Shown here: positions 1 through 64,000 of the stretch, in pieces | How positions within the stretch are numbered: position 1 is the stretch's first letter | How the letters are laid out: the number at the start of each line of letters is the position of its first letter | Origin: Treponemataceae bacterium | Lineage (GTDB): Bacteria > Spirochaetota > Spirochaetia > Treponematales > Rectinemataceae | Assembly (NCBI GenBank): GCA_963667725.2 | Contig: CAXXHO010000003.1 | Span: forward strand, 1,664,001-1,728,000 | Reading direction: 5' to 3' | DNA: 64,000 nt | Program-made: the position numbers and the translations under genes | The notes under the pieces: generated by a model | Databases searched by the model: none | Told to the model about the DNA's origin: nothing | The model's input: only the letters and a program-made list of their open reading frames with translations

Positions 1-19
1 CGACCGCTTCAGCGAAGCC

Positions 20-1243
20 TCACTCGATCTCCTCGATCGCTAGGGGGAATTTGGAGAGCGGCTCGCAACCTTCTTTCCCTATGAGGATGGGATTTTCATA
101 GCGGAAGCCCACTCCCTCGTCGGGAGCGGCGTACTGCATGGCGCAGATGAGGAGTTCGCCCGCCTTGTAGGCGTGATCGGGGTCGGTCCAATAGGGGAAA
201 GGGCCCTCGTCGGCGCGCCCTATCCGCCATTCGTCGCCGAAAAGGCCGATGCCGTGCTCGCAGCCCGGGAGCAGGAAGTCGGCGCAGCCAAGGGTTTCGG
301 CTCGGTCCATCATCGCCATCTGAAGAGATGAGGGCGTGGCGCCTTCCTTGTAGTTGTCGAGGACGGTGGAGACGAGATCGACGAAGTTGTCCGCGTGCCG
401 TCGCAGGCGCGCGCTGGCCGGTCCTATCAGGTAGTTGTGCGAGTGGTCGCCCAGGGCGAGCATGAACATCGAGTGAAAGTCCAGCATGAGCGGCTCTCCC
501 GAGCGGAATTCCCGCGTCGTGGGAGGCGTGCACGCGCCGAGACCCGTGCGGTATCCTGAGGAAATCTCGTTCAAGCCTGCGAAGTTCCATTCGGAGACGG
601 AGCCTGAACGGCGCATAGCCAAAGCGGCGATTCCCGCGATCTCGGTCTCGGTCATGCCGCGCCAGCCACCGTGCTCCAGCGCCGCGCGGGCCGCCTTCTG
701 CCCTTCGTCGACGATGCGCGAAGCCTCCCGGAAACGGGCGATCGTACCGGAATCCTTGATGAAGGAGAGTTCGTCCACGATTCCATGCGCGTTGATAAGT
801 TCCCAGCCGGGTAAGGCAACCTTCAGGGCTTCCCATTCGTAATGGCTCAGGTTCCCCTCGGGGGTGTAGCTGGAGATGCCATCCTCGACGCCGAGCCTTC
901 CCGCCGCGATGCCGAATTCATCCACCAATACCGATGAAATGACCGACATCTGATCCTGACCGCCCATGGGCGCGTAAGCCCTGACGTTGTCCGAAGGCAG
1001 CCAGGTCTCATCAGCCACCCTGGCCGCGTCGACGATGAAGGTGAAGAGCACGGGGGTCCCTTCCCCCGGGATTACGAGATAGCTGCGCCAGGGGCAGAAT
1101 GCGTCCAGCACGAAGCTCAAGGTCCTCGGTCTCGTGCCCAGGTACGCGTCGATTCCCTTTTCGGCCATCGATTTCTGGATGGCGCGAACTCGGGCGGGGT
1201 TATCGATCCAATACTGACTTGCGCGATCTATTGTTCTTGGCAT
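20..1243 (-). CDS. M24 (Xaa-Pro peptidase/creatinase-like) family protein
   Basis: Creatinase-type N-domain and pita-bread C-domain motifs (MTETEIA, LMLDFH, GDHSH, HGIGL, GFRYENPILI); AGGAG RBS. Confidence 0.8.
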   Translation of the reverse strand: MPRTIDRASQYWIDNPARVRAIQKSMAEKGIDAYLGTRPRTLSFVLDAFCPWRSYLVIPGEGTPVLFTFIVDAARVADETWLPSDNVRAYAPMGGQDQMSVISSVLVDEFGIAAGRLGVEDGISSYTPEGNLSHYEWEALKVALPGWELINAHGIVDELSFIKDSGTIARFREASRIVDEGQKAARAALEHGGWRGMTETEIAGIAALAMRRSGSVSEWNFAGLNEISSGYRTGLGACTPPTTREFRSGEPLMLDFHSMFMLALGDHSHNYLIGPASARLRRHADNFVDLVSTVLDNYKEGATPSSLQMAMMDRAETLGCADFLLPGCEHGIGLFGDEWRIGRADEGPFPYWTDPDHAYKAGELLICAMQYAAPDEGVGFRYENPILIGKEGCEPLSKFPLAIEEIE

Positions 1244-1252
1244 GTTGAGCTC

Positions 1253-1654
1253 CTAATAATCGGTCGGGATGCCCGCGAGCACCTTGTTCACTCGATCGGC
1301 GAGAGGCGCCAGGCGAACAGCCTTGGCCATGTTGCCGCGAAGCTTGAGTTTGCCCGTCATGAGAGCCCTGGTCGAACTTAGTTCGCCCCGGGTTATCGCC
1401 GCGAAGGTCTCGTATGTTCCCCTGATCGAGAACTCTGCCGCCGGGGCCTGCCCCGCGCCAGTCTCGAAACGAGTCACCTTCCCCTCTGCGCATTCGAGAA
1501 AGAGGTACATTTCCCCCCCGCCAGGGCATGCTTCGTAGATGTCCGCCATCGACGTGCTCACGCCGTTCATCTTGCTCGTGTCGAGCTCTGCCGTCAGGCG
1601 CGCGAGACCCGCGTCGCGCCACTCGGGCCCGAGATAGGCCAATTTCTCTTTCAT
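1253..1654 (-). CDS. SCP2 sterol/lipid-binding domain protein
   Basis: C-terminal SCP2 signature ITRGELSSTRALMTGKLKLRGNMAKA; 133 aa. Confidence 0.85.
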   Translation of the reverse strand: MKEKLAYLGPEWRDAGLARLTAELDTSKMNGVSTSMADIYEACPGGGEMYLFLECAEGKVTRFETGAGQAPAAEFSIRGTYETFAAITRGELSSTRALMTGKLKLRGNMAKAVRLAPLADRVNKVLAGIPTDY

Positions 1655-1657
1655 GAT

Positions 1658-2314
1658 TCAGTCCCCCTTATCGCTTTGTATCATTGAGGCCTCGGTCACG
1701 GCCCGCGCGGGATCGCGGACGCGCAGCCCGTTGAGCACGAGATCGAGGCTCTGTTCGAAAAGAAGCGTTTCGCCGGCTTCTTCCTCCACATAGGCTTTTT
1801 CTATGAAGAGTTGATAGAGAGAAAAGAGAACGCGCGCGGCGATGCGGGGATCGGGGACGGCAAAGGCGCCGACCACCATTCCTTCGCGGATGAAACGTTC
1901 GAGGATGTCCACCGAACGGCGGTTGATCGCTTCGAAAGGATCCTCGGCGTCCACGACGGGAAAGAGAGCCGGGTCCCCGGCGAGAATCCTGCGCAGGCGG
2001 GGCTCGCCAGCCAGATGCCGGAACGCGGTCAAGCAGAGAAGCCTAAATCGCTCCAGCGGATCGCCGGAAGCCTCGGCGGCCTGCACCGCCTCCGCCTGCC
2101 ACGACTCGAAAGCGTACTTCACCGCCTTACGGTAGAGGTCCTGCTTGTCGTGGGCGTAGCGATACAAGGTGCCGACCGCCAGCCCAAGGCGCTTCGCGAT
2201 ATCTTCCATGCATGCCTTGCGGAATCCGAATTCCGCGAACACATCGAGCGCGGCCTCATAGATGATCGTCTGTTTTTGGTTCCGCTTTTGTGAATTTATG
2301 AATTTTTCGCTCAC
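1658..2314 (-). CDS. TetR/AcrR family transcriptional regulator
   Basis: HTH IYEAALDVFAEFGFRKACMEDIAKRLGLAVGTLYRY; GTG start, probably leaderless. Confidence 0.9.
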   Translation of the reverse strand: MSEKFINSQKRNQKQTIIYEAALDVFAEFGFRKACMEDIAKRLGLAVGTLYRYAHDKQDLYRKAVKYAFESWQAEAVQAAEASGDPLERFRLLCLTAFRHLAGEPRLRRILAGDPALFPVVDAEDPFEAINRRSVDILERFIREGMVVGAFAVPDPRIAARVLFSLYQLFIEKAYVEEEAGETLLFEQSLDLVLNGLRVRDPARAVTEASMIQSDKGD

Positions 2315-2320
2315 ATATTC

Positions 2321-2349
2321 ATTTTTATCTCATTTACGCGGATTGTCAA
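2321..2349 (-). promoter_or_regulatory. sigma70-type promoter of the tetR-scp2-M24 operon
   Basis: TTGACA-N17-AAAAAT, then 6 nt to the GTG start. Confidence 0.6.
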
Positions 2350-2438
2350 TGAAAATTGACGCCGCGAAAATGAAAAACCGCGATGAAAGGACAAAACCCG
2401 CGTTTATGGTCTCATTCTTGACAGTCCCGGCGATCGGG

Positions 2439-3740
2439 TCAACGCTCGCGAAGGATGAGGTCCTCGTATGTTTCGCGACGCACCGAAAGGCGATGTGAAC
2501 CATCCTTGGTCATGACGACGGCGGGACGGGGAATGCGATTATAGTTCGAGGCCATGGAGTGGTTGTAGGCTCCCGTGGAGAAAACGGCGAGGATGTCGCC
2601 CGGTTCTGGATCGGGCAGGTCGAGGTCGCGTATGAGGATATCCCCCGTTTCGCAGCACTTGCCCACTACCGTCACCGTGGTTCCGCTCGCCCGATCCGCC
2701 TTATTGGCGCAGAGGGCGTGGTATTTCGCCTCGTAGAGAGCCGGGCGGATGTTGTCGGCCATGCCCCCGTCGACGCCGACGTAGGTGCGAATGTCGGGTA
2801 TCGTCTTGACTGAACGGAGAGTATAAAGGGTGATGCCCGCTTCGCCGATGATCCAGCGGCCCGGTTCGATCGTCACTCTGGGCACGGGGATTCCCGCTTC
2901 TTCGGCGGAGGCGCGGACCAGCTCCATCATGGGATCGATGAAGTAGCCGAGGCTCAGCTCGGGATCGCCGGGGAGATAGCGGATGCCGAAGCCTCCGCCG
3001 AGGTTGAGCTCTGAAGTCGCATAACCATAGCCGTTCTTTACGTCGGCCATGAGTTTCAGCGCTATCCGCAGGGCCGCGAGATGAGAAAAGTTGTCGTGGA
3101 GCTGGGATCCTATATGGAAATGAAAACCCCTGAAGTCTATATGCGGCGCGTCCAGCACGGCGCGCATATAGAGGTCGCGCAACGATGGGTCGAGGGGAAT
3201 CCCGAACTTGGAATCCAGGCTTCCGGTGGAAATGAAGCGATGCGTATGGCTGTCGACGCCCGGCGTGATCCTGTAGAGAACCTTAACCTTTTTGCCGTAG
3301 AGCGCCCCCAGCCTTTCGATTTCCTGGATTTCGAAGAGGTTGTCTGATACTATGCGCCCGACATTGGAGCGTATGGCATAATCGAGTTCGTCGGCCGCCT
3401 TGGCGTTGCCGTGGAAAAAGATGGTTTCCGGGTCCACGCCTGCCTTGAGCGCCGCGTAGAGCTCGCCGCCTGAGACGACGTCCAGCCCCAAGCCTTCATC
3501 GGCGACGATTCTGCACATGTCGAGAGTCTGGAAGGCCTTGCTCGCGTAGACCGCCGAAGTATTGGGATACTTTTCCAGAAACGCCGATCTGATGAGGCCG
3601 CAGCGTTCCCTCACCATGGATTCGGAAACCACGTAGAGGGGAGTACCGTAATGAGCGGCCAGTTCCGTGGCGTCGACGCCATCGAAATAAAGCTTGCTTC
3701 CGCAGATTTCCGCGCGGGAATTGAATCCTGATATGCTCAT
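2439..3740 (-). CDS. lysA: Diaminopimelate decarboxylase
   Basis: YGTPLYV, YASKAF (PLP Lys), DVVSGGEL, SKFG, HFHIGSQ, LGGG, EPGR, CETGD, GAY..SMASNYN motifs; ATG at 3740 lies 6 nt after a -10 box. Confidence 0.95.
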   Translation of the reverse strand: MSISGFNSRAEICGSKLYFDGVDATELAAHYGTPLYVVSESMVRERCGLIRSAFLEKYPNTSAVYASKAFQTLDMCRIVADEGLGLDVVSGGELYAALKAGVDPETIFFHGNAKAADELDYAIRSNVGRIVSDNLFEIQEIERLGALYGKKVKVLYRITPGVDSHTHRFISTGSLDSKFGIPLDPSLRDLYMRAVLDAPHIDFRGFHFHIGSQLHDNFSHLAALRIALKLMADVKNGYGYATSELNLGGGFGIRYLPGDPELSLGYFIDPMMELVRASAEEAGIPVPRVTIEPGRWIIGEAGITLYTLRSVKTIPDIRTYVGVDGGMADNIRPALYEAKYHALCANKADRASGTTVTVVGKCCETGDILIRDLDLPDPEPGDILAVFSTGAYNHSMASNYNRIPRPAVVMTKDGSHRLSVRRETYEDLILRER

Positions 3741-3746
3741 GGACGC

Positions 3747-3775
3747 ATTGTACACGATCCCCGGGCGAAGATTAA
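3747..3775 (-). promoter_or_regulatory. sigma70-type promoter of lysA (leaderless)
   Basis: TTAATC-N17-TACAAT-N6-ATG; no SD sequence. Confidence 0.55.
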
Positions 3776-3897
3776 GTACGGAATCCTCCCGCGAGGATTA
3801 TGTTCGCCGAAATATTTTCAATATGGAAAATCCGGCGGCGAGCGGGTATACTTCGCCCAACATCGCCGACGGCGACGCTTTTATCCGGGGGATGACC

Positions 3898-4614
3898 ATG
3901 AAACCACGCATCGGACTCACCACCTTCATCGATCCGCAGGCGCGGGCGAATTACGTATCGCTCAGAGAACACTATACCCGTTCGGTCAGGGACTCGGGCG
4001 GCATCCCCTTTCCCATTCCTCTCGTCGAGGACGCGGGGATGGCCGAGGATTATGTCTCGAACATCGATGGCCTCCTCCTGACGGGAGGCAAGGATATCGA
4101 TCCCGCGTATTATGGCCAGGAGCCCCTTGTCGGGATCGGCCCCTTCGGCGCGGGACGCGACGCATGGGAGTTGGCGCTGTTCGCCGCGGCGGCCAGGAAA
4201 GCCTTGCCTATCTTCGGGATCTGCAGAGGATGTCAGCTCATCAACGTGGCGATGGGAGGAACGCTTTTTCAGGATCTGAAAACGCAGCGGCCGGGCACGA
4301 ACGCACACAGTCCTGAGGATTTCCCCGTGGACAGGCTCTACCATTCCGTCGAACTCAAGGAAGGATCGACGCTGTATCGCGCCTTCGGAAAAAATTCCCT
4401 GCGGGTGAACAGCTTTCATCATCAGGCCGTCAGGGATCTGGCCCCGGGACTGAAGGCCTCTGCTTTTGCCGCCGACGGCGTCCTGGAAGGTTTCGAGGCG
4501 ACGGACGCTTCGCGCTTTCTCGTCGCCGTGCAGTTCCATCCGGAAAGCCTCACGCTGAGATTTCCGGAATTTCTCGCGATTTTCAGGACGTTTGTGGAGG
4601 CTTGCGGAGGATGA
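3898..4614 (+). CDS. Peptidase C26 / gamma-glutamyl-gamma-aminobutyrate hydrolase (PuuD-like) class I glutamine amidotransferase-fold protein
   Basis: KPRIG, LLLTGGKDIDP, PIFGICRGCQ (Cys), VNSFHHQA, VQFHPE (His-Glu). Confidence 0.9.
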   Translation: MKPRIGLTTFIDPQARANYVSLREHYTRSVRDSGGIPFPIPLVEDAGMAEDYVSNIDGLLLTGGKDIDPAYYGQEPLVGIGPFGAGRDAWELALFAAAARKALPIFGICRGCQLINVAMGGTLFQDLKTQRPGTNAHSPEDFPVDRLYHSVELKEGSTLYRAFGKNSLRVNSFHHQAVRDLAPGLKASAFAADGVLEGFEATDASRFLVAVQFHPESLTLRFPEFLAIFRTFVEACGG

Positions 4615-4671
4615 AGAGTATGATCCGGCTCTGGAAGCCTCCATCTAGACCGTATTCCATCTAGACAATTT

Positions 4672-5778
4672 TCAATCGGCGAAGGGCGACTCCAGCAGTT
4701 CAAGGCTGGGGGCTTCGGCGTTCATCCTGTAGCTGAGGCCGAGCGGCAGAGTCAGCGTCGGGGCGCAGTGCCCCGCCTCGATGCCAGCGAGAACGGGTTT
4801 TCCGCAAGGCAGGATAAGGTCGCGAAGGATTTCCTCGATCGTCAGCGAGCGTTTGCCCGCGGCTGGGGCGCAGCGGGTCCAGGCGCCGATAGCGACGCCA
4901 GCGCAGTCTTCGAATTTTCCAGCCAGGCGCAGCTGGTTCAGCATCCTGTCGATGCGGTAGGGTGCCTCGTCTATATCCTCGATGAAAATGATTTTTCCCC
5001 GCGCGTCGAGCTCCCAGGGCGTGCCGATGGTGGCCGCGATGAGGGAAAGATTGCCTCCCGTGAGTTCTCCCTCGGCGATTCCGCCCGAAAGGGCATGGAA
5101 GGGACGGCCCGAGGGATTCTCGAGGCGGAGGATTGGGGCCGCGGCGGCTTTGGAGGCCGTGTCGGAGGTGGCGGCTATGGAGGCCGGGCTGGGGGTGGCG
5201 GCGCTGGAGGCCGGGTCAGGGGTGACGGCGTTGGAGGCCGGGTCAGGGGGGTCTGGAAGCCCGAAAAGCGCGGTTTCTAAGGAAGCCCTCGAAGCCGGAT
5301 CGAACTCGGGCACCATGTCGGAGGAAGGCATGGGGCCATGGAAGGTGACAAGTCCGACCGATTGGCGAAACGCGATATGGAGGGCGGTTATGTCGCTGTA
5401 GCCCAGGAAAACCTTGGGATGGGCGGCGATAATCGAGTAGTCGATGAGATCGAGGATGCGCGGCGTTCCGTAGCCGCCTTTGAGGCAGATCACGGCGCTG
5501 GTATCCGGATCGAGAAAGGCGAGTTCCAGCTCACGGGCCCGGGTCGCGTCTACTCCGGCGAGGTAGCCGTAGGCGTCGGCGCAATGGGGCGAAGCCTTCA
5601 CGCGGAAGCCGAGGTCAGTAAGGGCGCGTATGGAGGCTTCGACCCGGTCGGGGCCGCTGGCGGCGCCCGAGGGGGCTACGAGGGAGACTGCGTCACCTCG
5701 GAGCAGCCGGCGCGGCTTGAGGCGCCGCGGGGCGGGCGGGGGCCGGAAGGAAGCCGCGCCGGCGGCAACGGCCTTCAC
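4672..5778 (-). CDS. ldcA: LD-carboxypeptidase (peptidase S66)
   Basis: VAPS, GGYG, GYSDIT (Ser), GGNLS, IEDIDE (Glu), AGH (His); contains a repeat insertion; GTGA overlap with the upstream gene. Confidence 0.9.
   Translation of the reverse strand: MKAVAAGAASFRPPPAPRRLKPRRLLRGDAVSLVAPSGAASGPDRVEASIRALTDLGFRVKASPHCADAYGYLAGVDATRARELELAFLDPDTSAVICLKGGYGTPRILDLIDYSIIAAHPKVFLGYSDITALHIAFRQSVGLVTFHGPMPSSDMVPEFDPASRASLETALFGLPDPPDPASNAVTPDPASSAATPSPASIAATSDTASKAAAAPILRLENPSGRPFHALSGGIAEGELTGGNLSLIAATIGTPWELDARGKIIFIEDIDEAPYRIDRMLNQLRLAGKFEDCAGVAIGAWTRCAPAAGKRSLTIEEILRDLILPCGKPVLAGIEAGHCAPTLTLPLGLSYRMNAEAPSLELLESPFAD
5141..5251. repeat. In-frame 27-bp tandem repeat (about 4 degenerate copies) inside ldcA
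   Basis: TGGAGGCC cores at 5151, 5178, 5205 and 5232 (period 27); encodes PDPASxAAT-like 9-mers. Confidence 0.85.
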
Positions 5779-6962
5779 GAACGCTTACCCAGCAGCCTGG
5801 CGACCAGGCCCGCCTGCATGGCGACGCCGATGGGCAGACAGCCTTCGTCAATATCGAAGGCATTGGAGTGCAGCGCCGCCGTAATCCCCTTCCGGGGATT
5901 GCCGCAGCCTAGATGGTAGAAAGAGCCGGGCCTTTCCTGGACGAAGAAGGAAAAATCCTCGACGCCCATGCTCGCCTTATCCCGCCAGATTATGGAATCA
6001 GAGCCCAGCAGGTCCTTCGCCTCCTCGGCGATGAGATCCACCACCCAATCGTGGTTGATGAGCGCCGCGTAACCCGCGACGATTTCGACTTCCCCTGATC
6101 CTCCGAAGGCGACGGGCAGGTTGGCGACGATGGCCCTCACCCTCTCCGCGATTTCGGCCCTTACCTGAGGATTCGTCGTCCTGATGGTGCCTGTCATCCT
6201 CACCTCATCGGCGATGATATTGTTGCGGGTGCCTCCCTGGATGGTTCCAAGCGTCAGCACGGCTTCCTGGAGGGGAGAAACGTAGCGGGAAACCACCGAA
6301 TGGAGCGCGTCCACGACCTTGGCCGCTATCATGATGGCGTCGATGCCCGTGCTGGGATAGGCGGCATGAGCTCCCTTGCCCCGTATGGTGACGCCGAGAA
6401 AATCGGAGGAGCCGTTGAGGGCTCCATGCTTCAGCTCGACCTTTCCCACCGGCACATCCGGCATGACATGGAGCCCTATGACGACATCGACGTGGGGATT
6501 CTCGAGACAGCCGTCGGCGATCATCTTCGCCGCCCCGCCCGTCGTCTCTTCGGCGGGCTGGAAAAGAAATTTGACCGATCCAGCCAGCTCGTTTTTATGC
6601 TCCATCCAGTATTTCGCCGTGCCCAAAGCGATCGTCATATGAGCGTCGTGGCCGCAGGCGTGCATGTAACCCTTGTGGCGGGACGCATAAGCGCGATCGG
6701 CGGGTTCATTCACCGGCAAGGCATCCATGTCCGCCCTCAGGCCGATCACTTTGCCGGATTTTTTGCCCTCGACGAGGGCCACGACGGAGGTCCGTCTTTT
6801 TTCATAGGGGATGCCAAGCTCTTCCAGAATGCCGCAGACCGCTCCCTGCGTCTCGAACTCGGCGTCGCCGGCTTCCGGTATCCGGTGGAGCGCTCTGCGC
6901 GTCTGAACGAGCCAGTCCTTCATCGTTTTCGTCGCTTCCAGCAATTCCTTATCTGTCGACAT
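5775..6962 (-). CDS. M20D amidohydrolase (hippuricase / N-acetyl-DAP deacetylase-like)
   Basis: RRALHRIPE, LRADMDALP, MHACGHDAH, FQPAEE, GVEDFS, LHS motifs; AAGGAG RBS before the ATG at 6962. Confidence 0.9.
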   Translation of the reverse strand: MSTDKELLEATKTMKDWLVQTRRALHRIPEAGDAEFETQGAVCGILEELGIPYEKRRTSVVALVEGKKSGKVIGLRADMDALPVNEPADRAYASRHKGYMHACGHDAHMTIALGTAKYWMEHKNELAGSVKFLFQPAEETTGGAAKMIADGCLENPHVDVVIGLHVMPDVPVGKVELKHGALNGSSDFLGVTIRGKGAHAAYPSTGIDAIMIAAKVVDALHSVVSRYVSPLQEAVLTLGTIQGGTRNNIIADEVRMTGTIRTTNPQVRAEIAERVRAIVANLPVAFGGSGEVEIVAGYAALINHDWVVDLIAEEAKDLLGSDSIIWRDKASMGVEDFSFFVQERPGSFYHLGCGNPRKGITAALHSNAFDIDEGCLPIGVAMQAGLVARLLGKRS

Positions 6963-7002
6963 TCCTGACTCCTTGATTTTTACGGTCGCGCGGATCGGCG
7001 GA

Positions 7003-8199
7003 CTAGAGCCGCCGCAGCGTCGATCCCGAGAGACGATTATCCAGAGCGACAACCTTCCCTCTTCGCGTATATAAGCGAGGGACCCTTCTTCCGATGCCGC
7101 ACAGCAGTTCGTTCCTGTTGGTGGATCCCCAGTCGGAAGCTTCATTTAGGCTAATGGCGCCGCCGCCCAGAAGGATCACTTCGTCGCCTTCGGCAACGCC
7201 ATCGATGGCTCCCACGTCCACCATGGTCTGATCCATGCAGACGAGGCCAACTACTGTCGCTCTCTTCCCCCTGATGAAGACCTGAGCCTTGTTGCCGAAG
7301 CGCCGGGGATAGCCGTCGGCGTACCCGACGGGAAGCGTGGCCACGAGGGTGCCTCCCTTCGGAGCCTGCCATGAATCGTCGTAGGAAACCATTTCGCCCT
7401 CATCCAACCGCCTGATTCTCGCGATCCGCGTGATAAAAGTTCCCGCCGGGGGAAATGGGTACGCATTGTATTCAGGCCCCATTCTCGAAGGCCTGACGCC
7501 AAAGAACGCCGCCCCTACCCTGACCATGTCGAGCCTGAATTCGGGGTATCGGACGGCGCCTATGCTGTCGCAGACATGGCGCAGCCCGGTCGGAATGCCC
7601 TTCGCGGCACAGCCGTCAAGTATTTTATTATAGGCCGCGAACTGCGCCACGTCCGATTCACGATCGCGAAGCGCGAGATGGGTGAAGGTTCCCCGCAGTT
7701 CCAGTCCCGGCATTTCCGCGATAGCCCCGATTATGCCGACGGTATCCTCGTAAGGCTTCATGCCAAGCCGGTTCATCCCGGTATCCAGCTTGATATGGAC
7801 GGGAAGAACCGCGCCTGCCATGACCGCCGCGTCGGAAAAAGCCTGGGCGTTCTTCGCGTCGAACAAGGTGGGCATTACGCGATGCTCGACGGCAAGGCCG
7901 GCGAATTCCTCGGGGGTATGCCCCATGACAAGGAGTTCGGCATCGGGGAAGGCTCTCCGCAGCTCAAGAGCTTCGGAAATCGTGGCGACGGCGAGCAGGT
8001 CGGCCCCGGCCGCCAGCAGCGTCCCGCCAATCATCACGGCGCCGTGCCCGTAGGCGTCGGCCTTGATGACGGCGGCGATCTTTACCATATCCCCCACGAT
8101 AGTCTTCATGTCCCGGAAATTGGATTCCACGACATCGAGATCGATGGAATAATAGGTCTGTCGGCCCAGACTTCTCAGGATATCGCCGCCGGGCTTCAT
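7003..8199 (-). CDS. alr: Alanine racemase family protein (second paralog)
   Basis: AVIKADAYGHG, HIKLDTGMNRLG, VSY, GYADG, VCMDQ. Confidence 0.88.
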   Translation of the reverse strand: MKPGGDILRSLGRQTYYSIDLDVVESNFRDMKTIVGDMVKIAAVIKADAYGHGAVMIGGTLLAAGADLLAVATISEALELRRAFPDAELLVMGHTPEEFAGLAVEHRVMPTLFDAKNAQAFSDAAVMAGAVLPVHIKLDTGMNRLGMKPYEDTVGIIGAIAEMPGLELRGTFTHLALRDRESDVAQFAAYNKILDGCAAKGIPTGLRHVCDSIGAVRYPEFRLDMVRVGAAFFGVRPSRMGPEYNAYPFPPAGTFITRIARIRRLDEGEMVSYDDSWQAPKGGTLVATLPVGYADGYPRRFGNKAQVFIRGKRATVVGLVCMDQTMVDVGAIDGVAEGDEVILLGGGAISLNEASDWGSTNRNELLCGIGRRVPRLYTRRGKVVALDNRLSGSTLRRL

Positions 8200-9137
8200 T
8201 ATTTCTCGCCCGCCAGACGGGGATTCCCGGCCCCTAAGGCGCCAGAATTCTTCAGGCTCAGTATCATCGCCTCAGAGAACCGCCCTTCGTATATGCCGAG
8301 CGCGGGACCCGTCATCAGCACCGATGGGCGGGAAAGATCAAGGGAAAGAATCCCTCCGGGCATATGGACCTGGACAAGCCCCTCGACCAATCCCAGCTTT
8401 TTGGCGACGCTCGCCGCGGCGCAGGAGGAAGAGCCGCTCGCCAGCGTGTAGCCCGCCCCCCTCTCCCATATTTCTATCCGCAGGTTGTGCCTGTCCAGCA
8501 CCGTGGCGAACTGCACATTGGTCCGCTCGGGAAAGAGCCGATGATGCTCGACAAGGGGACCCAGGCGTTTCGCCAGCCCAGGCGTCGGATCGTCGACAAA
8601 GACGACACAGTGGGGATTGCCCATGGAGACGAAGGTCGCCGAAACGCTTTCGGTTCCCAGTTCCAGCTTCCCTCGGACGAATTCCGGAAGATCGGTCGCG
8701 AGTCCGGCGGCGAAAGCCGAAAAAGAGGGCTCGCCCATATCCACCTTTATACGGGGCGGGTCGAGGCATTCGACCTTCGCCCGGACCCTGCCGCCTTTTG
8801 TGTCCACGGGGAATTCCTCCCCGTTCACGTAGCCTTGTTCCGCGAGAAAAAGGCAGAAAATCCTCAGCCCATTGCCGCTCTTTTCGGCTTCGGAACCATC
8901 CGGATTGAAAATCCTGACCCATGGCGTCGAGGCGCGGCCGAGAAGGCCGGCGGGCATACCCGCAAGATCTTTTTCGGAGGCGAGAGGTCCCAGCAGGATG
9001 CCATCGGAACCGGCGCCCATGTTCCTGTCGCAGATCGCCCGCACTGCGTCGGCAGCGGGCACGAAGGGGAATTCCCTTGGGTCGATGACGATATAATCGT
9101 TGCCCAAGGCATGGTATTTCCTGAACTCAGCCGGCAT
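8199..9137 (-). CDS. dapF: Diaminopimelate epimerase family protein with Ser/Ser active site
   Basis: KYHALGNDY, CDRNMGAGSDG, FNPDGSEAEKSGNG, SMGNPHCV, FPERTNVQF, WERGAGYTLASGSS, MTGPA. Confidence 0.88.
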   Translation of the reverse strand: MPAEFRKYHALGNDYIVIDPREFPFVPAADAVRAICDRNMGAGSDGILLGPLASEKDLAGMPAGLLGRASTPWVRIFNPDGSEAEKSGNGLRIFCLFLAEQGYVNGEEFPVDTKGGRVRAKVECLDPPRIKVDMGEPSFSAFAAGLATDLPEFVRGKLELGTESVSATFVSMGNPHCVVFVDDPTPGLAKRLGPLVEHHRLFPERTNVQFATVLDRHNLRIEIWERGAGYTLASGSSSCAAASVAKKLGLVEGLVQVHMPGGILSLDLSRPSVLMTGPALGIYEGRFSEAMILSLKNSGALGAGNPRLAGEK

Positions 9138-10248
9138 CGGCTCCTCCCTTCGCGATCCTGGGCACGCGCTTCGAGATGCCGCAGGTCACTTCATAATCGA
9201 TGGTGCCCATGAGGCCGGCCAGTTCGCCCGCGGGCAATTCGGGAAGACCGAAAAGAGTAACCTCATCGTCAAGCATGGCTTCGGGGATATCGGTTATGTC
9301 TATCATCACCTGATCCATGCAGATTCGCCCCGCAATGGGCGCCTTCCTCCCCCTTACGATCACGCTGCCTTTATTCGAGAGAAGACGGGAATAGCCGTCG
9401 GCGTAACCGATCTGCAGAAGGGCGATGCGCGAATCCCTCTGCGCGGTGAACAGCCGGCCGTAGCTGACGCTTTCTCCCTTTTTCAGCAGGCGGATATTGG
9501 CTATGGACGCGCAGAGCTGCATGACGGGAAGGAATCCTTCGGGCGGATTCGGATTCGCGTCGGGGGAAAGGCCGTAGAAGAGTATGCCGGGACGGACCAT
9601 GTCGAATCGGGCTTCGGGGATATGGAGAAGGGCGGCGCTGTTGGATATATGACGTATTGGGGGGCAGACACCGGCCGTCTTCATGCCTTTGAGGGCACGC
9701 CGGAATTCCGCGATCTGGCGGTAGGTGAAGGAAGTGTCGGGATTGTCGGCATCAGCGAAATGTGAATAGACACCTTCGATATATAGTCCTTCCATGGACG
9801 CGAGCGAACGGGAAAAGGATTCCGCCTCATCCGGGGAGATGCCTTGGCGATGCATGCCCGTATCGATCTTGAAGTGGATCTTGGCCGGATGATCTCGGCG
9901 GCGAGCGGACTTGGCGAGGGCAAGCGCCAGTTCCAAGGTATAAACGGTCTGGGTGATGTTCTGCGATACGATGATATCGGCGTTCGAGGGATCGGTGGTG
10001 CCGAGAACGAGGAGGGGCGTGGCGATGCCGGCCGAGCGAAGCTCCAGGGCTTCTTCCAGAAGGGCTACCGCGAGGTAGTCTATTCCCGCGCGGTCGAGGG
10101 CGCGCGATACGGCGATGGCGTCATGGCCGTAAGCGTCGGCCTTGACGACGGCGCAGACTTTTGCCTGACCGGCAAGGCTTCGGATTTTACGCAGGTTGTT
10201 GACGAGATTGTCGGTGTGAATATAGGCGGCGGCTTTTCTGTTCATCAT
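9127..10248 (-). CDS. alr: Alanine racemase
   Basis: AVVKADAYGH, KIDTGMHRQG, SHFADAD, SNSAA, VRPG, VSYG, GYADG, GRICMDQ, GTIDYE. Confidence 0.93.
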   Translation of the reverse strand: MMNRKAAAYIHTDNLVNNLRKIRSLAGQAKVCAVVKADAYGHDAIAVSRALDRAGIDYLAVALLEEALELRSAGIATPLLVLGTTDPSNADIIVSQNITQTVYTLELALALAKSARRRDHPAKIHFKIDTGMHRQGISPDEAESFSRSLASMEGLYIEGVYSHFADADNPDTSFTYRQIAEFRRALKGMKTAGVCPPIRHISNSAALLHIPEARFDMVRPGILFYGLSPDANPNPPEGFLPVMQLCASIANIRLLKKGESVSYGRLFTAQRDSRIALLQIGYADGYSRLLSNKGSVIVRGRKAPIAGRICMDQVMIDITDIPEAMLDDEVTLFGLPELPAGELAGLMGTIDYEVTCGISKRVPRIAKGGADAG

Positions 10249-10254
10249 ATGGTA

Positions 10255-11469
10255 TCAGCCCTTCTCCTGAACTTGGGATTTCGGTTGCGTTATTGGATTT
10301 GATCGGCTCGATGAGCTCGGTCTGCGGCAGGCGGTCAGCGTCTTGTCCCATATGAACAGATCGGCTTTCGCTCCCAGCTCTATGCTTCCCCCCTGCCCGC
10401 GGGCCGTGAAGCCGAGGGCGGCGCCGGGCACGAGGCTCATGGAGGCAAGCGCAGGGGCGAGAGAAAGGCCGGTAGCCGTCATATAGGATTGGACGATCTG
10501 CATGCCTAGTTTATTGGATCCGATAAGCGTGCCCGTTTCGCTGTAGCGCACGCCGTTCATGCTGGAGACTATGGACTTTCCGAAATAGCGGTAGTCGCCG
10601 TATTCCAGGCCTGCGGAAACCACGGCGTCGCTCGTGAGGATGAGGCGTTCAGAGGGGATACAGCGCGAAGCGGCTATCATGCTGCTGCCGTTCACATGGA
10701 TACCGTCGGCGTTGAGCTCGGTCCACGCGGGGATGCCCGCGAGGGCTACGTTGACGAGGCCGCCGCCGCCGCTGCGGTGGTCCAACCCGCTCATCGCGTT
10801 GAAGAGGTGGGTCACGGAAAAGGGCGGCGGCGGCAAGGCGACCCCGGCGCTCGCGCCCGAGTGCCCCAGCGAAACGAGGACGCCGTTCTCCCTCAGTATC
10901 GGATAGAGCGCCTCGGCGCCCGGCAGTTCAGGCGCGAGCGCCATTATCCTGAGCCTGCCCCTGGCCGTCTCGATTATTTTTCGGCACAAGTCCGTGTTCG
11001 GAGCCTCTATCTGCGGCAGGTTTATCCCTCCGCGATGCTTCGGGTCGATGAAAGGACCTTCGATATAAATTCCTGGAATAGTCTCCATGGGCAACCTCGA
11101 AGCCTCGATGGCATCCACAAGCCTTCCCACGGCCCCCTCGTCCCAGAGAATGGTGGGGACAAAACACCCCACTCCCCTCTTTTCCAGCTTCCCCGCGACT
11201 TCGAGGATATCCTCGGCGCCACGGACGCTTTCAAAACCAATGCCGAAGGCCCCATGGATATGCATTTCCACGAGCCGCGGCGCTATATAAGAACCGCCGC
11301 AATCGACAACGGCCAGATCGCGGTCTCCGGGATTGGATGCCAGGTATTCTTCAAGAGTTTCGCCGCCGATATGACGGATACTCCCCTCCTTGACGACGAG
11401 GATTCCCCCTTCGAGAAGCCTGTCGGGCAGGACGAATGTGCCTCCGGAGAGGATTTGAATGTCAGCCAT
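10255..11469 (-). CDS. nagA: N-acetylglucosamine-6-phosphate deacetylase
   Basis: HIHGAFG, EGPFI, APE, SLGHS, THLFNAM, ADGIHV, LTSDA, LIGS motifs. Confidence 0.85.
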   Translation of the reverse strand: MADIQILSGGTFVLPDRLLEGGILVVKEGSIRHIGGETLEEYLASNPGDRDLAVVDCGGSYIAPRLVEMHIHGAFGIGFESVRGAEDILEVAGKLEKRGVGCFVPTILWDEGAVGRLVDAIEASRLPMETIPGIYIEGPFIDPKHRGGINLPQIEAPNTDLCRKIIETARGRLRIMALAPELPGAEALYPILRENGVLVSLGHSGASAGVALPPPPFSVTHLFNAMSGLDHRSGGGGLVNVALAGIPAWTELNADGIHVNGSSMIAASRCIPSERLILTSDAVVSAGLEYGDYRYFGKSIVSSMNGVRYSETGTLIGSNKLGMQIVQSYMTATGLSLAPALASMSLVPGAALGFTARGQGGSIELGAKADLFIWDKTLTACRRPSSSSRSNPITQPKSQVQEKG

Positions 11470-11617
11470 ACTGCTCCGTATTGTCGTACAGCTTGGCCTC
11501 GCGTGTAAAGGCAAGGGAACTTCTTTCTTCGGCGTACATGACAAGGTTCCCGCTTCTGGGCTATCATGGATCGACCAATCGCCCCAAGGAACACTCGATG
11601 ACTCCCAAGGAACGACG

Positions 11618-12418
11618 ATGAAAAACGAAAAAATCGGCAATATCGCCCTCGACATGGACGGCACCATACTCGACAAGAACTATGTCCTCTCCGCTGCCGT
11701 AAAAGACACGCTGATCGCCTGCCGCGCGATAGGGAAAAAAGTAATCATATCGACCGGCCGCGTTTTCGCTTCCGCGAACAAGCATATCTCCGCCCTTGGC
11801 GGAGTCGACGGTTTCGTCTGCTCGAATGGCGCCGATGTCTATGACGGCAAGGGCATGATGATCGCCCAGACGCATATGGACGATGAGCTTTCCCGCCGGT
11901 TTGTCGATATAGCCCGCGCCTGCGATTCGCATTTTCACGCCTTTATCGGCGACAATTGGTATTATGAACGCGAAAAGACCTATACACAGTTCTATATCAA
12001 GCGATCGGGTCTCGAGGGAAACCATGTGAATTTCGACAATTTCGAAAAACTTTCTTTCACCAAATGCATGTTCCTGGACGATCACGAAAAGCTCGAAATC
12101 ATAAGAGAGAAGATCGAGGCGACGATGAGCGGCAGCGCCCAGGTCATGTATTCCGCTCCCTTCATGCTCGAGGTTGTCGTAAACGGGGTGAGCAAGGCAT
12201 CGGGGCTGCGGTCCTGCGTGGGCCACTGGGGCGGCAGCCTGGACGAAGTCATCGCGTTCGGCGACGCGGGCAACGACGAGGACATGCTCCTCGCCGCGGC
12301 GGTCGGGGTAGCCATGGGCAACGCTTCCGACGAACTGAAAGCCAAGGTCGACGCCGTGGCTCCTTCGGTCGACGAGGATGGCGTCGCGGTCTTCTTAAAG
12401 GATTTTTTCGATCTTTAG
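11618..12418 (+). CDS. Cof-type HAD-IIB sugar/phospho-hydrolase
   Basis: DMDGT, STGR, CSNGA, VSKASG, AFGDAGNDEDML, GVAMGNA. Confidence 0.92.
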   Translation: MKNEKIGNIALDMDGTILDKNYVLSAAVKDTLIACRAIGKKVIISTGRVFASANKHISALGGVDGFVCSNGADVYDGKGMMIAQTHMDDELSRRFVDIARACDSHFHAFIGDNWYYEREKTYTQFYIKRSGLEGNHVNFDNFEKLSFTKCMFLDDHEKLEIIREKIEATMSGSAQVMYSAPFMLEVVVNGVSKASGLRSCVGHWGGSLDEVIAFGDAGNDEDMLLAAAVGVAMGNASDELKAKVDAVAPSVDEDGVAVFLKDFFDL

Positions 12419-12457
12419 CTAAGGCCTAACCTTTATTTTCTCGCCTTGATTTCATCC

Positions 12458-12487
12458 TTGACCCTTCGAGGCTGTCTTGGATATCAT
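12458..12487 (+). promoter_or_regulatory. sigma70-type promoter upstream of tRNA-Leu
   Basis: TTGACC-N18-TATCAT followed by a GC-rich discriminator. Confidence 0.55.
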
Positions 12488-12547
12488 TGCGGCGTTGCGC
12501 GGCCACGCGGCGTCCTCCGGACGGCCCGCGTTCCCGCTTTTCGACGA

Positions 12548-12633
12548 GCCGGGGTGGTGGAATTGGCAGACACCAGGGACTTAAAATCCCTTGCTGTGCA
12601 AACGGCGTGCGGGTTCGAAACCCGTCCCCGGCA
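12548..12633 (+). tRNA. tRNA-Leu (anticodon TAA), CCA not encoded
   Basis: Acceptor stem GCCGGGG/CCCCGGC, D-arm GGAATTGGCAGACA, anticodon arm AGGGA-CTTAAAA-TCCCT, long variable arm, T-loop TTCGAAA. Confidence 0.96.
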
Positions 12634-12679
12634 TTATTTGGATGTAGGGTTTCTCTGACGGTTCTCTCGGGGGGAAGGC

Positions 12680-13273
12680 ATGAATCCTGATCTATTGCCC
12701 ATGATTTCCTATATTTTCATCACCACGTTTACCCCCGGGCCCAACAATCTTTCCTCGGCCGCGGCGGGCATCAAGGTCGGGCTCCGGAGAACCCTGCCTT
12801 ATCTCTTCGGGATTTCCTCGGGCTTTTTCTGCGTCCTGGCGAGTTCGGGGCTATTCAGCGTCTTCCTGCGCACGCGCTATTCGGCCATAGCTCCCTATCT
12901 CAAATGGCTGGGGTTTTCCTATATGATCTGGCTCGCGGTATCGCCGTTTATAAAGCATAAGTCCGCCGGCCTGAAAGACGTAAGCTATTCCTACCCTACC
13001 GGACTGCTACTCCAGATCGTCAATCCCAAATCCATCCTCTATGGAATAACCATTTACGCTTCTTTTTTCGATTTGCTGGCAGGCAGCGTTCCCAGAGTCC
13101 TCTTCTCGGCTTTCCTGCTGACGATCGTCGGTTTCGTCTCGATCCTCACATGGACGCTGGCCGGCACCGCCCTGACAAAAATCCTCAAAGGCCCGAAAAG
13201 CGAGCTTATTTTCAATGTCGGCATGGGAATTTTATTGGTCTACTCGGCTATTTCCATCGTGTCCCATTCATGA
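12680..13273 (+). CDS. LysE/RhtB family amino-acid exporter
   Basis: FTPGPNN motif, LQIVNPK, six hydrophobic segments. Confidence 0.9.
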   Translation: MNPDLLPMISYIFITTFTPGPNNLSSAAAGIKVGLRRTLPYLFGISSGFFCVLASSGLFSVFLRTRYSAIAPYLKWLGFSYMIWLAVSPFIKHKSAGLKDVSYSYPTGLLLQIVNPKSILYGITIYASFFDLLAGSVPRVLFSAFLLTIVGFVSILTWTLAGTALTKILKGPKSELIFNVGMGILLVYSAISIVSHS

Positions 13274-13364
13274 TATTGCCGCCCGCGCGGTAATATCATC
13301 TCGCCATCCGGGTGGCAGAGCTGTCAACGGCTACCGCTCAAGCCCTAGAGAAAGGTTGCCCGAT

Positions 13365-13790
13365 TTATCGGCAGGCCAGTTCGTCCATCCTGCGCAGACG
13401 CCGCGAGAGATCTCTCGCGAGGTTCATCACTAGAAGGGAGAAAGCCTTGAGGTCGACTTTGGATATTTCGTAAAGGGCGCGGTTGGAGATGGTGACGACT
13501 TCGAGGGGTTCCTGGGCGATTATGGTGGCGATGCTGGGCATGACGTCGATGAGTTCCATTTCGCCGAAGGTCTCGCCCTCGCCCAATTCGGCGATGACGA
13601 TGCCTTGTTTGGAGACGCTCACGCGCCCGCCGATGATGAAGAAGATTTTATCGTTGGGATCGCCCTCGCGCATGGGCATATCGTCGGCATCGTAGCGGGC
13701 ATATCCGAAAAGCGGTTTGATCCGCTCTATCTGTTCGGGCAGCACGCCGCCGAACAGGGAATACTTCTGCAGTGCGTTAGTGTCGATCAT
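13365..13790 (-). CDS. Stand-alone cyclic nucleotide-binding (cNMP) domain protein
   Basis: REGD, FFIIGGRVSV, GETFGEMELI..PSIAT; GAGGGGAG RBS and TATAAT upstream. Confidence 0.88.
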   Translation of the reverse strand: MIDTNALQKYSLFGGVLPEQIERIKPLFGYARYDADDMPMREGDPNDKIFFIIGGRVSVSKQGIVIAELGEGETFGEMELIDVMPSIATIIAQEPLEVVTISNRALYEISKVDLKAFSLLVMNLARDLSRRLRRMDELACR

Positions 13791-13921
13791 CGCTCCCCTC
13801 GATTCCATTATACCTCATCCTATGCATTTTTGTGGATAATTTTGCTACATTGGAAAAATTGAAGGCTGGGGGCGCCGATTCAGGTCCCGACGGATTCAGG
13901 CGCTGCTCGGTCCGTCCGTGT

Positions 13922-14860
13922 TCAGGCCTTGCCGCGGGGGTTGGCGATGCCGAAGGGGACATGGACGCAGGCGGCCATGGGACCGGCCCCTTCGAGATGG
14001 CTCAGCTGATCGTCGAAAAACAGGTGGGGCTTGAAGACTTCGAGAATCCGGCGCTTATCGATGCCGCCCAGGAAGAATATTTCGTCGGTAAAAATGCCCC
14101 AGCTTTTGAGGGTGTTGATGACGCGTTCGTGGGCGGGGGCATTCCGGGCGGTGATGATCGCCGTCCTTACCGCCGTCCGGCTTCCGGAATCCTGGCCGAG
14201 TCCTTGGCGCTGATGCTTCTGGAGGGCCGCGAGCTTTTCGAAAAATGTCTTCATGGGACCGGGATCGAGGGGATTGTCGGCGTTGCGGAGTTCGGCGTCA
14301 GCGAAGGCTTCGCGGCCCCCGGGCGAGCGGTACAGGCGCTCGGCCTCATCGTCCGCGATGACGCCGTCGAAATCGAAGGCCACCCTGAGTTCGCCTTCTT
14401 CGTCCTCGCCGAAGCCTGAGGACATGATGAGTCCGGCGGGCAGGCCCGCTTCGATGGCTGAGCGCACGTCCTCGGGGTTCGCCGAAAGAAAGAGCGACGC
14501 GTTGAAGGCGGAAATATAGGGATAGGGGGAGCGGCCATCCAGGAAAGCCGCCCGGACAATATCGAGATCATAGTGGCGTATGGTCTTGAAGACGCGAATA
14601 CCCGCCTCGGGATCGTTGCGCGACAGAAGCACGACTTCGGCGGGACCTTCGCCCTGCGCGAATCCTTTGTTGAGCGAGAGGAAGCGGCGTATGAACCAGA
14701 ACGCGTTGCCCCGCTCCAGCGGTTCGTCGCTCCGGGCGCTCATCCATTCGCGGTATTCGTCGTCGCCCCGCGTCCTGAATATCTCATCGGAGGCCTTGAG
14801 ATCGAAGAGAGCGCTCGACGAGACCGCGATGACGATCTTGCTTTCAATGGGATACGGCAA
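13922..14860 (-). CDS. 5'-nucleotidase (cN-I-like HAD family)
   Basis: IAVSSSALFDL, VLLSRND, LFLSAN, LRVAFDFDGVIADD, TARNAPAHERV, PHLFFDDQ; probable TTG start. Confidence 0.88.
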   Translation of the reverse strand: MPYPIESKIVIAVSSSALFDLKASDEIFRTRGDDEYREWMSARSDEPLERGNAFWFIRRFLSLNKGFAQGEGPAEVVLLSRNDPEAGIRVFKTIRHYDLDIVRAAFLDGRSPYPYISAFNASLFLSANPEDVRSAIEAGLPAGLIMSSGFGEDEEGELRVAFDFDGVIADDEAERLYRSPGGREAFADAELRNADNPLDPGPMKTFFEKLAALQKHQRQGLGQDSGSRTAVRTAIITARNAPAHERVINTLKSWGIFTDEIFFLGGIDKRRILEVFKPHLFFDDQLSHLEGAGPMAACVHVPFGIANPRGKA

Positions 14861-14867
14861 TGTTCTT

Positions 14868-15821
14868 TCAGCGCCTCCCCGAATCGTAGATCTGGCCGGA
14901 AGCCTTAGGTCCCACCGATTTGCCCGCGAAGATGACGAGGGCGACGATGGTGAGCACATAGGGTAAGGCGTAGAAAAATTCTCCGGGCAGGTTCGAGAGA
15001 AAGGTGATGTCCTTCGCGTAGAAGGACAAGGCTGTCGAGAATCCGAAGAAGAGGCCTGCTCCCATCACGCCGAAGGGATTCCATTTCCCGAAGACCAGGG
15101 ACGCGAGGGCGATAAAACCTGTGCCATGGATGGACACGAGGGTGTACTGGATATCGGCCGTGAGAACCATGACGCCGCCCGCCAGACCGGCGAGAGCGCC
15201 CGAAGCCATGACGCCGAAGTAGCGCATCCAGGCGACATTAATGCCCATGCTGGCCGCTGCCTGGGGATGCTCGCCGCAGGAGCGCAGCCTGAGGCCGAAA
15301 GGTGTCTTGTAGACCAGGAGCCAGGTAAAAAGCACCATCAGGATGGCGATGTAGAAGGTTGGGTAGTTCTCTATGAAGAACATCTTTCCCAGCAGGGGAA
15401 TTTTTTCGAGCAGAGGCACTGTCATTTTCTGGATGCCGTTGGAGAAGGACTTCGTTCTCTGCTGGTGAAAGATGATCTGGCAGAGATAGACCGTCAGGCC
15501 GGCCGCGAGGATGTTGAGGGCTGTGCCCGATATGGTCTGGTCGGCTTTCATGTTGACGCTGGCGACGGCGTGGAGGAGGCTAAAAAGTATCCCTGCGGCG
15601 AAACCGGCAGCCAGGCCGAGCCATGGAGCGAGGGGCGTGACTCCCTCGAGGAGAACGGTGACCGTGGCGGCCGCGAAGGCGCCGATCATCATGATGCCCT
15701 CAAGGGCTATGTTGACTATTCCCGAGCGTTCGCTGAAAAGTCCTCCGAGGGCGGCTATAATGATCGGCGAGGCGAACATGAGGGCGATCGGAAACATTTC
15801 AAAAAATATTTTAACGCTCAT
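14868..15821 (-). CDS. Nucleoside ABC transporter permease (NupC-like)
   Basis: SERSGIVNIALEG, GLRLRSCGEHP, GFIALA..FGKWNP, LPYVLT. Confidence 0.9.
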   Translation of the reverse strand: MSVKIFFEMFPIALMFASPIIIAALGGLFSERSGIVNIALEGIMMIGAFAAATVTVLLEGVTPLAPWLGLAAGFAAGILFSLLHAVASVNMKADQTISGTALNILAAGLTVYLCQIIFHQQRTKSFSNGIQKMTVPLLEKIPLLGKMFFIENYPTFYIAILMVLFTWLLVYKTPFGLRLRSCGEHPQAAASMGINVAWMRYFGVMASGALAGLAGGVMVLTADIQYTLVSIHGTGFIALASLVFGKWNPFGVMGAGLFFGFSTALSFYAKDITFLSNLPGEFFYALPYVLTIVALVIFAGKSVGPKASGQIYDSGRR

Positions 15822-16912
15822 ACTCTATCTCCATCGGCCGAAACCGCCTCTTTCTTCTTGAACCGCTCCAGAAGAAGCTTGATCCCGAACTGCATCGCCA
15901 CGAAAAGGACGATCGAAGCCTGGATTATGCCCGCGATCTCGCGGGGTATGCCCTGAGACTGCATGAGGGGCTGCGCCGACTTCAGCATACCGAAGAGAAG
16001 GCCGGCGAAAAGTATGCCCGAGGCCTCGTTGCCGCCGACGAGGGCGACGGCTATGCCGTCGAAGCCATAGCCTTCGGCCGCCGACATGGCGCGCCCGAAA
16101 TTGAAGGTGCCGACCGTGATCACCGAACCAGCGAGTCCGGCGAAGGCTCCTGCTATCATCATCGAAAGGATTATGTTCCTGTTCACCTTCATGCCGGCGT
16201 AGCGCGCTCCGTCCTTGTTGAAGCCCACGGCGCGGAGCGAGTAGCCGAAGGTCGTCTTGTTGATGACAAATGAAAATATCAGCAGCGCGAGTAGGACGGG
16301 GATGAAGCCCCAGTTGAGCCTCGAGCCCCGCGTCAGCGACTGGAGGAAGGGCGACTTGAGCAGGGCCGTCTCGGGGAAAAAAGCCGTCTTCACCTTGTCC
16401 TGGGATCCGAAGATGTTGAGAATGACGAAGTTGTTGAGGTGCAGGGCTATGTAGTTCATCATGATCGACACCGTCACTTCATGGACGTTGAACTTAGCTT
16501 TCAGGAAGCCCGGTACGGCGCCCCAGAGCGCGCCCGCCGCCACGGAAGCGAGGATAACCAGGGGAAGATGGATGAACCTGGGCGCCTCGACGAGGAGGGC
16601 GACGGCGGTGGCGGCGAGGGAACCCACCATGAGCTGACCTTCGGCCCCGATACTAAAGAGTCCCGTGCGCGAAGCGAAAGCGAAGGCTAATCCCGTGAGG
16701 ATGATGGGCATGGCGTTGATGACCAATTCGCCAATATAGCGGGGATTGAAGGGCACGTCGTTGACCAGGTCGATGCCCGAAAAGCCCTTGAGCATGGCCG
16801 CGAACATGGCGAGGGGCGACCTGCCCGTCGCGGCGATGATGATGGATCCAAGGAGGAACCCCAGAAAAACGGCGATAAGCGGCAAGACGATTTTTTCGCG
16901 TCGTTTTGTCAT
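15818..16912 (-). CDS. Nucleoside ABC transporter permease (NupB-like)
   Basis: GLFSIGAEGQ, HEVTVSIMMNY, GYSLRAVG, GYGFDGIAVAL. Confidence 0.9.
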   Translation of the reverse strand: MTKRREKIVLPLIAVFLGFLLGSIIIAATGRSPLAMFAAMLKGFSGIDLVNDVPFNPRYIGELVINAMPIILTGLAFAFASRTGLFSIGAEGQLMVGSLAATAVALLVEAPRFIHLPLVILASVAAGALWGAVPGFLKAKFNVHEVTVSIMMNYIALHLNNFVILNIFGSQDKVKTAFFPETALLKSPFLQSLTRGSRLNWGFIPVLLALLIFSFVINKTTFGYSLRAVGFNKDGARYAGMKVNRNIILSMMIAGAFAGLAGSVITVGTFNFGRAMSAAEGYGFDGIAVALVGGNEASGILFAGLLFGMLKSAQPLMQSQGIPREIAGIIQASIVLFVAMQFGIKLLLERFKKKEAVSADGDRV

Positions 16913-18444
16913 GCTTGTCCTCCCTTCGGTGTTTTGCGCAGGGATCCGGACATCATGAGCCCCAGCTCGTTCTCGCTGGTCTCGGCCGCCGCGACGACGC
17001 CGACGATTTCGCCGCCATAGATGACGGCTACCCGGTCGGAGACATCGATGATCTCGTCCAATTCAAGGGAGATGAGCAGAATGGCCTTTCCCTTATCCCT
17101 CTCAGCCACGATCCGCTTATGGATATATTCGATGGCGCCGACGTCCAGGCCTCGCGTGGGCTGGGCGACGATGAAGACATCGGGAGAGCGGTCTATTTCC
17201 CTCGCGACGATGGCCTTCTGCTGGTTGCCTCCCGACATGGACCGTGTCGGCGTCGCGGCGCCCTGGCCCGTGCGTACGTCGAATTCGACGATGAGGCGAT
17301 CCGCGTTGCTCCTGATGGCTTTTCTGTTGAGCACCCCCCAGTGGGCGAAGGGTTTTCTCATGTAACTATGGATAACCAGGTTCTCGTCCAGATTGAAATC
17401 AAGGATGAGACCGTATCGGTGCCTGTCCTCGGGTATATGGCCCAAGCCCAGGTCCAGCCGCTCCTTGATGGGCATATTGGCGATATCCACATCGCGCAGG
17501 AGGATTCTGCCCCCCTCGACCTTGGTCAGTCCGGTTATAGCCTGTATGAGCTCGGTCTGTCCGTTTCCGTCAATGCCGCAGAGCCCCAGGATTTCGCCAG
17601 CCCTCACGTCGAGGGAAAGCTTCTTCACGCCCATCACACCCTTGGAATTCTTGACTTCCAGATCCTCTATCCTGAGGAGCGTTTCGCCGGGCTTCGCCTG
17701 CGCCTTCTCGACATGGAAGTTGACTTCCCTGCCGACCATCATCTCCGCCATGCGCTCTTCCGAAGTCTCGGCGACGGGAACCGTTCCGACGCATCTGCCC
17801 CGCCTGAGCACGGTGCAGATATCGGCCACCGCCTTGATTTCCTTAAGCTTGTGGGTGATGAGAAGGATGGTTTTGCCCTCGGCCACGAGGCGCCGCATGA
17901 TCTGCATGAGTTCGTGGATTTCCTGGGGCGTAAGGACGGCCGTAGGCTCGTCGAAGATGAGAATCTCGGCGTCCCGGTAGAGCATCTTCAGGATCTCGAC
18001 GCGCTGCTGCATGCCCACGGAAATGTCTTCTATTTTCGAACGCGGATCTACCGCCATGCCGTAAAGCTTGGAAATGGCCGCCACTTTTTTTTCGGCGCTC
18101 GCCGTATCGAGGAAAGGCCCCTTGCGCGGTTCCATCCCGAGAATGATGTTCTCGGTGACGGTAAAATTCTGGACGAGCTTGAAATGCTGGTGGACCATGC
18201 CTATGCCGAGAGAGGTCGCTATGTTGGGGTCGCTTATCTCGACTTCTTTGCCTTTGATCTTGATGATGCCCGTCTCCGCCTTGTAAAGGCCGAAGAGTAT
18301 GCTCATGAGGGTAGATTTTCCGGCGCCGTTCTCACCCAAAAGCGCGTGGATGCTGCGTTCTTCCACCTGGAGGGTAATGTCATCGTTGGCTCTGATGCCG
18401 GGAAAATCTTTGGTAATGTTGAGCATCTCGATGATGTATCCCAC
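16909..18444 (-). CDS. Nucleoside ABC transporter ATP-binding protein (NupA-like, tandem ABC domains)
   Basis: GENGAGKS, GMVHQHF, FDEPT, IPEDR, SGGNQQK, QPTRGLD. Confidence 0.93.
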   Translation of the reverse strand: MGYIIEMLNITKDFPGIRANDDITLQVEERSIHALLGENGAGKSTLMSILFGLYKAETGIIKIKGKEVEISDPNIATSLGIGMVHQHFKLVQNFTVTENIILGMEPRKGPFLDTASAEKKVAAISKLYGMAVDPRSKIEDISVGMQQRVEILKMLYRDAEILIFDEPTAVLTPQEIHELMQIMRRLVAEGKTILLITHKLKEIKAVADICTVLRRGRCVGTVPVAETSEERMAEMMVGREVNFHVEKAQAKPGETLLRIEDLEVKNSKGVMGVKKLSLDVRAGEILGLCGIDGNGQTELIQAITGLTKVEGGRILLRDVDIANMPIKERLDLGLGHIPEDRHRYGLILDFNLDENLVIHSYMRKPFAHWGVLNRKAIRSNADRLIVEFDVRTGQGAATPTRSMSGGNQQKAIVAREIDRSPDVFIVAQPTRGLDVGAIEYIHKRIVAERDKGKAILLISLELDEIIDVSDRVAVIYGGEIVGVVAAAETSENELGLMMSGSLRKTPKGGQA

Positions 18445-18477
18445 CGTTCCGCCCCCTGGTACAGGATTGTTTTTATA

Positions 18478-18486
18478 AGTATAGCA
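18478..18486 (-). promoter_or_regulatory. Extended -10 promoter for the ABC ATPase/permease genes
   Basis: TGCTATACT on the minus strand, about 35 nt upstream of the start. Confidence 0.5.
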
Positions 18487-18539
18487 TGAAAAAAGTTGCC
18501 GAGGCTAGATAAAATCCGGCGGTGGCAGCAACGGCAAAG

Positions 18540-18574
18540 GAAGGGCCGTCCGCGATCTTCGCGGACGGCCCTTC
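18540..18574 (-). terminator. Strong GC hairpin downstream of the BMP gene (terminator or mRNA stabiliser)
   Basis: GAAGGGCCGTCCGCGA-TCT-TCGCGGACGGCCCTTC, a perfect 16-bp stem with a weak U-tract. Confidence 0.7.
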
Positions 18575-18620
18575 AGGCGAGTCGTCAGGTCCGCTTCGGG
18601 GCCTGACCTCTGCGATTGCC

Positions 18621-19622
18621 TTACTTCGCGGGAACTTCAGAAACCTTCAGCGTTCCAGCCTTGATCTTCGCGGCGAATTCTTTGACCTTGGCCACGATGT
18701 CGGCGGAAAGGTTGGGGTTCTTTTCGGGGATTCCGACGCCGTCGTTGGCGAGGGAGAAGACGAGGGTCTGACCGCCGGGGAACTTGCCTTCCATGGTCAT
18801 CTTGGAAACCGTGTAGGCGGCCACGTCGACGCGTTTCATCATGGAGGTGAGAACGGCGGACTTGTTGCCATAGACGCCGTCGGAGTACTGATCTTTGTCG
18901 ACGCCGATGCCCCAGCGGATGTCGCCTTTCTGCGAGCGTTCCTTGGCTTCCTTGATCATGCCGTTGCCGGTGCCGCCGGCCGCATGGAAGATAACGTAGG
19001 CGCCAGCGTTGAACTGTTTCTGGGCAATGGCTTGTCCCTTGTCGGGCGCGGCGAAGTCGCCGGCATAGTCGACGAGGATCGTCATGGAGGGATCGACAGC
19101 CTTGACGCCCTGCTCGAATCCGGCCTGGAATCTCTCGATCAGCGGGAACTGCATGCCGCCGAGGAATCCGAGGATATTCTTGCCGTCGGCTTTGGCTTTG
19201 AGCGCCGCGGCGACGCCGACGAGATAGGATCCTTCATGCTCGGAGAATACGGCCGAGGCGACGTTGGGTTTGTTGACGACGGAGTCGATTATCATGAACT
19301 TGCGGAGAGGATTGAGCGCCGCCACATCGCCCATCGCTTTCTCGAAGAGGAATCCGGGGGCTATGATGAGGTTGAGTCCCTCGTCGGCGAAGGTGGAGAG
19401 GTTCGGTACATAGTCGGCTTCGGCGGAGGACTGGAGATACTTATAGTTAGCCTTGGGCAGCTTGTAGTCCTTGGCGAACTTGACGATGCCTTCCCAGGTT
19501 CCCTGGTTGAACGACTTATCATCGATGCCGCCGACGTCAGTGACGAGACCGACCTTGAACTGCGCGAAAGCGGGGGCTGCCACGAGAGCAGCAATGAGAA
19601 GCACAAACAATGCTTTTTTCAT
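18621..19622 (-). CDS. BMP/PnrA family nucleoside-binding protein
   Basis: VTDVGGIDDKSFNQ, FSEHEGSYLVG, AAGGTGNG, IGVDKDQ, SMMKRVD; SPI-type signal peptide ending AFA. Confidence 0.93.
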   Translation of the reverse strand: MKKALFVLLIAALVAAPAFAQFKVGLVTDVGGIDDKSFNQGTWEGIVKFAKDYKLPKANYKYLQSSAEADYVPNLSTFADEGLNLIIAPGFLFEKAMGDVAALNPLRKFMIIDSVVNKPNVASAVFSEHEGSYLVGVAAALKAKADGKNILGFLGGMQFPLIERFQAGFEQGVKAVDPSMTILVDYAGDFAAPDKGQAIAQKQFNAGAYVIFHAAGGTGNGMIKEAKERSQKGDIRWGIGVDKDQYSDGVYGNKSAVLTSMMKRVDVAAYTVSKMTMEGKFPGGQTLVFSLANDGVGIPEKNPNLSADIVAKVKEFAAKIKAGTLKVSEVPAK

Positions 19623-19694
19623 GCAAAATCCTCCCTTTAAAAACTAAGGAACGCCTCATTTCCGGTCTCAAAGGCCGGAACAAAGCCCCTAACA

Positions 19695-19723
19695 ATAGTA
19701 AGGCTGGGCGCGGGGGTTGTCAA
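19695..19723 (-). promoter_or_regulatory. sigma70-type promoter of the BMP gene
   Basis: TTGACA-N17-TACTAT. Confidence 0.7.
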
Positions 19724-19759
19724 CGATTTTTTCCTCAGGCCCAGCGTCATTGCCGAAAT

Positions 19760-20431
19760 TCAGTAATCGTTTCCGGCGACGATGGAAACGCCCGCCGAAG
19801 CGCCGATCCTGTCCGCTCCCGCGTTCAGCATGGCGATGGCGTCAGCCCTGGTCCTGATGCCCCCCGAGGCCTTTACCATAATGGAGCTGCCGACCGTCGC
19901 GCGGATCAGAATGATGTCGTCGATGGTGGCCCCGCCCGTGCCGAAGCCCGTGCTCGTTTTGACGAAATCGGCGCCCGCGGCCATGGCGGCTTGACAAGCC
20001 TTCACCTTCTCATCCGCGGTGAGATAGCAGGTTTCGATGTTGGCCTTCACGATATGACGCGCCGAAGCCTTTACGACGGCCCTTATGTCTTCTTCGACCG
20101 CTTTCCAGTCGCCCGCCTTGGCTTTCCCGATATTGATGACCATGTCGATTTCCAGAGCCCCCTGCTCGATCGCGAGCCTCGCCTCCGCCGCTTTGATCTC
20201 GCTATGGTTGGCGCCGAGGGGAAAACCGGTGACCGTGCTCGTCAGGATCCCGGAACCAGCCAATTCGGCGACGCAGAGCGGCACCCATACCGGGTTGACA
20301 CATACGCTGAAAAAATGGTGGAACTTAGCCTCGGCGCAGAGTTCGCGTATCGATGTCTCCGTAGCCGAGGCTTTGAGCAGCGTATGATCGATCGTCGCCG
20401 CGATTTCGGCGGAGGTCCATATCTTGTCCAT
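19760..20431 (-). CDS. deoC: Deoxyribose-phosphate aldolase (cytosolic copy)
   Basis: [44 protein letters not shown]. Confidence 0.95.
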
Positions 20432-20457
20432 GGCAGCTCTCCTTTGGTGGTTTTCGT

Positions 20458-21108
20458 TTAAATCTCGAATCTACGCGCCAGGTACTCGCGCCTTGTCGCC
20501 ACGAGCCCCTCGAGCTCCGCGAGCATGCGCGCGTCCGCCAGCCTGGCGATAGGGTAAACATGGTTCTCCGTCTCGTTCGTGTAACGCTGGACGAAGTTTA
20601 TGTCGGTGACATAGCCAAGGCTTATCATATTGGAAATTCTGTCGGCGGATTTGAGCACCTTGGCGCGCATGGAACCGAAATCGCGGATTCTCGCGAGAAA
20701 ATCGATCTTGTTCTCGATGGGCCGGCGCGTCACTTCCAGCACGAGCTTGTAGACGCCCGCAGCTTCGTCGTCTATGGAGAGGATACTGTCCCTGTCGATC
20801 TCCGGCACGTCCTCGATGAGGTCATGGATGAGGGAAGCCTTGAGCAGGATGGAATCGATGTATCCGTAGTCCATCAGGATGGCCATCGTGTCGAGCTGGT
20901 GCCTGAACATGTTGCCCCCGCTCCTTCTCAGCTTGCCGATGAGACCTGTGGCGAGCTGGATATAGGGCGCGAGGTGCATGTTCTTGAGTCTGAGCATCGC
21001 GCCCTCATCCATGGGAACGGATTCCGAACGCAGCGGGAGACTGGAATTCTGAATGCCGGGATAATCCTGGGCATCAAACGGAATACCTGACCTCCCGTCC
21101 GAATTCAT
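20458..21108 (-). CDS. Stand-alone RelA/SpoT-type HD domain protein (small alarmone hydrolase-like)
   Basis: [36 protein letters not shown] overlap with the valS stop. Confidence 0.75.
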
Positions 21109-23771
21109 GAGAGCTCCTCGACGTAATGCCGCAGTTTCGCCACTTTCGATTCGGCTTCGGCACCCTTTGTCCTTTCCTGCGCGACGATTTCGGCCGGGGC
21201 CGAAGCCACGAAGGCCTGATTGGCCAGCTTGGCCTGGACCTTGGCGGCGAACGCCGATTCTCTCTGGATATCCTTTTCAAGCTTAGCGATAAGCTTGCCC
21301 GAATCGACAACATCCTTGACGTGGATATGGAGCTCGAATCCCTTGCCCACGAGGACTACGGCGCCCAGCGGTTTCGGCGTATCCGGATCGAGGAAGCGGG
21401 GTTCAGGGCCATTGACGAGAAGGCCGATGAGGGCGGCGCCCTGTCTCATGAATTCCCGGCCGTCGAACCCTGTCTCGAGGCGGATATCGATGGGCATTTT
21501 CACTTCGGGTGGGATCTGGAATTCGGAGCGCAGCGTGCGCCCGAGGGTGACGAGTTCGCGCAGGCTGTCGAAGCGCGCGGCCAGCCCGGGGTTGAGTCTC
21601 GAGCCGTCCCGCTTCGGCCAGGGCTGCGAAATCAGCCTTCCCTTGGCGTTGGGCAGCATTCCATAGATTTCCTCGGTGAGGAAGGGAAGGAAGGGATGAA
21701 GGAGCCTCAGGGATTCCTCGAGGACCATGAGGAGGACGGTGGTGGCCCTGTCCTTCTCGGCGTCGCCGCCGAATTTGGTGGAGAGCTTGGTGGCTTCGAT
21801 GTACCAGTCGCAGAAGTCGTCCCAGAAATAGGAGTAGGCGGCCTGGGCGGCGTCGTTGAAGCGCCACGATTCGAGGGCCTGGGCGGTCTGGGAAGCAGCC
21901 TGTTCGAGGCGGTGCAGGATCCATTTGTCGGTGTCGGAGTAGGTCAGCGATTCGGGCGCGACGAACTCGCGTCCCTCGAGGTTCATGAGGATGTAGCGCG
22001 AGGCGTTCCAGACCTTGTTGGCGAATTTCGAGCCCATCTTGAAGCTGTCGCGGTCGAGGAGGATGTCCTGGCCGGCGGCGCAGTTGTAAGCGAGGGTGAA
22101 CTTGAGGGCGTCGGCGCCGTATTCGTCGACGATTTCGAGGGGGTCGATGCCGTTGCCGAGGCTCTTGGACATTTTCCTGCCCTGTTTGTCGCGGATGAGG
22201 CCGTGGATGAACACTTCGCTGAAGGGGGCTTTCTCGGTGAATTCCATGCCCGCCATGATCATGCGGGCGACCCAGAAGAAGATGATGTCGTAGCCGGTGA
22301 CGAGAGCGCTCGTGGGGTAGAAGCGGCGCAGATCGGCCGTGTCCTTGGGCCAGCCCAGGGTGCTGAAGGGCCATAGCCAGGAGGAGAACCAGGTGTCGAG
22401 GACGTCCTCGTCCTGCCAGATATCGTCAGACCCGCACTGCTTGCAGTAGAGCGGGTCTTCGCGTTCAACCATGACGGCGCCGCAGTGGCGGCAGTAGAAG
22501 GCGGGTATCCTGTGTCCCCACCAGAGCTGACGGGATATACACCAGTCCCTGATGTTCTCCATCCAGTGCTGGTAGGTATGTTCCCACTTTTTCGGAAAGA
22601 AGGTCACATCCCCGTCCCGCCAGGTCTTGAGCGCTTTTTCGGCGAGGGGTTTCATCCTGACGAACCACTGCTTGGAGAGGAAGGGCTCGATCGAGGTATG
22701 GCAGCGGTAGCAATGACCAACCGCGTGCGTTATTTTCTCCTCGGATTTGAGGAGGCCCAAGGCTTCGAGGTCAGCGAGCACAAGTTTTCTGGCTTCGGCT
22801 ACCTTGAGATTACGGTATTTTTCAGGGACTTTATTCGAGAGGGTCCCGTCCGGATTAAGGATGTTGATGCGTTCGAGGCCATGCCTGTTTCCCACCTCGA
22901 AGTCGTTGGGATCATGGGCGGGCGTTATCTTGACTAAGCCGGTGCCGAAAGCCCTGTCCACGTAGGTGTCGGCGATGAGTGGGATGAGCCTGTCGGTCAG
23001 GGGGAGCTTTATCATTTTGCCGAGGAGGGCGCGGTAGCGATCGTCTTCCGGATGGGCGGCGACGGCTGTATCGCCCAAGAGGGTTTCGGGCCTGGTCGTG
23101 GCTATCTCGATCCTGCCCGACGGGCATTCTGGGCAGGGTCCGTCGGCCAGTTCGTACCAGATGTGCCACATGGCGCCGTTTTCGTCCTCATGCTCGACTT
23201 CATCGTCGGAGAGGGCCGTGCCGCAGCTCGTGCACCAGTTGACGAGATATTCGCCCTTGTAGAGGAGGTTGCGCTCATACAACGTGACGAAGACCTCCCG
23301 CACGGCTTTCGAGAGCCCTTCGTCCAGGGTAAAGCGCTCGCGCGACCAGTCGACGCTCGAGCCTATCTTGGCGAGCTGATTGTTGATGAAAGCCTTATGT
23401 TCCTTGGCTACCTTCCAGGTTTCCTCGATGAAGGCTTCGCGCCCCATGGCGCGCCTGTCCTTGCCTTCCTTGCGGAGCTTTTTCTCGACGACGTTCTGCG
23501 TGGCGATGCCCGCGTGGTCAGTGCCCGGTACCCAAAGGGTCGGCCGGCCTGTCATGCGGCGGTAACGGATCTGGATGTCCTGGAGGCTGTTGTCCAGGGC
23601 ATGGCCAAGGTGGAGGACGCCGGTTACGTTGGGGGGAGGGATTACGATGGTGAAGGGCTTCTTGCTCTTGTCACCTTTGGGCAGGAAATGACCTTCGTCT
23701 TTCCACATGGCGTAAATCGAGTCTTCGAAACTCTTTGGATCGTAGGCCTTGGCCAGTTCGATCGCCTTCAT
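21105..23771 (-). CDS. valS: Valine--tRNA ligase
   Basis: PPPNVTGVLHLGH, DHAGIATQ, DWCISRQLWWGH, DTWFSS, KMSKS, C-terminal coiled coil. Confidence 0.98.
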   Translation of the reverse strand: MKAIELAKAYDPKSFEDSIYAMWKDEGHFLPKGDKSKKPFTIVIPPPNVTGVLHLGHALDNSLQDIQIRYRRMTGRPTLWVPGTDHAGIATQNVVEKKLRKEGKDRRAMGREAFIEETWKVAKEHKAFINNQLAKIGSSVDWSRERFTLDEGLSKAVREVFVTLYERNLLYKGEYLVNWCTSCGTALSDDEVEHEDENGAMWHIWYELADGPCPECPSGRIEIATTRPETLLGDTAVAAHPEDDRYRALLGKMIKLPLTDRLIPLIADTYVDRAFGTGLVKITPAHDPNDFEVGNRHGLERINILNPDGTLSNKVPEKYRNLKVAEARKLVLADLEALGLLKSEEKITHAVGHCYRCHTSIEPFLSKQWFVRMKPLAEKALKTWRDGDVTFFPKKWEHTYQHWMENIRDWCISRQLWWGHRIPAFYCRHCGAVMVEREDPLYCKQCGSDDIWQDEDVLDTWFSSWLWPFSTLGWPKDTADLRRFYPTSALVTGYDIIFFWVARMIMAGMEFTEKAPFSEVFIHGLIRDKQGRKMSKSLGNGIDPLEIVDEYGADALKFTLAYNCAAGQDILLDRDSFKMGSKFANKVWNASRYILMNLEGREFVAPESLTYSDTDKWILHRLEQAASQTAQALESWRFNDAAQAAYSYFWDDFCDWYIEATKLSTKFGGDAEKDRATTVLLMVLEESLRLLHPFLPFLTEEIYGMLPNAKGRLISQPWPKRDGSRLNPGLAARFDSLRELVTLGRTLRSEFQIPPEVKMPIDIRLETGFDGREFMRQGAALIGLLVNGPEPRFLDPDTPKPLGAVVLVGKGFELHIHVKDVVDSGKLIAKLEKDIQRESAFAAKVQAKLANQAFVASAPAEIVAQERTKGAEAESKVAKLRHYVEELS

Positions 23772-24038
23772 GCATCCCCTCCGCGCTGTTCAAAAAGATT
23801 GATTCAAAGAGCATAGCGAAAAAGATACCGGAATGGAAGGGGAGAGCTGATTCTGATCTATGGCGGGGCGGCGGCAGCGGTTATCGCGGTCGCGGCGCTC
23901 GAACCCTTCGGGCGAATCCCCGCGAGCCTTCTTTTCACGAAGATGGATCTATACGATAATAAACGCAGGGAGAATCGGCTTCCGTCGGCGGAATCCGGCC
24001 GACGAGCATTCCCCAACTATTCCGCGAGGTGGTTTCAT

Positions 24039-25760
24039 ATGGATAATCAGCAGCCTTGGACATGTCTCGATCCCTTCAGGGGAAGGCTTTTTTCGGGAGA
24101 GTGGCCTACCCTGCCCGAACTTTTCGGCATTTCCGTCGAGCGTTTCCCGGACCGCCCCTGCTTTACGGTGTATTCTCCGGACAGAATCAGCCTCACGTAT
24201 AGGGAAGCCCACGCGAAAATAAGGAGCGTGGCGGCCTACCTGCTGTCCATAGGCCTTGAGAAGGACGCGAAGGTCGCCCTGACCGGCAAGAACTCACCCG
24301 AGTGGGCGATCGCCTACCTGGCCATCCTCGAGGCGGGAGCCATCGTCGTTCCCATCGATTATCAGCTGAGCCTTCCGGAAACGACGAACCTGATCGCCGC
24401 GTCGGACGCGAAAATTCTTTTCGTCGACGAGGAAAAACTGGCCGAGCTCAAGTCCGCCTGCCCTCAGCTCTCGAAAATCCTGACCCTCTACGAGGGCGGG
24501 GAGAATTACCTCTATAATCTGGCCGCCCCTTCCGGCGGCAGCCAGGCCCCGGGGCATAAAGCCGCCCAGGACGATCTCGCCGCCATCCTGTACACCTCGG
24601 GCACGACGGGAAAGCCCAAAGGCGTCATGCTGACGCACAAGAACCTGGTATCGGACTGTATGCTCGCCCAAGCCAACCTCCATATTTTCCACACCGACGT
24701 TTTCTACGCCCTCCTGCCCATCCACCACTCCTACACGATGCTTTCCGTCTTCATCGAATCCTTTTCCGTGGGCGCCGAAACGGTGTTCGGGAAACGTATG
24801 GTCGTCAAACAGATCCTCAAGGACCTGAAGGACGCCCACGTGACCATGTTCCTCGGCGTGCCCCTCCTTTTCAATAAATTACTGAACGGCATCCTGAAAG
24901 GCGTCAAGGAAAAAGGTCCCTTCGTTTTCGGCTTAATATCGGCCTTGATGGGGATTTCGGGAGCGACCAAGAAGCTGTTCAAGGTCAATCCCGGGAAGAA
25001 GCTCTTCAATTCCGTGCTGGAAAAGGCGAGTCTCTCCACCATCAGAATCTGTATTTCGGGCGGAGGGCCGCTCGCTCCTTCGGTTTTCAGGAAATACAAT
25101 GAACTGGGCATAGATTTCGTGCAGGGCTACGGTCTCACCGAGACTTCGCCCATCCTCACCCTCAACCCTATCGAGCATTATAAGGAAACCTCGGTCGGAA
25201 AGGTGATTCCACAGACCGAGATGAAGATCCTGGATCCGAATGAAGACGGGATCGGAGAGATCGTGGTGAAGGGTCCCATGGTCATGAAAGGGTATTACAA
25301 GATGCCCGAGGAGACCAGGGAAGTGTTCACCGACGATGGCTGGTTCAAGACGGGAGATTTAGGGTATCTGGACGAGGAGAATTACCTGTATCTCACGGGG
25401 AGAGCCAAGAACATGATCGTCACGGCAGGCGGCAAGAATGTGTATCCTGAAGAAATCGAAAACCGCTTCCAGCTTTACGAGGAAATCGACCAGATTCTCG
25501 TGAAGGGCTATGTCGACAAGGATGAAGAGGCTTCGGAACTCATTGAAGCCCTCATCTACCCCGATCAAGACTGGCTGAAGAAACTTCCCGGCGAGCAGGA
25601 AGCCGCGTTCCGGGCAGCCGAAACGAGGATGAGGGAGATTGTCGAAGAGGTGAATCAGAAGCTGCTTCCCTACCAGAAAATAAGCAAGGTCGCCATGCTC
25701 CGCGAGCCTCTCGAGATGACCACGACGAAGAAAGTGAAGCGTTTCAGCGCGAACGCATAG
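24039..25760 (+). CDS. Long-chain fatty-acid--CoA ligase (AMP-binding)
   Basis: YTSGTTGKPKG, QGYGLTET, KTGDLG, GKNVYPEEIE, TTTKKVKR; GAGGTG RBS. Confidence 0.9.
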   Translation: MDNQQPWTCLDPFRGRLFSGEWPTLPELFGISVERFPDRPCFTVYSPDRISLTYREAHAKIRSVAAYLLSIGLEKDAKVALTGKNSPEWAIAYLAILEAGAIVVPIDYQLSLPETTNLIAASDAKILFVDEEKLAELKSACPQLSKILTLYEGGENYLYNLAAPSGGSQAPGHKAAQDDLAAILYTSGTTGKPKGVMLTHKNLVSDCMLAQANLHIFHTDVFYALLPIHHSYTMLSVFIESFSVGAETVFGKRMVVKQILKDLKDAHVTMFLGVPLLFNKLLNGILKGVKEKGPFVFGLISALMGISGATKKLFKVNPGKKLFNSVLEKASLSTIRICISGGGPLAPSVFRKYNELGIDFVQGYGLTETSPILTLNPIEHYKETSVGKVIPQTEMKILDPNEDGIGEIVVKGPMVMKGYYKMPEETREVFTDDGWFKTGDLGYLDEENYLYLTGRAKNMIVTAGGKNVYPEEIENRFQLYEEIDQILVKGYVDKDEEASELIEALIYPDQDWLKKLPGEQEAAFRAAETRMREIVEEVNQKLLPYQKISKVAMLREPLEMTTTKKVKRFSANA

Positions 25761-25762
25761 CC

Positions 25763-27121
25763 ATGGAAGCCAGATTTTCCATCTTCGGCGCCGAAGCCGA
25801 ACCCCTCTCTCTTTCGGCCTGCGCGGTGCGGAAGAATGGGATCAGGGTCTGCGTCATCGGCGGCGGAGGCACAGGTATCGCTCTGGCCTATGATCTGGCG
25901 CAGCGCGGTTTTTCGGTAACCCTCCTCGAAAAGGGGGAGCTCACGTCGGGCACGACGGGACGCCACCATGGCCAGCTCCACTGTGGGGCTCGCTATGCCT
26001 GGGCCGACAGGAATATCGCGAGGGAATGCTACGCCGAGAGTCTCGTTCTCGCGAGGATAGCGGGAGAGTGCGTCGAATACAACGGCGGCTTTTTCGTCGC
26101 CCTCACGGAAGAGGAAAAAGCGATTGAAACGACGTTCATCGAGCGCTGCGGAGAAGCCGGAATTCCGGCCATGTCTTTCGATAGAGAGCGTCTGGCGCGC
26201 ATGGAACCCGGGCTTTCGAAGGCCGTGAAGGCCGCCGTGGCCGTGCCGGACAGCAGTTTCGACGCGTTCAGGCTGCCATTAATGTTCGCGGCGGCGGCGA
26301 AAAGGCTGGGCGCGGTCTTCCTGCCCTGGCATGAGGTCGTCGGCTTCGATTTTTCGGGGGGAAAGCTTCGCGCCGTGCTGGCGCGGAACCTGGGCGCGGG
26401 AGTTGGAGACGAGGCGAAGGCGCAGGGGCCGAGACGCGACATCAGGATAGACTGCGATTTCGCGGTGAGCGCGACAGGCGCATGGGCTGGGCAGGTCGGC
26501 AGGCTGGCGGGGATTTCCATTCCGATAGTGCCCGCGCCCGGCGCGATGCTGGCCGTGAAAGGCAGGCTCGTCGACCATGTCATCAGCCGCTTGAGGCCGC
26601 CCGGCGACGGCGACATATTCCTACCCCAGCGGGGACTTTCCATAATCGGCACCACCCAGCGCGTGGTCGATTCCCCGGAAGGGATCCTGCCTGGGAAGGA
26701 TGAAATTGAATTCCTCCGCGCCTCGGCGGCAGAGATGATACCAGACTTCGGGAAAATGCCGTTTCACGCCGCGTGGGCGGCCGCCAGACCGCTCGCGGGA
26801 CCGTCGACCAAGCCGCCCAAGGAACAGGTCGTTAAGCGACACGCGAGATCAGCCTCTGAACCCGCAGACCCCGCGGCAGTAAACAGGGCGGAACCGGAGA
26901 GCAGGGAACTCAGCCGCGACTTCGCGGTTCTCGACCACGGCAAGGATGATGGCCTCGAGGGCTTTCTCAGCGTCATCGGAGGCAAAGCCACCGTGCTCCG
27001 CGCCATGGCCGAAAAAACCTCCGATCTCATCTGCGAAAAATCCGGACTCGTCGCCGAATGCCGGACAAGCCGTTTCAGGCTGCCCTCATGGCGGTCGTAC
27101 TACCGCGGAGCTGGACGATGA
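25763..27121 (+). CDS. glpA: GlpA-like FAD-dependent glycerol-3-phosphate dehydrogenase subunit lacking the C-terminal BFD-like Fe-S domain
   Basis: GGGGTG, SGTTGRHHGQLHCGARY, ATGAW, IIGTT, ARPL, SRDF, GGKATVLRAMAE; ends shortly after CRT. Confidence 0.75.
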   Translation: MEARFSIFGAEAEPLSLSACAVRKNGIRVCVIGGGGTGIALAYDLAQRGFSVTLLEKGELTSGTTGRHHGQLHCGARYAWADRNIARECYAESLVLARIAGECVEYNGGFFVALTEEEKAIETTFIERCGEAGIPAMSFDRERLARMEPGLSKAVKAAVAVPDSSFDAFRLPLMFAAAAKRLGAVFLPWHEVVGFDFSGGKLRAVLARNLGAGVGDEAKAQGPRRDIRIDCDFAVSATGAWAGQVGRLAGISIPIVPAPGAMLAVKGRLVDHVISRLRPPGDGDIFLPQRGLSIIGTTQRVVDSPEGILPGKDEIEFLRASAAEMIPDFGKMPFHAAWAAARPLAGPSTKPPKEQVVKRHARSASEPADPAAVNRAEPESRELSRDFAVLDHGKDDGLEGFLSVIGGKATVLRAMAEKTSDLICEKSGLVAECRTSRFRLPSWRSYYRGAGR

Positions 27122-27741
27122 AAATCGATATCGTACTGAAAAACGCCAAAGGCAAATCCAGTTATTCCCTCGATATCGAAGCTTCCTCGACGGTGCTCGA
27201 TCTTTTGGAAACGCTGCGCAAAGACAAGGCGCCTGGGCTTTTGTACAGGCATTCCTGCCATCATGGTTCATGCGGAACCTGCGGCGCCATGATAAACGGC
27301 AAACCCCGCCTGATGTGCCTAACAAGGTTGGGCGATCTACGGACTGGCAGCCTGCTCCTCGAGCCGCTGGCGAAAATGACGGAGATCGAGGGAATCGCTG
27401 TCTGGCCGGGGCCGCTGTTCGAGAATCTTCCCGACACCGATTATCTCAAGGCGACGGAAAACCATGGCGACGACGACAGCCGCCGGCTGGAGGACTGCAT
27501 CGAATGCGGGATCTGCGTCGCCGCCTGCCCTGTCGTGAAAGCATTCGTGGGGCCGGCCGCCCTCGCTGCGGCTGCCGTCGAAATGAAGAAACACCCCGAT
27601 AGGGCGGCCGAAATGGACGCGTTGGCCGATAGGGCGGACGGAACATCGGCCTGCGAAAGGGCTTTCGAGTGCAGCAGGCTCTGCCCCCAGGGCGTCGCGC
27701 CGGGGCGAAAAATCACCGAGCTTATGAAAAGGGTCAGATAA
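27118..27741 (+). CDS. SdhB/FrdB-type iron-sulfur protein
   Basis: SCHHGSCGTCG..RLMC ([2Fe-2S]), CIECGICVAACP and CERAFECSRLCP; ATGA overlap with the glpA-like gene. Confidence 0.88.
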   Translation: MKIDIVLKNAKGKSSYSLDIEASSTVLDLLETLRKDKAPGLLYRHSCHHGSCGTCGAMINGKPRLMCLTRLGDLRTGSLLLEPLAKMTEIEGIAVWPGPLFENLPDTDYLKATENHGDDDSRRLEDCIECGICVAACPVVKAFVGPAALAAAAVEMKKHPDRAAEMDALADRADGTSACERAFECSRLCPQGVAPGRKITELMKRVR

Positions 27742-27743
27742 AT

Positions 27744-28841
27744 ATGATGGAATACATCTGCTCCAGCTGCGGTCATAGAGAATCCGCCGCCACAAGGATG
27801 CCAGCCTGCTCCTGCGGCGGTCTCTGGGATCTGGACTTCACGCCTCCCCGATTCAATAGGAAGCTCATCGACAAGGAAACGTGGGGACTGTTCCGCTACA
27901 AGGCTTTTCTTCCTATGGAGAATGAGATTTGGAGGGATGTCACTCTGGGCGAGGGCATGACTCCCATCGTGCGCTTGGACAGTTCCGTCCTCCTCAAGAT
28001 GGATTATTTCATGCCCACTCTTTCCTTCAAGGACAGGGGAGCCGCGGTACTGATATCGCAATGCAAGGCCATCGGGGTGGATTCGGTCGTGCAGGACTCG
28101 AGCGGAAACGCGGGCAATAGCATTGCGGCCTATTGCGGCAAGGCGGGAATCGACTGCGAGATATTCGTCCCGGAAGGCACCTCGCCCGGGAAAATCGCCA
28201 TGATACGCGCCCACGGAGCCCTCGTGAACGTGGTGACCGGCGGCAGGGACCACTGCGCCGCCGTCTGCCGCGAGAAGGTAAAAAAAGAAGGGAAATACTA
28301 CGCGAACCACGTCTACAATCCCTTCTTTTACGAAGGAACGAAAACCTATATCTACGAAGTCTTCGAACAGCTCGGCCGAATTCCCGAACACCTGTTCATT
28401 CCTCTTGGAAACGGGACGCTATTTCTTGGAGCGATGAAGGCTCTGGAGGAACTCCTGGCCAGCGACGCCATTCCGAAGATGCCCCACCTGCTGGCCGTTC
28501 AGAGCGAGCGATGCAACCCCATTTTCAGGGCGTGGCGGGAAGGTCTTAGGGAACCTGCGATCCTCTCTCCTACCCCCACGCTGGCCGAAGGAATCGCGAT
28601 CGGCTTGCCGATGCGGGGGCAGAAAATACTCGACCTCGCCTACCGATACGGCGTGGAAGTCATCACCGCTCCCGAGGAAGGGATTCTGGAAGCGAGAAAT
28701 CTTCTGGCGCGCGCTGGGATCTACTGCGAGCACACGACGGCGGCCACCTATGCCGCATATCTCGCGTATTGCGGGAAAAACGGCCCTACCCCCGACAGCT
28801 TGATTCCCATGTGCGGCGCCGGACTGAAATCGGATCATTGA
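27744..28841 (+). CDS. Threonine synthase-like fold-type II PLP enzyme with N-terminal Zn ribbon
   Basis: CSSCG..CSCGG, TLGEGMTP, PTLSFKDRGA, DSSGNAG, PLGNG, LAEGIA. Confidence 0.85.
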   Translation: MMEYICSSCGHRESAATRMPACSCGGLWDLDFTPPRFNRKLIDKETWGLFRYKAFLPMENEIWRDVTLGEGMTPIVRLDSSVLLKMDYFMPTLSFKDRGAAVLISQCKAIGVDSVVQDSSGNAGNSIAAYCGKAGIDCEIFVPEGTSPGKIAMIRAHGALVNVVTGGRDHCAAVCREKVKKEGKYYANHVYNPFFYEGTKTYIYEVFEQLGRIPEHLFIPLGNGTLFLGAMKALEELLASDAIPKMPHLLAVQSERCNPIFRAWREGLREPAILSPTPTLAEGIAIGLPMRGQKILDLAYRYGVEVITAPEEGILEARNLLARAGIYCEHTTAATYAAYLAYCGKNGPTPDSLIPMCGAGLKSDH

Positions 28842-28850
28842 CCGGAGCGC

Positions 28851-28933
28851 ATAAAACGATCTACAGGGAACTGGACACCCCCACGATGTTTATCGACCAG
28901 GGGATCATGTTGGACAATCTTAGGAAAAGTTGA
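28851..28933 (+). pseudogene. N-terminal stub of a D-threonine aldolase/DSD1-type (alanine racemase-like barrel) PLP enzyme
   Basis: After a GGAG, the frame from 28853 reads KTIYRELDTPTMFIDQGIMLDNLRKS*, resembling the ELDTPxxxID...NL start of this family; the start looks damaged (AT-AAA). Confidence 0.5.
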
Positions 28934-28957
28934 AAGAATAGATATTCGTCGATTTCC

Positions 28958-29731
28958 TTACTGTCCGCTGATGATCGCTATGCTCGAGCTCGCACCGATC
29001 CGGGTAGCGCCCGCCTTGATCATCGTCACCGCGTCGTTGTAAGTCCTGACGCCGCCCGAAGCCTTCACGCCCATTTTCGGTCCGACCGTTCTGCGCATGA
29101 GAGCGATATCGGCGGCCGTGGCCCCGCTCTTGCTGAAGCCGGTCGATGTCTTCACGAAATCGGCGCCTATATCCTTCGCGATCTGGCAGGCGAGCACTTT
29201 TTCCTCGTCGGTCAAAAGGCAGGTCTCGATGATCACCTTGAGCACGATGCCGCTCCTGCAGGCCCTGCGGACCGCGAGCATGTCTTCCCGCACCGTCTTC
29301 AAGTCCTTGGACTTCATCGCGCCGACATTCATCACCATATCGATTTCAGCGGCCCCGCTCGCGACGGCCTGGCGGGCCTCGAAGCTTTTCGCCCTCGTGT
29401 CCATGGCCCCGAGGGGGAATCCGACCACGGCGCAGGTTTTCACGCCGCTTCCGCCGAGCCTTCGCACGCAGCGCTCGACCCAGGAAGAGTTGACGCAGAC
29501 CGAATAGAAGCGGTACTTGGCCGCCTCGTCGCAGAGCAGGTCCACCTGTTCGGGCGCCGCGTCGGGCTTGAGAAGGGTGTGGTCGATGTATTTCGGCAGA
29601 TCCGAAGGAAGGATCGTGTCCTCGACGGAAGTCGGGCGAGCCGGGCCGCCGGAAGCTTGAGCCCCCGCCGCGGGAGCCATCCTGGCGATGACTTCCTCGA
29701 CAATCTTCTGAATAATTTGATTCTGGTCCAT
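28958..29731 (-). CDS. deoC: Deoxyribose-phosphate aldolase with N-terminal BMC encapsulation peptide
   Basis: MDQNQIIQKIVEEVIARM amphipathic helix, Ala/Pro linker, then full DeoC motifs (IDHTLLKP, KVIIET, KTSTGF, VKASGG); TGATG overlap with rpiB. Confidence 0.93.
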   Translation of the reverse strand: MDQNQIIQKIVEEVIARMAPAAGAQASGGPARPTSVEDTILPSDLPKYIDHTLLKPDAAPEQVDLLCDEAAKYRFYSVCVNSSWVERCVRRLGGSGVKTCAVVGFPLGAMDTRAKSFEARQAVASGAAEIDMVMNVGAMKSKDLKTVREDMLAVRRACRSGIVLKVIIETCLLTDEEKVLACQIAKDIGADFVKTSTGFSKSGATAADIALMRRTVGPKMGVKASGGVRTYNDAVTMIKAGATRIGASSSIAIISGQ

Positions 29732-30222
29732 CAGTTGAAAGAGCCTCCTCGCTCGAGCGCCATTATTTTGTTTATGCGCACAATATGTCGGCCGCCCGCG
29801 AAACGCGTTTCCAGCCATACTTTTACCATCTGCGCGAGCTGGTCCGGTCCATGAAGCGGCCCGCCCAGGCTCAGCACGTTCGCGTTGTTGTGTTCCCTGG
29901 AGTTGACGATGGTCCGCAGATCATAGCACATCGCCGCCCTTATGCCTCGTACCTTGTTGGCCGCCATGCAGGAACCGATGCCCGCGCCGTCGAGGACGAT
30001 GCCCCGCTCGCAGTCGCCCGAGACCACCTTGCGGCAGACGGCCGCGGCGATGTCGGGATAATCCACCTTATCGGTTCCGAAGCAGCCGACGTCCACGACG
30101 CGGTAGCCCAGAATCTGAAGGTACTTCACCAGCGTTTCCTTCTGGCTCACCGCCCCGTGATCGGCCCCTATCGCCACGCTCCGCACGAGATCGACAGGTT
30201 CGCCGTTCGTTTCATCGCTCAT
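29731..30222 (-). CDS. rpiB: RpiB/LacA/LacB family sugar-phosphate isomerase (BMC-associated)
   Basis: AIGADHG, DYPD, DGAGIGSCMAANKV.GIRA, REHNNANVL, F.GGRH..RI.KI. Confidence 0.9.
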   Translation of the reverse strand: MSDETNGEPVDLVRSVAIGADHGAVSQKETLVKYLQILGYRVVDVGCFGTDKVDYPDIAAAVCRKVVSGDCERGIVLDGAGIGSCMAANKVRGIRAAMCYDLRTIVNSREHNNANVLSLGGPLHGPDQLAQMVKVWLETRFAGGRHIVRINKIMALERGGSFN

Positions 30223-30500
30223 ATATTTTCCTCGATGTCAATTCTATCGATGATGCCGCAAATCGCCGTCCTTATGGTGAGGGCGCCCTCGTCGCCGACT
30301 ACGTTTCTCGCCGAACCGCCTTCGTCGACGAGGAGGACCCTGTCGCCAATCCCCGCCTGCACGCCGTCGACGGCGAGGAGGACTTTCCCCTTCGGCGCGC
30401 CCGAGGCGTCCAGGGGCTGGACCATGAAGAGCTTGTGCCCCACATAGTCGCGGTGCTTTTCCGTGGAAACCACGTTGGCCACTACTCTGCCGACGATCAT
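30219..30500 (-). CDS. BMC-P pentamer (EutN/CcmL family)
   Basis: GRVVANVVSTEK, AVDGVQAGIGDRVL, GGSAR, ICGIID. Confidence 0.92.
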   Translation of the reverse strand: MIVGRVVANVVSTEKHRDYVGHKLFMVQPLDASGAPKGKVLLAVDGVQAGIGDRVLLVDEGGSARNVVGDEGALTIRTAICGIIDRIDIEENI

Positions 30501-30775
30501 GGTGCCTCTTCCGCGTTTACCGCGTCGACGATGCCGATGATGGCGGCATCCCCGGGGTTGAACCAACCGTTGGGATTGGCCTGGGCCGCTTCCTTGCCCG
30601 ACTCGAAGAAAACGAGGTCGCCTTCGCCCGCCTTCACCGTGTCGTATGCAACGAGCACGGGACCGGCATCCACGAGGCGCTGATCGAGCGGCTGCACGAG
30701 GAGCAACTTGAGACCATCCAGATAGGGGAGCTTCTGCGTGCTCACCACCCTGCCCACAACCTTGCCTAATTTCAT
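30497..30775 (-). CDS. BMC-P pentamer (EutN/CcmL family)
   Basis: GKVVGRVVSTQK, GLKLLLVQP, AYDTVKAGEGD, DAAIIGIVD. Confidence 0.92.
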   Translation of the reverse strand: MKLGKVVGRVVSTQKLPYLDGLKLLLVQPLDQRLVDAGPVLVAYDTVKAGEGDLVFFESGKEAAQANPNGWFNPGDAAIIGIVDAVNAEEAP

Positions 30776-30785
30776 GCTTGTACCT

Positions 30786-32270
30786 TCATATGATCCTGAA
30801 CGCGTCGACGAGGGTACATCGGCGTTCGCGGGTGAACGTGAGCGGCCTCGTGATACCCTCGCCAGTGGGGCTCGCTATGGTGAACGACGTGTACCCCGCC
30901 CCGCCCTGTCCGAGCCCCGCGTAGCAGGGACCATTCTTGATGAAAAGCGAACAGTTCATGGCCTTGGCCATGCGTGACAGCTTTTCGATATCGTGCGAGT
31001 GGATCATGGCCGAGTGTCTGCACCCCCGCTCCACGATCACGGCGAAATCGATCGCTTCGTCCACGGTGCTCATCCGCACAAGGGGAAGCACCGGCATGAG
31101 CTGCTCCGTCCACACGAGGGGGTGCTCGCGCCCGACTTCCATGAGGAGGAGCCTCGTCGCGGCCGGCACTTCGATGCCCGCCGCCCTCGCGATGTACTGG
31201 GGGCTTTTCCCCACGTAGGCCTTGTTCGGGCTCCCGTCTCTTCCGGGGACGCCCGGCTCGGCGATGACGAGCTTCGTTACCGCGTCGATCTGCGCCCCGG
31301 TGAGTTCGAAGGCGCCGTTCTTTTTCATTTCCTCTTTCAACCGGTCGGCGATCGAGGCGACGGCGAGGACTTCCTTTTCGCAGATGCACACGATGTTGTG
31401 ATCGAAGCTCGCGCCCGCCACGATATCCCTGCCCGCCTTGACGATGTCGGCCGTCGAGTCGACCACGCAGGGGGGATTGCCCGGTCCAGCGCAGATGGCT
31501 TTCTTGCCGCTGCCCATGGCCGCGGCGACGACGCCTGGTCCGCCCGTCACGACGAGGAGGGAAATTCCCCTGTGTTTCATGAGGGAGCCCGCCGACTCGA
31601 TGGTGGGATTTCCCACGGCGCAGAGGAGGTTTTTGGGCCCGCCTTCGGAGACGATCGCGTCATTGAACATGCGCACGAGGCGGCAGGAAATGTCCTTGGC
31701 GTTGGGGTGCACGTTGAAGACGACGCTGTTGCCCGCCGCTATCATGCCAATCGCGTTGCAGGTAATCGTGGCGATGGGATTGGTCACTGGAGTGATCGCG
31801 CCGATGACGCCCCAGGGGGCGTGTTCGGTGAGGGTGAGCCCATGCTCGTCCGTGCTCGCGGAAGGCAGGATATCCTCGACACCGGGCGTCTTGGTCGCCG
31901 CGAGGGCGTTCTTTATCTGCTTGTCGGCAACGTTCCCGAGGCCGGTTTCGGCGACAGCCTGGGCCGACAGATCGGTATTGTTCCAGAGTATCACGCGCCG
32001 CATCGCCGCGATCATCGCTTTTCGCGTGTCGAGGGGAAGGGCCACCAACTCCCGCTGGGCGATGGCGGCCGCGGCGACAGCCTGATCCACGTCGGGGAAA
32101 ATCCCCGGCATGCCCATGGCTACGGCACTAGGCGCGGCACCGGGCGCGGCAGCCGGCACCCCCGCCTCCGACGGGGCGCCGGAGGTACTTGCGTTCAGCA
32201 AGGCCGAGATGTCGGGGCTTTTCAGCACCTGCTCAACGACCAAGCGTATATCATCAGCCAGATTAGCCAT
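30786..32270 (-). CDS. CoA-acylating aldehyde dehydrogenase (EutE/PduP-like) with N-terminal encapsulation peptide
   Basis: MANLADDIRLVVEQVLKS then linker; PWGVIGAITPVTNP, TGGPGVV, AGPGNPP, FDHNIVCICEK, EQLMP, TIASPTGEG. Confidence 0.93.
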   Translation of the reverse strand: MANLADDIRLVVEQVLKSPDISALLNASTSGAPSEAGVPAAAPGAAPSAVAMGMPGIFPDVDQAVAAAAIAQRELVALPLDTRKAMIAAMRRVILWNNTDLSAQAVAETGLGNVADKQIKNALAATKTPGVEDILPSASTDEHGLTLTEHAPWGVIGAITPVTNPIATITCNAIGMIAAGNSVVFNVHPNAKDISCRLVRMFNDAIVSEGGPKNLLCAVGNPTIESAGSLMKHRGISLLVVTGGPGVVAAAMGSGKKAICAGPGNPPCVVDSTADIVKAGRDIVAGASFDHNIVCICEKEVLAVASIADRLKEEMKKNGAFELTGAQIDAVTKLVIAEPGVPGRDGSPNKAYVGKSPQYIARAAGIEVPAATRLLLMEVGREHPLVWTEQLMPVLPLVRMSTVDEAIDFAVIVERGCRHSAMIHSHDIEKLSRMAKAMNCSLFIKNGPCYAGLGQGGAGYTSFTIASPTGEGITRPLTFTRERRCTLVDAFRII

Positions 32271-32281
32271 GCTCTCTCCCG

Positions 32282-32572
32282 TCACTCCTGCTTCCAGACA
32301 TAGGCGCCGCCCTGATCGATCGCGTCGATGATGGCGACGATGAGCGCGTCCATCGGCTTGTTGTCGGTGATGTAGGTCCACCGGCAGGAACTGCCCTGCG
32401 TCACTAGGACGAGGTGTCCCCGACTGGCGCCCACCATGTCAAGCGCGACCAGGTACTCGCCCTTGCCCTTCCCTCCCTGATCACACTCTTCCAAGAGGAG
32501 GAAACGCGGATTCTCGACACCGTCCGACCTCTGGTCGGCGACGACGGTGCCGCACACACGTGCCAGGGTCAT
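32282..32572 (-). CDS. BMC-P pentamer (EutN/CcmL family)
   Basis: ARVCGTVVA, VALDMVGA, QGSSCR, DALIVAIID. Confidence 0.9.
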   Translation of the reverse strand: MTLARVCGTVVADQRSDGVENPRFLLLEECDQGGKGKGEYLVALDMVGASRGHLVLVTQGSSCRWTYITDNKPMDALIVAIIDAIDQGGAYVWKQE

Positions 32573-32874
32573 TCCTGGGCCGCCGCCTTCTCATAGGTGA
32601 AGGCGCCGTCTTTTTCTATGGCATCCACGATCGCGATGATCGTGGCGTCGGAAGGTTTCCCTTTCGTTGTCTCCGTCATACGCGCGCTCGATCCTGTCAC
32701 GAAGAACACGATCTCGCCCGCATTGGCTCCCACGCTGTCGATTCCCACCACGAAATCGCCCTTGCCCTTCATGCTGACGGGGTCGATTTTTTCCAGGAGA
32801 AGGAGTTTGAGTCCTTCCATGGAGGAGGATTTATGCGTGGAGACCACAGTCCCCTTCACCCGTGCGAGTACCAT
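32569..32874 (-). CDS. BMC-P pentamer (EutN/CcmL family)
   Basis: ARVKGTVVSTHK, GIDSVGANAGE, TGSSAR, DATIIAIVD. Confidence 0.92.
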   Translation of the reverse strand: MVLARVKGTVVSTHKSSSMEGLKLLLLEKIDPVSMKGKGDFVVGIDSVGANAGEIVFFVTGSSARMTETTKGKPSDATIIAIVDAIEKDGAFTYEKAAAQE

Positions 32875-32888
32875 CGGGTATCTCCCTC

Positions 32889-33200
32889 TTATTTCTTGCT
32901 TTTGGATGAGGCGGGCTTCCTGCCTAAGGGCAGGGCCGCGTCCACCGATTCGTGCGGCCTCGGGATCACGTGGGTCGACACAACCTCTCCGACCTTCTCC
33001 GCCGACCTCTGTCCAGCGTCCACGGCCGCGCGGCAGGCCGCGACATCGCCGCGCACGATAGCCGTCACGTAGCCGCCGCCGATCTTCTCGAAACCGACAA
33101 GATCGACCTTCGCCGCCTTCACCATCGCGTCGGCCGCTTCCACCATCGCCGCGAATCCCCGGGTTTCAATCATGCCGAGCGCATCGTTCGTATCTGCCAT
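32889..33200 (-). CDS. BMC-H hexamer shell protein
   Basis: [35 protein letters not shown]. Confidence 0.96.
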
Positions 33201-33260
33201 TTCATTCTCTCCTTATCGTTCGTCTGTTCCGCCTTCACCGCGGCGGATTCCGGACAGCGT

Positions 33261-33902
33261 TCAGATTCTCGAGACGTTCGCCGCGAGGACCCTTCCTCCG
33301 AGGCCGGCGAGCCTGGCTTCCACCACTTTTCTCGCCTCGATGACTTCGGCTTCAGCACCCGCGATGTAGACCCTGCCGAATGCCCCGAAGCCCACCACTT
33401 CGATGATGTTGACGTCCGCCGTCTTTTCGGCTTCGTTCGCGGCGTAATAAGCGTATCCCGCGGGTTCGACTTCGAGGACGTAGAGGGTATCGCCCCGCAG
33501 GACCATGTTCCCGTGCCTCACCTTGTTGATCAGCTGGGCGTGATGGTCGGAAATGTTCTTGATGAGCTGGCTTGTCATGACGCGGGGCTTCAGCCTGCTC
33601 TCCTCGGTCATGCCGAGCTCGCGGAGTACGGCTTCGCCGGCCATGCGCGCGTCGCCCTGGCTGTCGGAATGCACTTCGAGAAGGCCGTAGGCTCGCTCGA
33701 CGATTTGCAGGCCGGGCGTGACGTTGGTCGCCTTGAGGGCGATATCGGTGAGTCTGTTGATTTCAATGCCGGGGGATATCTCGATCACGCAGCAAGCCTG
33801 CATGCCGATCGGATAGTAGCCCTTGCTGATGGTCGCGATGAACGAAGCGTTCTGCAGCTGGAGAGAGTCCAGAAAAACGTAGGTTCTCAGATCTACCGCC
33901 AT
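33261..33902 (-). CDS. BMC-T trimer, CcmP/CsoS1D-like (double-stacking type)
   Basis: DLRTYVFLDSLQ, EISPGIEIN..TDIALKAT, VERAYGLLE, EVEPAGYA..AANEAEK, GAFGRVY. Confidence 0.92.
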   Translation of the reverse strand: MAVDLRTYVFLDSLQLQNASFIATISKGYYPIGMQACCVIEISPGIEINRLTDIALKATNVTPGLQIVERAYGLLEVHSDSQGDARMAGEAVLRELGMTEESRLKPRVMTSQLIKNISDHHAQLINKVRHGNMVLRGDTLYVLEVEPAGYAYYAANEAEKTADVNIIEVVGFGAFGRVYIAGAEAEVIEARKVVEARLAGLGGRVLAANVSRI

Positions 33903-33905
33903 TGT

Positions 33906-34208
33906 TTATTCCTCCGTCCCTGACCTGCCGAGGGGCAGCGCCGCGTCCACCGATCCATGCGGCCTCGGGATCACGTGGGTCGAAACCACTTCGCCCACTT
34001 TCTCCGCCGACCTTACGCCGGCGTCCACAGCCGCCCTGCATGCCGCCACATCGCCGCGAACGATCGCGGTCACATAGCCGCCGCCGATTTTCTCGAAACC
34101 GACCAGGTCGACCTTCGCCGCCTTCACCATAGCGTCGGCCGCTTCAACCATCGCCGCGAAGCCCCGGGTCTCGATCATCCCGAGCGCGTCGTTCGTTCTT
34201 TCCGCCAT
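33906..34208 (-). CDS. BMC-H hexamer shell protein
   Basis: Near-identical paralog of 32889..33200; GGAGGGG RBS before the ATG at 34208. Confidence 0.96.
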
Positions 34209-34277
34209 ATCCCCTCCTGCTTCCACTCTCCAGTCATTCCGTCGACCCGGAAATTCCGGGTTTCCATAGATAGAATC

Positions 34278-35264
34278 TCAGCGACGCACTATTTCCGTCG
34301 CGGTGTTCTCGTCGGTTATCAGCACGTTTATGTACTTCTGCCGCATCGCCGCTATGATGGCGCCCGTCTTCCCTGCCCCGCCGGCGACGCCGATGCAGAT
34401 TTTCCGATCTTCCCTCAGCGCTTCCAGGGGTATCCCTATCACGCGGTCGTGCACCTCGTCCTCGATGATGTTTCCATAGGCGTCGAAAAATCGGCTGAGA
34501 ATGTCGCCGACAGCTCCCTTTCCGACGAGTCTTTCGAGATCCTGCCCGGAGAGGTATCCCATCTGGAAAAGGCTCGCGGAACTCGACATCTCCCCTATGG
34601 AAATAATATTGATGTCAGCCCTGGAGGCGATGTCAAGCACGTCGTGAATCCAGGGTTCAGACTTGAAAACCTCGGCCCTCTCCTTGGTCTGCGCGATCGC
34701 CGGCGCCCAGATGTTGTAGAAGGGGGAATCGAGTTTGCCCGCTATCTTCTGCCCCATCAGGAAAGGATTCATCGACACGTTGAGCATCAGGTTCCCGATG
34801 AGCGAGACGACATCGATCTTCGCCTCGATGTTCTGGGGCTCGAAATAGTCGGCGAGGTAGGCTGTCGTGCTGCCCCAGCCCACGCCGAGGATGCAATCCC
34901 CGATGGAGCCCAGCCTGCGCTCGAGATAGAGGGCGCCGGCCTTGGCGAAGGACTTCCGCAAACCTTCGGAATCGGTGTGCGGAGAAGGGACGACGACGGC
35001 GTCCTTGAGCCCGTACTTCTCCTTCAACTTCTCTTCGATGCCGAGGAGATTGACGCGGGGGTGTTTGAGCGTGAATCTGATGATCTCCAGATCCCTCGCC
35101 TTTTCCAGATAGCGCTGCACCTTCTGGCGGGAAAGAAAAACCACCTCGGCGATCTCGGCCTGGGTCAGCTTCTCCTTGTAATACAGCCAGGCGATTCGCG
35201 TGACGAGATCCTCCTCGGAATCACCGAAGAGAGCCAGGTCCGCATCGTCCTTTTTAACCGCCAT
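34278..35264 (-). CDS. SorC/DeoR(B. subtilis)/LsrR family sugar-binding transcriptional regulator
   Basis: AWLYY..LTQAEIA...SRQKVQR, GVGWGST, GAVGDI..RFFD, AGG..K..AI, LITDE. Confidence 0.93.
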   Translation of the reverse strand: MAVKKDDADLALFGDSEEDLVTRIAWLYYKEKLTQAEIAEVVFLSRQKVQRYLEKARDLEIIRFTLKHPRVNLLGIEEKLKEKYGLKDAVVVPSPHTDSEGLRKSFAKAGALYLERRLGSIGDCILGVGWGSTTAYLADYFEPQNIEAKIDVVSLIGNLMLNVSMNPFLMGQKIAGKLDSPFYNIWAPAIAQTKERAEVFKSEPWIHDVLDIASRADINIISIGEMSSSASLFQMGYLSGQDLERLVGKGAVGDILSRFFDAYGNIIEDEVHDRVIGIPLEALREDRKICIGVAGGAGKTGAIIAAMRQKYINVLITDENTATEIVRR

Positions 35265-35288
35265 TGGTAGAAGCATCCTCCGCACTGT

Positions 35289-35355
35289 TAAACTTTTGCT
35301 CACATATTGAATATCTGCTCAATCTCAAGATACCGCATCTTTATTTAGCTGTCAA
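35289..35355 (-). promoter_or_regulatory. BMC operon promoter with putative SorC-family operator
   Basis: TTGACA-N17-TATCTT followed by ATTGAGCAGATATTCAAT and GTGAGCAAAAGTTTAA (tandem imperfect palindromes). Confidence 0.7.
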
Positions 35356-35382
35356 GCGTCGCCATCCCTCGCTTCGTCTTCT

Positions 35383-36441
35383 CTATTTCTTCTCCATGAT
35401 GGCGGGGTTGGCCAGGAATTGCGGACGCGCGCCGGCATGGAGGCGGAGAAATTGGGCGCGCATCAAATTGGGCGCGTTCCAATAGGAGTTTCGCGTATCG
35501 CCCGCCCTGTGATTGGTGAGGGTGAGCCTGTCGTATTTCAGCAGCGGGCTGTCCGCGGGCAGAGGTTCTACGTCAAATACATCGAGGGCAACCCCGCCAA
35601 TGCTCTTTTCCTCCAAGGCCGCGATCAGCGCGGCTTCGTCGATGAGGCCTGAACGAGCGGTATTTATCAGGTAGGCGCCGGGCTTCATGGCCGCGAATTC
35701 CTTCGCCCCGATCATGCCAGCGGTCTTAGGGCTGAGCCGCACATGCAGGGAGATGATATCGGCCGACACGATGAGTTCGTCCAGCGACACCGCCCTGAAT
35801 CCATCCCTCTCGATGACATCGGCCGGCACAAAGGGATCGGCGACGAGGATCTCGGCGTCGAAAGCCCTCAGTTTTCGCGCCACGAGGCGGCCGGTCTGGC
35901 CGTATCCCGCGATTCCGATCTTCAGCTCGTTGAGTTCGGGAATATATGCCGAGTTTGAGTAGGCTTCACGCCAGGTCCCCTGCTTTAATGCGTAATAGGA
36001 ACGCGCGATGTTGCGCGTCTCGGCTATCATGAGTCCTATGGCATACTCTGCCACGGCCTGGGCGTTGTGGTGAGGCGTGTGGATGACGGCTATTCCACGC
36101 CTCGTGGCTTCGGCGACGTCGATATTTTCCAGCCCGCCGCGCGCCGAAAGAATAACCTTCAGCCTTGGACACTGATCCATCAAAGCCTTGCTCACCGGGC
36201 AGATATGCACCGCCAGGACCTCCGCATCCCTGGCCAGGGCGGGAAGATCGGCGGGGTAAGGCAGGCCGGAAGGTCCATGCTGCTCAAGAAGCCGCCAGAC
36301 AGTCCTGATTTCAGCCCTATCTTTCACGACAAAATCGGTGGTCGATACATCTTCCACTATGGTTTCGATCCCGTCGCCACGAAAAACCTTCGCCAGGATC
36401 TGTGTCGGCAACAAGTAATCTCCTACGACCACTCCCTTCAT
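35383..36441 (-). CDS. D-isomer-specific 2-hydroxyacid dehydrogenase (SerA-like)
   Basis: RGGLENID, AVAEY, GIAGYGQTG, SLHVRL, INTARSG, ALDVFDVEP, TNHRAG. Confidence 0.9.
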   Translation of the reverse strand: MKGVVVGDYLLPTQILAKVFRGDGIETIVEDVSTTDFVVKDRAEIRTVWRLLEQHGPSGLPYPADLPALARDAEVLAVHICPVSKALMDQCPRLKVILSARGGLENIDVAEATRRGIAVIHTPHHNAQAVAEYAIGLMIAETRNIARSYYALKQGTWREAYSNSAYIPELNELKIGIAGYGQTGRLVARKLRAFDAEILVADPFVPADVIERDGFRAVSLDELIVSADIISLHVRLSPKTAGMIGAKEFAAMKPGAYLINTARSGLIDEAALIAALEEKSIGGVALDVFDVEPLPADSPLLKYDRLTLTNHRAGDTRNSYWNAPNLMRAQFLRLHAGARPQFLANPAIMEKK

Positions 36442-37631
36442 CGGTTCCTCCTATCAAGGTTCTCCACGAGGTCTTTCAGGTCCATTCCATCCGCGGGTAT
36501 GGATTCGCGCCAGTAGGCTACTGACTTCTTAAGTCCGTCCAGCGAATCGCGAAGGTACGCTATGTTCGAAATGAAGATTTCAAAGGATAAATAGATGGCT
36601 TCCGCTCTCGGAGGCATCGCCGGATCGATGGGCTTGTCGTAGGCGGCCAAAAGAGCGCCGAGAAGCGCCCTCCCCTTTATAATTCCCTTTTCGTTGGCAG
36701 CCTGCGTAAATGCGGCGTGCCCGGAGGTCAGGCCATCCGTCTGCTGCATATGGATGATCGGCGAATAGGCGCCCAGCTCCTCGAGCCAGGCGTAGGGCTT
36801 TCCATCCTTTTCCTCAGCGAAAAGGTGGGGATACATGTCAAAGATCGCCTCCAAGGCAGAAATCGTTTTTTCTTCGGATTGGCTGGCCGCATTCTTCGCG
36901 AGATAATCCCATGCTTCATCGGGGCCGAGCCAGAAGTTGGTCACCGTCAGTCCAGCCTTTACGGCGGCGACACAGCGGCCAAGCGTCTCGGCGTCGGGCC
37001 GCAGGAACCGCCGCTGGCCGACCATGTGCCCTACATCGATCGTTGTATAGAAGGGAGCCTTTCCGACCGCATAGACATCGGCCAGAAACTTCTTGGTTTC
37101 TTCGATCCTCCATGGCGTCTGATGAGGAGCGTACATCTGCTCGCAGCTTAAGGGTACGCCCTTGAGCCAGGCTTTCGCCGACAGTTCGCCGTACGCCTGG
37201 ACGACCTTCTTCGATTCAGCCGCGAAACTGGCTGGGTTTTGGAGGATATTCTCCGGAATGGCATGGAATGAAAAACCGATTCCCGCGCCGAGTTCGGCCG
37301 CATAAGGAATGAGTGTCCCGAACCATCCATCCATGATCTGTCTTTTGGCGCGATCGTCGTGGTGGGCAAGGCCTATCGTCCTGTATGTCTGATAGCCGGT
37401 GAAGAAGTTGGCGATTCTCATGCCAAGCCTCGCTTGCCCCGACTTCACTTCGGTGAGCCAAAAATCCATGTAGTCAGGCGGGAGAAAGAGTGGATCGATC
37501 TCATTGTCGGTGCTGGCTTCTATATAGTCGACGCCGAGTCCTTTTATAAGCGGCATCCACTCGGAAGGACGAGCCCATCTCTTGATCGCAAAGCAATTGT
37601 CCATCGTGAGAAAAATCCGGGGATAGGCCAT
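36438..37631 (-). CDS. EryC-like ketose-phosphate epimerase (xylose isomerase-like TIM barrel)
   Basis: DNCFAIKRW, EQM, IDVGH, PYAW...SPIIHMQQT..GH..FT...N.KG, FEIF, SVAYW match my recollection of Brucella EryC motifs; has an internal insertion. Confidence 0.7.
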   Translation of the reverse strand: MAYPRIFLTMDNCFAIKRWARPSEWMPLIKGLGVDYIEASTDNEIDPLFLPPDYMDFWLTEVKSGQARLGMRIANFFTGYQTYRTIGLAHHDDRAKRQIMDGWFGTLIPYAAELGAGIGFSFHAIPENILQNPASFAAESKKVVQAYGELSAKAWLKGVPLSCEQMYAPHQTPWRIEETKKFLADVYAVGKAPFYTTIDVGHMVGQRRFLRPDAETLGRCVAAVKAGLTVTNFWLGPDEAWDYLAKNAASQSEEKTISALEAIFDMYPHLFAEEKDGKPYAWLEELGAYSPIIHMQQTDGLTSGHAAFTQAANEKGIIKGRALLGALLAAYDKPIDPAMPPRAEAIYLSFEIFISNIAYLRDSLDGLKKSVAYWRESIPADGMDLKDLVENLDRRNR

Positions 37632-37675
37632 TCGTGCCTCCGTGCTGGTATTATTAAACCACAATTTCGAAGATT

Positions 37676-37745
37676 ATGATAATATAATAACGATATCCTG
37701 TCAATAAAAATTTTATTTGACAATATTCTGATACCGTTATACCAT
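37676..37745. promoter_or_regulatory. Back-to-back divergent sigma70 promoters
   Basis: Minus strand TTGACA(37704-37699)-N17-TATCAT; plus strand TTGACA(37717-37722)-N17-TACCAT; the two share a 12-bp AT-only spacer. Confidence 0.75.
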
Positions 37746-37787
37746 AATCAAAGAAACGGTATTCGGAATCCAGGAAAAGGGGAACGT

Positions 37788-38837
37788 ATGCGCGCATTTC
37801 TTTATGAAGGAACTAATAAACTGGAGCTTAAGGAAATAGCCAAACCTTCGGCATCGGAAAACAGCGCCACGATCAAGGTATTGGCCACTTCCATCTGCGG
37901 CACCGACCTGCGAACCTACAGGTTCGGATCCTCGAAAATAGCGCCTCCGCGGGTCATCGGTCATGAAGTGATTGGTAGAATAGAAACATTAGGGGCCGCC
38001 GTCCAGGGATTTGCCGTAGGCGACCGCGTGCAGATCGCGCCAGCCATCGGCTGTGGCAAGTGCAGACCATGCCTCCACGGCCACACGAACCTCTGCGACA
38101 GCCTCAAGACGATCGGCTTCCAATACGATGGTACTTTCGCCGATTATATGGAGATTCCCGCTTCCGCTTTCGAAATGGGAAACGTTACGAAGGTAGAAAG
38201 CCCCATCCCCGACACGGAAGCCGTCCTTTCAGAGCCAATAGCCTGCGTCATCAACGCACAGGAATACCTCGCCATAGAGAAGGGCGACACCGTCGCCATA
38301 TTCGGTTCGGGATTCATCGGCTGCATGCATGCCGAACTCGCCTGGAAGAAGGGAGCCTCGAAGGTGTTCATGATCGAACTCAACGCCCATCGCCGCGAGA
38401 TGTCCAAAGCGATCATGCCCAACCTCATCGCGATAGATCCCTCCCAAGGTTCCGTTGTCGACCAGATTCTCAAGGCGACCGGCGGCGATGGCGTTGATGT
38501 CGTCATAACCGCTTGCTCCTCCGGCGAAGCCCAGCGCGACGCCATGAAGATCGCGGCGAAGAGAGGGAGGCTCAGCCTCTTCGGCGGATTGCCGAACGGC
38601 GTTCCATCGACCGGCTACATCGACAGCAACCTCATTCACTACCGCGAAATATCCGTGTACGGAGTCCACGCCTCCACCGCCGCGCAGAACAGGAAAGCTC
38701 TCTCCCTCATATCCTCGGGAGAACTTTCGGTTAAGCCTTTCGCGGGAGATATCTTTCCCCTGTCGCGCATCGAAGACGCGTTCGCCGAGATCAACGGCGA
38801 GCGCATCATGAAGGCGATCATCGTCCCTGGAGCCTGA
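37788..38837 (+). CDS. Zn-dependent polyol/sugar-alcohol dehydrogenase (MDR family)
   Basis: ICGTD, GHE, CGKCRPC..G..NLC, EPIAC, GSGFIG. Confidence 0.9.
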   Translation: MRAFLYEGTNKLELKEIAKPSASENSATIKVLATSICGTDLRTYRFGSSKIAPPRVIGHEVIGRIETLGAAVQGFAVGDRVQIAPAIGCGKCRPCLHGHTNLCDSLKTIGFQYDGTFADYMEIPASAFEMGNVTKVESPIPDTEAVLSEPIACVINAQEYLAIEKGDTVAIFGSGFIGCMHAELAWKKGASKVFMIELNAHRREMSKAIMPNLIAIDPSQGSVVDQILKATGGDGVDVVITACSSGEAQRDAMKIAAKRGRLSLFGGLPNGVPSTGYIDSNLIHYREISVYGVHASTAAQNRKALSLISSGELSVKPFAGDIFPLSRIEDAFAEINGERIMKAIIVPGA

Positions 38838-38838
38838 G

Positions 38839-40332
38839 ATGGCTGAATTCGTCCTGCAGATGAAGAACATCGTGAAATCCTACTCGGGGGTGAAGGTCCT
38901 CAAAGGGGTCGACCTCGAACTGAGAAAGGGCGAGATACTCGGCCTGGTCGGAGAAAACGGAGCCGGCAAATCGACCCTGATGAAGATTCTGTCTGGCGGT
39001 ACGAGACCCGATGAAGGCAGCATCCTCATCGATGGCGAAATTGTGCAGGTCACCGATCCCATCAGGGCGAGACAACTGAAAATTTGCATGGTCCAGCAGG
39101 AACTCAGTCTCATCAATACGCTTTCAATTCGCGACAACATCGTTCTTGGCAATGAAAACAGGCGGGGATTTTTCCGTACCCTCGACCAGACCGAACATCG
39201 AAGGAGGGCGATTGAAGCCTTGAAGCTCGTCGACCTCGACCTCGATGTCGATCAGCAGGTGGGCAAGGTGTCCGTAGCCTACCAGCAGATGATAGAAATC
39301 GCGAGGAATCTCGCGAGTGAGCCCCGTGTTCTCGTCCTCGACGAACCGACAACGGCCCTGACCCTCGTGGAGGCAAAAATCCTCCTCGAAAAAATGATAC
39401 TGCTCAGGGATTCGGGAGCTTCCATCATCTTCATCTCCCATAAGCTTGAGGAGATCATGTCCGTATCCGACCGCCTCCTCGTCCTGCGGGACGGCGAACG
39501 CGTGGCAGACCTTAAGGCGGGCGATGTCACGAGAGCTCAGCTCATCTACCATATGGTAGGCGACAAGGCACTCCACAAGAAGTCCGACCGGAGGATCCCG
39601 GCCGACGCGAAAGAATGCCTGAAAGTCTCGGATCTTTCGAGAAAAGGCCTTTTCAACAATGTTTCTTTCCGCCTGCGCGAAGGTGAAGTGCTCGGCATTT
39701 TCGGATTGAAAGGCGCCGGCAGGAGCGAAGTCGCCATGTCCATCTTTGGCGCGCTCGAACACGACAAAGGAACAGTCGAGATTCCTGGCGAAAAGGAAAT
39801 AACCTGGGCTCCGCGCAGCGCCATACGCCACGGCATCGGTTTCCTCACGGAAGACAGAAAGGCCACGGGAATATTCCCAAATTGCTCTCTGCGGGAAAAC
39901 ATTTCCATTGTCGACATGCGGAGGGTCTTGGATTCCCTCGGCAGGATAAATAGAAAAAAAGAAGAGAGCGCGGCGAAACGCTTTATCGGCGAACTCAATA
40001 TCAAGGCCTTTTCATCGAGCCAGAAGATCAAGAATCTTTCGGGCGGAAACCAGCAGAAGGTTATCATTGGGCGATGGCTTTTCAACGATTCCAAGGTTCT
40101 GATTCTCGATGAGCCGACAAAGGGCGTCGACATCGGCGCCAAACAGGAAATTTACCAGCAGATCGAAAAACTCGCCGAGGCAGGACGGGGAATTCTCCTC
40201 ATCTCATCCGAGCTGGACGAGATCATGGCCTTGAGCGACAGGATCCTGATCATGCGTACCGGCGAAGTGACGGCGGAATTCGAGAAAAACCAGGCGTCCT
40301 ACAAAGAAATCATGCATTACGCGGCTGGCTGA
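38839..40332 (+). CDS. Monosaccharide/polyol ABC transporter ATP-binding protein (RbsA-like)
   Basis: GENGAGKST, QQEL, LDEPT, TEDRK, LSGGNQQK, DEPTKGVDIGAK. Confidence 0.94.
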   Translation: MAEFVLQMKNIVKSYSGVKVLKGVDLELRKGEILGLVGENGAGKSTLMKILSGGTRPDEGSILIDGEIVQVTDPIRARQLKICMVQQELSLINTLSIRDNIVLGNENRRGFFRTLDQTEHRRRAIEALKLVDLDLDVDQQVGKVSVAYQQMIEIARNLASEPRVLVLDEPTTALTLVEAKILLEKMILLRDSGASIIFISHKLEEIMSVSDRLLVLRDGERVADLKAGDVTRAQLIYHMVGDKALHKKSDRRIPADAKECLKVSDLSRKGLFNNVSFRLREGEVLGIFGLKGAGRSEVAMSIFGALEHDKGTVEIPGEKEITWAPRSAIRHGIGFLTEDRKATGIFPNCSLRENISIVDMRRVLDSLGRINRKKEESAAKRFIGELNIKAFSSSQKIKNLSGGNQQKVIIGRWLFNDSKVLILDEPTKGVDIGAKQEIYQQIEKLAEAGRGILLISSELDEIMALSDRILIMRTGEVTAEFEKNQASYKEIMHYAAG

Positions 40333-40351
40333 AAAGGCAGCGGAGGAAAAA

Positions 40352-41296
40352 GTGAGCGACATCAAAGGCATAACTTCAATTGCGAGACATAATATTCTCT
40401 ATTTGGGGCTCGGCGTCATCATCATAGCTCTCTCGATTCTCTCGCCGGCTTTCATGACGGTAGGCAATATCTTCGACATAATCCTTCAGTCATCGATCAA
40501 CGGGATCATCGCCCTCGGTGTCACATTCGTGATCACCACCGGCGGCATCGACCTTTCGGTCGGCGCGATATGGGGCTTGACCGGTGTCGCCTGCGGCCTT
40601 CTTCTGAAAACGGGCATGCCTTGGGGATTGGCCATCCTCGGCTGCATCCTGGCAGGCGCGCTCTGCGGATTCTTCTCTGGCGTGCTCATAACCAAAGGAA
40701 GAATACAGGCTTTCATCGCGACTCTCGCCACGATGAGCATCTATCGCGGCATTTCCCTGATCATCACGAAGGGATACACCGTCTACAATTTCCCCAAGGG
40801 CTTTCGTTACCTTGGAGCCGGCAGGCTTTTTGGCGTCATACCGATACCAGTCTTCATACTTCTCGCCGTTCTGCTGATCAGCATTTTCTTATTCGAGCGC
40901 ACAACGTTCGGAAGGTATCTGGTCGCCATAGGAAACAATAAGGAAGCCGCAAGGTTGTGCGGCATCGATATCAACAGGATGATTACGCTGGCTTATGTCT
41001 ACTCGGGCATTCTCTGCGCGATAGGCGGGGGCATCATAGCCACGGCCAGGCTCAACGCAGGCGAACCGATCGCCGGAAGCGGTGCGGAAACGGACGCGAT
41101 CGCGGCTGTCGTGATAGGCGGCACCAGCCTCGCGGGCGGGGTCACAAAGATAAGGAGAACGGTGATCGGCGCGCTTCTCCTTGGCATGACGAACAACGGG
41201 CTCACGCTTCTCAACGTGCCGACCTACTACAAGATGGCGGTCGTCGGAATAATCATCATCCTCGCCATGCTCGGCGACTCGATAAACAAGGACTAA
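40352..41296 (+). CDS. Monosaccharide/polyol ABC transporter permease (RbsC-like)
   Basis: GGIDLSVG, FIATL, GNNKEAARLCGI, DAIAAVVIGGTSL; GTG start after GGAGG. Confidence 0.94.
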   Translation: MSDIKGITSIARHNILYLGLGVIIIALSILSPAFMTVGNIFDIILQSSINGIIALGVTFVITTGGIDLSVGAIWGLTGVACGLLLKTGMPWGLAILGCILAGALCGFFSGVLITKGRIQAFIATLATMSIYRGISLIITKGYTVYNFPKGFRYLGAGRLFGVIPIPVFILLAVLLISIFLFERTTFGRYLVAIGNNKEAARLCGIDINRMITLAYVYSGILCAIGGGIIATARLNAGEPIAGSGAETDAIAAVVIGGTSLAGGVTKIRRTVIGALLLGMTNNGLTLLNVPTYYKMAVVGIIIILAMLGDSINKD

Positions 41297-41344
41297 TCCC
41301 GCACGCAGGTGACGGGTTAGATCATATTTTCCCAGGAGGCTTTT

Positions 41345-42388
41345 ATGAGAAGCAAGAAGGTTTTCGCAATGTTCTGCGCGATGTTCCTGCTCGTATCGGG
41401 CGTTTTCGCGCAAGACTATTTCCTCTCTGACTTCATGGGACTCAAAAGTGGTTCGTTCCTCGCAAGCGTTCCCCGCCCCACGAAGAAGTACAAGATCGCC
41501 AACATCACCCGCACCCTCATGAACGAGCACTGGGTGAAGAACAAGGAAGGTTTCGAAGCCGCGCTGAAGCATTACGGCCTGGCTGGCGACGTGTTCTCCG
41601 TCATGTCCGAGCAGGATGTCATGGCCCAGGCCAACCTTCTCGACACCGTCATCGCCAAGGGCTACAACGCCGTCGTCGTGTCCCCCATCAGCGAGAAGAA
41701 CCTTCTCCCCGGCCTCGCTCTCGCCGCCAAGAAGGGTATGAAGATCATCAACGTCGACACCGCCGAAATCCTGCCGGCCGACGCGACCGCCAATGGCATC
41801 ACCGTCTCGGCCTTCATCGGATCCGACAACTATTCGGCCGGAGTGCTCGCCCTTGACTACATCAAATCCAAGCTCGGCGAGAAGAAAGGCAAAGTGGCGG
41901 TCATCGAAGGACGCCCCGGCGACACCTGCGCCATCGACCGCACCGGCGGATTCGTCGATCAGGCCAAGAAATACTCGAACATCACCGTCGCCGCATCACA
42001 GTCCGGCCAGTGGGATCGCCTCAAGTCCATGGAAATCGTCACCAGCATCCTCCGCGCCACCCCCGACATCATGGGAATCTACTGCAACAACGACACCATG
42101 GTTCTCGGTGCCATGAGCGCCGCCGCCGACCTCGGCTACAGAATCCTGAACGCTTCCAACGTCGAAGCCGACGCCGGCAAGCCCAAGACTCTCATCCTCA
42201 TCGGAAACGATGGCGTACCCGAGGCTCTCGAAGCCGTACGCGATGGAACCCTCACCGGCACGATCGCCCAGAAACCCTTCCTCATGGGTTACGCCGCGGT
42301 AGAAGCCGCGATCCAGGCCCTGGAAGGCAAGCCTGTTCAGCCCAGGATCGCAACACCGATCAAGCTCCTCGTGAAGACTGATTTCTGA
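41345..42388 (+). CDS. Sugar ABC transporter substrate-binding protein (RbsB/AlsB-like)
   Basis: Signal peptide; TLMNEHW, NVD, IGSDN, R..GF, WDR, NNDTM, GNDG, AQKP. Confidence 0.92.
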   Translation: MRSKKVFAMFCAMFLLVSGVFAQDYFLSDFMGLKSGSFLASVPRPTKKYKIANITRTLMNEHWVKNKEGFEAALKHYGLAGDVFSVMSEQDVMAQANLLDTVIAKGYNAVVVSPISEKNLLPGLALAAKKGMKIINVDTAEILPADATANGITVSAFIGSDNYSAGVLALDYIKSKLGEKKGKVAVIEGRPGDTCAIDRTGGFVDQAKKYSNITVAASQSGQWDRLKSMEIVTSILRATPDIMGIYCNNDTMVLGAMSAAADLGYRILNASNVEADAGKPKTLILIGNDGVPEALEAVRDGTLTGTIAQKPFLMGYAAVEAAIQALEGKPVQPRIATPIKLLVKTDF

Positions 42389-42418
42389 GTTTATTTCCAT
42401 CGGCGCACGAAGAAGCCT

Positions 42419-42449
42419 AGGGCCGCTCCATATGGAACGGCCCTTTCTT
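42419..42449 (+). terminator. Intrinsic terminator after the substrate-binding protein gene
   Basis: AGGGCCG-CTCCATATGGAA-CGGCCCT followed by TTCTT. Confidence 0.65.
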
Positions 42450-42499
42450 ATGCGCAACGAGGCGAGTTGATCGGATGTCGTCGGACTGCCAAACGCTTT

Positions 42500-43270
42500 T
42501 CAGGTGAGATAGATTTTCTTTCCGAATTTGTTGACGAGATTCACGTATTTCGGGGGAACGTTCTCATCGGTGATAGTAATGTCGAAATCGCCGAGGTTGG
42601 CGAAAAAAGCCGGGCTCACCTGATCGAACTTGGACGAATCGACAAGGAGGACATTGGTAAGGCTCGAGGCGAGCGTGGCTCGCAGTATTTCTATGGTGTA
42701 GTGATTCATCGACGTCACGCCCATCCTGTCACTCACGCCGCTCGCGCTCGTGAAAAACATCGTGGCCCTGTTTTTTTTGATGAACTCAACGCTTTCCGGG
42801 CTCTCGAACATGAGTGTCTCTTCGTGAAAAAAGCCGCCCGGAAAGATGATGTTGCATTTTTGCTTTTTCCTGATCTCCATCAGGATATTCAAGGCGTTGG
42901 TGATCACGGTGAGGGGTAGGTCGTTGGGGATCGCCTTCGCGAAAATTTCCGTGGTCGATCCGTAGCTGATAAAGATCACATCGTTCGGCTTCAGAAGCGA
43001 CACCGCCTTCTTCGCGATCGACGACTTCAGGTCGATGTTGTGGTTGCAGGCGTCGAGAAGAAAGTACTTGCTCGCGAAAGAGTTGTTTCCTCTTTGATTG
43101 CTCAGTACGGCGCCATGGACGATCTTGACGAGTTCATCCTTGGCGAGAGCATCGACATCGCGGCGGATGGTCATGACCGATACATCCAGCTGTCCGGCTA
43201 GTTCACGGACCGTCGCCGACTGGTGTATATCGAGGTATTCGAGTATCATCTTGACTCTTTGATCTTTCAC
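42500..43270 (-). CDS. DeoR/GlpR family transcriptional regulator
   Basis: VRELAGQLDVSVMTIRRD, GSTT, VITNA, LVDSSKF; GTG start, probably leaderless. Confidence 0.93.
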   Translation of the reverse strand: MKDQRVKMILEYLDIHQSATVRELAGQLDVSVMTIRRDVDALAKDELVKIVHGAVLSNQRGNNSFASKYFLLDACNHNIDLKSSIAKKAVSLLKPNDVIFISYGSTTEIFAKAIPNDLPLTVITNALNILMEIRKKQKCNIIFPGGFFHEETLMFESPESVEFIKKNRATMFFTSASGVSDRMGVTSMNHYTIEILRATLASSLTNVLLVDSSKFDQVSPAFFANLGDFDITITDENVPPKYVNLVNKFGKKIYLT

Positions 43271-43276
43271 AAAACA

Positions 43277-43306
43277 AGCATAAATACCATTCGATACGAT
43301 TGTCAA
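43277..43306 (-). promoter_or_regulatory. sigma70-type promoter of the deoR-like gene (leaderless)
   Basis: TTGACA-N18-TATGCT-N6-GTG. Confidence 0.65.
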
Positions 43307-43396
43307 GAACCAATTACCAAAGGAAACTAATGTTTTTATCATATATACTTAATTGCAGCATATTTTATTTTTTTATAAATATGATCAACTTTAATA

Positions 43397-43424
43397 TTGA
43401 CATATTTACCATATATGTTACTAT
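43397..43424 (+). promoter_or_regulatory. sigma70-type promoter of the SDR-kinase operon
   Basis: TTGACA-N16-TACTAT with TGn extension, in a very AT-rich intergenic region. Confidence 0.6.
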
Positions 43425-43499
43425 ATTACCTTGAAATCTTGATATTATTTATTATTTTATCTATTCTATGGTTTTTACATACCATTTGGAGGATTCAGG

Positions 43500-44255
43500 A
43501 TGATTGGACCCAGGTTTACGGGAAAAGTGGCGGTGATAACGGGAGCGGCGCAGGGCATCGGACGTCAAATCGCGAACGACATGGCCGATGAAGGCGCAAC
43601 GGTCATCATCAGCGACATCAACAAGGCCGACATCGATGCCACAGTCCAGGAGATCACGGCCAAGGGCGGAAAAGCTTTCCCCTACCTCTGCGATATTTCC
43701 GACAGAGAGCAGATCGACAAGCTCGTCGAAACCATTGTCGCGGCTCACGCCCGCCTCGACATTCTCGTGAACAACGCCGGCATTCTTGTTCCCGCCACCA
43801 TCGAGGAAACCACCGACCAGCTCATCGACAAGACCATCGACATCAACCTGAAAGGCGTGCTCTGGGCAATCCGCGCCGTGACGCCTTTCATGAAGAAGGC
43901 CGGATACGGCCGCATCGTCAACATCGCCTCGATAACGGGCAAGAACGGCGACAACTCATCGACCTTCGTCTATGGGGCAACGAAAGGCGCCGTGATGTCG
44001 CTCACCCGTTCGGTCGCTCGCCAGCTCGGCCCCTTTGGCGTAACATGCAACGCTGTCGCCCCTCACGCCATAATGACGAACATGATGCAGTATTGGGACG
44101 ACGCGAAGAAGAAGAGCATTTCCGACAAGATACCGGTGCGCCGCCTGGGTACGCCCCTCGACGTTTCCCGCGCCGTGCTCTACCTCGCGGCAGACGAAGC
44201 TTCCTTCGTCAACGGCGAAGTGCTCAACATCAACGGCGGCTACTACATGGACTAA
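43500..44255 (+). CDS. Short-chain dehydrogenase/reductase
   Basis: TGAAQGIG, NNAG, YGATK, NAVAP. Confidence 0.93.
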   Translation: MIGPRFTGKVAVITGAAQGIGRQIANDMADEGATVIISDINKADIDATVQEITAKGGKAFPYLCDISDREQIDKLVETIVAAHARLDILVNNAGILVPATIEETTDQLIDKTIDINLKGVLWAIRAVTPFMKKAGYGRIVNIASITGKNGDNSSTFVYGATKGAVMSLTRSVARQLGPFGVTCNAVAPHAIMTNMMQYWDDAKKKSISDKIPVRRLGTPLDVSRAVLYLAADEASFVNGEVLNINGGYYMD

Positions 44256-44319
44256 AGTATCGCGAGTGAGCCCCAGAGTCGCTCGCGTCCGATAGCGAAT
44301 ATCAAAAGAGAGCGAATGT

Positions 44320-46005
44320 ATGGCAGGAAAGTGCGCGATAGGCCTGGACTATGGAACGAACTCCGTCCGGGCCTTGCTTGTGGAAGTCGAGACAGGCAGG
44401 GAAATCTCAGGCAGCGTTCACGGATATGAATCCGGCGAGAAAGGAATAATCCTCGATCCGGCTCACCCCCTCCTCGCCCGCCACAATCCCAGGGATTATC
44501 TCGTCGGCCTTGTGTCTGTCGTGCGAAGCGTCCTGGACCAAGCGCGGCTTAGTGAGAACGTCCAGCCAGCAGACGTGATCGGCCTGGGTGTCGACACGAC
44601 GGGGAGCACGCCCATCCCCGTCGACAGGGATGGCGTGCCCCTCTCCTTCTTTGAAAAGTTCGCCGGCAATCCCAACGCCTTCGCGTGGCTGTGGAAAGAC
44701 CACACATCAACGGCCGAAGCCGAGGAGATCACGAGGTTAGCGAAAAAGCTGCGCCCGGCATATCTGGGAAAGGTCGGCGGCGCCTACTCAAGCGAATGGC
44801 TCTGGTCGAAGCTCCTTCGTTGCAGGCGCTGCGCTCCCGATGTGTTCTCCGCCGCCTGGTCCTGGGTGGAGATGTGCGACTGGATTCCCGCCATCCTCTC
44901 GGGCGATACGCGCCCCGAGAAGATCCGGAGGGGAATCTGCGCGGCGGGGCATAAAGCCTTCTATCACCCCCAGTGGGGCGGTTGGCCAGACGCCGCATTT
45001 CTGGAAGCCCTCGACCCGGAACTTGCGCGGATCGCTTCGACCTTCGCGCCTCTGGCCTTCTCCATCGGAGAAGCCGCCGGTTTCCTCTGCGGGGAATGGG
45101 CGAAAAGGCTAGGCCTTCCAGCAGGAATACCTATAGCCGTAGGCGCTTTTGACGCGCATATAGGTGGCGTCGGCGCCGGGATAGCGGCGAACATACTCGT
45201 CAAGAATATCGGGACCTCCACCTGCGATATGATGGTCTCCGATCTGTCAGATCCTTTACCTGACATTCCCGGCCTTGCGGGAGTCGTCCCCGACTCCATA
45301 CTTCCCGGATATTACGGCCTTGAGGCCGGTCAGTCGGCCGTTGGCGACATATTCAATTGGCTCGCGAACCTCGTCGCCCCTGGCGAGAGCGACAGTCATC
45401 TTGTCCTGCAGGAAGAAGCCTCAAGGATCGCCCCTGGCGAATCGGGCCTCCTCGCCCTCGACTGGCAGAATGGAAATCGCACCATTCTCATGGACCAACG
45501 CCTGACAGGCACGATCATCGGCCTCACCCTCCAGTCCACGCCCGCGGAGATATACCGCGCGCTGGTCGAGGCGACGGCCTTCGGCGCCCGCGTCATCATC
45601 GAACGCTTTGAGGAATATGGCTGCCGCATCGACAAGGTGATCAACTGCGGCGGTATCGCCCAGAAGAGCCCGATGACGATGCAGATCTACGCCGATGTCT
45701 GCGGAAAGACGATGGAGATTTCGCGCTCGAGCCAGACAGGGGCTCTCGGCGGCGCCGTGGCCGCGGCTGTCGTGGCCGGGCCCGGGCGCGGAGGATATAC
45801 CGATTTCCTTGAAGCAGCGAAAAGGATGACGGGGGTGAGCGATGTCAGGTACATCCCCGACCCCGAGCGTTCGGCGACCTACGACAGGCTCTACGCGCTT
45901 TACCGCGACCTTCACGACTCATTCGGGATAGAAGGCGCCGCAACGGACCTCTACGCCTGCATGAAGACACTGATCGAAATACGGGACAGGGCTAGGAAGA
46001 TTTAG
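44320..46005 (+). CDS. araB: Ribulokinase-like FGGY carbohydrate kinase
   Basis: GLDYGTNSVR, DTTGST, WKDHT, YSSEW, AAGHKA, FDAH, GTSTC, EAGQSAVGD, NGNRT, ATAFG, GGIAQK. Confidence 0.85.
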   Translation: MAGKCAIGLDYGTNSVRALLVEVETGREISGSVHGYESGEKGIILDPAHPLLARHNPRDYLVGLVSVVRSVLDQARLSENVQPADVIGLGVDTTGSTPIPVDRDGVPLSFFEKFAGNPNAFAWLWKDHTSTAEAEEITRLAKKLRPAYLGKVGGAYSSEWLWSKLLRCRRCAPDVFSAAWSWVEMCDWIPAILSGDTRPEKIRRGICAAGHKAFYHPQWGGWPDAAFLEALDPELARIASTFAPLAFSIGEAAGFLCGEWAKRLGLPAGIPIAVGAFDAHIGGVGAGIAANILVKNIGTSTCDMMVSDLSDPLPDIPGLAGVVPDSILPGYYGLEAGQSAVGDIFNWLANLVAPGESDSHLVLQEEASRIAPGESGLLALDWQNGNRTILMDQRLTGTIIGLTLQSTPAEIYRALVEATAFGARVIIERFEEYGCRIDKVINCGGIAQKSPMTMQIYADVCGKTMEISRSSQTGALGGAVAAAVVAGPGRGGYTDFLEAAKRMTGVSDVRYIPDPERSATYDRLYALYRDLHDSFGIEGAATDLYACMKTLIEIRDRARKI

Positions 46006-46058
46006 CCGCCCCTCAAGAAGCCTTTCGCGGGTAGCCGACGCATTGGCGCGGTGCCAGT

Positions 46059-47318
46059 TTAATCCTTCCTGAGCACCGTGACGCAGTTGGTCGCGGCGCT
46101 TCCCCCCACGTTGAACGCCACCGCTATTTCCGGCTGGCCTTTCGTCGGCGCGGCGCCTATGGGTTCGCCCACGAGCTGTTTGTACAGCAGCACGTGCATG
46201 GAAACCCCCGTGGCCCCCACGGGATGCCCTTTGGCCTTGAGCCCGCCCGAAAGGTTGACGCAGCACTTCTGATCTTCCCGGCCGAAGCGGCCGTCCATAT
46301 AGTCGAAGCCGGCGCGTCCGTCAGCGGAAAGTCCCAAAGCTTCGGTGCTGAGCAGCTGGTTGATCGTGAAGCAGTCGTGGACCTCGGCGATGTCCACGTC
46401 AGCGCTTCGGATGCCCGCTTCGGCGTAAGCCCTGCGAGCCGCTTCCTTGCCCGCGACCAGTTCGCGCATATTACCGCGCATGGATATGGGCATGTATTCG
46501 TTGGTGTGGCCGATCCCGGCGATTTTCACCCGTTTTCCGCCTCTCGCAGCGGCGTCTTCCGATCTCATGATCACGAGGGCCGCAGCCCCGTCGGTGACGA
46601 GCGAACAGTCATGGAGGCGCAGAGGTTCAGCGATGACGGGATTCTTCTCCGGAGGAAGGTTCAGGATGGCTTCGGCCGTCGTCAGCCCAAGACGATCGGA
46701 GGGGCCGCCCTTGCCGAAGTGCGCGAGCGGATTGTCGAGGCCGTTCCGGTAACAGAGCGCCGAAACGGAAGCGAGCATCTTCGCCAGCGTCTGGGAGGAA
46801 AAACCGTAATGAGCCATGTAGCCCTTGGCGTATTCGGCGAAGAGGCCGGGAAAAGTCATCCCCCCGGCTCCTTCCTCCGGCCAGTAGGAACAGGTCGCCA
46901 GGGCGTGGGTGACGTCCTTCGTGCCCAGGAGATTCATCTTCTCGACGCCAAGGACAAGGGCGATTCGCGCCCTTCCCGCTTCCACGGCGTATATCGCGTC
47001 ATAGAGAGCCACCGAGCCCGAGGCGCAAGCGTCCTCGCAGCGCGTCATGGACTTGAAGCGCAGGCCCTCCGGGTCTATCGCGAGAGCCGCGGCGGCCAGG
47101 TGTTCCTGGTTCGCGAAGAGCCCGGGCGCGCAGCTGCCTACCCAGACCGCGTCCACATCGGCGGCGCTTATGCCGGCGTCGGCCAACGCTCCCCTGCCGG
47201 CTTCAGTCATCAATTCGTAGATGCTCTTGAGGTCGGTGACGACGCCCGTTTCCTTGTCTTTCCTCACCAGATTGCCGAACGCCGTATTATAAGCCCCGAT
47301 GATACTTACTTTTGACAT
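46059..47318 (-). CDS. Thiolase, SCP2/SCP-x-like subfamily
   Basis: EDACASGS (Cys), DCSLVTDGAAA, EVHDCF, NLSGGLKAKGHPVGATG. Confidence 0.88.
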   Translation of the reverse strand: MSKVSIIGAYNTAFGNLVRKDKETGVVTDLKSIYELMTEAGRGALADAGISAADVDAVWVGSCAPGLFANQEHLAAAALAIDPEGLRFKSMTRCEDACASGSVALYDAIYAVEAGRARIALVLGVEKMNLLGTKDVTHALATCSYWPEEGAGGMTFPGLFAEYAKGYMAHYGFSSQTLAKMLASVSALCYRNGLDNPLAHFGKGGPSDRLGLTTAEAILNLPPEKNPVIAEPLRLHDCSLVTDGAAALVIMRSEDAAARGGKRVKIAGIGHTNEYMPISMRGNMRELVAGKEAARRAYAEAGIRSADVDIAEVHDCFTINQLLSTEALGLSADGRAGFDYMDGRFGREDQKCCVNLSGGLKAKGHPVGATGVSMHVLLYKQLVGEPIGAAPTKGQPEIAVAFNVGGSAATNCVTVLRKD

Positions 47319-47335
47319 TGTCCCTTCCTCCTTAT

Positions 47336-48115
47336 CTATCGCTTCCCGACTCTTTCCGTGAATGAAGCCAGAATTTCAAGGAACTTCCCCGGATTTTCCG
47401 CGATGACGGAATGTCCGACATCCTCGACAATAACGAGCTCTGCGTCGGGATAGGCCTGGGCCGTATCCTTAGCCATCGTTTCCGATATTATGAAATCCTC
47501 CCTTCCCCATATAACGAGGACTGGTTCCCTGAAACCGGAAGTCTCGGCCGATACGTCGAAACGCGATAAGGCTTCCGCGTTCCCTATCCAGGCTTTTTCC
47601 GCCATGCGCGCCGCGTCATCGACAAGGGCATCGAAAAAAAGCGGATCCCGCAGCGTCGGCACGGTGGCCGCGAGCGCTTTGGAGAGGATGTTTTTGTCCT
47701 TTCGCATCATTTCGACGAAGGGATAGCGATCCCGAGGCGTCAGGAGGCCTTGGGGCGAGGAGGAATCCACGAGGACGAGAGCTTTGACGGTCCCGGGATG
47801 CCGCAGGGCAAGGGATTGCGCCACGGCGCCGCCGAGCGAGTGACCGACTACGATGGGCGATTTCAAACCAAGCGCTTCGATAAATTCCTGTACGCAGTCG
47901 GCGTAGGCATGGAGATCGACATCGCCGGATAGCTCAGATGAGCGGCCGAAATTCGGCAGGTCCAGCGCGAAGGTCTGGAAACCGGGGATCTCCATGACTT
48001 TCGAATACCAGAGGCTGGAGCCTGTATTGCCATGGATATACACGAGAGGTTGACCGCTGCCGGTCGTGGCGTAGTAGAGATGCATGCCGCCGATAAGCAA
48101 CAATGCGCTCGTCAT
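47336..48115 (-). CDS. Alpha/beta hydrolase (esterase/lactonase-like)
   Basis: HGN, DLPNFGRS, GHSLGG (Ser), WGRED, VGH. Confidence 0.88.
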   Translation of the reverse strand: MTSALLLIGGMHLYYATTGSGQPLVYIHGNTGSSLWYSKVMEIPGFQTFALDLPNFGRSSELSGDVDLHAYADCVQEFIEALGLKSPIVVGHSLGGAVAQSLALRHPGTVKALVLVDSSSPQGLLTPRDRYPFVEMMRKDKNILSKALAATVPTLRDPLFFDALVDDAARMAEKAWIGNAEALSRFDVSAETSGFREPVLVIWGREDFIISETMAKDTAQAYPDAELVIVEDVGHSVIAENPGKFLEILASFTERVGKR

Positions 48116-48912
48116 GATTTTTCCCCCATAGTGAAAGCGGCGATCTCGGCCGCTATCAGAACCGGCCGCTCGATGACGACCGCGTGGCCCGCCCCCGGCA
48201 GTACCTTGAGAAGGGAACCAGCGATATTGGCCGCTATGATGGAAGCGAATCCTCTATGTTTCAGTATATCCCGTTCACCGACGAGCACAAGGGTTCTACA
48301 GGTTATGCGATTTAGTTTTGGCGTCAAGTCTATGGAGAGGAAGGCGCGGCAGAGCCCCGAGAAAGCGTCGAACCATTCTCTCGGCAGCGATGCCACCGAG
48401 TCTTCCCTGGTTTTGAGGATGCCGGAATTAGCCGCTATATAGTCCGAAGAGTAATTCCAGGGCAGGATCGTCCTGTAAAAAACCCTGGCGTCGCAGAGCG
48501 CCGCGGCCATCCAGGATTCGACCGTCGCCCTGAGATGAGCATCCAGCTCGCTCACTCCGTCGATGATCGTCAGCGAAAGACATTTTTCCGGATGGGCGAT
48601 GGCGAAAGCCAGTGCCACCTCGGCGCCGTAGGAGGTGCCGACGATATGCGCTTCATGAATGGACAGCCCCTCCATGAGCGCCGCCAGGTCTTCGGCATGG
48701 CCTTCGAGGCTGTAGGGAGAAGCCGGCTTTTCGCTCAACGTCTGGCCGCGCATATCGTGGCAAAGCGCGCGGCATTTACCGCCGAGAGCTTCCAGGACGG
48801 GTTTCCAGTGCCCGATCGACATCGCGATGCCGTTGAGAAAAACAAGGGCTGGTCCCTCGGTCCCGAACAGTTCATAGCGGAGTCTCGCGCCGTTGGCGAT
48901 GAAATCCGGCAT
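48112..48912 (-). CDS. Alpha/beta hydrolase (PcaD enol-lactonase-like)
   Basis: NGI, DMRGQ..S, GTSYGA (Ser), GERD, AGH. Confidence 0.88.
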   Translation of the reverse strand: MPDFIANGARLRYELFGTEGPALVFLNGIAMSIGHWKPVLEALGGKCRALCHDMRGQTLSEKPASPYSLEGHAEDLAALMEGLSIHEAHIVGTSYGAEVALAFAIAHPEKCLSLTIIDGVSELDAHLRATVESWMAAALCDARVFYRTILPWNYSSDYIAANSGILKTREDSVASLPREWFDAFSGLCRAFLSIDLTPKLNRITCRTLVLVGERDILKHRGFASIIAANIAGSLLKVLPGAGHAVVIERPVLIAAEIAAFTMGEKS

Positions 48913-48922
48913 ACGGTATCTC

Positions 48923-49624
48923 CTAAAGCCCCAGATAGGACTTGAGCACGTATGGATTCGTGCGCAGGCCCTCGGCGCTGTCCTCGATGACGATTTTCCC
49001 GTTCTCCAGCACATAGCCGCGGTCTATGGACCTTAGGCTCTCGCGGACGTTCTGTTCGGTCACGAGAATTGAGACCGATTTCTTCAGCGTCTTGAGCACC
49101 TCAAAAACCTCGGCGACGATGGAAGGCTGAAGGCCGAGCGAGGGCTCGTCGAGTATGAGAAGTTTGGGATCGGACATGAGGGCTCTCGCGATGGCGACCA
49201 TGCGCTGCTGCCCGCCCGACATCGTCCCCGCGAGCTGCTTTCGCCTCTCCTTGAGAATCGGGAACATCGCGAACACCTTATCGAGATGATCCTTAGTCTT
49301 GGCCTTGGCGTGGGGAATATAGGCGGCTCCCAGGAGGAGATTGTCCTCCACCGACATGCCGGGGAATAGCTCCCTTTCCTGAGGAACGAGGGCTACGCCC
49401 ATCCTGGCCATGATATGCGTCTCCGTACCCTCGACGCGTTTGCCTTCCAGTTCGATGCCGCCCGCCCAGACCCTGTTCATGCCCATGACCGCGTTTATGA
49501 GGGTGGTCTTGCCGGCCCCGTTCGGACCGAAGAGACCCACGGATTCGGCTCCCACTTCCAGGTTCACGCCCTGGATCACCTTCATTCGGCCGTAGCCGCA
49601 TTCGAGACCTTGAATTTTAAGCAT
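48923..49624 (-). CDS. livF: HAAT (Liv-type) ABC transporter ATP-binding protein
   Basis: GPNGAGKT, MSGGQQRM, LDEPSLGL, EQN. Confidence 0.9.
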   Translation of the reverse strand: MLKIQGLECGYGRMKVIQGVNLEVGAESVGLFGPNGAGKTTLINAVMGMNRVWAGGIELEGKRVEGTETHIMARMGVALVPQERELFPGMSVEDNLLLGAAYIPHAKAKTKDHLDKVFAMFPILKERRKQLAGTMSGGQQRMVAIARALMSDPKLLILDEPSLGLQPSIVAEVFEVLKTLKKSVSILVTEQNVRESLRSIDRGYVLENGKIVIEDSAEGLRTNPYVLKSYLGL

Positions 49625-50343
49625 CAGGCGGCTCCTCCGAGGTAGGCTTCGATGACGCGGGGATTCTGGGACACTTCCTCGTAAGGGCCTTGGGCGATTA
49701 GCTCCCCCGCTTCCAGGACGATGACGCGGTGCGTCAGCTCTCGGATGACGCCCATGACGTGCTCCACCACGCCCACCGCCAACCCGCGCTCCTTGGCGAC
49801 TTTCTGTACCGTGGCGATCAGGTCCTTCGTTTCGTCGGAGTTGAGTCCGGCCATCACCTCGTCGAGGAAAAGTACCTCCGGTTCGTTGGCCAGGGCCCTG
49901 GCGATCTCCATCTTCTTCACTTCGAGAATCGTGAGTCGGCTGGTGTCCCTTTCTATATCCCTGAGGCCGAGTTCTGCGCAGAGGGCTTCGGCCTTGCGTC
50001 TGGCCGCCTTGAGCCCGTTTCCGCGGGCGAAGATCGAACCCACCATGATGTTCTCCACGAGGCTCAAGTTTTCGAGGGGGTGGATGAGCTGGTAGGTTCT
50101 CGCTATGCCCATGCGCGCCCTCTCGTGGGCGGGCGCGTAGGTGATGTCCTGCCCTTTGTATTCGATTTTTCCCTCGCTCGGCATGATGATGCCCGAAACA
50201 AGGTTGATGAAGGTCGTCTTTCCGGCGCCATTCGGCCCGATGATGCCGAGGATTTCGCCCGAGTCCATGGAGAAGGATACCTTGTTCACGGCCACGAGAC
50301 CCAGGAAACGTCTCGTGAGGTCGGTAGTCTTGAGCTTGGTCAT
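49624..50343 (-). CDS. livG: HAAT (Liv-type) ABC transporter ATP-binding protein
   Basis: GPNGAGKT, GIARTYQ, LDEVMAGL, VEH, VIEAYLG. Confidence 0.9.
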   Translation of the reverse strand: MTKLKTTDLTRRFLGLVAVNKVSFSMDSGEILGIIGPNGAGKTTFINLVSGIIMPSEGKIEYKGQDITYAPAHERARMGIARTYQLIHPLENLSLVENIMVGSIFARGNGLKAARRKAEALCAELGLRDIERDTSRLTILEVKKMEIARALANEPEVLFLDEVMAGLNSDETKDLIATVQKVAKERGLAVGVVEHVMGVIRELTHRVIVLEAGELIAQGPYEEVSQNPRVIEAYLGGAA

Positions 50344-51278
50344 TTTGTCTTCCTCCCGGTTTTGCCCATCGCTTTCCGAGCGACCCCGAGCAGGCCCTGA
50401 GGCATGAACAGGATTACGAAGATGATCATGATTCCGTACACGACGAGATGGCCGTAGGGAATCTTCAGCTTGAGCCACTCAGCGACCAGGCCGAGGAGAA
50501 GGCCTCCGAGGATCGGGCCCACCGTGCTGTGGATGCCTCCGAGCAGCGCCATCGCGAGGGGAAGGAGGGTAAAGTCGGCGCTGAACACGGTGTCGGGCGA
50601 GGCGAAGCCGTAGGACATCGCGAAGATGCCGCCGATCATGCCCTGGATGGCCGATGTCACCACGAAGGTGACGAGGAGCCAGCGGAAAATGTCGACGCCG
50701 GAAGACCTGGCCGAAATCTCGTTGTTCCTGATAGCGGTGAGCGCGAATCGGACGCGGCTTTTCTCGAACCAGTAGGAAGCGCCCAACGCCACGGCGAGGC
50801 CGGCGAGGGTGAGAAAATAAAGGCTGCCGGATTTGCCGCCGAAGATGATGCCCTCCTGGACGACGATGCCCTCGGGGCCGCCCGAGAATTCCTTCATGTT
50901 CTGTATGATGATGCGGAATATCTCGCCCAGGGCGAGGGTGACGATCGAGAAGTAGGTATGCCTCAGCCTGAGGATGAGGAAGCCGATGAGGAAGGCCACG
51001 ATGCCGGAGAAGAGACCGGCGAAGGGAATCGAAAGCCAACCGGGCATCCCGCCCCTCACGACGCCGAGAATCGACGCGTAGGCTCCCAGGCCCACGAGTC
51101 CGGCTATGCCGAAGGATATCTGCCCCGAGCGCAGGAGCATGTCCCAGGTGATGGCAAGGGCCATATACATCATGACGTTGCGCGCTACCTGAAGCGGGTA
51201 GTCTCCCGCGAAGGCGGGCAATGTCAGCGCGAGCACTGCGGCGATCGCGGCGAAAGTCCGGGCTACGTTGCGGTTCAC
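50340..51278 (-). CDS. livM: HAAT (Liv-type) ABC transporter permease
   Basis: GQISFG, YFSIVTLALGE, GGPEG, AIRNNE, LLGG..S..GP. Confidence 0.88.
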   Translation of the reverse strand: MNRNVARTFAAIAAVLALTLPAFAGDYPLQVARNVMMYMALAITWDMLLRSGQISFGIAGLVGLGAYASILGVVRGGMPGWLSIPFAGLFSGIVAFLIGFLILRLRHTYFSIVTLALGEIFRIIIQNMKEFSGGPEGIVVQEGIIFGGKSGSLYFLTLAGLAVALGASYWFEKSRVRFALTAIRNNEISARSSGVDIFRWLLVTFVVTSAIQGMIGGIFAMSYGFASPDTVFSADFTLLPLAMALLGGIHSTVGPILGGLLLGLVAEWLKLKIPYGHLVVYGIMIIFVILFMPQGLLGVARKAMGKTGRKTK

Positions 51279-52198
51279 GACTTCCTCCCTTTCAGGGAAC
51301 GGCTCAGTATGACGACGATGATGAGGACGAAGAACACGATGTCGGCCCATTCGCGGGTTCCGCGGAAGGCGCGCAGGAAACTCTCGGAAATGCCGAGGAG
51401 AATGCTCGCGCTAAGGATGCCGGGAATGTTGCCGACGCCGGCCATGGCCACGAGGCAGAAACTCTTCATGGTGAAGGGCGATCCGACGCTCGGGAAAATG
51501 GCCGATTTCGTGAGGAAAAGCGCGCCCATCGCGCCGAGGAGGGCTGTGGCTATCGCGAACACGAGGCCGTAGATCCTGTTGACGTCGATGCCGACGATCG
51601 CGGCGCCGCGCGGGTTCTGGCCCACGGCGAGGGCGGCCTTGCCGGTCGTCGTCTTCGTGAGGAAGAATGTCAGCCCGTAGGTGAAAAGGATGGCGGCGGC
51701 GACGAAAACGAAAGACCAGACGCCGAAGGTGAGCTCGCCGATGTCCATGGAGGCCGAAACGTAGTCGAGCGACATTTTGAAGGTCTGCGAGGTGAAGGCC
51801 AGGTTGATGGCCTGGCTGAAGACGATCGAGATGCCGAAAGTGAGAATGAGCTGATTGAGTTCGGGAGCCTTGAGCGCCCGCCGGATCGTCAACTGGAAGA
51901 TGACCCAGCCAAAGAGGGCGGTGACGAGAGCCGTCGGGACGATGGCGAGGAGGGGATCCATGCCCAGGGCCTTGCAGGCGAAATAAGTAGCGTAGGAGGC
52001 CATCATCATGAATTCGCCGTGGGCTAGATTCACGATATGGACGATTCCGAGCACGAGTCCCATGGGGATCGCGATCGCCGCGTAAAGCCCCGCGGACTGC
52101 AGGCCGTAGATGAGGACGGTCGGCTTCCACAGGACGATAGCGATCACGGCTGCCGTACCCAGAGCCAGGAGGATAGCTGTTCGTTTTTTCAGTGCCAT
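51275..52198 (-). CDS. livH: HAAT (Liv-type) ABC transporter permease
   Basis: GIVHIVNLAHGEF, LTFG, AVGQN..GA..GI. Confidence 0.88.
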   Translation of the reverse strand: MALKKRTAILLALGTAAVIAIVLWKPTVLIYGLQSAGLYAAIAIPMGLVLGIVHIVNLAHGEFMMMASYATYFACKALGMDPLLAIVPTALVTALFGWVIFQLTIRRALKAPELNQLILTFGISIVFSQAINLAFTSQTFKMSLDYVSASMDIGELTFGVWSFVFVAAAILFTYGLTFFLTKTTTGKAALAVGQNPRGAAIVGIDVNRIYGLVFAIATALLGAMGALFLTKSAIFPSVGSPFTMKSFCLVAMAGVGNIPGILSASILLGISESFLRAFRGTREWADIVFFVLIIVVILSRSLKGRKS

Positions 52199-52238
52199 CT
52201 TGACTGCCTTTTTGCTGGAATAAAATGCCGCGGGGCAG

Positions 52239-52267
52239 CGCGGGCGATCTTCGGGAGATCGCCCGCG
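52239..52267. terminator. GC hairpin between the binding-protein and permease genes (attenuator or mRNA stabiliser)
   Basis: CGCGGGCGATCT-TCGGG-AGATCGCCCGCG, a 12-bp stem without a U-tract. Confidence 0.55.
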
Positions 52268-52305
52268 AAACCTCGCGGTGATGCATCAAAAATACGGAAC
52301 CGTTC

Positions 52306-53520
52306 TCACTTCCACGCGGGGAAAGGATACACGGGCTCAGAGGTGGCCGCCTCGAAGGGCCAGATCACTTCCTGGAAACCGTTCTGCCACTGCAGGATTT
52401 TCTGCCTGGTGATTCCCTGGTGCTTGATGACGTTGGACGGCTTGAAGGTGATGGTCTCGCCGAGGGCCGACGCGTACTTCGTCGCCTCGAGAGCCTTGAC
52501 GAGCGCCGCGGTTTCGGTGGTGCCGGCGGCCTTGATGCCGTTGGCCAGGATATGGACAGCGTCATAGGCCAGAAGGGCGAAATAGGTGGCCGGTTCTTCC
52601 CTGAATTTCTTGACGTAGGCATCGTAGAATTTCTTGCTCGTGGCGTTGCCTTCGTTCATGGCCGTCGACCACATTCCGTAGAGCATCACGTTGCGCGAAA
52701 GCTTGGACGACCCGAAGCCGATGGGCCATCCGGGGGGCGCCCCGAGGTAGATGCCGGGGCTGAACTTCATGGCCTTGGACTGCTCGAGCAGGGGAAGAGC
52801 GTCGGCGTCGTAGCCGGCCCATATGAAGAGATCGGGCTTAAAGCTCTTGGCCACCTCGAGGACGGCGGTGTAGTCGCCGCCGCCGAGGGCAGCGCTCTTG
52901 AAGGGCGCGCCGTCGATCGTGAAGCGGCTGCCGCTTCCGCCGAACAGGGTCTTCGTCGCGGTCCAGGAGGACTGGCCGAAGGCGCCTTCCTCGTAGGCAA
53001 GGAAGATCTTCTTGACCTGGACGTTCGGGTACTTCGCCATGATGGCATTCCAGCCCTCGAGGTAGGAAGCGCCCTGATTGTAATCCCATGGATGGAGATG
53101 GAAATAGAAATCGGATTCGGGCGAGGGACCGAGGGCCTTTTCGACCGTCGAGCTCGCGGCCGCTCCGGTGGACATCACGACCTTGCCGTATTTCTTGAAG
53201 ACGGGGATCTTGCCGAGTTCGGCGCCGGAGGCCATGCCGCCAAGGAACACGTCGACCTTGTCCACGGTGGCGAGTTTCTCGACCTGAGCCGCGGCCTTGT
53301 CGGCCTTGCCCTCGTCATCGGCGACGATGAGTTCGAGTTTCTTGCCGAGAACGCCGCCGGCCGCGTTGATTTCGTCGACGGCGATCTGGGCGGCCTTGCT
53401 GCCCTGGTTCCCCGTGATGTCGGCGAGCATCCAGATACCGCCGATCTTGATGGTGCCCTGCGCGAAAACGCCGCCCGACAAGAGGGCCAGCGCCGCAAGA
53501 ACCAAAAGGATTCGTTTCAT
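52306..53520 (-). CDS. HAAT (LivK-like) ABC substrate-binding protein
   Basis: Signal peptide; AVDEINAAGGVLGKKLEL..DD, AYDAV, QWQNG..VIWP. Confidence 0.9.
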   Translation of the reverse strand: MKRILLVLAALALLSGGVFAQGTIKIGGIWMLADITGNQGSKAAQIAVDEINAAGGVLGKKLELIVADDEGKADKAAAQVEKLATVDKVDVFLGGMASGAELGKIPVFKKYGKVVMSTGAAASSTVEKALGPSPESDFYFHLHPWDYNQGASYLEGWNAIMAKYPNVQVKKIFLAYEEGAFGQSSWTATKTLFGGSGSRFTIDGAPFKSAALGGGDYTAVLEVAKSFKPDLFIWAGYDADALPLLEQSKAMKFSPGIYLGAPPGWPIGFGSSKLSRNVMLYGMWSTAMNEGNATSKKFYDAYVKKFREEPATYFALLAYDAVHILANGIKAAGTTETAALVKALEATKYASALGETITFKPSNVIKHQGITRQKILQWQNGFQEVIWPFEAATSEPVYPFPAWK

Positions 53521-53630
53521 TCAAGCCTCCCTGGGACCGCCAATCTCGGCTGCCCCTTTTTCTATCCGGTCCGGAATGCCCGGCCGGCATTGACCAACAT
53601 AAAAGGCGCGGCGAAGCGCCCCCAGCGCTT

Positions 53631-54368
53631 TTAAAGCACCAGCCCGCCGTCCACGCGCAGAACCTGGCCCGTGATGAATACCGATTCATCAGAACAGAGG
53701 AAAAGCACGGCGTTGGCGATGTCGATAGGCATGGCCAGCCGGCCGAGCGGTGTCTTCGCGATGATGGGCTCGAGGACCTTTTCGGGAACGGACTCTATCA
53801 TCGGCGTCCTGCAGTAGCCCGGCGACACGGAGTTGACCCTGATCTTCGCGCCCTTGCGTGCGAATTCCTTGGCCCAGCCCTTGGTCATGGCCACGACGCC
53901 GCCCTTGGTGGCGGCATAGTTGGACTGGCCGATGTTGCCGTCGAGCCCGACGACCGAGGCTATGGAGACGATGGCCCCGCTTCCGCCCGCCATCATCTGG
54001 GGAGCGACCGCCCGCGTCATCTTGAAGACACCGGTGAGGTTGACGTTGATGACAGCGGCCCAATCGTCGTCGCTCATCTTCTGGATGAGGGCGTCGCGCG
54101 TTATGCCCGCGTTGTTGACGAGGGCGTCGATGCGGCCGAATTCGGCCTGGACTTTCTCGACGAAAGCCTGGATCTGCGCGGTGTCGGTGACGTTGAGCAC
54201 GGCGCCTCTCACATTGCTCCTGCCGGCTTCGAGTTCGGGGAAGGCCGCGTCGTTGACATCGACGGCGAAAACCATGGCGGCGCCCTCTTCGGCGAAGCGG
54301 TCGACGATCGCGCGGCCAATGCCGCGGGCGCCGCCCGTCACTATGCAAACCTTGTCCTTCATTCTCAT
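53631..54368 (-). CDS. FabG/PhaB-like 3-oxoacyl (acetoacetyl)-CoA reductase (SDR)
   Basis: TGGARGIG, NNAGITRD, GNIGQSNYAATK, V.GQVL.VDGG. Confidence 0.88.
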   Translation of the reverse strand: MRMKDKVCIVTGGARGIGRAIVDRFAEEGAAMVFAVDVNDAAFPELEAGRSNVRGAVLNVTDTAQIQAFVEKVQAEFGRIDALVNNAGITRDALIQKMSDDDWAAVINVNLTGVFKMTRAVAPQMMAGGSGAIVSIASVVGLDGNIGQSNYAATKGGVVAMTKGWAKEFARKGAKIRVNSVSPGYCRTPMIESVPEKVLEPIIAKTPLGRLAMPIDIANAVLFLCSDESVFITGQVLRVDGGLVL

Positions 54369-54418
54369 ATGATTCCTCCCAATACTGACTTCTTCTATAC
54401 GCGGACTTCCTAGCGTCA

Positions 54419-55432
54419 TTATTCCTTGACGATTCCCCATCTGACGATCGTGCTCGCCCACACGAAGCCGAGGCCGGCGCCCACGAGGACGATGTGCGCG
54501 CCTTCACCGATCTTTCCCGACTCCAACCCGAGCTTTATGGACAGAAGCTGGTCGTTCTGTCCTATATGGCCGTAATCCTCGAGGTAAGTGGACTGCTCGG
54601 CCCCGAGGCCGAGTTCCGCGAGAACCGCCTCGTGCGCGCTGCGCTTGAAGTGGAGTATGGCGAGATAGTCGATGTCGGCTTGATCGAGCCCTGATTTCGC
54701 GAGCGCGTCGCGGATGACGCCGTAAAAATTGGGCATCGTCACCTCGCCCAGCTTGGCCTTGAAGGCAGCCTCGTCGGGCACGACGAAAAAGGGCTTCGCG
54801 GCGTCCTCGGGCTTGGGTGGCCAGGCTTTGGAGCCCAGCACCGGCACGACGCACATTTCGGAAAGCGAGCCATCGCCCCTGAAAGCTGAGGAGAGAATGG
54901 CGTTTTTTCCCAGATTCTTCACGAGCACGCAGGCCGAACCGCCCGATCCAATGTCCATCATGAATCGCGTCGGCGGATAGGCGAGGTCGATAAGATCGTT
55001 GTTGCGATAGCCCGATACGAGAAGGACGGTTTTGAGGTCGTCCCTGGCGAGCATAAGAGACTTGGCCACGTCGAGAGCCGCCATCATCGAGCCGCACATG
55101 GCTTCCATGTCGAAACTCCAGGCGCGGCAGGCCCCCAGCCGGTTGGCGACGTTGAGTCCGGCGAGCCAGCATGGATAATCCTTGTGCTGGGCGCCGCACC
55201 AGATGACGAGGTCCAGTTCCCGGGCTTCGACGCCCGCGTCGCCGAGCGCTTCCACCGCGGCCTTGTAGCCCATGTCGGAGGTCGTGTTGTCGGGACCGGC
55301 CACCGGCTTCCGGTTTACGCCGAATTTCTTGGCAATGACATCTTCTGGCACGCCGCTCGCCTGGGCGAGATCGGCGGCGGTGGTGTAAGTATCAGGTAAA
55401 AAAACCCCGATACCGGCGATTCCTATATGCAT
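54419..55432 (-). CDS. FabH/KAS III-like protein with Cys-His-His pattern
   Basis: GIAGIGVFLP, AMCGS (Cys), LHFKRS, YGHIGQ, GAGLGFVW. Confidence 0.8.
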   Translation of the reverse strand: MHIGIAGIGVFLPDTYTTAADLAQASGVPEDVIAKKFGVNRKPVAGPDNTTSDMGYKAAVEALGDAGVEARELDLVIWCGAQHKDYPCWLAGLNVANRLGACRAWSFDMEAMCGSMMAALDVAKSLMLARDDLKTVLLVSGYRNNDLIDLAYPPTRFMMDIGSGGSACVLVKNLGKNAILSSAFRGDGSLSEMCVVPVLGSKAWPPKPEDAAKPFFVVPDEAAFKAKLGEVTMPNFYGVIRDALAKSGLDQADIDYLAILHFKRSAHEAVLAELGLGAEQSTYLEDYGHIGQNDQLLSIKLGLESGKIGEGAHIVLVGAGLGFVWASTIVRWGIVKE

Positions 55433-55448
55433 CCCTAACTCCATGAAA

Positions 55449-55466
55449 AGTGAATCATCTCTCACT
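55449..55466. promoter_or_regulatory. Putative TetR operator 1, just downstream of the -10 box of the leftward operon
   Basis: AGTGAATCATCTCTCACT (AGTGA-N8-TCACT); its core recurs at 55684. Confidence 0.65.
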
Positions 55467-55643
55467 ATCATATCCATCGGTTTCCTCAATCCGTCAAGGG
55501 CAAATTTGTGATATTTTTAACAATTATGGACTTTCTGATAATTATAAATTATTATTTTATTATATTAATTGTAATTATAAAAAATCAAATATCGATGCCA
55601 TATCCATGATCCGCGGCTTCCACGCTTTTTTTCGGAATCGCCC

Positions 55644-55707
55644 TTGCGCGATCCAGCCAAGAGCCTTATACTATTTTTCAAGATATGAACCATCTCTCAT
55701 TCATATC
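55644..55707 (+). promoter_or_regulatory. Promoter of the tandem TetR gene with putative operator 2
   Basis: TTGCGC-N17-TATACT, then GATATGAACCATCTCTCATTCATATC (shared core TGAAyCATCTCTCA). Confidence 0.65.
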
Positions 55708-55757
55708 GGCGCGAAATTCCGAGTTGGGAGAAACTTCGTGAAACCTGGGGAAAAGCA

Positions 55758-56900
55758 ATGGCCAAATCCATATCTGACAAGGAAGAAGCTCCAGGAAGCC
55801 GGGACCGGTTCGTTTTCTCAACCATAGAGCTGCTCTCGGAAAAATGGTATGGAACGGTATCGGTGGCCGAGATTTGCAGGCACGCCGGCCTGTCCAACGG
55901 GCTTTTCTACCGCTATTTCCAGAGCAAGGAAGAGATATTCAAACATATCCTCGAGCTCGTCATCGAAAAAATCGCCGAAGCCCTCTCTAACCTCCCGGGC
56001 GAAACGCTACGCGAAAGGCTGGAACTTTTCGCGAAAAACATTTTTGAGTTCTCGCGCGACAATCGCTCCCTCGTGAAGGTTTTCCGCGAAGGCCAATATC
56101 GATTTTTCGAATACGAAAGACGCCTGATGGCGGTATATACCGAGGCTTTAGGCAGGGTTACCGGAGGGAAGGTCCCCCTTTCCTCCTATGTGTTCGCCCT
56201 CGGAGGACTTCGTTTCGCGGCCATCCGTTCGGCCTTCCACGGCATTCCCGTACGCCTTCCCGTCCTCCAGCGTATACTTGAGGAGGGCATGTTCGGGCAG
56301 TACGACTTCGATCCCGCCAAGGTATTCTCGACATCCATCACGCCGCTTCCCCTCGACGTGATGCCGGACGCCAGGGAACGGATCCTCCGCGAAGGCAAGA
56401 CGCTGATCGGGAAGCAGGGATATTTCGAGACGAACATACATGAGATCACGACGGCGGCCGGCCTTTCGACGGGCGCCTTCTACACCTACTTCACGAACAA
56501 GGAAGCCTTCTTCGCCGAACTCATCCACAGGGTCGGCCGGGAAGTTAGGCGCTTCATATCCATCAATCTCGATCCATCGCTCAATAGGCTGGAGCGCGAG
56601 CTTCGCGGCCTCTGGCTCTTCATCGTCTACCTGTCGCTGGAAAGATATTGCTACGGCATCGTGAGGGAGGCCGAATTCGTCCTGCCCGAAGCCGCCAAGG
56701 CATATTACGACGCCTTCGTCGACGGCTACCGGGAACATGACGAGAGCGTCCAGATGATCGACGAAACTACGGAGATCGAATTCATGCTGGGCGTCGCGCA
56801 TTATCTGGGCATCGAGGTGATATTCGACCAATCGCCTGAAAACGCCAGAACGGTGATAAGCGAAATAGGAAAATTCTACCGCTTCGGCTATGGAGGATAA
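55758..56900 (+). CDS. Tandem (two-HTH) TetR family regulator
   Basis: Two HTHs: SVAEICRHAGLSNGLFYRYF..KE and NIHEITTAAGLSTGAFYTYF..KE. Confidence 0.9.
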   Translation: MAKSISDKEEAPGSRDRFVFSTIELLSEKWYGTVSVAEICRHAGLSNGLFYRYFQSKEEIFKHILELVIEKIAEALSNLPGETLRERLELFAKNIFEFSRDNRSLVKVFREGQYRFFEYERRLMAVYTEALGRVTGGKVPLSSYVFALGGLRFAAIRSAFHGIPVRLPVLQRILEEGMFGQYDFDPAKVFSTSITPLPLDVMPDARERILREGKTLIGKQGYFETNIHEITTAAGLSTGAFYTYFTNKEAFFAELIHRVGREVRRFISINLDPSLNRLERELRGLWLFIVYLSLERYCYGIVREAEFVLPEAAKAYYDAFVDGYREHDESVQMIDETTEIEFMLGVAHYLGIEVIFDQSPENARTVISEIGKFYRFGYGG

Positions 56901-56901
56901 T

Positions 56902-57939
56902 ATGGCAGTCGCGCGCATCATAGGCACGGGAATCTACGCGCCTGGCGATCCCATCGACAACGCGAAACTGAAACGACTGACGGGCATAGAATTTGACGCG
57001 GCGAAGCTCGAGGTCAAGCTTGGAATCGCGCAACGTCATGTCGCGAGGCTTTCGGGACTCGACGAAACCACAGCCGATTTCGCGGAAAAGGCCTTGCGGG
57101 CGGCGTTGGCCGACGCGGCGCTCGACCCCATGGAAGTGGGGATGTTCGTCGTGGCGACCGACACGCCCGAGTACATTTCGCCCGCCACGGGAATACTGCT
57201 CCAGGGCAGGCTGCAGAGGGGCGAGACGGAGTCGCGCGCCTTCGACCTGGGGGCTTCCTGCGCGAGTTTCGTCGCGGCGCTGGACATGGCCGCCCGCGCC
57301 GTCGCCTCCGACCCCAGCCTGCGCTACGCCCTCGTCGTGGGCGTCTACAACATGCCGGCCTATATTCGCGACGGCGACGCCTTCGGCTGGTCGATTTTCG
57401 CCGACGGCGCGGGCGCCGTCCTTCTCGAACGCTACGAAACCGAGCCATCGACCCGAAACGGCGCCTCCACCGCAGCCTCCTGCTACGTCGACGGCGTCTT
57501 CAGGGCCGACGGCACCCAGTGGAACTATGTTGGCGTCTACGCGGGCGGAACCCGCAAACCCGTCACGAAGGAACTCCTCGACGCCGGCGCCTACGGCCTC
57601 GAACTGCTCCAGCGCCTTCCGGGCGACAGAAACGTGAAGCTCTGGCCTCCCCTCGTGCGGCGACTCCTCGAAAAGGCCGGCGTCGCGCAGTCCGAAGTCG
57701 CCCACTATATCTTCACCCAGATCAACCGGTCTGTCATCGCCGAGGTGATGGGCCTCCTCGGCGAGCCCATGGAAAAGACGACGACCATCATGGACCGCTT
57801 CGGCTACACCGGCTCGGCCTGCGTGCCCATGGCCCTCCACGAGGCGCTCCGGACCGGAACCGTCAAAAAGGGCGATCTCGTCGTCCTCGTCGCCTCGGGG
57901 GCGGGGCTCGCCGTCGGCGCTTCGCTGATCCGTTTGTGA
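56902..57939 (+). CDS. FabH/KAS III-like protein lacking the canonical His and Asn
   Basis: IIGTGIYAP, ASCAS (Cys), FADGAGAV, IFTQIN, FGYTGSA, SGAGL. Confidence 0.82.
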   Translation: MAVARIIGTGIYAPGDPIDNAKLKRLTGIEFDAAKLEVKLGIAQRHVARLSGLDETTADFAEKALRAALADAALDPMEVGMFVVATDTPEYISPATGILLQGRLQRGETESRAFDLGASCASFVAALDMAARAVASDPSLRYALVVGVYNMPAYIRDGDAFGWSIFADGAGAVLLERYETEPSTRNGASTAASCYVDGVFRADGTQWNYVGVYAGGTRKPVTKELLDAGAYGLELLQRLPGDRNVKLWPPLVRRLLEKAGVAQSEVAHYIFTQINRSVIAEVMGLLGEPMEKTTTIMDRFGYTGSACVPMALHEALRTGTVKKGDLVVLVASGAGLAVGASLIRL

Positions 57940-58000
57940 AATACCCGCGGTCGGGGCTTTTCAGACGGCCGCCTAAACTTTGCCAGTAAGGGAGCACACC

Positions 58001-59308
58001 ATGAATTGGCTCGATGTCTACAAAAGCAAGCTGATATCCATCGACGAGGCCGTGTCCATGATCCGGAGCGACAACGACATAATCGTCGGCCAGTGCGCCT
58101 CCGAGCCCCAGGGCTGCATGTCGCGCTTCCACATCGTGGGCGACAGAGTGACCGATGTCAGGGTCTTCTCCGTCCTCACGCTTAAGCCCTACGACTTCTA
58201 CATGAAGCCCGAGATGAAAGGCCACTTTGAGCTGGCCTCCTGGTTCCACGCCCCGGGATCGCGCGCGGCCCTCAAGGCCGGTACGGGCACCGTCACCTAC
58301 GTCCCCAACATGCTGCACCGCGCGGCCACGGACAGGATACACGCCCACCGGCCCGAGATATTCTTCGGCACCTGCACACCCCCGGACAAGCACGGCTTCG
58401 TCTCCCTCTCCCTCGGCATCACCTACGAGAAGGACATGGTCGAAGCGGCGCAGCTCGTCATACTTGAAGTCAATCCCCGTTTGCCGCGCACCTTCGGCGA
58501 CACCCAGGTCCATGTCTCGCAGGTCGGCTATTTCGTCGAATACGACCAGGAAGTGCCGTCCTTGCCCGCCCCCAATCCCGACGCCACCGACATGGCGATA
58601 GGCGCCCACATCGCCGAGCTCGTCGACGATGGTTCGACCATCCAGCTCGGCATAGGCGGGATTCCCAACGCGGCAGCCCTCGCCTTGCGCGACAAGAAGG
58701 ACTTAGGCGTGCATACGGAAATGCTGGTCGATTCCATGATGGAGCTGTACGAGATGGGCGTGGTGACGAACGCCAGGAAGGCGCTCAAAAAAGGAAAGTT
58801 CATCACCACCTTCGCGATGGGTTCGCGGAAGTTTTACGACTGGCTCGACGACAATGTGGCCGTCGAGTTCCAGCGCGGGCGCTGGACGAACGATCCGTCG
58901 GTCGTCGCGCAGAATTCGAAGATGGTATCCATCAACACCTGCATTTCGGTGGACCTCACGGGCCAGGTGGCGAGCGAGAGCATCGGACCCAACCAGTATT
59001 CGGGCACGGGCGGCCAGTCGGACACGGCCACGGGCGCCGTGGCGGGCTTCGACGGTCTCGGGAAGAGCATCATCGCCTGCTACAGCACGGCGAAGAATGG
59101 CAGCGTCTCGACCATCGTGCCCATGCTTCCCGAAGGTTCGGCCGTCACCCTGCACCGCAGTCTCGTGGACCACGTCGTCACCGAGAACGGCATCGCGCGC
59201 CTGCGCGGCAGGACGGTGCGCGAAAGGGCAAGGGAGCTCATCGCCATCGCAAAGCCCGAATTCAGGGGTGAGTTGACTTCCAAGGCCAAAGCCTTGGGCT
59301 ATCTATGA
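58001..59308 (+). CDS. Acetyl-CoA hydrolase / 4-hydroxybutyrate CoA-transferase family protein
   Basis: DGSTIQLGIGGIPNA, DLGVHTEM (Glu), VDLTGQV.SE, SGTGGQ.D, VVTENG.A.LRG. Confidence 0.92.
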   Translation: MNWLDVYKSKLISIDEAVSMIRSDNDIIVGQCASEPQGCMSRFHIVGDRVTDVRVFSVLTLKPYDFYMKPEMKGHFELASWFHAPGSRAALKAGTGTVTYVPNMLHRAATDRIHAHRPEIFFGTCTPPDKHGFVSLSLGITYEKDMVEAAQLVILEVNPRLPRTFGDTQVHVSQVGYFVEYDQEVPSLPAPNPDATDMAIGAHIAELVDDGSTIQLGIGGIPNAAALALRDKKDLGVHTEMLVDSMMELYEMGVVTNARKALKKGKFITTFAMGSRKFYDWLDDNVAVEFQRGRWTNDPSVVAQNSKMVSINTCISVDLTGQVASESIGPNQYSGTGGQSDTATGAVAGFDGLGKSIIACYSTAKNGSVSTIVPMLPEGSAVTLHRSLVDHVVTENGIARLRGRTVRERARELIAIAKPEFRGELTSKAKALGYL

Positions 59309-60412
59309 TCTGTCGATCCTGATATCGCCCGAGGCCGAGCTGATTTTTACGGGTATGAGGCCGGTGCCGAACCTGATGCTCCGCGCGCCGCTCTGGATGC
59401 CATCGCATTCCACGTCGCCCGAAATCGTGGACCAGCCCACCGTGGCGTCGATGTCCCTCGGGCAGAGCAGCGAGATGTCGCCCGACGCCGTGGTCACCGA
59501 TACCCTGTTACACTGATCGTCCATCTCCACCTCGACGGAACCCGACGCCGTCTCGACGGAAAGATTTTCCGTGCAGCCCGCCAGGGCTATGTCGCCGGAG
59601 GCCGTTGTCACCTCAATATCGCCCGAGCAGAGTCTCACTTCGACATCGCCGGAGGCCGTCTGTATCGAAAGATCGCCGACCCTGTCTTCGACGAGGACGT
59701 CTCCCGAAAGGGTCCTGACCGAGAGTCGATCCACCGTGCTCGGTATCCCGATTTCGAGGGTTTCAGGCTCCCTGGGGCCGCCGGTGGCCACGATTTCCAT
59801 GGTCCTGTCGTCGCGATTCATTATTCTGAATGATGGGGTGTCGTCGCCGCTAGCCTTCACCGAGAGGCCGGAGGTCGAGAGGAGGATCTTGACGTCGGTC
59901 GATTTCGTCCTACAGATGATATCCCTCACGTTTCCGATCGGCAGATCCTTGAAACGCAGGGTCCTGCCGCCGTCGCCACGCTCGCGCTCCGCGCGGGCTC
60001 CGCGACCTTCGCGATCCTCGCGATCCCTGTGTGCTTCGCGTTTCGCGTCCAAAAAGTCAGCGTCCTTGAAGATCGTAGCGACGTTGAAGGCCCGGCGTAT
60101 CACGTCCCCCAGATCTTCACCATCTATGGTGATGCGCGTCTTGGCTTTGATGCGTTCTTTTTTATCGTCCGCGCGGACTTTTTCCTCAGATTCGGCTTCG
60201 TGGCAGGTGACGCCCGATTCCTTGCAGAGACATTCGGCGAAAGTCTCGGGCTTTTCAAGGCCGGCGACGATCTCCTCTTCGCTCATATCGGGATGCTTGA
60301 GCGCCAGCTCGTCTATATGGTCTTCGATTTCAAGGAGGATGTCCCTCCTCGAGTCCTCTTCGAAGCCCTCCAGGCCCCGCGAAAGCGCTTCGATGTATTC
60401 TTTTCTTGTCAT
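59303..60412 (-). CDS. DUF1700-like N-terminal domain plus DUF4097 beta-repeat protein
   Basis: MTRKEYIEAL...DILLEIEDH...SEEEIVAGL..P; repeated T.SGD[VI] units. Confidence 0.8.
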   Translation of the reverse strand: MTRKEYIEALSRGLEGFEEDSRRDILLEIEDHIDELALKHPDMSEEEIVAGLEKPETFAECLCKESGVTCHEAESEEKVRADDKKERIKAKTRITIDGEDLGDVIRRAFNVATIFKDADFLDAKREAHRDREDREGRGARAERERGDGGRTLRFKDLPIGNVRDIICRTKSTDVKILLSTSGLSVKASGDDTPSFRIMNRDDRTMEIVATGGPREPETLEIGIPSTVDRLSVRTLSGDVLVEDRVGDLSIQTASGDVEVRLCSGDIEVTTASGDIALAGCTENLSVETASGSVEVEMDDQCNRVSVTTASGDISLLCPRDIDATVGWSTISGDVECDGIQSGARSIRFGTGLIPVKISSASGDIRIDRS

Positions 60413-60765
60413 AATGCCGTTCCTCTGCCCGAAATGCGCGTGCGGGCCCGATCGCTTCTATCGTATTCCTCCAGCATCGCGGAAAGCAATGCCGAACCCA
60501 AGCCGGTTATGCTGTAATATTTTCGTGGATGTCCCACATCGGGGGTTTCCCAGCTGGACGATATGCTGCCGTCTTTTGTCATCCGCATGAGAAGGGGATA
60601 GAGCGTTCCTTCGGATACATCGATGCCTATGGTCTTCAGGCTTTCCATCATCTCGAGCCCATAGCTACGCCCGCTGGAGCCCAGGAGTTCCAGTATGCAG
60701 AGTTCCAGGAATCCTTTCCGGAACTGGCTTTTCCATTTTTCAAAAAGCTCGCCAGACATATCCAT
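60409..60765 (-). CDS. PadR family transcriptional regulator
   Basis: QFRKGFLELCIL, YG.E, EGTLYPLL.R, RKYY.IT..G. Confidence 0.93.
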   Translation of the reverse strand: MDMSGELFEKWKSQFRKGFLELCILELLGSSGRSYGLEMMESLKTIGIDVSEGTLYPLLMRMTKDGSISSSWETPDVGHPRKYYSITGLGSALLSAMLEEYDRSDRARTRISGRGTAL

Positions 60766-60881
60766 GAGCTTTTCCTTTCAGGGAAGAAAGATAGCGGGAC
60801 GCGGGCGCTGTCGTCTCGCGGCGATGCGCCTGCCCTACCCCTTCCCTTTGCCCTCCGCGCCATCGCGGAGAGGCGCTCGGC

Positions 60882-61130
60882 TCAGAACGGCTGATTTTTG
60901 CCGAAAGACGTCGCCATGTAGTATTGGACCATCTCCCTGCCCGAGTATATATCGACCCTTCCGTCCCTGCCATAGACATCGCGCATCGCGTTACGTTCTC
61001 CGATCGCCCTGTAGCGATTGATCCCGCGGACTTTCGGCTCGACACCTGGCTGCAATGCACCGGAAACCGCGTGCACCATTCTCTGGAGTGATCGCATCAC
61101 GCGCTTCACATCCATCAGAATCGCTTCCAT
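60882..61130 (-). CDS. Small hypothetical protein (82 aa)
   Basis: AAGGAG RBS and its own promoter TTGAAA(61194-61189)-N17-TATATT; no recognisable domain. Confidence 0.6.
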   Translation of the reverse strand: MEAILMDVKRVMRSLQRMVHAVSGALQPGVEPKVRGINRYRAIGERNAMRDVYGRDGRVDIYSGREMVQYYMATSFGKNQPF

Positions 61131-61284
61131 GGTTCTCTCCTTTTCAAGAATACCTTGTATTGCATAATATAATTGTGTGCCTATTATTTTTCAATAGCTA
61201 GATGCAAATTTTTATGGATTTTCGCGATTTTTTTGCGCGCCGCGCCCCGCAACATGCCGCCACGCCCAATCGCACCTCCAGCCA

Positions 61285-61313
61285 TTGACCGCTGCCCTGT
61301 CTTTGACAACAAT
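61285..61313 (+). promoter_or_regulatory. sigma70-type promoter of tatD (leaderless)
   Basis: TTGACC-N17-AACAAT-N6-GTG. Confidence 0.55.
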
Positions 61314-61319
61314 GAAGCC

Positions 61320-62087
61320 GTGTACAGCGATTCACACCTTCATCTCGTCGACCTTCACGACAGGGATCCCGATTTTCTCTCGAGCTTTCCGGTGCCCGAC
61401 TGGCGCGGCGCCGTGGTCGCCCATGACATCGAGGAATTCGGGGCGTCGGAAACCCTGCGGGCGAGCCTTCCCTTTACGGTCGCGGGCTTCGGCATCCACC
61501 CCCAGGCAATACGCTGGGATACGGCGGATTATATGCGGGAACTCGCGGAGAAAGGAAAGATCGCCTTCATCGGCGAAGCCGGATTCGAGTTTTTCGGCGA
61601 CAGGCCCGAATGGATCAGGAACGACGAGAATATCAAACGACAGCGCGAAGCCTTCGAATTCCAGCTGACCCTCGCGGTCGCCAAGGGACTTCCCCTTCTC
61701 ATACATTCTAGAAAGGGATTGGACCTGATAATGGGCTATGGCAGGGAGTTCCGGAAGCTGCCGGCACTCATCTTTCATGGATGGCCCGGCCGTATACAGG
61801 ACGCGCGGGCCTTCCTGAAAAAAGGCATTCCGGCCTACTTTTCCTTCGGCATGCCACTGCTCAGGGACGCGAAACACGCCATGGAAACCTGCGCGGCCAT
61901 TCCTGAGGACAGGATCCTTTCGGAAACCGACGCCCCCTGGCAGCCGCCTAAAGGCGAGGCCTGGACTGGTCCCGGAAAGATCGCGGCGGTTTCGCGGAGC
62001 ATCGCGGCGATACGAGGGATCGACACCGAGGCGATGGACCTGCTGCTGCGGAAAAATTTCAATAAAGCCTTCGGCGTCAAGGAATAG
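61320..62087 (+). CDS. tatD: TatD family metallo-hydrolase/DNase
   Basis: DSHLH, GIHP, IGEAG, LLIHSR, FHG, SETDAP. Confidence 0.88.
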   Translation: MYSDSHLHLVDLHDRDPDFLSSFPVPDWRGAVVAHDIEEFGASETLRASLPFTVAGFGIHPQAIRWDTADYMRELAEKGKIAFIGEAGFEFFGDRPEWIRNDENIKRQREAFEFQLTLAVAKGLPLLIHSRKGLDLIMGYGREFRKLPALIFHGWPGRIQDARAFLKKGIPAYFSFGMPLLRDAKHAMETCAAIPEDRILSETDAPWQPPKGEAWTGPGKIAAVSRSIAAIRGIDTEAMDLLLRKNFNKAFGVKE

Positions 62088-62096
62088 GAAGACCAC

Positions 62097-63338
62097 ATGT
62101 TCAAACCATTCGAACTGGAGCGTTATTTCGCGAAGCATGAATTTTCGGCGCGCTATCTGCTCTGCACCTCCGACTGCGAAAGCATGTCGGTCAGGGAACT
62201 CCTGGCCCTGGAGCCCGAGACCGAGGAAGGCCTGCTCTCTACATGGCTCGGTTATACCGAATCGAGGGGCAATCCGATGCTGAGGAAGGAAATCGCGGCG
62301 CTTTACGATTCCGTGGACGAAGATGAGGTGCTGGTCCACGCCGGCGCCGAGGAAGCGATTCTCAATCTCTTCACCGCCCTCGTACGGCCGGGGCAGACGG
62401 TCATCGTCAATACGCCCTGCTACCAATCCTTGAGCGAAGTGCCGCGGGCTCTCGGCGCCCGCGTCGTCCCCTGGCACCTGCGTCCGGCCGAGGGCCGGTG
62501 GTTCCTGGACCCCGACGAGCTGGCCGAACTCCTGGCCATCCATGAGGAAGGGAAAACCGGAACGGCGCCCATCGTCGTGATGAACATGCCCCACAACCCG
62601 ACGGGCGCTCTCCTCACACGCGCCGAATTCGACCGCGTCGTTTCGCTCTGCGAGAGCCGCGGAGCCATACTCGTCTGCGACGAAGTCTACAGGTTCCTGG
62701 AAACCGATCCGCGCGATCGCCTGCCCGCCATCTGCGATGCCTATGAAAATGGAATTTCGCTCTCAGTGCTTTCCAAAGCCTGGGGCCTGGCGGGGCTGAG
62801 GATAGGATGGCTCGCCACCCAACGCCGCGACATCCTCGATTCAGTGGCCCAGGTCAAGGATTATAATTCCATCTGCGCCTCCGCGCCCTCGGAAACCTTG
62901 GCAGGAGTCGCCCTGCGCCATTCGGGCGAGATCATCGCGCGCAACAGGGATATCTGCGCCAAAAACCTAGCCTCCTTTTCGCGTTTTTTCGCCGACAGGG
63001 AAGATATGTTCGAATGGATTCCGCCCCGCGGCGGTTCGGTCGCTTTTCCGAGGCTGAGGCTAGGCGGGGTAAGCGGCAGGTGGGTGAACGCGGAAAGAAA
63101 AAGGACCGGCAAAGATTCCGGGCTCAGCGCCGCGGTACTCGCCGAAAGGCTGCTGGAGGAGCGGGGAATCCTCATCCTTCCAGGTGGCTGCTACGATTAC
63201 GATCCCGCACATTTCCGCATCGGCCTCGGCCGCAGGCAGGTACCGGAAGCGCTCGCCTTGCTCGACGAGTGGCTCAATCGCCAAACAGAAATCGCCGCGG
63301 GTTTTCCGAACAGAAGGCCTTTTTCAGCTCGGGGCTGA
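62097..63338 (+). CDS. Class I/II PLP-dependent aminotransferase-like protein
   Basis: F.LERYF, GYTESRG, PHNPTG, DEVY, SKAWGLAGLRIGW, FRIGLG. Confidence 0.9.
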   Translation: MFKPFELERYFAKHEFSARYLLCTSDCESMSVRELLALEPETEEGLLSTWLGYTESRGNPMLRKEIAALYDSVDEDEVLVHAGAEEAILNLFTALVRPGQTVIVNTPCYQSLSEVPRALGARVVPWHLRPAEGRWFLDPDELAELLAIHEEGKTGTAPIVVMNMPHNPTGALLTRAEFDRVVSLCESRGAILVCDEVYRFLETDPRDRLPAICDAYENGISLSVLSKAWGLAGLRIGWLATQRRDILDSVAQVKDYNSICASAPSETLAGVALRHSGEIIARNRDICAKNLASFSRFFADREDMFEWIPPRGGSVAFPRLRLGGVSGRWVNAERKRTGKDSGLSAAVLAERLLEERGILILPGGCYDYDPAHFRIGLGRRQVPEALALLDEWLNRQTEIAAGFPNRRPFSARG

Positions 63339-64000
63339 GAGCGCTCCCCGAAAATATCCTGAAATAGTCGGCGTAGGATCTCACTTTAATCAGATTGACC
63401 ATGAAGTCGGAACCGAACATGATCCTCTTTTCGGCCACCTTTCTCTTGGAAGGATCCATGCTCCCCAGCGTGACGAGCAGGGAATCGTAATATTCCGGCG
63501 CGACGCCGTTGAAGGAAAAATCCCCGTAGACCCCAGGGAAATCCATCATGAGGCCGAAAATCGCGTCCCGCCATTCGGTGGGCGGCGGCGCCAGGCGATT
63601 GGGAATGCTGTACTGGGCGCCGAGATGGGCAAAATTAATGATGAGGCCAGGGTACTTTTCCAGGGCGGGCCGATAACTCGCGGGAGAAGTATTGCGCCAG
63701 GCTTCCTCGAGGGGAATCACCCTGAATCCGCCATCGTCGCAATGGACCGTGAGGGGGATTTTTCGCTTTTCAGCGAAGGAATACAGGATTTCCACCTTCT
63801 CCCTTTCGCCCCCGTCGGCTGGCCAGGGGTCGAAACCGAGGGGAGGATAGAGTTTGATGCCGGCGAAGGGCGAATGTTTTCTCTCGGGATCGCCGGCGAG
63901 AATCTCGCCCATGCTCCCGAAATCCGCTCTCGCCTCCTCCCTATCCCTCGTATAAAAGGACAGCCAGGTATCCAGAAAGCGCGTAAGCGATTCGGGACTG
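63274..64000 (-). CDS. Amidohydrolase_2 family metal-dependent hydrolase (5'-partial; the frame stays open to the window edge)
   Basis: GIKLYPPLG, TVHC, NFAHLG, MFGSDF, NP.RFLF; no stop between 63912 and the end of the window. Confidence 0.8.
   Translation of the reverse strand, partial: SPESLTRFLDTWLSFYTRDREEARADFGSMGEILAGDPERKHSPFAGIKLYPPLGFDPWPADGGEREKVEILYSFAEKRKIPLTVHCDDGGFRVIPLEEAWRNTSPASYRPALEKYPGLIINFAHLGAQYSIPNRLAPPPTEWRDAIFGLMMDFPGVYGDFSFNGVAPEYYDSLLVTLGSMDPSKRKVAEKRIMFGSDFMVNLIKVRSYADYFRIFSGSALSPELKKAFCSENPRRFLFGD

Follow-up and report, generated by a model that had tools for sequence, protein, structure and literature searches.

Positions 2439..11469 of the window, i.e. of the whole 64,000-nucleotide stretch analysed, hold eight genes. 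All of them are intact and genuine, and they lie in the genome of an anaerobic spirochaete (the source genome, G000):

2439..3755, minus strand: lysA, meso-DAP decarboxylase (TIGR01048, 433.6 against a cut-off of 297.9; CETGD motif)
3898..4614, plus strand: C26 peptidase, PuuD/SpuA-like gamma-glutamyl hydrolase (PF07722, 218 bits)
4672..5778, minus strand: ldcA, S66 LD-carboxypeptidase, LdcA/YkfA-like (PF02016 and PF17676; below the cut-off for E. coli-type LdcA)
5775..6962, minus strand: M20 amidohydrolase (TIGR01891)
7003..8199, minus strand: alr2, PLP racemase subfamily (HLAL, CDSIG and TNRNE signatures)
8199..9137, minus strand: dapF, Ser/Ser type (TIGR00652, 217 against a cut-off of 114.65)
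9127..10248, minus strand: alr1, ordinary alanine racemase, Tyr354-type with GTIDYE (TIGR00492, 379.9)
10255..11469, minus strand: nagA-like deacetylase, a divergent second copy, accessory (TIGR00221, 150, below the cut-off of 225.65)

From nagA through alr1, dapF, alr2 and M20 to ldcA the genes follow each other with a gap of 6, an overlap of 11, an overlap of 1, a gap of 40 and an overlap of 4 bases. Due to this tight spacing the six genes likely form one operon. The C26 gene and ldcA are convergent with 57 bases between them. lysA, divergent from C26 at a distance of 142 bases, reads away from it and thus constitutes a separate unit. Coordinates and spacing bear out the arrangement described in an earlier sequence-only reading: a packed six-gene operon, a convergent C26 gene and lysA as neighbour. 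A promoter scan of the cluster provided consensus matches only. For lysA an ATG at 3740 is another possible start. The GC content of the eight genes was 0.59-0.67 compared to 0.56 for the contig, which we did not take as a sign of transfer.

The LysA protein contains the motifs YASKA and CETGD, and CE[ST]GD was found in 39 of 41 LysA rows, the other two being unreadable. LdcA, at 28% to E. coli LdcA, bears a low-complexity Pro/Ala/Ser insert. Its GYSD, EDIDE and GH triad motifs are intact, and the S66 Ser-Glu-His triad is conserved (GYSD in 34/34 readable rows, ED..E and GH retained); the protein scored alike against LdcA and MccF-like structures. In the C26 protein the catalytic motifs GICRG and FHPE are present, and the C26 orthologues of other clusters retain the Cys/His/Glu motifs. 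Its nearest solved structures are Lin1909, a Pseudomonas-type glutamine amidotransferase entry and PuuD; solved relatives include gamma-glutamyl hydrolases of polyamine pathways. We propose C26 as a candidate gamma-D-Glu-DAP hydrolase. Neither MpaA (M14) nor YkfC (NlpC/P60) occurred among the cluster ORFs scanned; G000 has other candidates for the step ascribed to C26 that are unlinked to the cluster, namely two genes of the NlpC/P60 type and one weak M14 match.

The M20 protein has its catalytic residues and matches TIGR01891 only, DapE models scoring far below cut-off. Its candidate substrates are acyl-DAP or peptides. The cluster M20s separate from four genome paralogues in a quick tree, printed without support values, and five of the six M20s from reduced clusters fall among those of full clusters, which fits a loss of peptidases. 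Relatives without ldcA and alr2 still have M20 between dapF and lysA, a position that fits a role as acyl-DAP deacylase. No dapE equivalog over cut-off was present among the top matches shown for the 16 other M20 genes; an ArgE/DapE-family gene over cut-off lies at C3:82 kb of G000.

DapF carries serines (S87 and S234) at both catalytic cysteine positions, which excludes a canonical Cys/Cys enzyme, and retains the DAP-binding motifs. Among the top 120 homologues 117 are likewise Ser/Ser (the other three are partly unreadable), and in a quick tree the Ser/Ser DapFs form one clade over many phyla (support 99). Their neighbours outside spirochaetes are mostly unrelated, as scanned for 83 of 115 picked ORFs and four added ones. 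Such enzymes were reported to be catalytic (Lamer et al. 2025 J Mol Biol 437:169375, as cited in the accessible part of PMC13728532). With the type already published there, the idea of a dead or new enzyme was rejected, and judged by its residues the window DapF belongs to this type. It shares both serines and the DAP-binding motifs with the published enzymes but lies within what is probably a peptide-catabolism cluster, its function being predicted from sequence. The Ser/Ser state and the divergent active-site signature of Alr2 had both been missed by the sequence-only reading.

Alr2 retains the catalytic K46 and Y273, and its predicted model (pLDDT 94.5) has the Alr fold. At the Tyr354 position, where alr1 has Tyr, it carries N363, an Asn found in 119 of 120 homologues and directly preceded by Arg/Lys. 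This replacement speaks against a strict alanine racemase. Asn at this position also occurs in the VanT serine racemase and in Alr Y354N, VanT having a Tyr-Ser-Thr-Asn active-site set and a membrane domain (available sections of PMC4542195). However, this is the one signature residue in common: in VanT the Asn is preceded by Thr, whereas Alr2 has no membrane domain, possesses CDSIG and HLAL and keeps Pro at the position taken as VanT Ser567. Since vanT models also score below cut-off, Alr2 was rejected as a VanT. From these residues Alr2 is an uncharacterised racemase subfamily defined by Tyr354 to Asn with a preceding Arg/Lys. By our own estimate its chance of acting on D-Glu, i.e. as a D-glutamate racemase, falls just short of even; D-Ala or a broad range is a clearly weaker candidate and a DAP isomer would be unlikely. 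It is not the sole D-Glu source, as MurI is present in 5/5 genomes tested. Among predicted proteins we found one LdcA-Alr2 fusion (P0260) and also DapF-Alr2 fusions.

Two spirochaete families carry a core of alr2-M20-ldcA with lysA and C26, often also dapF. In both families the core adjoins an Opp transporter, the D-aminopeptidase DppA and an M19 dipeptidase, with opp-C26 / (alr1)(dapF)-alr2-M20-dppA-ldcA-lysA-M19 as recurring gene orders. Within the DNA fetched for 34 Alr2 loci the partners were M20 (31), lysA (25), ldcA (25), C26 (23), dppA (23), oppA (20), M19 (18) and dapF (17), all lower bounds because many loci stop at contig ends. The linkage is thus conserved across two families, with Opp, DppA and M19 as additional members. 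The earlier inclusion of nagA and alr1 had to be abandoned: they are not core at these loci, and the canonical nagA of G000 (score 378) lies on C5 at about 295.6-296.6 kb. In G000 dppA, opp and M19 are unlinked to the cluster, an opp orthologue (67%) being found elsewhere.

An alr match was obtained in all 41 panel genomes, and the identical 15 of them have both LdcA and Alr2. Alr2 occurred in 0/222 genomes of family f3, in 0/88 of f4 and in one of 251 genomes of a phylum panel, which is G000 itself. A metagenome search provided the Alr2 signature at 4 of 80 loci, each with M20-ldcA downstream, the remaining 76 being ordinary Alr; an atlas search returned alanine racemase clusters only. Reduced clusters (nagA-alr1-dapF-M20-lysA) without ldcA and alr2 were seen in L021, L022, G021 and G015; of further variants, G012 lacks dapF too and G018 retains C26. 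The G003 cluster has no lysA alongside, and a Holophaga locus (DmpA-DppA-isoaspartyl peptidase-C26-alr2) has none within the 18 kb read. A literature search, covering mostly papers outside subscription, met no description of this gene combination; the accessible part of PMC7511781 holds no link to spirochaetes.

None of dapA, dapB, asd and lysC was among the window ORFs scanned, as noted before. The premise derived from this, a missing de novo DAP route, fails in G000, where asd-lysC-dapB-dapA-dapD is located outside the window. lysA is absent directly after dapD, the window lysA is the sole copy over cut-off and the window dapF the sole one found, such that both genes also complete de novo lysine synthesis. 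For dapL no match over cut-off was obtained in G000, and ddh, found in one of 41 panel genomes, is absent there. In the genomes compared, which are mostly incomplete assemblies of non-independent kin (G000 being 6.3% contaminated), dapB is absent from 8 of 41; among these eight, lysA exceeds the cut-off only in the cluster-bearing G037. In the second family (f6) Alr2 is carried by 16 genomes; eight of them gave no dapB match, yet each of the eight still has lysA in the cluster. dapA was checked in six of these: five had no match and one had sub-cut-off matches only. G006 and G014 have a second LysA-like gene after dapD in addition to the cluster lysA.

DNPR is a mark of DAP-adding MurE in the accessible text of PMC3829189 and PMC3681970. 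At 33/33 loci read, MurE has DEDPR instead, which speaks against the DAP-adding type. DEDPR may go with an ornithine-type wall, although this falls short of proof. The cluster owners thus probably have a non-DAP wall, and the DAP handled by the cluster probably comes from other bacteria.

We consider it likely that the locus serves to break down peptidoglycan stem peptides, supplied at least in part by foreign DAP-type walls, and that in this lineage it also ends de novo lysine synthesis. The muropeptide salvage proposed earlier is supported by the conserved linkage, the cluster lysA in eight genomes without a dapB match, MurE without DNPR and the lack of tblastn matches to E. coli MpaA and YcjG; as an exclusive role it does not hold, dapF and lysA being biosynthetic as well. 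Stem peptides would be imported by the Opp transporter. LdcA would take off D-Ala at residue 4, and DppA would cleave D-Ala-D-Ala and D-Ala-DAP remnants. M19 and/or M20 would cut L-Ala-D-Glu or acyl-DAP bonds, and C26, replacing MpaA/YkfC, the gamma-D-Glu-DAP bond. The Ser/Ser DapF would then convert LL-DAP to meso-DAP, from which LysA would produce L-Lys, while Alr2 would racemise a released D-amino acid. In G000 DapF, LysA and perhaps M20 would also complete the asd-lysC-dapB-dapA-dapD route, so that the cluster appears as a salvage module whose end got recruited for biosynthesis. In G000, matches to murQ, anmK and nagA also exceed their cut-offs, and one gene is nagZ-like. A bolder form is conceivable but doubtful: a third murein-peptide breakdown route, against foreign walls, in which C26 (class-I glutamine-amidotransferase fold) cuts gamma-D-Glu-DAP, Alr2 (alanine-racemase fold, Arg/Lys-Asn pocket) is a PLP D-glutamate racemase and LysA gives DAP-free, DAP-auxotrophic spirochaetes lysine from necromass.

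The sole dapF and lysA, the upper pathway without lysA after dapD, the absence of dapL and ddh, the lack of a dapE equivalog among the matches shown and the reduced alr1-dapF-M20-lysA clusters would all suit a biosynthetic supercluster. In it M20 (as acyl-DAP deacylase), DapF and LysA would end lysine synthesis and the Alrs would give D-Ala, with LdcA and C26 as bystanders. We regard this as quite unlikely, since eight carriers without a dapB match retain lysA and M20, the partnership with Opp, DppA and M19 is conserved, the gene at C3:82 kb could serve as deacylase and the placement of the reduced-cluster M20s fits peptidase loss.

Recycling of the own, probably ornithine-type, wall peptide by Opp, LdcA, DppA, M19, C26 and Alr2, to which lysA and dapF would have been joined for unrelated reasons, is unlikely too. 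Every peptidase step would suit L-Ala-gamma-D-Glu-Orn-D-Ala, and the G003 and Holophaga loci do without a neighbouring lysA. However, LysA in carriers lacking dapA and dapB has no known DAP source save import, and most walled relatives, among them the f3 and f4 genomes without Alr2, do without the cluster. General scavenging of D-amino acids and isopeptides (gamma-glutamyl amines, D-peptides, poly-gamma-glutamate fragments) that is not murein-specific could draw on PuuD among the C26 relatives, the union of DmpA, DppA and isoaspartyl peptidase in Holophaga and the similar scores of the S66 protein against LdcA and MccF-like structures. We hold such scavenging to be very improbable, since LdcA, DppA, LysA and DapF occurring together suggest the stem peptide as substrate, and the LdcA-Alr2 fusion speaks against it as well.

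In anoxic sediments and digesters, bacterial walls account for a large part of the dead biomass. Rectinema cohabitans lives off dead biomass and expresses peptide transporters (available text of PMC6052044). For the peptide part of walls, where the enzymes of anaerobes are poorly mapped, the cluster supplies candidates in this necromass-living group. If true, salvage would explain lysA retention in genomes without dapA and dapB. It would also assign a cell-wall substrate to the C26 family and delimit a racemase subfamily annotated today merely as alanine racemase.

In E. coli MppA-MpaA-YcjG-PepD degrade the murein tripeptide to amino acids with LdcA acting upstream (accessible parts of PMC2954226 and PMC6403190). 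In G000 LdcA would likewise act upstream of tripeptide breakdown, and a PepD-type gene lies elsewhere. Unlike E. coli, it provides no tblastn match to the E. coli proteins MpaA and YcjG, the latter representing the L-Ala-D/L-Glu epimerase; an unlinked enolase-family gene at C3:1760.8 kb scores 149 against the AE-epimerase cut-off of 500, and the single mpl match (26%) has a MurC-like N-terminus. The tail of the Staphylococcus aureus dap operon, amidohydrolase-alr2-lysA, is biosynthetic. Compared by gene content, both systems unite an M20 amidohydrolase, a second Alr and LysA, but the S. aureus operon is not known to include murein peptidases, which are predicted in the spirochaete cluster. In Bacillus subtilis dppA belongs to the dpp operon. 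B. subtilis dppB-E/ykfABCD serve murein-peptide catabolism (available text of PMC2954226). There, as in the spirochaetes, a peptide ABC transporter, an S66 LD-carboxypeptidase and the M55 enzyme DppA are clustered. In contrast, the spirochaete cluster has C26, M20, M19 and Alr2 in place of YkfC and YkfB, LysA and DapF are attached to it, and its owner is probably non-DAP-walled.

The eight genes at 2439..11469 of the window (lysA, C26, ldcA, M20, alr2, dapF, alr1 and a nagA-like gene) belong to a real, conserved set predicted to catabolize murein peptides with substituted enzymes. All eight were found intact. The tight packing described for nagA-alr1-dapF-alr2-M20-ldcA in the sequence-only reading was borne out, the intergenic gaps being at most 40 bases. 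C26, the proposed gamma-D-Glu-DAP hydrolase gene, and ldcA are convergent; 142 bases separate C26 from lysA, which is transcribed away from it. The nearest homologues of the window's genes were labelled Rectinemataceae or Spirochaetales. A low-complexity Pro/Ala/Ser insert of ~40 residues, apparently variable in relatives, lies between the LdcA domains (window 5140-5260). The nagA gene is accessory to the cluster, since the host genome (G000) carries a canonical copy on contig C5; murQ and anmK are likewise present outside the window.

Across a 41-genome panel, matches to C26 turned up in 19 and to LdcA in 15. Signature-bearing Alr2, a divergent protein of alanine-racemase fold, was found in the same 15 of 41 genomes as LdcA; the one other second alr that was read proved ordinary, and G029 has a further match below cut-off. 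When the order's 401 genomes were searched with the Alr2 profile, 36 gave a match; the family counts were 19/53 in f1 and 16/35 in f6, with no match in f3 (0/222), f4 (0/88) or f5 (0/2). We read 34 Alr2 loci (33 of the 35 matches outside G000, plus G017). The linkage was conserved, the usual order being opp-C26 / (alr1)(dapF)-alr2-M20-dppA-ldcA-lysA-M19. Many loci end at contig ends, and the partners counted were M20 (31/34), lysA and ldcA (25 each), C26 and dppA (23 each), oppA (20), M19 (18), alr1 and dapF (17 each) and nagA (4). In G000 the remaining partners are dispersed, with matches to oppA (67% identity, C3:255.8 kb), dppA (62-65%, on C5 and C7) and M19 (42%, C3:1226.6 kb). Both dppA copies adjoin a similar methyltransferase (L152:6480-8070, L153:5705-7417), reflecting duplication or contamination. 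A beta-lactamase-fold serine hydrolase, which may be a DD-peptidase partner, recurs beside the cluster-type Opp operon (L151:13982-15469, L305, L308, L318).

The premise that dapA, dapB, asd and lysC are missing did not survive inspection of the genome (97% complete, 6.3% contaminated): asd-lysC-dapB-dapA-dapD lie at C3:132-137 kb. At 120.7 the dapB product falls slightly below its cut-off of 122; it passes both Pfam cut-offs. Neither dapL over cut-off nor ddh was found in G000. By tblastn the window's dapF, alr1, alr2, ldcA and C26 are the sole G000 copies, and no lysA but the window's exceeds the cut-off. With single dapF and lysA genes and the upper pathway elsewhere, DapF and LysA would be required for de novo lysine, other roles aside; the G000 cluster is thus predicted to double as the end of lysine synthesis. 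M20 could act as acyl-DAP deacylase of this route, a role for which an ArgE/DapE-family gene at C3:82 kb competes. A second dapA-like/asd/aspartokinase set, possibly catabolic, lies beside a TRAP transporter, a racemase-family gene and oxidoreductases (L019:6424-16215, C3 1476-1486 kb). In relatives (L171, L173-L177) a divergent decarboxylase, nearer TIGR03099 in five of these loci, immediately follows either dapD or the aminotransferase that goes with it, and in several of the genomes no dapF exceeds the cut-off.

Pure salvage is also challenged by reduced clusters. L021, L022, G021 and G015 retain nagA-alr1-dapF-M20-lysA alone, G018 keeps C26 without ldcA and alr2, and G012 has a cluster without dapF and a Cys/Cys dapF elsewhere. 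Five of six reduced-cluster M20s are placed among full-cluster M20s (quick tree, no printed support). We infer that the end of a salvage cluster was probably lent to biosynthesis. Other G000 candidates for the C26 step, none linked to the cluster, are a pair of NlpC/P60 genes and one weakly matching M14 sequence; NlpC/P60 occurs in 38/41 panel genomes irrespective of the cluster.

Window DapF has serine in place of both catalytic cysteines, as does every cluster copy read. In a quick tree of 100 rows the cluster DapFs fall in one clade (45 Ser/Ser, 2 Cys/Ser; support 99). Such Ser/Ser DapFs were reported to be catalytic by Lamer et al. 2025, as cited in a passage of PMC13728532. Not every cluster includes dapF, which would be expected were free meso-DAP to pass straight to LysA. 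The presence of dapF in G003 and G314, where no dapB was found, is consistent with use of LL-DAP walls. Three f6 genomes have, next to the cluster's M19 end, a divergent gene of DapF fold with both cysteines (Cys/Cys; 26-30% identity; L313:2133-2978, L317:2158-2808, L306:16106-16933).

The cluster probably acts on foreign walls, as judged from gene content. In f6, dapB was found in 17/35 genomes and had no match in 8 of the 16 Alr2 carriers, of which G037, G320, G314, G296, G328 and G309 are 95-99% complete and G359 and G349 87-88%. In each of the eight the cluster retains lysA, with one copy truncated by a contig end. The dapA search covered the six at 95-99%: five gave no match and G314 gave only sub-cut-off matches; the ddh search among the eight covered G037 alone. 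As a control, of the 8 dapB-less genomes of the 41-genome panel only the carrier G037 has lysA over cut-off. For a LysA standing without upstream synthesis beside murein peptidases and a peptide importer, imported DAP offers the best explanation. G006 and G014 have, besides cluster lysA, a sub-cut-off LysA-like gene downstream of dapD. Regarding the own wall, MurE carried DEDPR in 30/30 and 3/3 loci, which may be a sign of an ornithine wall. Passages of PMC3829189 and PMC3681970 give DNPR as the mark of DAP-adding MurE, and one in PMC8092773 describes the Borrelia wall as ornithine type. Rectinema cohabitans is portrayed in PMC6052044 as a dead-biomass user expressing peptide transporters. In G000, murE, ddl and an ornithine aminotransferase gene (rocD) are consecutive on one strand (L011:3413-7573, C3 ~889.4-893.6 kb), a possible supply link to an ornithine wall.

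Alr2 is 36% identical to alr1, and its predicted structure has the Alr fold with catalytic Lys and Tyr retained. Its signature comprises HLAL, CDSIG, TNRNE, Asp after the catalytic Tyr and Leu replacing a conserved Arg. Within TNRNE, R362 is present in 120/120 homologues and N363 in 119/120; in the top 150 representatives at 50% identity this place reads RN 21 times and KN 11 times. Asn or a smaller residue at the Tyr354 position widens the specificity of VanT and lysine racemases, according to a passage of PMC4542195. The retained basic residue may point to a substrate bearing a second carboxylate. A Holophaga genome has an Alr2-like gene after DmpA, DppA, isoaspartyl peptidase and C26. Linkage to C26 favours D-Glu. 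LdcA is fused to a KN-type Alr2 in P0260, favouring D-Ala, and DapF to Alr2 in P0242, favouring a DAP isomer; each fusion is one representative, a single predicted protein and possibly an artefact. A Holophaga sp. MAG carries a second locus that looks related to murein peptides, opp-alr-YkuD-lysA-like-VanX-enolase-family epimerase-Ser/Ser dapF (L025:1195-9743).

No description of this gene combination was found in the open-access literature searched. The spirochaete cluster lacks YkfC and YkfB of the B. subtilis dpp-ykf cluster, to which it is otherwise similar as far as passages of PMC2954226 describe it.
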